A stretch of DNA of 33,126 nucleotides from a virus (IMGVR_UViG_3300022666_000061:1-33126); one strand, 5' to 3'. Shown: positions 1 through 33,126, counted from the stretch's first letter. Notes: a model not told the origin generated them from the sequence alone. Numbers and translations: made by a program.

Positions 1-93
1 GATTCGGTCTGGGCTTCGGTCAGGGATTCGGTCTGGGATTCGGTCAGGGATTCGGTCTGGGCTTCGGTCAGGGATTCGGTCTGGGCTTCGGTC
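1..93 (+). repeat. 12-bp coding tandem repeat (T/A)GG G(A/C)T TCG GTC, 7 full units plus a partial unit
   Basis: Read directly; encodes (W/R)(D/A)SV tetrapeptides. Confidence 0.98.
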
Positions 94-309
94 GGGGTAT
101 ATACTTGTTCGTTTTTCAATCTACCGAGAGAATCCTGGAAATATACGGAGAAAATAGATTGCGAAGGATACCCATTCGAATCTGCCGTCAAGTTGTGGCA
201 AATGGGTTTGGTTCCTTCTTTCGATGGGAAGAAATGGAGATTACACTCAAAGAACGGGGTTGTTTGGGTGGATGAGGTAGGGAGAGCTGGCAAGCAGGTG
301 AAAGCGTGA
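1..309 (+). CDS. 3' part of the WDSV/WASV-repeat protein (5' part at 32656-33126)
   Basis: Frame 1 is open from base 1 to TGA at 307-309: DSVWASVRDSV...GVYTCSFFNLPRESWKY...YPFESAVKLWQMGLVPSFDGKKWRLHSKNG. Confidence 0.88.
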   Translation, partial: DSVWASVRDSVWDSVRDSVWASVRDSVWASVGVYTCSFFNLPRESWKYTEKIDCEGYPFESAVKLWQMGLVPSFDGKKWRLHSKNGVVWVDEVGRAGKQVKA

Positions 310-452
310 GTAAAAACGGCTCAATTATGTTGAGCAGACCGTTCACAACGCGGCTGAACCTGATTAAAGAATTGTCGAACAACAAACCCGCGACCGGGCC
401 AACTACCAGGAAGATCCGGTCACGGGTTGATCACCCGTTTTCAAAGGAATGA
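306..452 (+). CDS. Small hypothetical protein (48 aa), possible leader ORF of the antirepressor
   Basis: GTG overlaps the upstream stop and TGA overlaps ATG 449; the ORF runs through the hairpin region. Confidence 0.4.
   Translation: MSKNGSIMLSRPFTTRLNLIKELSNNKPATGPTTRKIRSRVDHPFSKE
385..441. promoter_or_regulatory. Two mutually exclusive hairpins upstream of the antirepressor gene
   Basis: AACCCGCGACCGG (385-397) pairs with CCGGTCACGGGTT (416-428) at 12/13; alternatively ACGGGT (422-427) pairs with ACCCGT (433-438), followed by a short T run. Confidence 0.55.
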
Positions 453-1261
453 TCCTCTTGTCTTTACCCGTGCCAACCATTCAACTTTTCGAAAATGAAG
501 AGATCCCAATTGTCAATGTTGATGGTAAATATTACCTCCCTGTTCGAGCCATAGCAAAAGTCCTCGATACAGAGTCAGATGCATTGAGGAGAATAATCAC
601 CAGGAATCCTGAGTTATTCGACGGGCTTGTTATGGATGTCATGATGACCTCCATAAAAGGAGAGCGCAATACCGTTTGTTTATCCCGTGATGGTGTCCTG
701 ACATTACTGGCTACAATAGATTACAAGCGTCTACCCGATGAAAAGAAAGAAAGAGTCATCCGTTTCCGCAGGTGGATGATCGAGACAGTCGGGAAAGTTC
801 TTGACGGACAGACGCCCAGCAAACCACAGATCACAGCGGGACAAATCGCGGTTGATTACCTGAACATCGGGCATGCCATGCACACCCTCTATGGTGTCCC
901 ATTAGGCATTGCAGGTGTAGTTTCCCTGAACCTTGCCGAAGATGCATCAGGTATGGACCTCACCGCATACAAGAGAATCCTCCCACCTGCACCAGAGGTT
1001 GACACGCCATACCTCAACGCAACGCAAATAGGCGCAAGAGTCGGGCTTTCTGCCGCTGCTGTCAATCGTTTCCTCTCTATTCAGGGACTCATATACATGG
1101 GCGAGAAGGGCTGGCGCATGACGAAGGAAGGCCATGAATATGGCGGCTCTTTCCCATACGCGAGAAACGGGCATACCGATTACCAGATCAGGTGGAAGGA
1201 GTCTGTTCTCGATCTGTTCCCAGGCGGCAAACAAGCACGGTTAGAGGGGTTGGCATATTGA
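449..1261 (+). CDS. Phage antirepressor-like protein (P22 Ant-N/Bro-like N-domain plus KilAC-like C-domain)
   Basis: N-terminal 'IPIVNVDGKYYLPVRAIAKVL...TVCLSRDGVLTLL'; C-terminal 'LNATQIGARVGLSAAAVNRFL...WRMTKEGHEYG'. Confidence 0.8.
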   Translation: MILLSLPVPTIQLFENEEIPIVNVDGKYYLPVRAIAKVLDTESDALRRIITRNPELFDGLVMDVMMTSIKGERNTVCLSRDGVLTLLATIDYKRLPDEKKERVIRFRRWMIETVGKVLDGQTPSKPQITAGQIAVDYLNIGHAMHTLYGVPLGIAGVVSLNLAEDASGMDLTAYKRILPPAPEVDTPYLNATQIGARVGLSAAAVNRFLSIQGLIYMGEKGWRMTKEGHEYGGSFPYARNGHTDYQIRWKESVLDLFPGGKQARLEGLAY

Positions 1262-1887
1262 TCGCCATACCCTCAACGGTTCGATGCCCGCAGGAAATCC
1301 GTGCAGAGAACCACAAACGCACCCAATCAAGCGTATACAAGTCAAAAGCCTGGAAAGCCGCCAAAGAGAAGTTCCTGAAAGCGTTTCCCACATGTTGCTA
1401 TTGTGGTGAGCCTGCAACCGTTCCGCACCACCCGACCAGGCAGGACTACGGATCACAAGCATACCTTGACGAAATCATGGCCTGTGAGCCTGTATGTCGA
1501 GGCTGTCACCTCGGTATCGAGTCCGGCAAGCACATGTGCGCCGGTTGCGGCAAGCACTGGACGAAGTATGATCTGTGCCAGCAGTGCAATCCAAACGCCT
1601 ACCGGCAGATGAACAATGAACGCCGCAGGCAGCAAGAGGAAAGAAAAGAGGCATTCCGGCAGGAAGTCATTCGACTTATTCACGCTCACAGGAACGGGAT
1701 CTATGTCTATGTAGACGAGATGTGCCAGCTTGTAGAAGAGCACCCTAAACAATACCCGCTGCTGTCGAAGTTCAAACCGAGCGGCAAACACTATAAGATC
1801 GCAAAAACGCTTCGGACTCTCGGCGCTGAAAAAACCCGCAGGAACCACCACTGCAAGACGTGGGTGCTTCGGAGGCTGAATCTGTGA
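1258..1887 (+). CDS. HNH endonuclease with an additional Zn ribbon
   Basis: 'YKSKAWK..KEKFL...CCYCG...VPHH...VCRGCH' then CAGC..CQQC; TTG start overlaps the upstream stop (ORF track starts at 1192). Confidence 0.75.
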   Translation: MIAIPSTVRCPQEIRAENHKRTQSSVYKSKAWKAAKEKFLKAFPTCCYCGEPATVPHHPTRQDYGSQAYLDEIMACEPVCRGCHLGIESGKHMCAGCGKHWTKYDLCQQCNPNAYRQMNNERRRQQEERKEAFRQEVIRLIHAHRNGIYVYVDEMCQLVEEHPKQYPLLSKFKPSGKHYKIAKTLRTLGAEKTRRNHHCKTWVLRRLNL

Positions 1888-2240
1888 CTCTCACAGAATG
1901 CGGCTCTGCTTACCTCGGTAAGGGCTCTTCGCTTGAGATCCGAGTCCCAGGAAGAACTCTCACCGTGAGCAACAAAGCCGTGAAAGAAGTGCTTCAGAAT
2001 CCTATAAAAACGGTTGATCTTACTGAAAGCACCGGAGTTACAACTCTGGAAGATTTCGGCTCGACACAGCAGCGGGTTGTCGGCATGTGCAAGCAGAGTA
2101 GACCAGGGAAGGCTTTGCTGGCGATTTACGAGGGCGTGACTTACGTCCTGCCCAGGCATAGGGTAGAGGCTCTTATGAGGCTGCAGGAATGCACTATGGC
2201 CGTCTCGCGGATCGACGGTATACAGGAAGTGATCTCGTGA
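1884..2240 (+). CDS. Hypothetical protein
   Basis: GTGA-coupled ORF in the early operon. Confidence 0.65.
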   Translation: MTLTECGSAYLGKGSSLEIRVPGRTLTVSNKAVKEVLQNPIKTVDLTESTGVTTLEDFGSTQQRVVGMCKQSRPGKALLAIYEGVTYVLPRHRVEALMRLQECTMAVSRIDGIQEVIS

Positions 2241-2506
2241 GCCTGCACCGTTTTCGCAATCACGACGAGATCCTGCAAGAGATTGAAACGCTCATTGAGC
2301 AAGAGAAGATCCTCTGCGTCAGAGCCAGAAGAGTCTACCGGGCAGCCGTGCAGAACCCGGACGTTGCCCCGTTTCTTTCTCAACAGAGCTACCAGAGAGG
2401 CACGATCTACGTGTCAATGACGCTGCTGAACGAAGGCTGGACGAATATTTCCGACACTCAAGTCGGGATCTGGGAAAAGCCGGTTGGCTGCAAGGTGAGA
2501 GCGTGA
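2237..2506 (+). CDS. Hypothetical protein
   Basis: GTGA overlaps at both ends. Confidence 0.65.
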   Translation: MSLHRFRNHDEILQEIETLIEQEKILCVRARRVYRAAVQNPDVAPFLSQQSYQRGTIYVSMTLLNEGWTNISDTQVGIWEKPVGCKVRA

Positions 2507-2697
2507 CGCAATCCTGCGACAATTGCCTGCATAGCCGAATGGGTCCGGAAGAGATCCAGGTATGCGTTCATGACTCCGCACGGTTTTTCTGCCCTATTCA
2601 TACCTGGAATGCGTTCGGTGGCTGTCCGGTTGGCAGGGTAATGGTTCACTGCACCGGGAAAGGGCTGTGGCAAAAGAAAGGGGTGGCTGCTGAATGA
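2503..2697 (+). CDS. Small Cys-rich protein
   Basis: CDNC motif and further Cys residues; coupled start and stop. Confidence 0.6.
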   Translation: MTQSCDNCLHSRMGPEEIQVCVHDSARFFCPIHTWNAFGGCPVGRVMVHCTGKGLWQKKGVAAE

Positions 2698-2864
2698 CAA
2701 TCTCTCACACATTCTCTTGGCAGTGTCCTGTCTGCAAAACTGTGCATGGTTGGACCTGGGACAAAGGGGACGTCCCCATTGTTGGGCAGACGATCACCAT
2801 GCACTGTCCGGCCTGTGACAACAAGACGTTCATGTCCTGCGTTTTGGTGAGGGCTTCAGTATGA
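2694..2864 (+). CDS. Zn-ribbon protein (56 aa, not in ORF track)
   Basis: MTISHTFSWQCPVCK...MHCPACDNK; ATGA overlaps on both sides. Confidence 0.7.
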   Translation: MTISHTFSWQCPVCKTVHGWTWDKGDVPIVGQTITMHCPACDNKTFMSCVLVRASV

Positions 2865-3211
2865 CGCCGCGTTCCGGGAAAGCCAAAGGAAGACGGCTTC
2901 AGAATGAAGTCGTGGACAAGATCAGAGAGATCTTCGGCTGTCACGAGGACGACTGCAAGCCCGCGATCATGGGCGAGTCTGGCAGAGATGTGAAGTTGTC
3001 GCCTGCAATGCAGGAAAGATTTCCCTATTCGATCGAGTGCAAAAACACCGAGAGAATAGCAATCTGGCAGGCAATCGAGCAGGCAGAGAAGAACGCCAAC
3101 GGCCTGACACCTGTCTTGTTCTTCAAGCGGAATCGCTCTAAAACATTCGTGATTCTGCCTGAAGAAGAGTTCTTGAGCCTTGCTAAAATGCGGGACTGGG
3201 TGAGGGAATGA
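2861..3211 (+). CDS. Holliday junction resolvase-like PD-(D/E)XK nuclease
   Basis: 'KAKGRRLQNEV...GESGRDV...YSIECKNTE...WQAIEQA...PVLFFKRNRS' matches the viral Hjc-like pattern. Confidence 0.8.
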   Translation: MTPRSGKAKGRRLQNEVVDKIREIFGCHEDDCKPAIMGESGRDVKLSPAMQERFPYSIECKNTERIAIWQAIEQAEKNANGLTPVLFFKRNRSKTFVILPEEEFLSLAKMRDWVRE

Positions 3212-3603
3212 AGCAGCACGTTCACCATATTGATTGCGATCCAACGAATGACCGCGAATACAACCTTATTGCAGTCGATCAACTCACTCACAAGAGACTG
3301 CATGAACAATTATATTTGTTGTTCGATTCCTGGAACCTGGGAAATAGGAAATCCAAGCATTATTATTTTTATTTGCAGCATTTCTTGAATACCGGAGATT
3401 TAGTATTTGATCGGGATGTCCCGGAATATCGCTTCTATCCAATACCAGGTGGTGCGCTCGATCAATATAGGATCAAAGTCGAGAGCACCGGCTTGATCTT
3501 ACCATTGAGAATTGATCACCAGCAGCAGGTAGACAACCTAAAAACCAGACTAAAAGCACTAAATGAACTGACCGCTGCCGTTTTTGCGGGGTATGTAGAA
3601 TGA
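3208..3603 (+). CDS. HNH endonuclease (HNH_3-like, N-terminal motif)
   Basis: 'HVHHIDCDPTNDREYNLIAVDQLTHKRLH'. Confidence 0.75.
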   Translation: MKQHVHHIDCDPTNDREYNLIAVDQLTHKRLHEQLYLLFDSWNLGNRKSKHYYFYLQHFLNTGDLVFDRDVPEYRFYPIPGGALDQYRIKVESTGLILPLRIDHQQQVDNLKTRLKALNELTAAVFAGYVE

Positions 3604-3609
3604 GGTTAT

Positions 3610-3726
3610 TTTCGTGTATTACATGTATATTCCTACTTACTTACTTACTTAGATTTAGTGTATTACATGTACTGTACTACACAAAATTCACCGGGTTGTG
3701 GGTTTCGTGTAATACACGTAATACAG
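3610..3726. repeat. AT-rich iteron-like repeat cluster, candidate replication origin or operator
   Basis: GTGTATTACATGTA at 3614-3627 and 3658-3671; (TACT)4 at 3634-3649; palindromic GTGTAATACAC at 3707-3717; GTAATAC again at 3718-3724. Confidence 0.7.
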
Positions 3727-3742
3727 TAAATGTGGTGATCGT

Positions 3743-4105
3743 ATGAGGGGCCGTCCTCGGACCTCTGATCACAAGTGGCGGCGCTCAATAGCCGTTTCTA
3801 TACCTCATAATTATGCCATTCTTTTAGACGCTACTGGCTGGAGTCCATCGGAAATATTCATGGAAGGGTTCAAGGCCAGATTGGACGCTCTCACAAAAAC
3901 ACCTGAAAAATATGTCTTAGCAGTGATCGAAGACATTGAAAGCCAGATTTCAGAACTTCAGAAACAGCAAGAATCCTGTGAGAAATTCCTGAAAAGTCCA
4001 ATCCAGAGAATGATCAAAATCAAGGATGAATTCGGGGAAGAATGGACAATCAAAGAATCAGAGTATGATCCAAAATCGCACAAACTATTGGAAGTGGTAA
4101 CGTGA
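3743..4105 (+). CDS. Putative DNA-binding protein (RHH-like N-terminus plus coiled coil)
   Basis: 'RGRPR...SIAVSIP...LLDATGWSPSEIFMEG'; GGTGA RBS upstream. Confidence 0.55.
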   Translation: MRGRPRTSDHKWRRSIAVSIPHNYAILLDATGWSPSEIFMEGFKARLDALTKTPEKYVLAVIEDIESQISELQKQQESCEKFLKSPIQRMIKIKDEFGEEWTIKESEYDPKSHKLLEVVT

Positions 4106-4248
4106 CCCAGCGAGAACTCATAGGCCAAACCCTGCGCACGGTGGTATGTCCCAAGTGCCAGGGAGAAATGGTGAGTGCAGCGAAGAAAAACAAACAATGC
4201 CCGTTCTGCGGGAAATGGTTCAATCCAAGCAAGAGGGAAAAGAAATGA
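4102..4248 (+). CDS. Zn-ribbon protein (48 aa)
   Basis: CPKC...CPFCG; coupled start and stop. Confidence 0.7.
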   Translation: MTQRELIGQTLRTVVCPKCQGEMVSAAKKNKQCPFCGKWFNPSKREKK

Positions 4249-4593
4249 CCGCACTCTCCGGGTACCATGCCCATTTTGTTGATGCGATCATCCACCCACA
4301 AATGCCGCATGTAACGATCACGTTCATCTGCGAGCGGTGCAAGTCTCCGAACATGATCCTGACTGCCATCGGCACAGGGCACAAAAAAATGGTGGATCAG
4401 GACGTGTATCTTTCCACTGAGTACATCTTCCGCTGCCTTGACTGCAACGCTATCGAGATGGATCAGATCATCACGTTCATCCCGTCATGGGTCGCCTCAC
4501 AGCATCGGGCAGCAATCGACCGTGCAGAAGGCCGGTTCCCGAGCGGACCCGACAGTTACTGGGAGGAGTTGCAGAAGAGGGAAAAGAAATGAC
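4231..4593 (+). repeat. 19-bp direct repeat pair AAGAGGGAAAAGAAATGAC (4231-4249, 4575-4593) bracketing one gene
   Basis: Exact match read directly; both upstream ORFs end in KREKK*. Confidence 0.95.
4245..4592 (+). CDS. Zn-binding hypothetical protein
   Basis: CERC and CLDC motifs; ATG overlaps the upstream stop. Confidence 0.7.
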   Translation: MTALSGYHAHFVDAIIHPQMPHVTITFICERCKSPNMILTAIGTGHKKMVDQDVYLSTEYIFRCLDCNAIEMDQIITFIPSWVASQHRAAIDRAEGRFPSGPDSYWEELQKREKK

Positions 4594-4951
4594 TGACGAA
4601 CCTATTTTTCATGCTGTCCGAATGGCATTCCACGAAGAGCGGGAATCGCCAGGACTCGTAGAACTGCCGGACAGGCTCAAAGAGCAGGTGTCAGAGGCGA
4701 TCAACAAACTGAAACAGGACTACCTGCAAGCAAAAGACAACGACGAGAGAGAAGCCATCCTCGCAGACACAGACGCACTTTTGGCGGCTTCTGAAGATCT
4801 CTGGGCACTGCGGCTGAACAAGATCCTGAAACGGGCTGAATACTCTGCGAGAGCCGACAGCGTTGAGACTGACAGCCTGACTGAAGAGGAACGAATACTT
4901 TACCTCGGCGTTTTTGGTGGGGCATGTGCGTATCTGAAGGTGCAGCCATGA
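4589..4951 (+). CDS. GINS (Gins51/Gins15-type) A-domain-only protein
   Basis: 'EERESPGLVELP...VSEAINKL...LRLNKILKRA...DSLTEEERILY' matches the archaeal GINS helical A-domain pattern; no C-terminal B-domain. Confidence 0.75.
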   Translation: MTDEPIFHAVRMAFHEERESPGLVELPDRLKEQVSEAINKLKQDYLQAKDNDEREAILADTDALLAASEDLWALRLNKILKRAEYSARADSVETDSLTEEERILYLGVFGGACAYLKVQP

Positions 4952-5646
4952 ATAAGTCCGCGATAGAATGGTGTCATTATACCTGGAATCCTATTACCGG
5001 TTGTCTTCACGGATGCCCATACTGCTATGCCCGGAAGATAGCGACCAGGTTCAAAGGGACAAAGGCATGGCCTAACGGCTTTGAACCCACTTGGCATCCA
5101 GAACGACTTCCACAACCTGCAAAAGTGGCCAAACCATCAAGAGTCTTTGTTGGATCAGTGACGGATTTGTTTGGGGATTGGGTGGATCCAAACTGGATTC
5201 TCGAAGTTTTCTGTATGATGACGAAATGCGACTGGCATAAATACCTGATATTGACGAAGAACCCAGCAAGGATCAGCGACCTCCTCTATGGTCCACCCGG
5301 ATATTATTTCGGAACGGGTGATTTCATGGATAACGTCTGGCTCGGGACTTCGGTGACTTGTCAGGATGATGTTCACCGGATCAAAACGCTGAAAAAACAG
5401 GCATGGGCATGGCACAAATTTGTCAGTTTCGAACCGCTTCTGGGGCATATTGATTGCGATCTCACCGGGATCGAATGGATCATAATCGGGGCACAAACCA
5501 ATCCGACAATTGAAGTGGATCCAGAATGGCTCAACACCATTGTTGAATCTGCAAATCAAGCAGGCATTCCTGTGTTCTTCAAGGACAGTTTGCAGCGGTA
5601 TAGTACACTGCAGGAATATCCGGATGGGTTGAAGGTGCAGCCATGA
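4935..5646 (+). repeat. 17-bp direct repeat pair TGAAGGTGCAGCCATGA (4935-4951, 5630-5646) bracketing the DUF5131 gene
   Basis: Exact match; both ORFs end in LKVQP*. Confidence 0.95.
4948..5646 (+). CDS. DUF5131 / phage Gp37-Gp68 family radical-SAM-like protein
   Basis: 'SAIEWCHYTWNPITGCLHGCPYCYA', 'LILTKNP', 'NVWLGTSV', 'FVSFEPLLG', 'IPVFFK'. Confidence 0.92.
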   Translation: MNKSAIEWCHYTWNPITGCLHGCPYCYARKIATRFKGTKAWPNGFEPTWHPERLPQPAKVAKPSRVFVGSVTDLFGDWVDPNWILEVFCMMTKCDWHKYLILTKNPARISDLLYGPPGYYFGTGDFMDNVWLGTSVTCQDDVHRIKTLKKQAWAWHKFVSFEPLLGHIDCDLTGIEWIIIGAQTNPTIEVDPEWLNTIVESANQAGIPVFFKDSLQRYSTLQEYPDGLKVQP

Positions 5647-5825
5647 GGAAAACACTCGCTGCGTATAGACTGTTCATGGAAGTGGTTGAATTTTACCGCA
5701 AGGATTATCCCAATGACAAAATCGGGCAGGATGCTCCAGGCTGCATTTCATTCACCTGCAAAGAGGAAATAGGTGATTTCGTTGTAAGGAGAGAGTGCAT
5801 CATTCAAATAGAGGCGAAAGAATGA
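5643..5825 (+). CDS. Hypothetical protein
   Basis: ATGA-coupled 60-aa ORF. Confidence 0.6.
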   Translation: MRKTLAAYRLFMEVVEFYRKDYPNDKIGQDAPGCISFTCKEEIGDFVVRRECIIQIEAKE

Positions 5826-5977
5826 CAAAATGGGTATGTAATAAGTGCAAACGCAAGGCTTGTAAATATAATGATAGGCTCGATCTGGATATAAATAACG
5901 AAATAACACCGTCAAAATGCCCACATACAACCGGATATGGTGAAAGTAGTAATGCCGATTGGAGGAAGAAAGAATGA
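5822..5977 (+). CDS. Small Cys-rich protein, AT-rich, flanked by GAAAGAATGA repeats
   Basis: MTKWVCNKC...C...PSKCP...ADW; 10-bp repeats at 5816-5825 and 5968-5977. Confidence 0.65.
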   Translation: MTKWVCNKCKRKACKYNDRLDLDINNEITPSKCPHTTGYGESSNADWRKKE

Positions 5978-6327
5978 GCAACGTGGAGGAATTTGTTACT
6001 GCTCACAACTGTGGAAACTGCGGGCATTATGAACGGTGTGGAAATCCGAAGGGAACCAACGCGGTATGCACTATGTGGAAGCCTATGCCATGTTTTCATA
6101 GATTTGTTTATGATTTTGGTGGAATGCTATACACGTTCACAGGGGATTTTAATAAGATTGTGGGAAAATGTGAGAATTGTGGGAAACAAATAACCTTCGT
6201 CCGCGCCAAGTCCTGTAAAAGTTGTAAGTCATGGATGGAAAATTATGCCGCGGGATGCAGCAAACGCAACGGCATGAAGTTTGCGACCGAATTTGATTAC
6301 TGTTCACGGTGGGAGGAGATGTCGTGA
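5974..6327 (+). CDS. Cys-rich Zn-finger protein
   Basis: CGNC, CENC and CKSC motifs. Confidence 0.65.
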   Translation: MSNVEEFVTAHNCGNCGHYERCGNPKGTNAVCTMWKPMPCFHRFVYDFGGMLYTFTGDFNKIVGKCENCGKQITFVRAKSCKSCKSWMENYAAGCSKRNGMKFATEFDYCSRWEEMS

Positions 6328-6617
6328 GAGCTCACCCTCGCTATACCTCACCCGGCCTGGAAGTCGGCAGGACTGTAATCGAGCCGGGCGACGCAATCGA
6401 AATAATCGGGACCTACACCAGAGAGAACATTAAGCGGGCTTGGCGTCTGATCGGGCAATGTCATGCTGTCAGGATCTCAACAAAAACAATGACGCAGGAC
6501 GGACTTGATCTGAACGTGCTGGTGGTTCAGGACGCTGACTCATACGCTGACGCGGTATTAGTCGCACCGCTTGAAATCGTGCCTGAAGAACCGGAAGCTG
6601 GGGAGATGATGGGATGA
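6324..6617 (+). CDS. Hypothetical protein, weak resemblance to a single sliding-clamp subdomain
   Basis: 'GTYTRENIKRAWRLIG...VRIS...VLVV...AVLVAPLE'. Confidence 0.55.
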   Translation: MRAHPRYTSPGLEVGRTVIEPGDAIEIIGTYTRENIKRAWRLIGQCHAVRISTKTMTQDGLDLNVLVVQDADSYADAVLVAPLEIVPEEPEAGEMMG

Positions 6618-6748
6618 ACATTCAGGAAGTCTACGTGGAATACAAGCACCTCGACAAACTTCTGTCAGACAGCGAGTTCATGACAGGAACATTCCCTGGA
6701 ATCTGCCACGATCTGTGGATGGCGATCAAAGAAGAGGTGGCTGATTGA
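6614..6748 (+). CDS. Hypothetical protein (44 aa)
   Basis: Coupled on both sides; ends over a GAGGTGG RBS. Confidence 0.6.
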   Translation: MNIQEVYVEYKHLDKLLSDSEFMTGTFPGICHDLWMAIKEEVAD

Positions 6749-6957
6749 ACGGCACCTGGATGGCAAGCAGTAGGCACATCAACGGGAAAGCCCACTTTTT
6801 CGCTGAAGGAAAAGACACTTCACTCTGTGGCAAAATGCAAACAGTCAACCGCTACCGCCAGACAATACCACTTGAGAACTGGGACATAGCCAGCGAATAT
6901 ACCTGTCCTGTGTGCCGGGCTTATTTAGTATGGAAAGCCAGAGAGGTTAGGACATGA
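6745..6957 (+). CDS. Small Zn-finger protein
   Basis: 'KAHFF...SLCGK...CPVC'. Confidence 0.65.
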   Translation: MNGTWMASSRHINGKAHFFAEGKDTSLCGKMQTVNRYRQTIPLENWDIASEYTCPVCRAYLVWKAREVRT

Positions 6958-7241
6958 AGACATATTGCCAAAATTGCGGGTGTGAATTTGAAGACGCAAA
7001 TTTAAATTCATTGCCTGTTCTGGTTGCATCGGGCGTATACTCTGAAGAAGAGTTGAAAAACATTGTGGCGCCATCGTCATATTGCGACGATTGCGAATTG
7101 GAGGCTGCCAGATTACAGGAAATATTACGGGACATTGTTCACTGCGTCAGCAAACAAAACGAAATCGCAATGAGACGGTTTGCCAAGCGCAAAAATCAAA
7201 CAAATCTGATGAAAGCACGGGAAGAGGTCTCTCAACAATAA
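6954..7241 (+). CDS. Zn-finger protein, last gene of the early operon
   Basis: CQNC and CDDC motifs; followed by a T-rich tract. Confidence 0.65.
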   Translation: MKTYCQNCGCEFEDANLNSLPVLVASGVYSEEELKNIVAPSSYCDDCELEAARLQEILRDIVHCVSKQNEIAMRRFAKRKNQTNLMKAREEVSQQ

Positions 7242-7310
7242 TATTTTTATTTGCTGGTTATAGAAAGTTATTTATAATGATAGATATAATACAGATATTG
7301 TAACAGGTGA
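7242..7310 (+). promoter_or_regulatory. T-rich terminator followed by a BRE/TATA-like promoter and RBS
   Basis: TTTTTATTT, then AGAAAGTTATTTATAA, then AGGTGA before ATG 7316. Confidence 0.65.
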
Positions 7311-7315
7311 GAACG

Positions 7316-7606
7316 ATGCAGGATAAATCAAAAATTGGACAGACGAGCGCGAGTCGTGACATGAAAACGCCTGAGATCTCGAATGCGGTGAATGACTACC
7401 GCGTTCTATTCCTTCGTGAATATGAGAAGGCCAGAGAATCAGATGAATCGGTGTGGATGATCATGATCGGAAAAGTCTTTGAACTTCGTGGAAATGCGAT
7501 TCTCGGGCATTGGGAGCGCGACGAATTCGTCGCGGCTGTAAACGGTGCGGGTTTAAGTATCGCATACAAATACGCTGGAGTTTCAGGGAAATATGCTCCG
7601 GTGTGA
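7316..7606 (+). CDS. Hypothetical protein in accessory unit
   Basis: Own promoter and RBS. Confidence 0.6.
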   Translation: MQDKSKIGQTSASRDMKTPEISNAVNDYRVLFLREYEKARESDESVWMIMIGKVFELRGNAILGHWERDEFVAAVNGAGLSIAYKYAGVSGKYAPV

Positions 7607-7638
7607 GATTAGAAAACGAATTTTTGGGATGGGTAAAA

Positions 7639-8097
7639 ATGATGCTGCCAATTACAAACATGATCGCACGGATCAACGGCTGGGACAAGGAATCTATTTT
7701 CGATCTCCGCGAAATGCTCAACGAGTTCCCTGTGCTGATTCGCGAGGCCGTGGCTGATGGCGAAATCACCGATGCAGACGCCGAGTTCTATAAGCGCCGG
7801 ATCGATATTACGGATCTGCCATCAGTAGAAATCCCAGAAGATGTTGACACCGGCTACCCGATATGGGCAATGGACAAGGAACAACGCTGTCTGACAGGAG
7901 AAGATATGCAGAGCGTCACATCGCTCGCAGATATCAGGGAACACCAGGCAGAACGGCGAAAATCGTTCCCTCACACCATTTCGCTCACAGGATATGAAAT
8001 GATCGAGAAGGTCGTGAAGGCCAGAGGAACCAGCGGCGGCATATATGTTCCTCCAGATTGGATAGGAAAAACTGTCGCTGTAATCAGGCTGGAGTAA
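7639..8097 (+). CDS. Protein with C-terminal DUF2080 (AbrB-like, transposase-associated) domain
   Basis: C-terminal 'GYEMIEKVVKARGTSGGIYVPPDWIGKTVAVIRLE'. Confidence 0.8.
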   Translation: MMLPITNMIARINGWDKESIFDLREMLNEFPVLIREAVADGEITDADAEFYKRRIDITDLPSVEIPEDVDTGYPIWAMDKEQRCLTGEDMQSVTSLADIREHQAERRKSFPHTISLTGYEMIEKVVKARGTSGGIYVPPDWIGKTVAVIRLE

Positions 8098-8113
8098 CTC
8101 TTTTTTATTCTCT
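8098..8113 (+). terminator. Archaeal oligo-T terminator
   Basis: CTCTTTTTTATTCTCT directly after the stop codon. Confidence 0.6.
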
Positions 8114-8184
8114 TCAACACGCTCAACACGCTTAAGTGAACATACATAGCAATTTAAGCAGGATCAACACTATTTAAGCCATAT
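8114..8184 (+). promoter_or_regulatory. Candidate late promoter with direct repeats
   Basis: TCAACACGC x2 (8114-8131), TCAACAC (8164-8170), ATTTAAGC x2 (8152-8159, 8172-8179); no RBS before ATG 8185, suggesting a leaderless transcript. Confidence 0.55.
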
Positions 8185-8955
8185 ATGGCAAATCGCTGGA
8201 AGACAGCGACACCAAGAGTAAAACGTTCCTGCGCTTTCGGTGGCGCTGCTGCTCTCGTTGTTGCCGCTGCATGCCTCTTCTGCCCGCCGGTCCAGGGCGT
8301 CATTTTTAATGAACTTACCTCGGCTTACGGTTCGGACTATGTAATCTCAAACGGCTTCACCAGTTGGCAGGCGAGCAACGGGCCAATCAATACGCACCTG
8401 CTCGCACCGGGCCAGGAAACGGTAATCGGTTCTGAGGGCTGGCATATTGCCGGTACTGGATCAGGGCAGTATGATTCTCAAACAGAACTTGACACAAGAG
8501 ACATCCTGCTCTACGATTCAGCCAAGAAAGCCTCCTGGAACGGGCTTGGCACCGCTTCACATACCACCGGCGTCATGAACTTCCTCGAACCCGTAAGCGA
8601 GGAATCCGGTGCCTGCTATTCAGAATTCAACGAAACGGGATTAAACGAACGAGCCTCGCAGCAACTCTCGGTGATAGGGACAAACACGTCCCTTGATACT
8701 GCTGTCAGGATCAATCAGCTCGATTCCGAAATCCCGGACACGCTCGAAGTCACTCAAGCGGCACAGGGTAAGGCTGGATTCGGCACAATCACGTTCAGTG
8801 CACAGTCTCAGACAGGCTATGCATTCACGCAGGTCCCAGGCTGGCAGAACGATCAGTATAGCAAGATCACCGGCGGCGGTAAGAACTTCCAGGTCGGCAA
8901 GAAAACCACCTGGAGAAGTTTCAAGAACATTTTTAACTCTACTTTCGAGGTCTAA
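8185..8955 (+). CDS. Predicted secreted or membrane-anchored beta-rich protein
   Basis: Basic N-terminus plus hydrophobic 'FGGAAALVVAAACLFC...VQG'; S/T/G-rich body. Confidence 0.7.
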   Translation: MANRWKTATPRVKRSCAFGGAAALVVAAACLFCPPVQGVIFNELTSAYGSDYVISNGFTSWQASNGPINTHLLAPGQETVIGSEGWHIAGTGSGQYDSQTELDTRDILLYDSAKKASWNGLGTASHTTGVMNFLEPVSEESGACYSEFNETGLNERASQQLSVIGTNTSLDTAVRINQLDSEIPDTLEVTQAAQGKAGFGTITFSAQSQTGYAFTQVPGWQNDQYSKITGGGKNFQVGKKTTWRSFKNIFNSTFEV

Positions 8956-8956
8956 A

Positions 8957-9382
8957 ATGGAAATCGGGAATTCAGAAATACTCGGAATCGGACTCACAGC
9001 AGACGAGGCGCAGCTTCGCCCGGTTGAGTCCGTCACATGCAGGCAGATCGACATCCAGCAGGGCTTCTTCGTTACGTTCAAACCAGAAACGCCGGGTACT
9101 GAGGTATTCGGGCTCATTGTTGACGGACATCAGGCCAAGGTTGACGGTGACGCCTATACCATGGGCACAACCTGGAACGATTCACAGATCGACAAGAGCA
9201 TGCCGATCCCGTTCAACTACCCGCGGTATGTAAAGCAGAACGACAACGAGCCAGAGATTAATCCGTACGCAAAAGGAACACACAGGATTCAGATCATGGT
9301 AGGTCAGATGAATGGCGGAATGCCGCTCTGGGACTATTTCAGTGAGGAATACCTCGTCACGATCACGGAGAGTGAATACTGA
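8957..9382 (+). CDS. Hypothetical beta-rich protein
   Basis: ATG 1 nt after the upstream stop (ORF track starts at 8693). Confidence 0.7.
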   Translation: MEIGNSEILGIGLTADEAQLRPVESVTCRQIDIQQGFFVTFKPETPGTEVFGLIVDGHQAKVDGDAYTMGTTWNDSQIDKSMPIPFNYPRYVKQNDNEPEINPYAKGTHRIQIMVGQMNGGMPLWDYFSEEYLVTITESEY

Positions 9383-9699
9383 TGACTGCTGATCTCCCAA
9401 TCTGGTTCAGCCTGGCACTCTCAATAGTCGTTGCTGTGGCGTATGGGCTGATCGGCTACGCGAATGCATTAGCCGCTGACAACTCGGTGAAATTCGAGAA
9501 GAGTAAGTTCCTCACTACTCTCATCATTTCTCTGGCAGTCGGCGTAATTCTCTGGTATCAGGGAATAGAAGCGACAATGGAAAACGCGGCAACCTGGTTT
9601 GCCGTAATCGCAAGTCAGGCCGGTATAGTCTACTTCGTGAACAAGATCGTTTCCATGCTGCTGGCTCTGTCAGAACCGGCAGAGGAACCAACCTCGTAA
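9382..9699 (+). CDS. Three-TM membrane protein, holin-like
   Basis: 105 aa, three hydrophobic segments, charged C-terminus. Confidence 0.6.
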   Translation: MTADLPIWFSLALSIVVAVAYGLIGYANALAADNSVKFEKSKFLTTLIISLAVGVILWYQGIEATMENAATWFAVIASQAGIVYFVNKIVSMLLALSEPAEEPTS

Positions 9700-9714
9700 T
9701 TTTTCAGGTGAATC

Positions 9715-9906
9715 ATGGACAAACCGATATGGAAATGCAAATCATGCAAATATTCCGGGCCAGAATATGAAAAGAACGAGGAAAACCTGTGTGAATGCCG
9801 CCGAGATCGCCCAACGACATCCGGATTCCCAATAGTCAATGTAGAGTCCTGGTGCTGGGACGGAACATTTGCACATTCAGAGATTAAGAAAGACTCTGAA
9901 AAATGA
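9715..9906 (+). CDS. Small Cys-rich protein
   Basis: CKSC...CECRR.RP...FPIV....WC; AGGTGA RBS. Confidence 0.7.
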   Translation: MDKPIWKCKSCKYSGPEYEKNEENLCECRRDRPTTSGFPIVNVESWCWDGTFAHSEIKKDSEK

Positions 9907-9914
9907 ATCTTTTT

Positions 9915-10128
9915 GCCGCTCACCCTGTCGGGCAGTGTGCTGGCTCATTACCAGCGGGCGGCGTTTCCGTAGGGGATCTGCCTACGGCTCTGCGGGGTAA
10001 CGGTATCTAACATGCTCTGTCAACGCACACGGGACCTAAAAGGTGGCAATATACGATACAATACCTGGGAACTGCATCCATCAGTAAAATCCATAACCTC
10101 TGGCCGGTTCGATTCCGGCAACCCCGTA
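9915..10128 (+). ncRNA. Structured non-coding region with tRNA-Met-like elements
   Basis: Stem 9915-9921/9956-9962 encloses GCTGG-CTCATTA-CCAGC; hairpin 9967-9987; stem 9991-9998/10121-10128 with canonical T-arm GCCGG-TTCGATT-CCGGC (10103-10119). Confidence 0.55.
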
Positions 10129-10192
10129 TCAATCTAAAGAATATTCGCCGGCGATCTTAGGAAAACAACTTCAAAATAAAGCCAGACTGACA

Positions 10193-10639
10193 ATGACACA
10201 GAAACGGACGCCAAATAAACGAGATTCAGGAATCGGACAAGAAAGATCCGGTGAAAATACGAAAAGAAAGGTGGTGGGGCGTCCGAAGAAACCTATTGAT
10301 CTCGAACTCGTTGAAGATCTCGCCGGTATAATGTGCACCCACGAGGAAATAGCGCAAATCCTGAAAGTGTCCGTTTCTACGCTTGAGCACAACGAAGAGT
10401 TTTTGCAGGTGTATAAAAGAGCGCTCAACACAGCCAAATCGTCATTACGCAGGCGGCAATACCAGGCAGCAATGGACGGCAGCAATGCCCTGTTGATCTG
10501 GCTGGGGAAACAATACCTCGGACAAACAGACAAGCAGGAACGGGAAATCACCGGCAAAGACGGCGGTCCTGTGGTGCTGTCACACTTGAGCGATGACGAG
10601 GTGATCAGACGTGCTCGCGAAATCATCAGAGGAAGTTAA
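10193..10639 (+). CDS. terS: Terminase small subunit
   Basis: HTH 'CTHEEIAQILKVSVSTL'; 'LIWLGKQYLGQTDKQEREITGKDGGPV'; directly upstream of TerL. Confidence 0.85.
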   Translation: MTQKRTPNKRDSGIGQERSGENTKRKVVGRPKKPIDLELVEDLAGIMCTHEEIAQILKVSVSTLEHNEEFLQVYKRALNTAKSSLRRRQYQAAMDGSNALLIWLGKQYLGQTDKQEREITGKDGGPVVLSHLSDDEVIRRAREIIRGS

Positions 10640-12638
10640 CCTGGCAAGAGAACTTGTCTGGCGCACCGATTACGCCTGGGATAAGATCGCACACCCTGGC
10701 CAGATCCCTCCAAAAGACAAAGCCTGGTTCTGTTACTTAATGAGATCAGGTAGAGGTGGAGGCAAGACAAGAGCAGGTGCAGAGTGGGTATTACAGCGAG
10801 TCAGGGACGGCTACAAGAGCATAGCACTGATCGGTAAGAACGCTGCTGATGTCCGGGACATTATGATCGAGCTGGGTGAATCCTCGATCTGTAAGGTTGC
10901 AAGAGAAGACGAGAAGCCTATTTATGAGCCCTCAAAAAGACGGTTGACATTTCCCTCTGGTGCAGTAGCGGTTGCCTATTCAGACGAAGATCCTGATCAG
11001 CTCAGAGGACCCCAACACGACACCGCATGGGTAGACGAACTGGCGAAGTTCAAGCACCCGCAGGACACCTGGGACAACCTTCTGATGGGTTTGCGATTAG
11101 GCGACAACCCGCAGGTATTCGTCACGACAACACCGAGGCCAATACCGCTGATCCGTGACCTGCTCAACGCCAAGGACACAATAGACGTCCGGTTCTCAAC
11201 CTTCGACAACGCTGACAACCTCTCGCCGCAGTTCCTCGCCAAAGTCAGGGAAAAATATGAAGGGACAAGACTCGGAAGACAGGAACTCTACGGCGAGATC
11301 CTGGACGACAACCCAAACGCACTCTGGAAGAGAGACGTCATCGAGAACCTGCGGGTAGACACAGCACCGGGACTCGTGCGGGTAGTTGTGGGCGTTGATC
11401 CTGCTGTCTCAAGCACAGACGAATCGGCAGAGACGGGTATACTGACAGCAGGTGTAGACGCAGGCGGGCAGTATTACGTCCTGAACGATTCCTCATTACA
11501 GGGAACGCCGAATGAGTGGGCGGTGGCAGTAGTCCGGGCATTCCACGCAGCCAAAGCCGACAGAGTGATTGGGGAAGTCAACAACGGCGGTGATCTTGTT
11601 GAAGTCAACCTACGGACAGTTGACCGCAACATCCCGTTCAAGGCCGTGCACGCCAGCCGGGGAAAACTGATCCGGGCTGAACCAATCGCCGCTCTCTACG
11701 AACAGGGCAAAGTCCACCATGTTGGGACATTCCCTCAGCTTGAAGACCAGATGTGCGTATCCGGCGATACTTTGGTCGAGACAGAACATGGCCAAATACG
11801 TATTGACGAGGTGGTAATTGGAACCAAAATATGGACACGATATGGACTTTTTCCTATTTCGTGGGTGGGTCAAACAGGAGACTTGGAAGAAGTCTACCTG
11901 ATAACAACGTCTGATGATTGTAACTTATTGGCAACAGTGGGACATTTGATATATGTAGAAAACAAAGGATTTATCACAGTATCAAAATTGCAAAAAGGAG
12001 ATGTGATAAATTCATGGAAAAATATGGTCCACGCACATACTACAACGGCCATTACTTTGCAGTCGATAATAAAGGGTATTATAGAAATAAGCGAGCGGGT
12101 GGGTTGTTACATAGAATCATTTGGGAAAGCATACACGGCCCTATTCCAAAAGGATTCCTTATTCATCATAAGGACGGGAACCCACTCAACAACGACATCA
12201 ACAACCTCGAAATTAAAACCGTGTCTCAACACAAATTCACACATCCTGGGGGATTTGCCACTTGGGAGCCTGGTTACAGAGGGAAGAAAACTGAAGAGAT
12301 GTGGAGTAAAAGAAAGCCTGAAAAGAAAATTTGCATCTCCTGTGGGGCTATATTCGAATCAACAGGGATGCGAGCAAAATTCTGCACAACAAAATGCCGG
12401 CGCCGTTATTATTACAAGTGTGAAAAAGAGCGCCAAAAAAATACCTGTTTTTAATTTAAAAGTGGACGGCGTCCCAGAGTTTTATGCCAATGGCATACTC
12501 GTCCACAATTGCGAGTGGGTCCCGGGGGAAAAGAGCCCTGACCGGATGGACGCTCTTGTCTGGGCGCTGACTGAACTGTCCAGCCAGCCAGGGATATCCG
12601 GTGTAACCTACGCAGTTGTAGGTAAACGGAGGTACTGA
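10611..12638 (+). CDS. terL: Terminase large subunit precursor containing an intein (423 aa after splicing)
   Basis: Walker A 'GRGGGKT', Walker B 'AWVDE', 'VTTTP', nuclease 'VVGVDPA' and 'SPDRMDA'; GAGGTGAT RBS before GTG. Confidence 0.96.
   Translation: MLAKSSEEVNLARELVWRTDYAWDKIAHPGQIPPKDKAWFCYLMRSGRGGGKTRAGAEWVLQRVRDGYKSIALIGKNAADVRDIMIELGESSICKVAREDEKPIYEPSKRRLTFPSGAVAVAYSDEDPDQLRGPQHDTAWVDELAKFKHPQDTWDNLLMGLRLGDNPQVFVTTTPRPIPLIRDLLNAKDTIDVRFSTFDNADNLSPQFLAKVREKYEGTRLGRQELYGEILDDNPNALWKRDVIENLRVDTAPGLVRVVVGVDPAVSSTDESAETGILTAGVDAGGQYYVLNDSSLQGTPNEWAVAVVRAFHAAKADRVIGEVNNGGDLVEVNLRTVDRNIPFKAVHASRGKLIRAEPIAALYEQGKVHHVGTFPQLEDQMCVSGDTLVETEHGQIRIDEVVIGTKIWTRYGLFPISWVGQTGDLEEVYLITTSDDCNLLATVGHLIYVENKGFITVSKLQKGDVINSWKNMVHAHTTTAITLQSIIKGIIEISERVGCYIESFGKAYTALFQKDSLFIIRTGTHSTTTSTTSKLKPCLNTNSHILGDLPLGSLVTEGRKLKRCGVKESLKRKFASPVGLYSNQQGCEQNSAQQNAGAVIITSVKKSAKKIPVFNLKVDGVPEFYANGILVHNCEWVPGEKSPDRMDALVWALTELSSQPGISGVTYAVVGKRRY
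11754..12509 (+). mobile_element. Intein (252 aa) in the TerL nuclease domain
   Basis: Block A 'CVSGDTLVET', block B 'LLATVGHLIYV', block F 'VFNLKVDGVPEFYANGILV', terminal HN followed by +1 Cys; visibly more AT-rich than the flanks. Confidence 0.95.
12014..12454 (+). CDS. HNH homing endonuclease nested out of frame inside the intein
   Basis: 'LLHRIIWESIHGPIPKGFLIHHKDGNPLNNDINNLEIKTVSQHKFTH' plus C-terminal CISC...FCTTKC Zn finger; frame -1 relative to the intein; GGAGATGTGAT RBS-like sequence upstream. Confidence 0.9.
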   Translation: MEKYGPRTYYNGHYFAVDNKGYYRNKRAGGLLHRIIWESIHGPIPKGFLIHHKDGNPLNNDINNLEIKTVSQHKFTHPGGFATWEPGYRGKKTEEMWSKRKPEKKICISCGAIFESTGMRAKFCTTKCRRRYYYKCEKERQKNTCF

Positions 12639-12806
12639 ATGTCAACGGATGCATTATGCGAAAATATAAATTGTCGTTTCTTTCGCGATTACGATCACGA
12701 TTGTGCGTTTAAAATAGTGTTGATTGGCAAAGACGGTTTATGCAGGATGTTCGAGAAGATACCCGCTTCAAAGAGTTCAGAAGTCGAGGTTTTAAAAAAT
12801 GCTTGA
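12639..12806 (+). CDS. Small Cys-rich protein (DUF1540-like, 55 aa)
   Basis: 'LCENINCRFF...CAFKIVLIGKDGLCRMFE'; GGAGGT RBS. Confidence 0.6.
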   Translation: MSTDALCENINCRFFRDYDHDCAFKIVLIGKDGLCRMFEKIPASKSSEVEVLKNA

Positions 12807-14031
12807 AGGACTGAAACGATTACTGGCGCCACCCGTAGTGGCAACACAGCCTCTTAAATGCGTTGTCGAAGTATCCGGGAAAAGCCCGGAATATTTTGGT
12901 AAGAAAGAGAGAACGACGGCACAACTGGAAGCCTACCAGAACGTCTATGACTCTGGTGGCCCTGCTACTGAAGCGATCGACTGTTACCCGCTCTTTATGC
13001 TGTCGAACGGTTGGCGATTAGAGGGCGACGAGAACGCAATCCCGAGAGTGCAGGAATTCCTGGACGGTGCGAATCACGAAGAGATCTTCTGGGAACTGAT
13101 CACCGAGGCTCTTGTCAAAGGCGACGGGTTCGCTGAGCTGGCACTGACCCGAGTCGGAAACGCCCCTGCTAAAATCGTCCCTCGAGACGCCGCCAAATTC
13201 GAAGTCCGGCAGGATCAGTACGGAACGATCACCGGGTATGAGTACAACCTCTCATCCGGCTCAATGGGCGAAAAAAAGATCGTCAACCTCGAACCGTTCC
13301 GGGTGCTGCACGTCAAGTTGTTCTCCCGTCCCGGAAGTGTCTACGGATCAAGCCTCGTCAAGCGGGCTTACGACGACATAATAAGGGATGCCAAGGTAGC
13401 CGAGGGAACAAGCGCTGCAATCGAGAGGCACGGATACCCGAGAGGTCATTGTCAGGTAGGTGATCCGACACTTGGCACAGCCGTCCCGGATTCAGCGCTG
13501 AAAGACATTGAAACGAAACTCTCCGAACTGAAACCAAAACACGATTTCGTGACGCAATGGTTCGTCAAATTCACAAGTCTGGATCAGGGCGGTGCCGGGC
13601 CGGTAGATCTGTACTCAGCCGTCAGCACCAGGAGAATGGCGGCGGCCATCGGAGTCCCTGGTGAGTTGATGGGATTCCGTGAGGGGACCACTGACAACAC
13701 CGCTGTCAGCCGTATCAGCGTGTTCATGGGCAAGATCCAGACAATGCAAAGACGGTTTGCCGCTGCACTAAACGAGCAGGTAATCGACAGGATCACAGGG
13801 AAACCTGGACTCGTCTGGATCGTGTTCAATAGCCCGAACCCTGAAGGCGAAGCAACGCGGGCACAGTGGATCACGCAGGTCATGGGCGCAACACCCGGCG
13901 ACCCGTTCAGCATACTGCCGCAGGGCTGGGTCCAGGAACAGTTTGGCGTTGCTGATTACGAGGAGGCTGATCTCTACGCAGACGATAATACAGAAAAAGG
14001 AACCGAAGACGCGACGGTCGAAACTGAATAA
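12799..14031 (+). CDS. Portal protein
   Basis: Position after TerL; 'LVKGDGFAE', 'VLHVKL...VYGSS', 'AAAIGVPGELMG'. Confidence 0.9.
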   Translation: MLEGLKRLLAPPVVATQPLKCVVEVSGKSPEYFGKKERTTAQLEAYQNVYDSGGPATEAIDCYPLFMLSNGWRLEGDENAIPRVQEFLDGANHEEIFWELITEALVKGDGFAELALTRVGNAPAKIVPRDAAKFEVRQDQYGTITGYEYNLSSGSMGEKKIVNLEPFRVLHVKLFSRPGSVYGSSLVKRAYDDIIRDAKVAEGTSAAIERHGYPRGHCQVGDPTLGTAVPDSALKDIETKLSELKPKHDFVTQWFVKFTSLDQGGAGPVDLYSAVSTRRMAAAIGVPGELMGFREGTTDNTAVSRISVFMGKIQTMQRRFAAALNEQVIDRITGKPGLVWIVFNSPNPEGEATRAQWITQVMGATPGDPFSILPQGWVQEQFGVADYEEADLYADDNTEKGTEDATVETE

Positions 14032-14731
14032 ACGCGACCCAACAATGAGCAAACGGATCGAGGACGCCTACGCCAAGGACCTCGACCGGCTCATAACCGA
14101 ATACTGGAAAGAGGTAATGCTGCGGCTCTTCGGCAGGGAATTGGAAATAGCGCCGCCTGCGAGAATAGACGTGGCAATAACGAGCCAGCAACTGACGCAG
14201 ATCTCCAACATGATCCTCGGGCTATACGGCGGCAAAGTCGTGAAAGAGCACACAATTATAACCTATTTACAGGGGCTCAACTTCGCCAACTACCAGCACG
14301 GTGAGAAGGTGACGAACTTCCTCTCTTCACCGCAGGATCAGCGAGCGATTGATGCACTAACAGAGAAAGGCGTTCTGAACCTGAAAGGCGTCCTGGATGA
14401 GTCGAACAAGCGAATCATGAACGAGGTCGTGGACGGCTTGCAAAGAGGCGAGGGTTACGACAAGATTGCCAGAAGGATCAGGGAAATAGAACCAATGAGT
14501 CGCAGCCGTGCTGAAATGATCGCCCGCACCGAGACTATGTATGCGGTGAACACTGCCAACATCCAGCGGCTTAAATCGCTTGGTTTTGTTCGTGGGAAAT
14601 GGCTTGCCGGTATTGACAGCCGGACGTGTCAGTCATGCATTAACGAAGACGGCAACGAATACGATTTGGACTCGTTCCCGGCTATTCCAAAACACCCGCG
14701 TTGTCGTTGCACTGTGCAGGGGGTTGCATGA
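13943..14731 (+). CDS. Minor head protein (SPP1 gp7 / Mu gpF family); true start may be ATG 14045
   Basis: 'RAEMIARTE', 'KWLAGIDSRTCQSC', 'HPRCRC'. Confidence 0.92.
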   Translation: MALLITRRLISTQTIIQKKEPKTRRSKLNKRDPTMSKRIEDAYAKDLDRLITEYWKEVMLRLFGRELEIAPPARIDVAITSQQLTQISNMILGLYGGKVVKEHTIITYLQGLNFANYQHGEKVTNFLSSPQDQRAIDALTEKGVLNLKGVLDESNKRIMNEVVDGLQRGEGYDKIARRIREIEPMSRSRAEMIARTETMYAVNTANIQRLKSLGFVRGKWLAGIDSRTCQSCINEDGNEYDLDSFPAIPKHPRCRCTVQGVA

Positions 14732-14823
14732 AGATCACGACTGTCTACATCATTGTTTTTGGAATGGCGTCATTCTTCGGCTTCTATTACCTGATCAATC
14801 GCATCAAGAGGGCATTCCCATGA
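14728..14823 (+). CDS. 31-aa single-TM peptide
   Basis: MKITTVYIIVFGMASFFGFYYLINRIKRAFP; ATGA overlaps on both sides. Confidence 0.55.
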   Translation: MKITTVYIIVFGMASFFGFYYLINRIKRAFP

Positions 14824-15182
14824 CATCTAATGATTATACTCGCGGATATTCTGACGGGTTTGCAGCTGCAACAGCGCAATTGGCTGTCTCTAAACCGGTA
14901 TCTCTACTGGAGCAACGGATATCCCTTTTCACAAAATCCCGCAAATCAAAATTAACGCGAGAATACGCGCGTGACATGGTTAATTTTCTTGAAGCAAACC
15001 TGGGGTGGGTTAGATCAAAAGAATTCCGAGACGCGTTTGTCCCAGAAAAAATACCCAACGCTTCGTCTTTTTATAATTTATTAACCGATATGGTGGCATT
15101 TGGGCTTGTTGAGCGCGAATATAAAGATTCTGGTAGCAAGAAGAGAGGGCGACCGCCGGTGTATTATAGGTGCATACAATGA
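14820..15182 (+). CDS. Winged-HTH transcription regulator
   Basis: 'FYNLLTDMVAFGLVERE...GRPPVYY' recognition helix and wing. Confidence 0.75.
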   Translation: MTSNDYTRGYSDGFAAATAQLAVSKPVSLLEQRISLFTKSRKSKLTREYARDMVNFLEANLGWVRSKEFRDAFVPEKIPNASSFYNLLTDMVAFGLVEREYKDSGSKKRGRPPVYYRCIQ

Positions 15183-15658
15183 ATCCACCAGAATCCGTTG
15201 AGAATCACAGGCTTATACGGGGAATCAACAACCCGGAAGACGTGCTCAAGGAAAACGGGCACTCGTTCCGGTTCCACGGCCCGTTCAAAGCGCTGTTCTA
15301 CCGGCTGCTGAACCTGATTAAACCCGCACCGAAGGAATGGCTTGACGGAACCTACGGAAACGCCGCAGTACTGCGTGATCTCTATTACGAATACCTGACA
15401 CACGAAGGGCAGAAATGGCGAAAAGACGTTCTCACGCGGGTAATACCGTTTTCAATCTGCCTAGCTTCGTATGACGAGAACTACGGCGAGGTCCTGGACT
15501 GGTTTCTGATGCGGATCACCCAGGAACACGAGAAAGGCAGGTTCCACTTCGAATCTTTCAGAGTGAACCCTGATTACTGGTTTGCTGACGGAAGAGGCAG
15601 GATTGGGTTCAACGAAAACACCCGGTGCAAAATGATTAAGGACGGGTGGAAACTGTGA
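15179..15658 (+). CDS. Hypothetical protein
   Basis: Coupled ORF of 159 aa. Confidence 0.7.
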   Translation: MNPPESVENHRLIRGINNPEDVLKENGHSFRFHGPFKALFYRLLNLIKPAPKEWLDGTYGNAAVLRDLYYEYLTHEGQKWRKDVLTRVIPFSICLASYDENYGEVLDWFLMRITQEHEKGRFHFESFRVNPDYWFADGRGRIGFNENTRCKMIKDGWKL

Positions 15659-15816
15659 GGAAAGCAGCGACACCGAAAACAACCGAGCCGTACAAACCAA
15701 TGGCGACGCAGGAACCAGGGACCGACGAGATTGTCAAGGCACTTGTCCTTCGGATCGAGTCGCTGGAAAAGGACGTTGAAGCACTGCGTCGGCATCATTT
15801 CGGAGCGAGACAGTGA
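15655..15816 (+). CDS. Small coiled-coil protein
   Basis: GTGA overlaps; 'LVLRIESLEKDVEALRR'. Confidence 0.55.
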   Translation: MRKAATPKTTEPYKPMATQEPGTDEIVKALVLRIESLEKDVEALRRHHFGARQ

Positions 15817-15911
15817 CGGCGGGAGATCTTCTCATCGTTGCCCTGCTCGCAATCGGCGCAAAAACAATATTGGACTGTGTAATCAGAGTTTTCAGAAATA
15901 GGCAGACATGA
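15813..15911 (+). CDS. Small hydrophobic peptide
   Basis: Coupled on both sides; 'LLIVALLAIGAK'. Confidence 0.45.
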   Translation: MTAGDLLIVALLAIGAKTILDCVIRVFRNRQT

Positions 15912-16084
15912 CGTTCAGGAAACCGTTCACCAAAGCCGAGATCGAGTATATCCGGCTGCATCTTGATGAATGGCCGACTGTCACAGCATACCATCTTTCT
16001 ATTCTATTCGGAACACCTCGGACAGCCCGAGGCGTTAGAGCAGTCATAACCAGGTTAAAGTCAGACTGCATTCTCCCCATGTAA
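15908..16084 (+). CDS. Small Myb/HTH-like DNA-binding protein (58 aa)
   Basis: 'RKPFTKAEIEYIRLH...TAYHLS...RTARGVRAVITRL'. Confidence 0.55.
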   Translation: MTFRKPFTKAEIEYIRLHLDEWPTVTAYHLSILFGTPRTARGVRAVITRLKSDCILPM

Positions 16085-16111
16085 ATATACTCTACAGAGA
16101 GCAATATTAGC

Positions 16112-17050
16112 ATGCCAGAATTGGCAGCCAATTCTCTCCCGAATACACTTACCCATACCGGAGGCGCTAACTCGCAAGAGCACTCCGGCACTACGCCACA
16201 TATTCGGGCGCTTGCGATACCGTTCAAGAAAGGCCAGATGATCTCCGAGTCAGACGGCAGTCTCCTGATCAAGGACGTGCCGATGCTGGCTGAAGGCACC
16301 TGGACCGATTCAGCAGTCGGAACACCGCTCAACTACACGCCCAAAGCGTTGAGCGAATACGCCGGGAACTGGCTCGATCATTCGGGCTGGAGCCGCCACC
16401 TCGGAGGTGTGCCGAGGGATACCACGGACAAGGTAGGCGAAGCTGTCAACCCGCATTATGGGCAGTTCACGGGGAAAGACGGCAAGCTGCACAATGGTGT
16501 GATCTCTGACGTGAGAGTACACCCGTTCACGCAGAAAAGCCGCGATACACAGGAAATGATCAGGCACGGTCTGATCTCGTTTGTTTCAGTCGAACACGGC
16601 GGGGATGAACGATACAATCCCGCGACCCGTCAGATGGAAGCGAACAGTCTCACGTTCTATGGCTTCGCTTTCGTCAACAAGGGGGCCTGTAAACTCTGCC
16701 GTATAAACGAGCAGCCGCAGGCAGCAGCAATCGAACCCGCACCGGAACAGGTGCAGGATGATTTCATGGATTCCAAAGAACTCGAAACAGCAATTGCAGG
16801 AGCCGTAGCGCCGCTCGTCAAGGAGTTAGAAGCGCTGAAGGCCGCACAGAAGCCCGTTGAGGCTCCGAAGGTTGAGATCCCCAAGGAACTCACCGACGCA
16901 ATTGGACAGATCAAGGAACTCTCCGAGCGCCTTGAGAAGATCGAGAACGCACCGACACCGACTCTTACTGACGCCGGTGTTGAGAGCCGCGAACTCGCAG
17001 AACCGCCACGAATCGTCGTGAAACGCGGCGAGATCTACCAGGTGAACTAA
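16112..17050 (+). CDS. Prohead protease fused to a scaffold-like C-terminus
   Basis: Position before capsid genes; His and Ser motifs 'SRHLGG', 'FVSVEH', 'FAFVNKGAC'; helical K/E/A-rich tail. Confidence 0.75.
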   Translation: MPELAANSLPNTLTHTGGANSQEHSGTTPHIRALAIPFKKGQMISESDGSLLIKDVPMLAEGTWTDSAVGTPLNYTPKALSEYAGNWLDHSGWSRHLGGVPRDTTDKVGEAVNPHYGQFTGKDGKLHNGVISDVRVHPFTQKSRDTQEMIRHGLISFVSVEHGGDERYNPATRQMEANSLTFYGFAFVNKGACKLCRINEQPQAAAIEPAPEQVQDDFMDSKELETAIAGAVAPLVKELEALKAAQKPVEAPKVEIPKELTDAIGQIKELSERLEKIENAPTPTLTDAGVESRELAEPPRIVVKRGEIYQVN

Positions 17051-17051
17051 A

Positions 17052-17528
17052 ATGACCGCAACAACTCTCGTCGCATTCGACCCGAAACCAGAGCATCTCG
17101 GAGTAACCAAGACCTTCAAAGCAACCGCCGCAATCCTTCGCGGTTCAGTTGTCGCCTTTGACGCAGCCGGGGAAGACCAGTATGTCTCACACGCAGGTAC
17201 CGGACTCGGCATGGTTGCCGGTGTAGCGCTCACTTCACAGGCCACAGTAGGCGGCCCTGTTGACGTTGCAATGATCGGCTCGATCCTCACCGTCATGCTG
17301 GATACCGACAATGGCGCAATCGACGCCGGGCACTGGGTCCAGGTGGGCGCAGTAGCCGGAACTGTCTGTGAGTTTGATCCTGCAATAGGCGCACACGCTG
17401 CCACAGTTGGCGCTGGTGCCTGGCCTGTCGGATATACGCTCAAGAACTCGGTCGTAGGTGGTTCGACTGTCGGATCGACTGTTCAGATCGTGGTCAACCC
17501 TGCACCGCTGTACACGGCGAGCGAGTGA
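17052..17528 (+). CDS. Capsid decoration/cement protein (DUF2190-like)
   Basis: 'TFKATAAILRGSVV...GVAL...AIDAGHWV...VGYTL'; lies between protease and MCP. Confidence 0.7.
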   Translation: MTATTLVAFDPKPEHLGVTKTFKATAAILRGSVVAFDAAGEDQYVSHAGTGLGMVAGVALTSQATVGGPVDVAMIGSILTVMLDTDNGAIDAGHWVQVGAVAGTVCEFDPAIGAHAATVGAGAWPVGYTLKNSVVGGSTVGSTVQIVVNPAPLYTASE

Positions 17529-17537
17529 GGTGACAAA

Positions 17538-18518
17538 ATGACACAACTCTTCAGCAAATACCTAAGCCTCGCAATCGGAGCCGCAGACGCACCGCACGAG
17601 ACGAAGCAGATCGTGAACAGCATTCCGAAAGAACTGTCAGCATGGCATGATGACAAAGTTGTCTCGGTCCGTGAACTTCTGCTCACGACTGATATTGCGT
17701 CAACGTCGCTCGTTCAGACGGAATTCTACAATACCGTTCTTGAAGGATCGCAGCCCGTCAAGTGCATGAGGCAGGCCATCCCGATCTTCGGGGCGAAGGC
17801 CGGAACTCTCACCGTGCCAATTGGAGAAACAGGCACCTATGCGCCAAAGATCGCAGAAGGCGCCGAAGCCACGATGTATAACCAGACCTACACCACGCGG
17901 GACTTCACCGTCTACAAGTGGGGAGATCGCCCAATGATCTCGCAGGAGATGGTTGACCGTGGACTCTACGACGTTATTGGACTCGAAGTCGCAGCGGCAG
18001 GCCAGCGGCTTGAGAACACCCTGAACCAGGAAGCCCTGTCGGTGATCCTTCAGAACTCCGGACTTGAGCAGGACTGTGCTGAAGCGGCAACCGCAGCGGC
18101 AACCCTCACCAAGACGGCAGGCGCAATCAGCGCTGTCCGTGGGGCAGGCTACAACCCTGACACGATCATCGTTCATCCGGAAGCAGAAGCCCTCCTGCTT
18201 GAGAAGTTCACCAGCCTGAACACTCAGGTTGGAACCGATGTCACCCTCTCTGGCAAGATCGGGACTCTGCTCGGATGCAGTGTCTACAGCACCAGTGTCA
18301 CCGACAACAGCGCCACCTACGCATGGGATTTCGACGCCAACGGGGAAGTCGGTGTGCTTGTCCTCGATTCCAAGCGGGCGGGTGCAATTGCGATGGAAAA
18401 GGACATCTACGTCGAGAAATACAACGACCCTGTAAGGGACCTTCTCGGCTGTGTAGTCCGTGCCCGGTTTGGGACCAACTACCTGGCAGCCAACGCGACA
18501 GCACGAGTCATATATTAA
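17538..18518 (+). CDS. Major capsid protein (HK97 fold)
   Basis: 'IAEGAE', 'ISQEMVD', 'PDTIIVHP', 'IGTLLGCSV', 'RARFG'; strong GAGGTGA RBS. Confidence 0.92.
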   Translation: MTQLFSKYLSLAIGAADAPHETKQIVNSIPKELSAWHDDKVVSVRELLLTTDIASTSLVQTEFYNTVLEGSQPVKCMRQAIPIFGAKAGTLTVPIGETGTYAPKIAEGAEATMYNQTYTTRDFTVYKWGDRPMISQEMVDRGLYDVIGLEVAAAGQRLENTLNQEALSVILQNSGLEQDCAEAATAAATLTKTAGAISAVRGAGYNPDTIIVHPEAEALLLEKFTSLNTQVGTDVTLSGKIGTLLGCSVYSTSVTDNSATYAWDFDANGEVGVLVLDSKRAGAIAMEKDIYVEKYNDPVRDLLGCVVRARFGTNYLAANATARVIY

Positions 18519-18521
18519 GCA

Positions 18522-18538
18522 GGGGGCCTAATCCCCCC
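18522..18538 (+). promoter_or_regulatory. G/C hairpin directly after MCP
   Basis: GGGGG-CCTAAT-CCCCC between the MCP stop and the next ATG. Confidence 0.45.
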
Positions 18539-18784
18539 ATGCTCACCTCTGAAAACAGCGGCAAATACCTGTCGAAGAGATACGCAGAGGAACGCGAACG
18601 GTGCGCAAGAGACAAGACGCAGTTCACCGCAGCAGAGCAGGCGTTTTTGGAGGTATCCAGCACCCCGCATAACGGCGAGGCTGACAAACAGCGCGAGGCA
18701 TTCAAGTACTGCTCTTCGCCTGCTGATACCAGGACGAACAGCAGAACGCTCGACGTCAGGGACAGGCCGGAGGTGGGGTATTGA
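18539..18784 (+). CDS. Hypothetical protein
   Basis: MLTSENSG...; ends over a GGAGGTGG RBS. Confidence 0.6.
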   Translation: MLTSENSGKYLSKRYAEERERCARDKTQFTAAEQAFLEVSSTPHNGEADKQREAFKYCSSPADTRTNSRTLDVRDRPEVGY

Positions 18785-19149
18785 GTTACTGCACGACCGC
18801 TGACCTTGTGAACATCTCTGGATCGACTGCTTCAGCAACCGTGCTTCAAGCGATCATAGATGACGGCGACAGAGAAATTGATGCATACCTCGCACCGCAT
18901 GGATTGGCAGGATCTTCTACAGGTGCGCCTAAAAGTGCGTCGTTGAAGCTGGCACAGGCGGGGCTTCTGGTATACAACCGAATGTCAGGGGAAAGCCCAC
19001 CTGTATTCAGTTCGGGGGATTACTCGCAGTCCGACACTGTTGATTTGCTCGGCATTGCGAAACACCTTCGTGATTCTGCGTTTGCTTTGCTCGATAAGTA
19101 CATCGAGGACAAGACAACGATTACCTACCTGCTCAAGGTGAACACATGA
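18781..19149 (+). CDS. Head-tail adaptor
   Basis: 'MSYCTTADL...IIDDGDREIDAYL' is a typical adaptor N-terminus. Confidence 0.8.
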   Translation: MSYCTTADLVNISGSTASATVLQAIIDDGDREIDAYLAPHGLAGSSTGAPKSASLKLAQAGLLVYNRMSGESPPVFSSGDYSQSDTVDLLGIAKHLRDSAFALLDKYIEDKTTITYLLKVNT

Positions 19150-19721
19150 CCCTGCGAGGGCTGATTCACACCTGCACCGTGCAACTGCGTGGACAGAAAC
19201 AGAAACTCACGATCAAGACCGGCACATCAGCGATCGCTGCGGGTATGGTATTGACAGGTGGGACTTCACACGCAGTCGCTACAGTTGAAACCTATACTCA
19301 CACCTCTGGGTCCTGGGCAGGTGGTGACGAGGCGGGGTACTGCATCCTGATCAACGTCACCGGAACGTTCCAAGCCAATGAACCCGTTACAGGCGCAACA
19401 ACAGGCGCAGCGGTCGTAAACACAATCGCCAATTATTCCGGCTCGGATGGGAAACCCTCTTACTATTGGGTCAACGAGTCCACAGGCGCCAACTGCCGCT
19501 TTTACAGCCCGACTCAGAACACGACATACATTGAGTCAGGACAGGTAGTGAAAAGCCCTGTAAAGTGCATGGTGGGGGCGTCTGTGATCCTGTCCGCTGT
19601 CACCCGGCGGCTGACTACAACCGACACCGGGTTCTCTGGCACATGGACGATCACCGGCGTTGTGCCTCGGACCAACGCGGTGGGAATCGATCACTACGAA
19701 GCAACATTGGAGGCGGCATGA
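19146..19721 (+). CDS. Head closure protein with an inserted beta domain
   Basis: 'LIHTCTVQ...CRFY...HYEATLE' scaffold interrupted by a G/T-rich insert. Confidence 0.7.
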   Translation: MTLRGLIHTCTVQLRGQKQKLTIKTGTSAIAAGMVLTGGTSHAVATVETYTHTSGSWAGGDEAGYCILINVTGTFQANEPVTGATTGAAVVNTIANYSGSDGKPSYYWVNESTGANCRFYSPTQNTTYIESGQVVKSPVKCMVGASVILSAVTRRLTTTDTGFSGTWTITGVVPRTNAVGIDHYEATLEAA

Positions 19722-20074
19722 ACGCTGACGAACGCAACCAGGCAGTATGTCCGGGACATGACGAGCTGCTGAAGATCAGCATCACTACCCAGACGGAAGT
19801 CCGGCATCTGAACGAAGTTCTGCAGAGGTTTCTTTCTCAGCAGGAGTGCCAGGACTCGAAACTGCGTGATCTTGAGATCAACGGCTCGAAAGCGACGCGG
19901 GATAATACCGAATCAATCCGCGAGATCTCAAAACGGGTTGAAGTCCTGGAATCGTCAGAAGACCGGAGAGCAGGTGAATCAAAAGCTACTGTCCGGAATG
20001 CCGGGATTGTCGCGGGTGTAATCGCTATTATTGGGACAATTGTTTCGATTATAGCAACGCTCTGGAGGTCCTGA
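19718..20074 (+). CDS. Coiled-coil protein with C-terminal TM helix
   Basis: Coiled coil followed by 'AGIVAGVIAIIGTIVSIIATLW'. Confidence 0.7.
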   Translation: MNADERNQAVCPGHDELLKISITTQTEVRHLNEVLQRFLSQQECQDSKLRDLEINGSKATRDNTESIREISKRVEVLESSEDRRAGESKATVRNAGIVAGVIAIIGTIVSIIATLWRS

Positions 20075-20078
20075 ACAA

Positions 20079-20549
20079 ATGGGTGGCCTCAAGGTGACGA
20101 TCACCGGCAAGGAAGAACTGATCCGGGCTATTGATGGAAAACGCAGCGAAATCCTCGAATCTGCGAAAACGGGATTGAGGAAAGCCGCTGTCGGGATCGA
20201 GAACGAGGCCAAGGACTACTGCTCGCCGCAATCAACGCCGTATTGGCACGCACCGTTCGATACCGGGCGGCTACGTAGCTCTATTGACGGCGACCAGACA
20301 CCGACTGACACTGAAGAGGGCTGTCACACTTCGGTCGAAGTCAAAGGCACGGATTATGATGTTTTCGTTCATGAAGGCCACTTCACCCGGCATTCCAGAG
20401 CATCGTTTTCCGGTGCGACGAGGTATTCCCTCGGCAGCGAGTCCCGGTCATACGTCCCAGGCCGCCCGTTCCTGCTTGACGCCATGAACGCCAAGCGGGA
20501 GGACACCCTGAAAACCGTGGCTGGTGCCATTCGCGAGGTGCTGGAATGA
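20079..20549 (+). CDS. HK97 gp10-like neck/tail completion protein
   Basis: 'APFDTGRLRSSI', 'FVHEG', 'PGRPFL'. Confidence 0.88.
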   Translation: MGGLKVTITGKEELIRAIDGKRSEILESAKTGLRKAAVGIENEAKDYCSPQSTPYWHAPFDTGRLRSSIDGDQTPTDTEEGCHTSVEVKGTDYDVFVHEGHFTRHSRASFSGATRYSLGSESRSYVPGRPFLLDAMNAKREDTLKTVAGAIREVLE

Positions 20550-20929
20550 CGCGGGATATTGACGTTGATGTCAGGACACACCTGCTCGCTGACGCCACCA
20601 TAGCGGGGCTTGTAAGTGACAGGATATACCCGAATGTTGCACCACTTGACGCAGTATTCCCGAATATTGTTTACAGCCCTGTGGATGAAAACGACGAATG
20701 CTACGACGGCTACTATTACCGCCGGATCCGGTATTCGTGTTGGACGCAGGACACCGACACAGTTGACGGCTACACGCAGCTCAAGACGCTCGTAGCCGCT
20801 GTAAAATCCAGAATGCTTCTTGCGACGACGTTCACTGCGTCGCTCGCACAGTCGATCAACGCGCCCAATCCTGAATTAGCAATCTACGGGCGGCATTTGC
20901 ACTATAACCTGACATACAAGGAGGTTTGA
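20546..20929 (+). CDS. Tail terminator (DUF3168-like)
   Basis: 'LLADATIAGLVSDRIYPNVAP....PNIVY'. Confidence 0.85.
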   Translation: MTRDIDVDVRTHLLADATIAGLVSDRIYPNVAPLDAVFPNIVYSPVDENDECYDGYYYRRIRYSCWTQDTDTVDGYTQLKTLVAAVKSRMLLATTFTASLAQSINAPNPELAIYGRHLHYNLTYKEV

Positions 20930-20933
20930 AAAC

Positions 20934-21761
20934 ATGGTATACCAGACAACGCCGGTAGACGCGGATGACATCCGCACCGGCTCAGTAAAGATTGAGGCTC
21001 GCGCTTACGGCAGCTCAGGCGCCTACACGAACCTCGGAACAGCAACGGGAATAGGAACAAGGCCGGAAGTCGAGGATTTCACGATTGAAGGTGACAATAC
21101 CGGCGACGTGCTCAAGTTCCTCGGCGCTCAGAAACTCACGATCAGCGCTAATCTGATTGAGTACAACTTGACGGCGCTCAATACCCTGCTCTCTGGTGCG
21201 ACAACCTACTCAACGACAGCCGGTGACGCCGTAACAGGTGCGACCGCTACGCTGACGTTCTCAACGACAACCGAGCGAGCGAAGGTCCCTTACCGGCATT
21301 GGAGTACCAACAAGTACGCCGCTGTGTCAATCACGTCGATCAAGGACGGGACTGATGCTGTGACGTATACTGCAGAAGACGACTACCTCGCACACATTGA
21401 CGAGGACGGCTACACCTGGATCATCAGGAACACCGCCGGGGATATCACATCCGGGCAGTCAGTCCACATCATCTACGACTACACCCCGCTCGCCACCAAA
21501 ACGCTGTCAACCGGCGGAAAGACGAGCAAAAACTACCTCGAACTGAAACTCACCAACACTGACGACGCCGCCAAGACGATTGTTGTGGACATCTACAAGG
21601 CGTCAATCAAGGGCATGCCGCTGCTTCCAACGTCATTCCCGACTGACAAGGGCGGCAATAACAGTTCCTGGGCAATCCCGATTGAGATTGAGGCGATTGA
21701 GGATTCCACCAGGACTGCCGGCGATCAGTTGTTCAAGATCACTGATTCCCAGAACCCGTGA
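20934..21761 (+). CDS. Major tail tube protein
   Basis: Position; 'NLGTATG', 'LTISANLIEYN', 'VDIYKA', 'IPIEIEA'. Confidence 0.8.
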   Translation: MVYQTTPVDADDIRTGSVKIEARAYGSSGAYTNLGTATGIGTRPEVEDFTIEGDNTGDVLKFLGAQKLTISANLIEYNLTALNTLLSGATTYSTTAGDAVTGATATLTFSTTTERAKVPYRHWSTNKYAAVSITSIKDGTDAVTYTAEDDYLAHIDEDGYTWIIRNTAGDITSGQSVHIIYDYTPLATKTLSTGGKTSKNYLELKLTNTDDAAKTIVVDIYKASIKGMPLLPTSFPTDKGGNNSSWAIPIEIEAIEDSTRTAGDQLFKITDSQNP

Positions 21762-21775
21762 GGCGGTGGTAAGGC

Positions 21776-22129
21776 ACGACTGAAGATTTAGACGGGGAAC
21801 AGGAAGAGCAGCCGGTTAAGGTGTTTGATTACGAGAAGGCTCTGCCCCTCATAATCGGGTACGTGGACAACATGGGCGATCAGCGGATTGCCCTTCCAAC
21901 ACCTTCTATAAAATCAGCGGATCTCATCTGGCGTCGTATCAATCAGCGCCGGAAATCAAACGAACTGGTTACAATGGGTGATCAGATTGATTGCGTTCTT
22001 TCCGTTCTGCAACAGGAGAATCCCTGGGTAACCCGCGATTTCCTGCTGAACCAGACGGCAAACCGCATATCGAACCTGTTCACGTTGTTCGTTAATGAAC
22101 TGTCGAAGAACGCCGAAAAAAACGAGTAG
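21776..22129 (+). CDS. Tail assembly chaperone (gpG-like); probable ACG start, first canonical start GTG 21821
   Basis: Lies between tail tube and TMP; ends in a slippery site. Confidence 0.75.
   Translation, partial: TTEDLDGEQEEQPVKVFDYEKALPLIIGYVDNMGDQRIALPTPSIKSADLIWRRINQRRKSNELVTMGDQIDCVLSVLQQENPWVTRDFLLNQTANRISNLFTLFVNELSKNAEKNE
22117..22123 (+). other. Programmed -1 frameshift site A AAA AAC
   Basis: X XXY YYZ heptamer in frame one codon before the TAG stop; the -1 frame is open into ORF 22144-22407. Confidence 0.88.
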
Positions 22130-22143
22130 ATGATGACGATGAG

Positions 22144-22407
22144 GTGGACGAGTTCCGGGAAAACCTCGCCGCCATCATCTTTCAGGTGCTCGCCACGTTT
22201 CCGACCATGACGTTTGACCAGTGCATGAACTTACAGGCGGGGCAATTAGGCGTCTACTACAAGAACGCCTGTCGTATCGAAGAGGAACGGGCTGTTCGAT
22301 TAGGCGCGAAGATCGCTGAAATCGTCGCTGCTATGTTTGCACCACCGAAAGAACCAGAACCCGTAAGCGGGGCTGATACGCTGCGACAAGCATTCGGAGG
22401 ACTCTGA
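22144..22407 (+). CDS. Tail assembly chaperone gpT-like part, expressed as a G-T fusion
   Basis: -1 frame continuation 'KRVDDDDEVDEFREN...TFDQCMNL'. Confidence 0.8.
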   Translation: MDEFRENLAAIIFQVLATFPTMTFDQCMNLQAGQLGVYYKNACRIEEERAVRLGAKIAEIVAAMFAPPKEPEPVSGADTLRQAFGGL

Positions 22408-25397
22408 TGGTTGAAACTGTAGGCGGGCTGAAAATAGATCTCGACCTGGATGCAAAAGACTTCGAGGCCAGCCTGAAAACCATCGACAAGGAAATCGACG
22501 GGCTGGAAAAGGGCCTGTCTGACATTGGCGGGAAAGGTTTCGACAAGCTGGAAAAAGAGGCTGATAACGCCGCCAAGTCCGTCAAGAAGGTAGGTGACGC
22601 CGGGAAGAAAGCAGGCGATGAGATCGCTTCCTCTGCTCAAAAGGCGATGGACGCATGGCGCAAGCAGAACGAGCAGATGGAAAAACTCGTCGGCGGGATG
22701 CGTACCCTCGGGCAGACTCTCACCGCGTCCCTGACTGTCCCAATCACCGGGCTGTTCCTGGGTGGTGCATTCGGCACTGACAAGATCCCGGAAATGGAAG
22801 CCGCCATCAACCGGTTCACCACATCATTCCAGAAATTCGGTGAGATTGCACAAAGGACATTGGTGCCGGTAATCGAGAAATTAGCCGAAATATTCGAGAG
22901 CGTGACGAACTGGTTTTCAGGCCTGTCTGGGGGGACTCAAACAATTATTCTTGCGATAGCCGGAATAGCAGCGGCTACCGGCCCGGCAATCCTCGCAGCA
23001 GCAGCGCTCATTGATACCTGGAACAAGGTGAAAGGCGCAATCGCAGCAGCACGACTCATGCAGCTGGAATTCAACGCCACGAGCATGATGAACCCGTGGA
23101 CGATCGCGCTTGTTGCCATCGTTGGAACCCTGGCGCTGCTGGAAGCCAAGAACGGCTCTGTGTCGAAGAGTTTTGCTACTCTCGAATCAGCAGGAACGAA
23201 GGCGTTCAACGCCATTGAGAAAGCAGCGGCACCACTGAAACAGAAACTTGATGATGCGTTCAGTTCTCTCTTTGGCGACAAGGTGACGGAAGTCCTGAAC
23301 AATTTCGCTTCTGGTGGATTACTCACTGGTGTCATTGGACTTCTCGGTGATACCGGCGAGGCTGCCGGTGACATGGGCTCGAAAATGGGCGATGCTTCTG
23401 GTGGCGTTGATCTGCTTTCCGGTGCCGTTGAGAAACAACAGAAACTGTTGGATGGCCTGCTGACGAAATACAACGAGGTGGATTCGGCATACGACTCTTA
23501 CATCGACGCAACTACAAATGCCGAAACAGCCGGGAACAAGAAACTGAAAGCCGATGATGCTGCCGAAAAAGCACAAAATGATCTTAAGAAAGCGTTGAAA
23601 GAATCCTCTCCAATCATCCAGAAATGGTATGATGACGTTGAGAAAGGGATAATCACCGAGACCCAAGCTGCCGCTGCAATGGACGATGTGTCAGAAGCGG
23701 CAGGCAAACAGATCCGGCATTTGTTTGACTTACGGGATGCGGCACAAGTCGCATCAGGTGAAGCAGAAAAAGCCGCAAAGAACGCAGCCACGGCTGGCGG
23801 GGAAGCAGACACCGCAAAATCAAAACTTGAGGGCGTAGCCGGTGTTCAGGACAATGGAACTGGCACTTTCCTCGGTATGGTAATCAGCAAGCTTCAGCAG
23901 ATCCAAACAGAAGCAAATACGGCAACATCACGTTTAAACGAACTATCGAGCATCCAGGCATTGTATCAGCCGATCCAATCGCCAATTCCTGGTGTGTACT
24001 ACCAGACTGACCAGAACATCATTAACATGAATCAGTCGATGCAGGGGTATAATACCGGGACTGTTTCGAATCCACAGAGAGCGGGAACCGCCAGCACTAC
24101 CCAATACCTGGCGCAATCGGCACCACCGGACGCAACCACTGTCGGAGTCACCCTGGACTCGCCGTTTGCTCAATCTGGCAGAAGAGACTCTGCGGGGCCT
24201 TCTCTCAATATTGACATTTCCGGATCGAATGTCTGGAAATCCAGCGAGTCGGTAGGCAAGAAAGCCGCCGAGTCAATGAACAAGGCGATAAACGGGACGC
24301 AATCAGACGTCGGGCGCTGGGTGACAACCGGGTTCAGACAGTCCGAATCAGCCGGTATTGTCGCCGCACAGACAACCGCGAGCAAAATAGCGTCAACGTG
24401 GAACAGCGCTCTCTCTACGCTCAAAGTCCCGGCGTTCTCGTTCAGCAAGACAACAGAATCCGTCAGCAGCGGGACGAACCCATACGCCGGAATGCCTGTC
24501 TATTACGGCGGGCAGGGCTGGCAATCGTCACAGGGAACCACAATCAACTACGGTGACGGCTGCGTTGTAGGCGGCGGTGGGGGTAGCAGTATCACGACTT
24601 CTCTGCCGACAGGGACGAACAACGACCCGGTATCCTGCGTATTAGTCAACCCAGGCTCAACCAACTCTCAAAACTTCAACGCTTCACTCTGGTGCGATCC
24701 GGAGTTCATAACCTGGCTTGACAACAGTTTTCAGCAGGACATGGCGAACGTTCAAGCCGGTGCAATTTCAGCGGGATACCTGAAAGGCTCACAGGTTGCC
24801 ATGACACAGGGCGCGGCAACAACTGTCAGTGCAGCCACCTATTCAGCGACAGGTGAGGTTGTAGCTGCAACACCACAGCCAGCAGCCGTGAAAACGTCCA
24901 TTCTGTCAGATCCGAGCATTGTGACCGAGGTAGCAATGCGGCAGGTCAATGCTGGGAATGTGCAGGCTACCACCACCAGAACGACAACCGGCGCTGTCAA
25001 AGACTTCGGGACGAGTGTCGCAGAAACAGCCTCGAATCTCTCAACGCACGTTTCGGATATAATCTCGAACTGGCAGACGCAGGCTGCGACGTTCAACAAC
25101 AATATGTCCTCGTACTGGGGCGGGATCATGAGCGCTTTCGGCATTTCAGTATCAGGTGGTGGCGGTGGAGGCGGTTCTTCAGGTGGGTATTCTGTCGGCG
25201 GTTCTTCAAGCGGTGGGATCTCGGTAAGCAATCCAATCACACCGGGTTTCAAGTCGCTTGTCGGCAGCCCCGTCAGCATAATCCAAAACGTCAACATGCA
25301 GAACAGCAGCTTCACTCCTAACTTCACACCGCGAGACGTGATGAACCAGGTGGCGGCTGACCGCAATTTGGCGCTCACAAAACTGGGATACAGGTGA
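22407..25397 (+). CDS. Tape measure protein
   Basis: 'TVGGLKIDLDLDAKDF', 'GQTLTASLTVPI', 'MNPWTIALVAI'; 996 aa, Ala-rich. Confidence 0.92.
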   Translation: MVETVGGLKIDLDLDAKDFEASLKTIDKEIDGLEKGLSDIGGKGFDKLEKEADNAAKSVKKVGDAGKKAGDEIASSAQKAMDAWRKQNEQMEKLVGGMRTLGQTLTASLTVPITGLFLGGAFGTDKIPEMEAAINRFTTSFQKFGEIAQRTLVPVIEKLAEIFESVTNWFSGLSGGTQTIILAIAGIAAATGPAILAAAALIDTWNKVKGAIAAARLMQLEFNATSMMNPWTIALVAIVGTLALLEAKNGSVSKSFATLESAGTKAFNAIEKAAAPLKQKLDDAFSSLFGDKVTEVLNNFASGGLLTGVIGLLGDTGEAAGDMGSKMGDASGGVDLLSGAVEKQQKLLDGLLTKYNEVDSAYDSYIDATTNAETAGNKKLKADDAAEKAQNDLKKALKESSPIIQKWYDDVEKGIITETQAAAAMDDVSEAAGKQIRHLFDLRDAAQVASGEAEKAAKNAATAGGEADTAKSKLEGVAGVQDNGTGTFLGMVISKLQQIQTEANTATSRLNELSSIQALYQPIQSPIPGVYYQTDQNIINMNQSMQGYNTGTVSNPQRAGTASTTQYLAQSAPPDATTVGVTLDSPFAQSGRRDSAGPSLNIDISGSNVWKSSESVGKKAAESMNKAINGTQSDVGRWVTTGFRQSESAGIVAAQTTASKIASTWNSALSTLKVPAFSFSKTTESVSSGTNPYAGMPVYYGGQGWQSSQGTTINYGDGCVVGGGGGSSITTSLPTGTNNDPVSCVLVNPGSTNSQNFNASLWCDPEFITWLDNSFQQDMANVQAGAISAGYLKGSQVAMTQGAATTVSAATYSATGEVVAATPQPAAVKTSILSDPSIVTEVAMRQVNAGNVQATTTRTTTGAVKDFGTSVAETASNLSTHVSDIISNWQTQAATFNNNMSSYWGGIMSAFGISVSGGGGGGGSSGGYSVGGSSSGGISVSNPITPGFKSLVGSPVSIIQNVNMQNSSFTPNFTPRDVMNQVAADRNLALTKLGYR

Positions 25398-25403
25398 TCA
25401 CAA

Positions 25404-25784
25404 TTGACTGACATAACAGCAACCGGGGTGCTCACGACTGCGGGGAAAGCCCTGCTTGCTCAGATTATTGCAGGGACGAGCACCGACTTACCCACGAAAA
25501 TGCAGCTTGGCAGCGGTTCAACCCCTGCAAATGCGTCCGACACGAATCTGGTGACGCCTCACGCAACAACGCTCTTGGCGGCGACTGTTTCGGTTATCAA
25601 CTCGACCACGATTCAGTGGTATAAACAGTACACGGTTTCGACAACCACGACCGTCCGGGAAATCGGGATCAAGAATACCGCCGGGACGCTTGTTATGCGG
25701 GCGGTGCTTGACGCTGACCTCAGTATGGGTGAAGGCGAAATCTATAACTACTACATCCAGTGCCCGACACAGGCAGGAACTTGA
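25404..25784 (+). CDS. Tail-collar/fibre-associated protein (DUF3751-like)
   Basis: 'LTTAGKALLAQ...MQLGSG...SDTNL...VREIGI...GTLVMRAV'; AGGTGAT RBS before TTG. Confidence 0.7.
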   Translation: MTDITATGVLTTAGKALLAQIIAGTSTDLPTKMQLGSGSTPANASDTNLVTPHATTLLAATVSVINSTTIQWYKQYTVSTTTTVREIGIKNTAGTLVMRAVLDADLSMGEGEIYNYYIQCPTQAGT

Positions 25785-25786
25785 AA

Positions 25787-26563
25787 ATGGCTGATACTAC
25801 TACAGGAATCACGGACCAGACTGACCAGAGCGTTGACCTGTTCCGGTCAATCGAGCGGACGGTCAACGGTGAAGACGTCCTGATCCAGGGCGTGACGAAT
25901 TACAGCGCCGGAATACTGCGGCGAGTCGTTCTGGCAGCCCAGGCTTTCGGTGGGACCAACGGGGCAACAATCACGCTGCCCTCGTCCTGGACAGCGAAGA
26001 AAGACGAACAGACCGGCACGACTACCGCAGCGACGCAGCAATACGTCCTATTACGGCGTCCACAGCCGTCTGACAACGAAGGCGCTGTGGCTGTTGTCGA
26101 GGGTTCAGTTGCCAGCGGGACAACGATCCTTGACCGGGCGCGGTTCTTCTCAACCGAGGATTTCTTGGAACCTGTGACGATTTACGGCCCGGTGAAATTC
26201 TGGGCAAATGTCAATGTCAAATCGTCCAGCACTACTGCCTGCACTCTCACCGGCGTCACGTTCAGGCTTCGGACTCTGACGGGAACTGACACCTACGGAG
26301 ACGTGACAGCAGCGACTACCAAAACGCTTGCAGCGGCAATCTCGAACGCTACTACTGCATATGTCACAGCGTCAGCCAAGACCGTCTACGTCACTGCTGA
26401 CGTTGCAACCCCGCTGGTCCTCGCTGCCGGTCAGAGGCTTGTTCTTGAGGTCACCCTGCTCGGGACCGTGGGCGCGGGTATGACAGCCACCGCCTGCATC
26501 AACTGTGCGGCAGGCTCAGCTCAGACAGGCTGTGAATTCGGCGTTGAAGAGGTGAACTTCTGA
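25787..26563 (+). CDS. Putative tail/virion protein
   Basis: T/A-rich beta protein in the tail module. Confidence 0.65.
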   Translation: MADTTTGITDQTDQSVDLFRSIERTVNGEDVLIQGVTNYSAGILRRVVLAAQAFGGTNGATITLPSSWTAKKDEQTGTTTAATQQYVLLRRPQPSDNEGAVAVVEGSVASGTTILDRARFFSTEDFLEPVTIYGPVKFWANVNVKSSSTTACTLTGVTFRLRTLTGTDTYGDVTAATTKTLAAAISNATTAYVTASAKTVYVTADVATPLVLAAGQRLVLEVTLLGTVGAGMTATACINCAAGSAQTGCEFGVEEVNF

Positions 26564-26853
26564 TGGTGGAATACCCAATAGACGTCATCTCTTCGCGGGT
26601 AGAGGGAAACGAAATCGTCGAGATCATCATCGAGCACAAGCCTGGTGTTGACGAGACGAAAGAGCGCCGGTACCCAAAACCTGCTGATCCCGAACCAGCA
26701 CCAGAACAGCCGACCAATTCAGAAATACTCGCCAAACTACTCGAACTGGAAACGAAACTCGACGCTGTGAAAACGTCCACAACTACGATTGCTGCTGACG
26801 TTGTAGCTGTGAAACAAGCGTCCGTAATCGGAACTGTTGAAAAGGCTGCGTGA
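26563..26853 (+). CDS. Hypothetical protein, coiled coil
   Basis: GAGGTGA RBS; coupled start. Confidence 0.65.
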   Translation: MVEYPIDVISSRVEGNEIVEIIIEHKPGVDETKERRYPKPADPEPAPEQPTNSEILAKLLELETKLDAVKTSTTTIAADVVAVKQASVIGTVEKAA

Positions 26854-26859
26854 TCTGCT

Positions 26860-27798
26860 GTGATTCGCCGTTCACGTCAGTTGTATGCCGATCCCGTGAC
26901 GGACTACATGACTGGCTACGTGGATCACCGTATAGAGGGCGCTGCGTCATACCAGACTAATTATATCCGGCGTTTTAGGGTATATAGAGGATACGGCGCA
27001 AATAGTTCTGGATCATGCTATATTCCCCCATCAGAAATGAGATCAGATTATTCAGATATACGATTTATTGGGCATGATGGGGCGGCATTAGCATATTGCA
27101 TTGATCCGGATTCTCCAGGAACGAACTATGCCGATTTCTGGGTGAAATTTCCGTATATACCAACGACTGGGACAATACTCAAAATTGTGTTTGGTGGCGG
27201 GGCTATCGCGTCAGGATCAAACGGAAAAACCACTTTTCCGGTATATGCTGATTTCAACACCGATTCTGCAATGGACACTACAGTATGGACTCATATCGCA
27301 ACCGGGACTGCTCCAGCGTTTTCTGGTGGAATTGTAGATATTTCAAATTCTGATTCGTGGTGTAGCACGATAAAATTGCCATATACTGGAATTTCTATGG
27401 AGGCAAGATTCAGATTTGACACAGACTCAACGAACGGCTCGTATTATTGCGGGTTGTCAAATGATGCAACTTCGGACTGGGCGTTGTGCCAATGTGCGGC
27501 CTCCAAGAAATTCTCGAACAAACGATCTGGATCTGCAACAGAACTTACGAGGACTACAGATGTGTCATCACTATCAAGGATGAAAATCTGTGTAGATTCA
27601 AGTTCAGCCTCATACTATATGTCAGATTCGGATTCTGCTGAAGCTTTCAGTGCTACAAACTCCCCACAGGGCAGTATGGGGATATTTATTGGCGCCTACA
27701 ACAGTGGTCGCCATACCTATGTAGATTGGTGTTTCTTGAGACCGTGGGTAAATCCAGAACCGTCTCACGGCTGGTGGGGCAGCCTGGAGGACTTATAG
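26860..27798 (+). CDS. DUF2341-domain protein with lectin-like C-domain (putative adhesin)
   Basis: 'MRSDYSDIRF...LAYCID...ADFWVKFP.IP...KIVFG'; C-terminal 'YVDWCFLRPW..PEPS...WG'. Confidence 0.82.
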   Translation: MIRRSRQLYADPVTDYMTGYVDHRIEGAASYQTNYIRRFRVYRGYGANSSGSCYIPPSEMRSDYSDIRFIGHDGAALAYCIDPDSPGTNYADFWVKFPYIPTTGTILKIVFGGGAIASGSNGKTTFPVYADFNTDSAMDTTVWTHIATGTAPAFSGGIVDISNSDSWCSTIKLPYTGISMEARFRFDTDSTNGSYYCGLSNDATSDWALCQCAASKKFSNKRSGSATELTRTTDVSSLSRMKICVDSSSASYYMSDSDSAEAFSATNSPQGSMGIFIGAYNSGRHTYVDWCFLRPWVNPEPSHGWWGSLEDL

Positions 27799-28245
27799 AT
27801 GACAATAGTCCTCTTTGGCGTTGCACCTCTTCCAACAACTAACACGACTGTCACGTGCCCTATCGCGTTCGGGCCGTGGGCGGTCACCGAAGAGACTGAA
27901 TCGGCGCAGGGCGGTGTAAGTTTCGACGGGATCACGCTGTATATCAAGAGCGAGAATCCACCGGAATTGGATTGGAATATCCGGCTAACTGAAACAGAAC
28001 TGCACGACGGCAGGATATCGATCCAGAGCAGCACATATACCGCTTTTCATGTGGTTTGCGAGTGCCTGACGAACGACTACCAGGACATCCGGGATCTCCG
28101 TGACAGAGTAGGACTACCGAAAACGATGTTGTATAATGGTGTGATTAGAGAGAACTGCTATATTTCGCGGTTTGATTCGTTCAAGCAGATTAAACCCGGG
28201 CTCTGGCAATTCACTGTCGGGTTCAGCCAGGATACGGCAGCATGA
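27799..28245 (+). CDS. Putative distal-tail-like protein
   Basis: Size and position before the hub; ends 'WQFTVGFSQ'. Confidence 0.5.
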   Translation: MTIVLFGVAPLPTTNTTVTCPIAFGPWAVTEETESAQGGVSFDGITLYIKSENPPELDWNIRLTETELHDGRISIQSSTYTAFHVVCECLTNDYQDIRDLRDRVGLPKTMLYNGVIRENCYISRFDSFKQIKPGLWQFTVGFSQDTAA

Positions 28246-29639
28246 CGTACGCACCGCTTTCCTTGGAGGATTACCTCTATGAGTCGGCTACTCATGCCCG
28301 CTCGATCACTGACGCTATGGGATCAACAACCGTTGTGATTGACAAAACGACAACGCCGGACTATTTTGTACCGATCCAGTCAATCAAGGCTGACGATGAC
28401 GGCGTTAATCGCTGCTTATTCCTCGGTATAATCCCCAACAAGCAGTCAGTTTATGCGGCGGCTGCTGACAAGGTGACGCTCCAGGCTTTTACCTACGAGT
28501 GGTTCCTCTCGCGGCAATACCTCGAAACGACAGAGTATCAGTCCTGGGTAGCCTATTCGAACAACCTGATCACCAGTTACGAGAACCCGACGAACATAGT
28601 CAAGAAGTTGTTGTTTGGGTGGACGCAGGTAGCAGCGACAGGAGTCCTCACACCTGACTATGATGACAGGAAGTGCGGGATCTATCACACTGTTTCCGGC
28701 GGCGGGACAATAGATGAGGTGTCTAATTGGGGCCTCCACACCGGCGACACAGGATACGACGCGACAAAGCCGACTGTCGAGAAGAAACAATTCGTTTTCG
28801 ATCCGCAACAGACGAAACTCCAGGCTATCGAGGAAGTGGCCAAATACTGCAATATGGTGTTCATGGTCAAGCCAGTCCTGATTTCCGGCGTCTGGTATCC
28901 TGAATTTTTCTGGGTGCATGAGAATGACGTTGACACCAAACTCAATCTGCCAGCCACAGCTTATATCACGGCTCACTCGAGCGACGATACCGTTGAGTCA
29001 GGCCGGGAAGTGATTGCCGATCAGTCGGAAATGTACAACAGGGTCAGAGTCACGCTCGGCAACAAGTATACCGGGATCAATACCTCGACCTCTCTCTACT
29101 ATTACGGCACTGCTGAAACGGCTGCTGTTACAGCCGGGACCGTCCCGGCAATTGAATACCAGATCGAACTGGCTGATATCATCCAATCGACTGATACCAC
29201 CGACACGCTCTGTCAGGCGAAGGCTGACGCCAAAGCCGCCGAACTGCTGGATCTGTTCGAGAACGAGAACACTACTTACAGGTTCTCGATGAAGAAACGG
29301 TTTGATCTCGAGGTATACCAGAAAGTCAGGTTCACCGGGTTCGATGGTGTCCCCGATGACGAGGACCTGCGGATCATCGCAATCGAGCACAGTATTCAAG
29401 GACTGAAAGGCTACACGACGATAACCTGCACACACGATCAGCGGTGGGCCCTCTCACGATCACTCACACGACTGCTCGGGCAGGACATTCAGCGCGAGGC
29501 ACAGATCACGAAAACCAACGTCCTGATTGATATTGCCTCGATTGAACGGGCGACATGCACGACAATAGGCACAGGGAAAGGAATAGCGAAATTGGCCAGC
29601 GGTGAAGGGTATTGCTATTTCGAACCATTGAACCAGTGA
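28242..29639 (+). CDS. Putative baseplate hub / tail-tip protein
   Basis: 'TKLQAIEEVAKYC', 'MYNRVRV', 'LRIIAIEHS...TTITC' resemble hub-fold proteins. Confidence 0.65.
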   Translation: MTYAPLSLEDYLYESATHARSITDAMGSTTVVIDKTTTPDYFVPIQSIKADDDGVNRCLFLGIIPNKQSVYAAAADKVTLQAFTYEWFLSRQYLETTEYQSWVAYSNNLITSYENPTNIVKKLLFGWTQVAATGVLTPDYDDRKCGIYHTVSGGGTIDEVSNWGLHTGDTGYDATKPTVEKKQFVFDPQQTKLQAIEEVAKYCNMVFMVKPVLISGVWYPEFFWVHENDVDTKLNLPATAYITAHSSDDTVESGREVIADQSEMYNRVRVTLGNKYTGINTSTSLYYYGTAETAAVTAGTVPAIEYQIELADIIQSTDTTDTLCQAKADAKAAELLDLFENENTTYRFSMKKRFDLEVYQKVRFTGFDGVPDDEDLRIIAIEHSIQGLKGYTTITCTHDQRWALSRSLTRLLGQDIQREAQITKTNVLIDIASIERATCTTIGTGKGIAKLASGEGYCYFEPLNQ

Positions 29640-29645
29640 GGGATT

Positions 29646-30311
29646 ATGCCGGGACCAGGTGATGATGTCTTAATATTGCCGACGGGGAGGATCAAGGGCC
29701 ACGCCTCGGCTATAATGTCAAAGACGATTACCGCTGGTGACGATATTCTGATCTTCACTGCGAGGGATGGAAAGAAGTATGGATACAAACCCGCACAGAT
29801 ATTCCCGGGCGATTCGTTGTTAGTCTGTCCTGTCAAGGGCGACAAGCGGCAGGTGGTAGGACTCACTGATTACCCGGACTTCATGGGCAACGCTACCTGG
29901 ACATCCTGGAGCACGAATGCCGGGTGGGCTCCTGTAACTACCACGGCAAACGGTTGCACCTGCTATTGCGCTGTGTACGGGCCGGAACGGTATCACTCAG
30001 GAGCTACCATTTCAATTCCGATCCGCGCCTACTGCAACCGGCAGATGTTCACCTATTACGTTCAGTCTTCACAGTGGACGGCAGGAAACCCACCTCAGCT
30101 CATGGGGTATGGTGTCGGCTCGTCGAGTGTCACTGGTGCCCTGAACGGAGATCAGATGGGTGCGTCAGGGACATGGTATGGGTACACAGAGTACCAGAAG
30201 GGCTCCACTCTCCAGATCTCATTCCAGATGACTGCTGAGTGCGGGGGCAGCATCACTCCGGGCGAAAAAGTCCCGATGGTGATCTCCAATGTCTACGTCT
30301 GGCGGGCTTGA
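29646..30311 (+). CDS. Putative tail-tip / receptor-binding protein
   Basis: Last late gene; three N-terminal 'xGD(D/S)xL' repeats followed by a beta-rich aromatic domain. Confidence 0.55.
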   Translation: MPGPGDDVLILPTGRIKGHASAIMSKTITAGDDILIFTARDGKKYGYKPAQIFPGDSLLVCPVKGDKRQVVGLTDYPDFMGNATWTSWSTNAGWAPVTTTANGCTCYCAVYGPERYHSGATISIPIRAYCNRQMFTYYVQSSQWTAGNPPQLMGYGVGSSSVTGALNGDQMGASGTWYGYTEYQKGSTLQISFQMTAECGGSITPGEKVPMVISNVYVWRA

Positions 30312-30396
30312 TGCGAGGGATGGGATTCGAACCCAAGAACTCCTGCGAGATAAGGCCCTAAACCTGACGCCGTTGGCCTGGCTTGGCTACCCTCGC
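30312..30396 (-). tRNA. tRNA-Leu (anticodon TAG), archaeal type, no intron, no encoded CCA
   Basis: Reverse complement: GCGAGGG TA GCCAAGCCAGGCCAACGGC G TCAGG TT TAG GG CCTTA TCTCGCAGGAGTTC TTGGG TTCGAAT CCCAT CCCTCGC A; long variable arm; one mismatch in the anticodon stem and one in the T stem. Confidence 0.93.
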
Positions 30397-30445
30397 ACAA
30401 TTTTTCCAATTGCTCGGTATAGCGCCTGGATCTGGTGCTCAACCC

Positions 30446-30538
30446 TCAATATTGGCCCTTTTTCACCAATTCGTCTATTCTGGCCCGAATCTCTTCTGAT
30501 ACCCTGACGTTCAGATATTCGTCTTTTGGTCCTGACAT
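30446..30538 (-). pseudogene. Truncated ribbon-helix-helix regulator (30 aa)
   Basis: MSGPKDEYLNVRVSEEIRARIDELVKKGQY* has the ribbon and helix A only; GGAGGGAG RBS upstream. Confidence 0.65.
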
Positions 30539-30554
30539 ACCCTGCTCCCTCCAT

Positions 30555-30653
30555 GATAATGTGGTAATATTTTGTCCCACGTAATAAATGTTCACGTAAA
30601 ATAATCTTGGATAAAGTTTATATTGTAATACGCTATGGTATTATGCGGTAACT
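30555..30653. promoter_or_regulatory. Divergent promoter/operator region
   Basis: AAAGTTTATAT TATA-like box (~30613-30623); inverted repeat TAATAC-N6-GTATTA (30626-30643); CACGTAA x2 (30578, 30593). Confidence 0.7.
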
Positions 30654-30833
30654 ATGGCAGAAGAGAATACGGGGAAGTTCTTGAGTGTCCGGGTAACTGG
30701 CCGGGAGCAAGTAATCCTCGATGAAATGGTGCGCCGGGACTTCTGCGAGAACACGTCCCAGGCGGTTCGTGCGGCTCTGCGTGAGTTTGCCCGCAATCAT
30801 GAGATTGAGATACCGGAGGCTATCCCAGCATGA
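30654..30833 (+). CDS. Ribbon-helix-helix regulator (59 aa, not in ORF track)
   Basis: 'KFLSVRVTGREQVILDEMVRRDFCENTSQAVRAALREFA' is a complete RHH pattern. Confidence 0.8.
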   Translation: MAEENTGKFLSVRVTGREQVILDEMVRRDFCENTSQAVRAALREFARNHEIEIPEAIPA

Positions 30834-30973
30834 CCGAAGCAGTCACGCTGATGACACCTGACCAGGCAGACGCACTGCGCAAGCGGCTGACGCCTGATTA
30901 CGTCGAGGCGGCAATTGCCACGGGCAAGTACCGAATTCTGAACACTGAAACAGAGGTTGAGAAAAATGAGTGA
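30830..30973 (+). CDS. Hypothetical protein (47 aa)
   Basis: ATGA overlap; GGAGG RBS. Confidence 0.6.
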   Translation: MTEAVTLMTPDQADALRKRLTPDYVEAAIATGKYRILNTETEVEKNE

Positions 30974-31313
30974 AACTGAAAAGGCCAGGGTCCCCGAAGC
31001 TTGCAGGCATGAGGAACCAAAGGCCGATATTATAGTTGGACTGCCAGAGGAAAAAACCATATCGCCGGTGATCGATGGCGAGACAGGGAATTATCTGCCG
31101 TTCGGTGAGCGCAAGCACATGGACGACTGGCTCGATCTGCAGGCAGCACTGCGACGGATCGGGCACCTCGACATCAAAATGTCCTGCCTTGAAGACGCGA
31201 TCGATCGCCAGCTCGAACAGTTCTCAAAGAGCCTGTATCCTGAATACAATGAGGGCTACAAGGCGGGGCTGCTGTTTGCCAAGGCCATGATCCAGGCGGT
31301 GAACAGGGAATGA
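30966..31313 (+). CDS. Hypothetical protein
   Basis: GAGGTTGA RBS; coupled stop. Confidence 0.7.
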   Translation: MSETEKARVPEACRHEEPKADIIVGLPEEKTISPVIDGETGNYLPFGERKHMDDWLDLQAALRRIGHLDIKMSCLEDAIDRQLEQFSKSLYPEYNEGYKAGLLFAKAMIQAVNRE

Positions 31314-31534
31314 GCCTCGACTCGGTAGAAGTCCTCTGTCCGAACTGCAACTTTTCAATGATCAACGGTGGCGGGGATTACTTCACCTGCGAGTGCGGGG
31401 AAGCGGTGGCGTTCGAGCGGGTTTGTGAATCGTGCGGGGCGGTTGACTCACTGATCGATGTGTCAGGCCACCCCCGGACAGACTACGAGAAGCGGCTCTG
31501 CTGTGAGTCGTGCGGGGCGGTGTTCGACGAATGA
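31310..31534 (+). CDS. Zn-ribbon protein
   Basis: CPNC, CECG, CESC and CESC motifs. Confidence 0.7.
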   Translation: MSLDSVEVLCPNCNFSMINGGGDYFTCECGEAVAFERVCESCGAVDSLIDVSGHPRTDYEKRLCCESCGAVFDE

Positions 31535-31701
31535 CAGGACGCATGAAAGAGCGGGCAATCAACGCTCTCAATGGCTATGCTGACCAGAAGAGCATGGTGA
31601 GAGTCGAGGTTGAACTCGAAGACATACCCTGCTCTTCCTGCTCTGCAAGCGGCTTGAACAGGTGCAGCCGGTTGTGCGAGGAAAAGAGGTGTACGAAATG
31701 A
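31531..31701 (+). CDS. Small Cys-containing protein
   Basis: Coupled on both sides. Confidence 0.55.
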   Translation: MTGRMKERAINALNGYADQKSMVRVEVELEDIPCSSCSASGLNRCSRLCEEKRCTK

Positions 31702-32177
31702 CGGCACAAGTCATTCTTGAGCAGCCAGCGACAGCAGAGATTGTTGTTGATCATGCTGCTCTTCTGCGTCTGAAAGACAAGATCTTCACGATCAACGAAT
31801 CAATCCGCGATCTCGAAGAGCAGCGAGCCAGAATCCAGGACAAGCTGGATCAGGGTGTAGCAGCCTGCGTTCAGGCGGGTATGCTGGAAAGTCAGACGGC
31901 AAAGATCGTTGAGAAACTCGGAAGAGTCGGGGTCAGGAAGTTCACGCCTACCGGGATCGACAAGTTCCGGCAGGAATACCCAGAACTGTATGTTAAACTG
32001 GAAAAGGTGACGATCTCTGTGTCAGACGTAGCCAAAGCCATTGGTGACGAGGGAATAAAGCCGTATGTCGATGGCGGTGAGCGGGGTCCCAGCACGTTTG
32101 AGATCATGAGCCCGCTGGAACTATTGGCAGCCAAGGCGCTCAAGGAAGGAAAAGAAAAACGCCCGGGGTGGCGGTAA
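31698..32177 (+). CDS. Coiled-coil hypothetical protein
   Basis: N-terminal coiled coil; 'IDKFRQEYPELY'. Confidence 0.7.
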   Translation: MTAQVILEQPATAEIVVDHAALLRLKDKIFTINESIRDLEEQRARIQDKLDQGVAACVQAGMLESQTAKIVEKLGRVGVRKFTPTGIDKFRQEYPELYVKLEKVTISVSDVAKAIGDEGIKPYVDGGERGPSTFEIMSPLELLAAKALKEGKEKRPGWR

Positions 32178-32425
32178 TGGTTGCTGCATACCTCGGGACG
32201 GGCACGGTTGAGCACATCCTCTCACAGAGCCCGTATAGGACTTACATCCTGCTTGAGGGTGAGGAATCCCCGTTGATCTGCACGTATTGGTCCTTGCCCT
32301 TTCTCGCAGGTGTCAAGGCTGGGGACAATATCGAATATACCGGGGATGAGCAGACACCCAACCCCAACCCAGGTATACCGCCTCGTGACCGGTTCCTGTC
32401 CTGGTGTAGGAAGGTGGAGGAATAA
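32177..32425 (+). CDS. Hypothetical protein (possible OB-like beta fold)
   Basis: 'GTVEHI...TYILL...VKAGDNIEYTG'. Confidence 0.6.
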   Translation: MVAAYLGTGTVEHILSQSPYRTYILLEGEESPLICTYWSLPFLAGVKAGDNIEYTGDEQTPNPNPGIPPRDRFLSWCRKVEE

Positions 32426-32565
32426 TGCCGATGTTTCGGTGCTGTGAATGCGTTGTTCACCTATCGCCTTGCTATCTACTTCGAGATGAGGATCAAGTCC
32501 CGAGTCCAAAAAACGTCTGCCCATGGGACGATTATCTCAAAGCTTATTGGGAGGAGATGCGGTAA
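32425..32565 (+). CDS. Small Cys-rich protein (46 aa)
   Basis: MPMFRCCEC...PCYL...CPW...AYWEEMR; GGAGG RBS. Confidence 0.6.
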   Translation: MPMFRCCECVVHLSPCYLLRDEDQVPSPKNVCPWDDYLKAYWEEMR

Positions 32566-32655
32566 TGCCGCCGATCTTTTTCATACCGCCACTGTTCCCG
32601 GTGCTGATCAAGATAGTTACCGGCATAATCTGCGGGCCGTTCGGAGTGATATGAA

Positions 32656-33126
32656 ATGTGTAATGCTTTCTCGTGTGTCGTGATGAAAGATGGAACAGTT
32701 TTCTGGAAATTTACCGTTGATTCTCATGACGAAATACTGGAACTCAACAATATTCCAGACGATACAGCAGACGCAGAAAGAGTTGCGTTCTGTCGTGTGG
32801 AGATCTCGCCAGAGAACAAGAACTACCTAAAACCTGACAAATGGGTGTTCAGGATTGACCAGAAACCCATTCCAACGTGGATGGAAGAAAACCACGAGCA
32901 GGTATGTTGGAAGGCATTCTATGAATGGAAGAGACAACTAGATACAATTCTTGTATACAAACCGATAGTCAATCCGTTTGAGATCGAACCGCCGGAAATA
33001 ACAGACGAAATTATCGATTTGGTCCGTGAATGGGCTTCGGTCTGGGATTCGGTCAGGGCTTCGGTCAGGGCTTTGGTCAGGGATTCGGTCGGGGCTTCGG
33101 TCTGGGCTTCGGTCTGGGATTCGGTC
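32656..33126 (+). CDS. 5' part of the WDSV/WASV-repeat protein, continuing at base 1
   Basis: MCNAFSCVVMKDGTVFW...DSHDEIL...FCRVEISP...IVNPFEIEPP...VREWASVWDSV; open to the window end; GGAGTGAT RBS. Confidence 0.88.
   Translation, partial: MCNAFSCVVMKDGTVFWKFTVDSHDEILELNNIPDDTADAERVAFCRVEISPENKNYLKPDKWVFRIDQKPIPTWMEENHEQVCWKAFYEWKRQLDTILVYKPIVNPFEIEPPEITDEIIDLVREWASVWDSVRASVRALVRDSVGASVWASVWDSV
33031..33126 (+). repeat. 12-bp coding tandem repeat, 8 units
   Basis: Same unit as at 1-93; the last 9 nt equal the first 9 nt of the window. Confidence 0.98.

What the first reader, a model, noticed from the sequence alone, without database searches (positions are those of the whole stretch)
11754..12509. 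Intein whose homing endonuclease is a separate gene overprinted in another reading frame
Seen: TerL is interrupted by a 252-aa intein with intact splicing motifs (Cys1, TxxH, terminal HN, +1 Cys). Its central ~147 codons read as featureless S/T/I/K-rich sequence in the intein frame, with no LAGLIDADG or HNH motif. The same bases in the -1 frame (12014-12454) encode a complete HNH endonuclease plus Zn finger with its own ATG and TAA, wholly inside the intein. The intein frame stays stop-free across 441 AT-rich bases. Established: inteins normally carry the homing endonuclease as an in-frame domain between splicing blocks B and F, which is exactly where this ORF lies. Inference: this is a dual-coding mobile element in which a free-standing HNH gene invaded a mini-intein. 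The off-frame translation is removed by protein splicing and the nuclease is made as an independent protein. I know of no named class like this but cannot check the literature. Ordinary gene callers would miss the nested gene.
Basis: partly seen in the sequence, partly recalled or inferred. Interest (0 to 1): 0.93.

Follow-up and report, generated by a model that had tools for sequence, protein, structure and literature searches.

The report
Spreading intein with hidden nuclease gene
A virus's DNA-packaging gene carries a predicted self-splicing insert (an intein) whose DNA, read one base out of step, also encodes an intact gene for a predicted DNA-nicking enzyme that likely copies the insert into related viruses; the two-frame layout is real and recurs in dozens of other viruses, but layouts of this kind have been reported before.

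Summary
Confirmed. terL (10611-12638) holds a 252-aa intein (11754-12509), and a 146-aa HNH_3 + zinc-finger gene (12014-12454) lies inside it in the -1 frame. It is no assembly error: contigs from four other studies carry the intein without indels.

Selection acts on the nuclease frame. Against two same-site relatives it keeps 70-71% amino-acid identity (pN/pS 0.23-0.27); the intein frame keeps 28-44% (1.2-1.5) but avoids stops.

It has likely homed recently. One contig has 0 differences in the 756-nt intein but 19 in 172 flanking bases, and exact empty alleles occur in 4 of 7 runs laid.

It belongs to a large family: 62 of 68 distinct IMG/VR inteins with the same C-terminal motif, and 12 of 12 at this site, carry the -1 HNH_3.

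The kind is published: Brucella phage terL (2015, +1 frame, other HNH type), actinophages (2025) and cyanobacterial dnaX (2026). I found no paper on this family. This scan noted the layout on at least 10 other genomes. The host is likely a methanogen. Splicing, expression and nicking are untested.

The parts
10193..10639 (+). terminase small subunit (context)
   Evidence: PHROG 309, E 1.5e-9
10611..12638 (+). terL precursor ORF, 675 aa (exact start codon not fixed)
   Evidence: Terminase_6N E 1.9e-25, Terminase_6C E 1.1e-9
10611..11753 (+). N-extein, ends ...FPQLEDQM
   Evidence: the spliced extein is 66-79% identical to its eight closest intein-free terL relatives
11730..11753 (+). upstream half of the likely homing site; no difference listed here among the alleles laid, while five third positions at 11714-11729 vary
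   Evidence: table 3; role in recognition is inferred
11754..12509 (+). intein, 252 aa, class-1-like (Cys1, T61xxH64, terminal His-Asn, +1 Cys)
   Evidence: empty alleles skip exactly these 756 bases
11754..12013 (+). N-terminal splicing region (blocks A and B)
   Evidence: pLDDT 90-98; pN/pS 0.39-0.53 in the intein frame
11946..11953 (+). archaeal TATA-like octamer 68 nt before the nested ATG, in the H-L-I-Y codons of block B (weak)
   Evidence: 7 of 8 matches to a recalled consensus; same place in L124/L294 and L297; no chance control run
11996..12007 (+). Shine-Dalgarno-like site AGGAGATGTGAT, 6 nt before the nested ATG, in the K-G-D-V-I codons
   Evidence: duplex energy -11.2 kcal/mol; 15 other gene starts of the window range from +0.9 to -12.0
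12014..12454 (+). nested gene in the -1 frame: HNH_3 nuclease, 146 aa
   Evidence: model pLDDT 89.5; best PDB match I-HmuI 1u3e
12107..12232 (+). HNH core (residues 32-73); H51, H52, N64 and H73 invariant in 52 aligned relatives
12332..12397 (+). C107xxC110...C124xxxC128 zinc-finger motif of the nuclease
   Evidence: three Cys invariant and one nearly so in 52 sequences; weak profile matches to FCS-type fingers
12441..12509 (+). C-terminal splicing region (blocks F and G); the nested TAA stop is formed by the F-N codons of V-F-N-L
   Evidence: pN/pS 0.08-0.19
12510..12638 (+). C-extein, begins CEWVPGEKSPDRMDALVW
12799..14031 (+). portal protein (context; host clue)

Best explanation
The terL gene carries an intein whose central linker also encodes an HNH nuclease gene in the -1 frame; the intein is predicted to splice the off-frame linker out of the terminase, and the nuclease is likely made as a separate protein that would nick intein-free terL copies so that repair likely copies the whole insert into them. 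Shown: both frames, their domains, purifying selection on the nuclease frame, stop avoidance in the intein frame, empty alleles beside occupied ones, and an identical intein in divergent flanks. Inferred: splicing, translation from the nested ATG through the Shine-Dalgarno-like site in the intein's K-G-D-V-I codons, an internal promoter, nicking near the junction, and a methanogen host. The linker needs only to stay free of stops. In this frame pair that means never using NTA codons before A or G, or NTG codons before A, which synonymous changes nearly always allow. When homing stops, the nuclease decays and is deleted in frame, leaving a mini-intein.
For: Selection: window vs L124/L294 and vs L297 over 140 overlap codons gives 70% and 71% identity, pN/pS 0.23 and 0.27 in the HNH frame; 28% and 44%, pN/pS 1.49 and 1.21 in the intein frame; mismatches sit at the HNH third position (0.66 and 0.51 vs 0.18-0.24). 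In a 17-member group at another site the HNH frame is better conserved in 136 of 136 pairs, which are not independent. The one polymorphism listed inside the intein (12271 T>C, runs X4 and X7) is silent in the HNH frame and Leu to Pro in the intein frame. Homing: an X3 contig over 11712-12639 has 19 differences, 3 upstream, 16 downstream and none in the intein. The exact empty joint 11753-12510 is seen in X3, X4, X7 and X10, 4 of 7 runs laid. The site is empty in 80 of 80 viral and 79 of 80 genome terL relatives (1 not found), and occupied in 12 distinct elements, all with a -1 HNH_3. Family: 62 of 68. Own start: 59 of 62 nested ORFs start at ATG at intein codon 66-94, 38 of 62 within 5 codons after a stop in their own frame; 8 of 62 have a slippery heptamer near the start and the window has none. 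Fold: I-HmuI is the best match by profile (E 5e-4) and by structure (E 5e-3). Decay series: L142 (internal stop), L096 and L109 (HNH core lost), L114, L118 and L145 (minis).
Against: No expression, splicing or cleavage data. The one possible RNA run laid (X2, probably DNA) does not cover the intein. The intein scores below Pfam's curated cut-offs, and a 120-aa predicted-disordered linker might slow splicing. The structural match to I-HmuI is weak (no Foldseek hit at E<=0.001, TM 0.41). In the window the -1 frame is open for 30 codons upstream of the ATG, so entry by frameshift is not excluded by sequence. Synonymous sites are near saturation, so the pN/pS ratios are rough. Identical intein in divergent flanks could also arise by ordinary recombination. 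The host rests on 35-40% identity hits in MAG contigs, with no bacterial control.
Confidence: 0.8

Rival explanations
1. The nested HNH has been domesticated and works for the virus, as a packaging cofactor of terminase or as a weapon against co-infecting viruses, and the intein persists for that reason.
For: PMC4422536 speculates on a terminase-associated role for the brucellaphage nested HNH. The HNH is under purifying selection.
Against: Close relatives and co-occurring alleles lack it. The same module sits at many different sites and decays to minis. An identical intein in divergent flanks points to movement.
Confidence: 0.08
2. The nuclease is made by a programmed -1 ribosomal frameshift from the terL frame, as a fusion behind the N-extein and the N-terminal splicing region, not from its own start.
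For: In the window the -1 frame is open from 11924, 30 codons before the ATG, across an A-rich run.
Against: In the two closest relatives the -1 frame has a stop 1 and 3 codons before the ATG. 38 of 62 family members have such a stop within 5 codons. The window has no X XXY YYZ heptamer and only 8 of 62 members do. The Shine-Dalgarno-like site is strong.
Confidence: 0.07
3. An ordinary in-frame HNH intein with two compensating indels (assembly error or recent mutation), or a dead nuclease pseudogene.
For: In-frame HNH inteins exist (cited in bioRxiv 10.1101/2025.01.02.630785).
Against: No gaps in contigs of X3, X4, X7 and X12, from four other studies. The same frame is used in 62 of 68 and 12 of 12 relatives. 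Catalytic residues are intact and under selection.
Confidence: 0.03
4. The insert is removed at the RNA level, as an intron carrying an HNH ORF, and the protein-splicing motifs are relics.
For: The GenBank note for the Brucella phage Tb HNH reads 'intron-encoded'.
Against: No Rfam match in the window at gathering scores. Both splicing regions are under purifying selection in the intein frame and stops are avoided, which an intron would not need.
Confidence: 0.02

Closest known systems
Brucella phage Tb terL intein with out-of-frame HNH (JN939331 ORF07/ORF08; PMC4422536)
   Same: Intein in TerL with a separately annotated HNH gene nested on the same strand in another frame.
   Different: Tb uses the +1 frame and a PF01844-type HNH placed after its zinc ribbons, and its intein lies 174 residues into TerL. 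Here the frame is -1, the nuclease is HNH_3 with the finger behind it, and the site is 42 residues from the C-terminus. Tb is a long, unplaced branch in my quick tree.
Actinobacteriophage non-canonical inteins (bioRxiv 10.1101/2025.01.02.630785): endonuclease VII-like in frame 3, antisense LAGLIDADG, antisense Vsr-like
   Same: Same-strand frame-3 nuclease inside the intein linker, unstructured in-frame translation, often in TerL, and the same invasion model.
   Different: The nuclease type differs; their HNH inteins are in frame. They call these layouts rare, whereas this family has an estimated 830 stored stretches in IMG/VR with one motif.
Cyanobacterial dnaX intein with +2 ORF LAGLIDADG (bioRxiv 10.64898/2026.09.14.751524)
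   Same: +2 frame, Shine-Dalgarno motifs, frame-dependent dN/dS, and coexistence of empty, mini and full alleles.
   Different: LAGLIDADG nuclease, cellular host gene, one insertion site.
ShiLan domain (PMC11855218)
   Same: HNH with zinc fingers in the third frame of a stop-free insert in a phage gene, with a patchy distribution.
   Different: It has no splicing domain, so the off-frame translation is thought to stay in the methylase.
I-HmuI (PDB 1u3e), intron-encoded HNH homing endonuclease
   Same: Best PDB match for the nested protein's N-terminal and HNH region.
   Different: 22% identity; the nested protein ends in a Cys4 finger with no counterpart in that match. That I-HmuI nicks one strand is recalled.

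Membership tests
Class 1 intein | Cys/Ser1, block B TxxH, terminal His-Asn, +1 Cys/Ser/Thr (definition recalled) | tested here: met
Class 1 intein | Hint fold | tested here: met
   predicted model; Pfam scores are below the curated cut-off
Class 1 intein | precise in-frame insertion relative to empty alleles | tested here: met
   joint skips 756 nt
Class 1 intein | self-catalysed protein splicing | not testable with these tools
   needs a reporter assay
Canonical bifunctional intein | endonuclease domain in frame with the splicing domain | tested here: not met
   no HNH or LAGLIDADG hit listed for 65 of 65 intein-frame translations (only the best 5 families shown for five of them)
Intein with out-of-frame homing endonuclease (kind described 2015, 2025, 2026) | endonuclease ORF inside the intein linker in another frame, host frame open | tested here: met
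Intein with out-of-frame homing endonuclease (kind described 2015, 2025, 2026) | purifying selection on the alternative frame | tested here: met
Intein with out-of-frame homing endonuclease (kind described 2015, 2025, 2026) | patchy distribution and signs of transfer | tested here: met
Endonuclease VII-like frame-3 inteins of actinophages | endonuclease VII-like nuclease | tested here: not met
   only HNH_3 is hit in Pfam at E<=0.05; their sequences were not compared directly
Brucella phage Tb-type element | +1 frame; PF01844 HNH behind zinc ribbons | tested here: not met
Brucella phage Tb-type element | common descent of the splicing domains | tested here: inconclusive
   95-column quick tree, Tb on a long branch
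HNH homing endonuclease (I-HmuI-like) | HNH_3 core with catalytic His, Asn and metal-binding His | tested here: met
HNH homing endonuclease (I-HmuI-like) | site-specific nicking of the empty allele | not testable with these tools
   needs a biochemical assay

The most novel reading that the evidence does not exclude
A large, undescribed and actively homing intein family in which the conserved splicing-domain codons double as promoter, ribosome-binding site, start and stop of a separate nuclease gene, re-tuned to the host domain. Many members have a sigma-70-type TANNNT box 5-7 nt before the ATG (16 of 40 late-start members, 7.1 expected). This likely methanogen-virus lineage has an archaeal TATA-like box plus a strong Shine-Dalgarno site. 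Off-frame coding would then be a stable, common intein design that uncouples nuclease expression from the late host gene, not a rare transition state.
Probability: 0.35. Interest if true: 0.72.

Novelty: new variant of a known kind. Interest (0 to 1): 0.52.

Why it matters
Published work treats off-frame intein endonucleases as rare. Here one intein clade carries the same -1 HNH_3 gene at dozens of flanking contexts, so many phage inteins filed as 'degenerate' or 'without endonuclease' are likely fully mobile and are missed by gene callers (two GenBank examples). This locus adds what the brucellaphage and actinophage reports lack: a population snapshot of likely recent homing, with the empty target known to the base, which makes a nicking and homing assay straightforward. 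It also gives a natural test of how a 440-nt dual-coding region is maintained, and of whether homing endonucleases entered inteins as free genes.

Tried and rejected
tblastn of the window intein against GenBank phages: no match. phmmer of the HNH alone against PDB: no match. Rfam on the window: 0 matches. Sigma-70 scan of 11700-12560: 3 sites against 1.7 expected, none placed for the nested gene. TANNNT at 12-20 nt in the early-start group: 16 of 22 against 12.9 expected, not convincing. The splicing-domain tree was only the quick version on 95 columns, with most forks open; I draw no order of events from it. L203 was first scanned in the wrong frame (no hit) and then in the -1 frame (hit). 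X2 and X10 have no contig over the intein. terL hits in genomes were mostly Alphaproteobacteria at 43-59% and do not identify the host. Literature searches with no further prior art. Supplements of the two bioRxiv preprints were closed and may list HNH members of this family.

Full report
Observation. The window is a 33-kb linear virus record with terS, terL, portal, capsid, tail and tape-measure genes. terL (10611-12638) is interrupted at 11754-12509 by 252 codons with Cys1, T61xxH64, terminal His-Asn and +1 Cys. Pfam gives Intein_splicing E 2.3e-7, below the curated cut-off. The predicted model has a confident Hint fold around a low-confidence linker at residues 91-210 and matches solved inteins. 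The -1 frame holds ATG 12014 to TAA 12454, a 146-aa HNH_3 protein (E 3.8e-17) with a Cys4 finger. Its model has pLDDT 89.5, and I-HmuI is the best though weak PDB match.

Not an artefact. Twenty public runs hold part of terL. I laid 7 of them. X1 may be the source. Single contigs of X3 and X4 span the whole intein, and X7 and X12 cover most of it in pieces; none has a gap. These four runs come from four other studies. X2 and X10 do not cover the intein.

Signs of recent homing. The X3 contig over 11712-12639 differs from the window at 19 places: 3 in 42 upstream bases, 16 in 130 downstream bases and none in the 756-nt intein. In X12 and X7 the placed differences of the junction-spanning contigs also fall in the exteins (3 of 9 in X12 and 1 of 4 in the upstream X7 contig were not placed). 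The exact empty joint 11753-12510 is present in X3, X7 and X10, and with only 24 bases on one side in X4. The only listed change inside the intein, 12271 T>C in X4 and X7, is silent for the nuclease and Leu to Pro for the linker (read from the sequence). Among the 80 best viral and 80 best genome terL relatives, 159 have the site empty and 1 could not be read. A targeted pattern found 16 loci, 12 distinct, with an intein at this site; all 12 carry a -1 HNH_3 (one is cut by a contig end, and L294 is the same element as L124). Their N-terminal regions share a G-[YH]-[YF]-R...LLHR motif, which fits either site-specific recognition or shared descent.

Selection by frame. Against L124/L294 and L297 the overlap keeps 70-71% identity in the HNH frame (pN/pS 0.23, 0.27) and 28-44% in the intein frame (1.49, 1.21). 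Both splicing regions and the exteins are under purifying selection in the terL frame. In a 17-member group at another site pN/pS is 0.46 versus 1.0. Across 62 nested ORFs the intein frame has 0 stops, against 372 expected by synonymous resampling and 271 by codon shuffling; the third frame has 1097 against 991. NTA before a purine and NTG before A never occur. That zero is partly by selection of my set, but of 80 loci with flanks only one (L158) had the frame broken for a reason other than a contig end.

The family. A pattern for the intein's C-terminal motif matched an estimated 830 stored stretches in IMG/VR; 119 loci were returned, 80 with flanks. I dropped 5 duplicates, 6 loci cut by contig ends and L158; L159 is the same contig as L001 and was counted once. 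That leaves 68 distinct complete inteins. Of these 62 have a -1 HNH_3 (59, 3), 2 have lost the HNH core, 3 are minis and 1 has an antisense Vsr-like ORF. The figure describes one clade chosen by my motif, not all inteins. They sit in many flanking contexts; I did not classify all host genes. L114 is an in-frame deletion derivative of an L142-like element whose HNH has an internal stop. Tetrasphaera phage TJE1 and Rhodobacteraceae phage LS06-2018-MD07 carry the same nested gene with only terL annotated.

How the nuclease is likely expressed. All 62 nested ORFs start at intein codon 66-94 (59 ATG; I set about ten starts by hand) and end inside the intein, 60 of them 12-27 codons before its end. 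The stop is often formed by the [YF]-[ND] codons of block F. In the window a Shine-Dalgarno-like site scores as well as the best gene starts. A TATA-like octamer sits at -68 in the window and in its two closest relatives; this has no chance control and the consensus is recalled. Sixteen of 40 late-start members have TANNNT 5-7 nt before the ATG, against 7.1 expected. A frameshift route is less likely. None of this shows expression.

Host. The only named portal homologue is from a Methanothrix MAG (40%). A Methanoregula MAG contig carries related terL, portal and capsid genes, and 4 of 301 genomes of that class match the capsid. Holders are wastewater, sludge, digester and biofilm samples. A methanogen host is likely but not shown.

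Comparison with what is known. PMC4422536 (passages read) states that an out-of-frame, intein-encoded HNH lies within terL in all annotated brucellaphages. I checked the record: +1 frame and a different HNH architecture. bioRxiv 10.1101/2025.01.02.630785 (passages and sections 8 and 15) reports frame-3 endonuclease VII-like and antisense nucleases in inteins, with the invasion model. bioRxiv 10.64898/2026.09.14.751524 (parts 1-3 of 4) reports a +2 LAGLIDADG in dnaX with frame-wise dN/dS. PMC11855218 (parts 1-4 of 6) describes an off-frame HNH without a splicing domain. Seven searches found no paper on a -1 HNH_3 intein family. The library lacks most subscription papers, and the preprints' supplements were closed. 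This scan's notes record the same layout on at least 10 other genomes, two of them archaeal; they led me to the brucellaphage paper.

Verdict. The feature is real, under selection and likely mobile now. It works like a homing intein with its nuclease moved to a second frame. The kind is known; the nuclease type, frame and family size differ from the published cases, so I rate it a new variant of a known kind, interest 0.52.

Noticed in passing
window 12639-12806: A 55-aa Cys-rich ORF between terL and portal is absent from two X3 contigs (joints 12637-12795 and 12637-12796): a recent insertion or a polymorphic gene.
   Followed up: no
window 12549 and 11692 (loose ends); P0002: Related viruses appear to carry inteins at two more terL sites: about 13 codons downstream (an intein C-end joined to DALVW in X2; P0002 likewise, and its linker reads like an off-frame HNH), and about 17 codons upstream (YEQ followed by CVAMGT in X3).
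   Followed up: no
window 1192-1887: A second, free-standing HNH-like ORF (PHROG 589, E 2.4e-6) overlapping the end of an antirepressor-like gene (449-1261).
   Followed up: no
L148:1352-2533: An intein with the same C-terminal motif that carries an antisense Vsr/DUF559 ORF of 338 aa instead of the -1 HNH: the linker has been captured by a second nuclease type.
   Followed up: partly
L114:2159-2533 and L142:2503-3399: Near-identical splicing domains at one site: L142 has an HNH with an internal stop, and L114 is an in-frame deletion joining the HNH's first codons to its tail.
   Followed up: yes
L145: A terL with two inteins in tandem: a longer upstream one and a 133-aa mini of this clade.
   Followed up: no
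L204:1215-3338 (Vibrio phage 1.266.O): An intein in a Mu gpF-like head protein with no -1 HNH; its linker may hold an antisense ORF (antisense frames not read).
   Followed up: no
L158: An intein C-terminal end and C-extein with unrelated DNA upstream: a remnant, rearrangement or assembly chimera.
   Followed up: no
L293, L295, L298, L299, L302-L304, L306, L308: Same-site elements whose -1 ORF has an extra N-terminal CxCxxC motif that overlaps the intein's N-terminal splicing region, so dual coding extends into the folded Hint domain.
   Followed up: no
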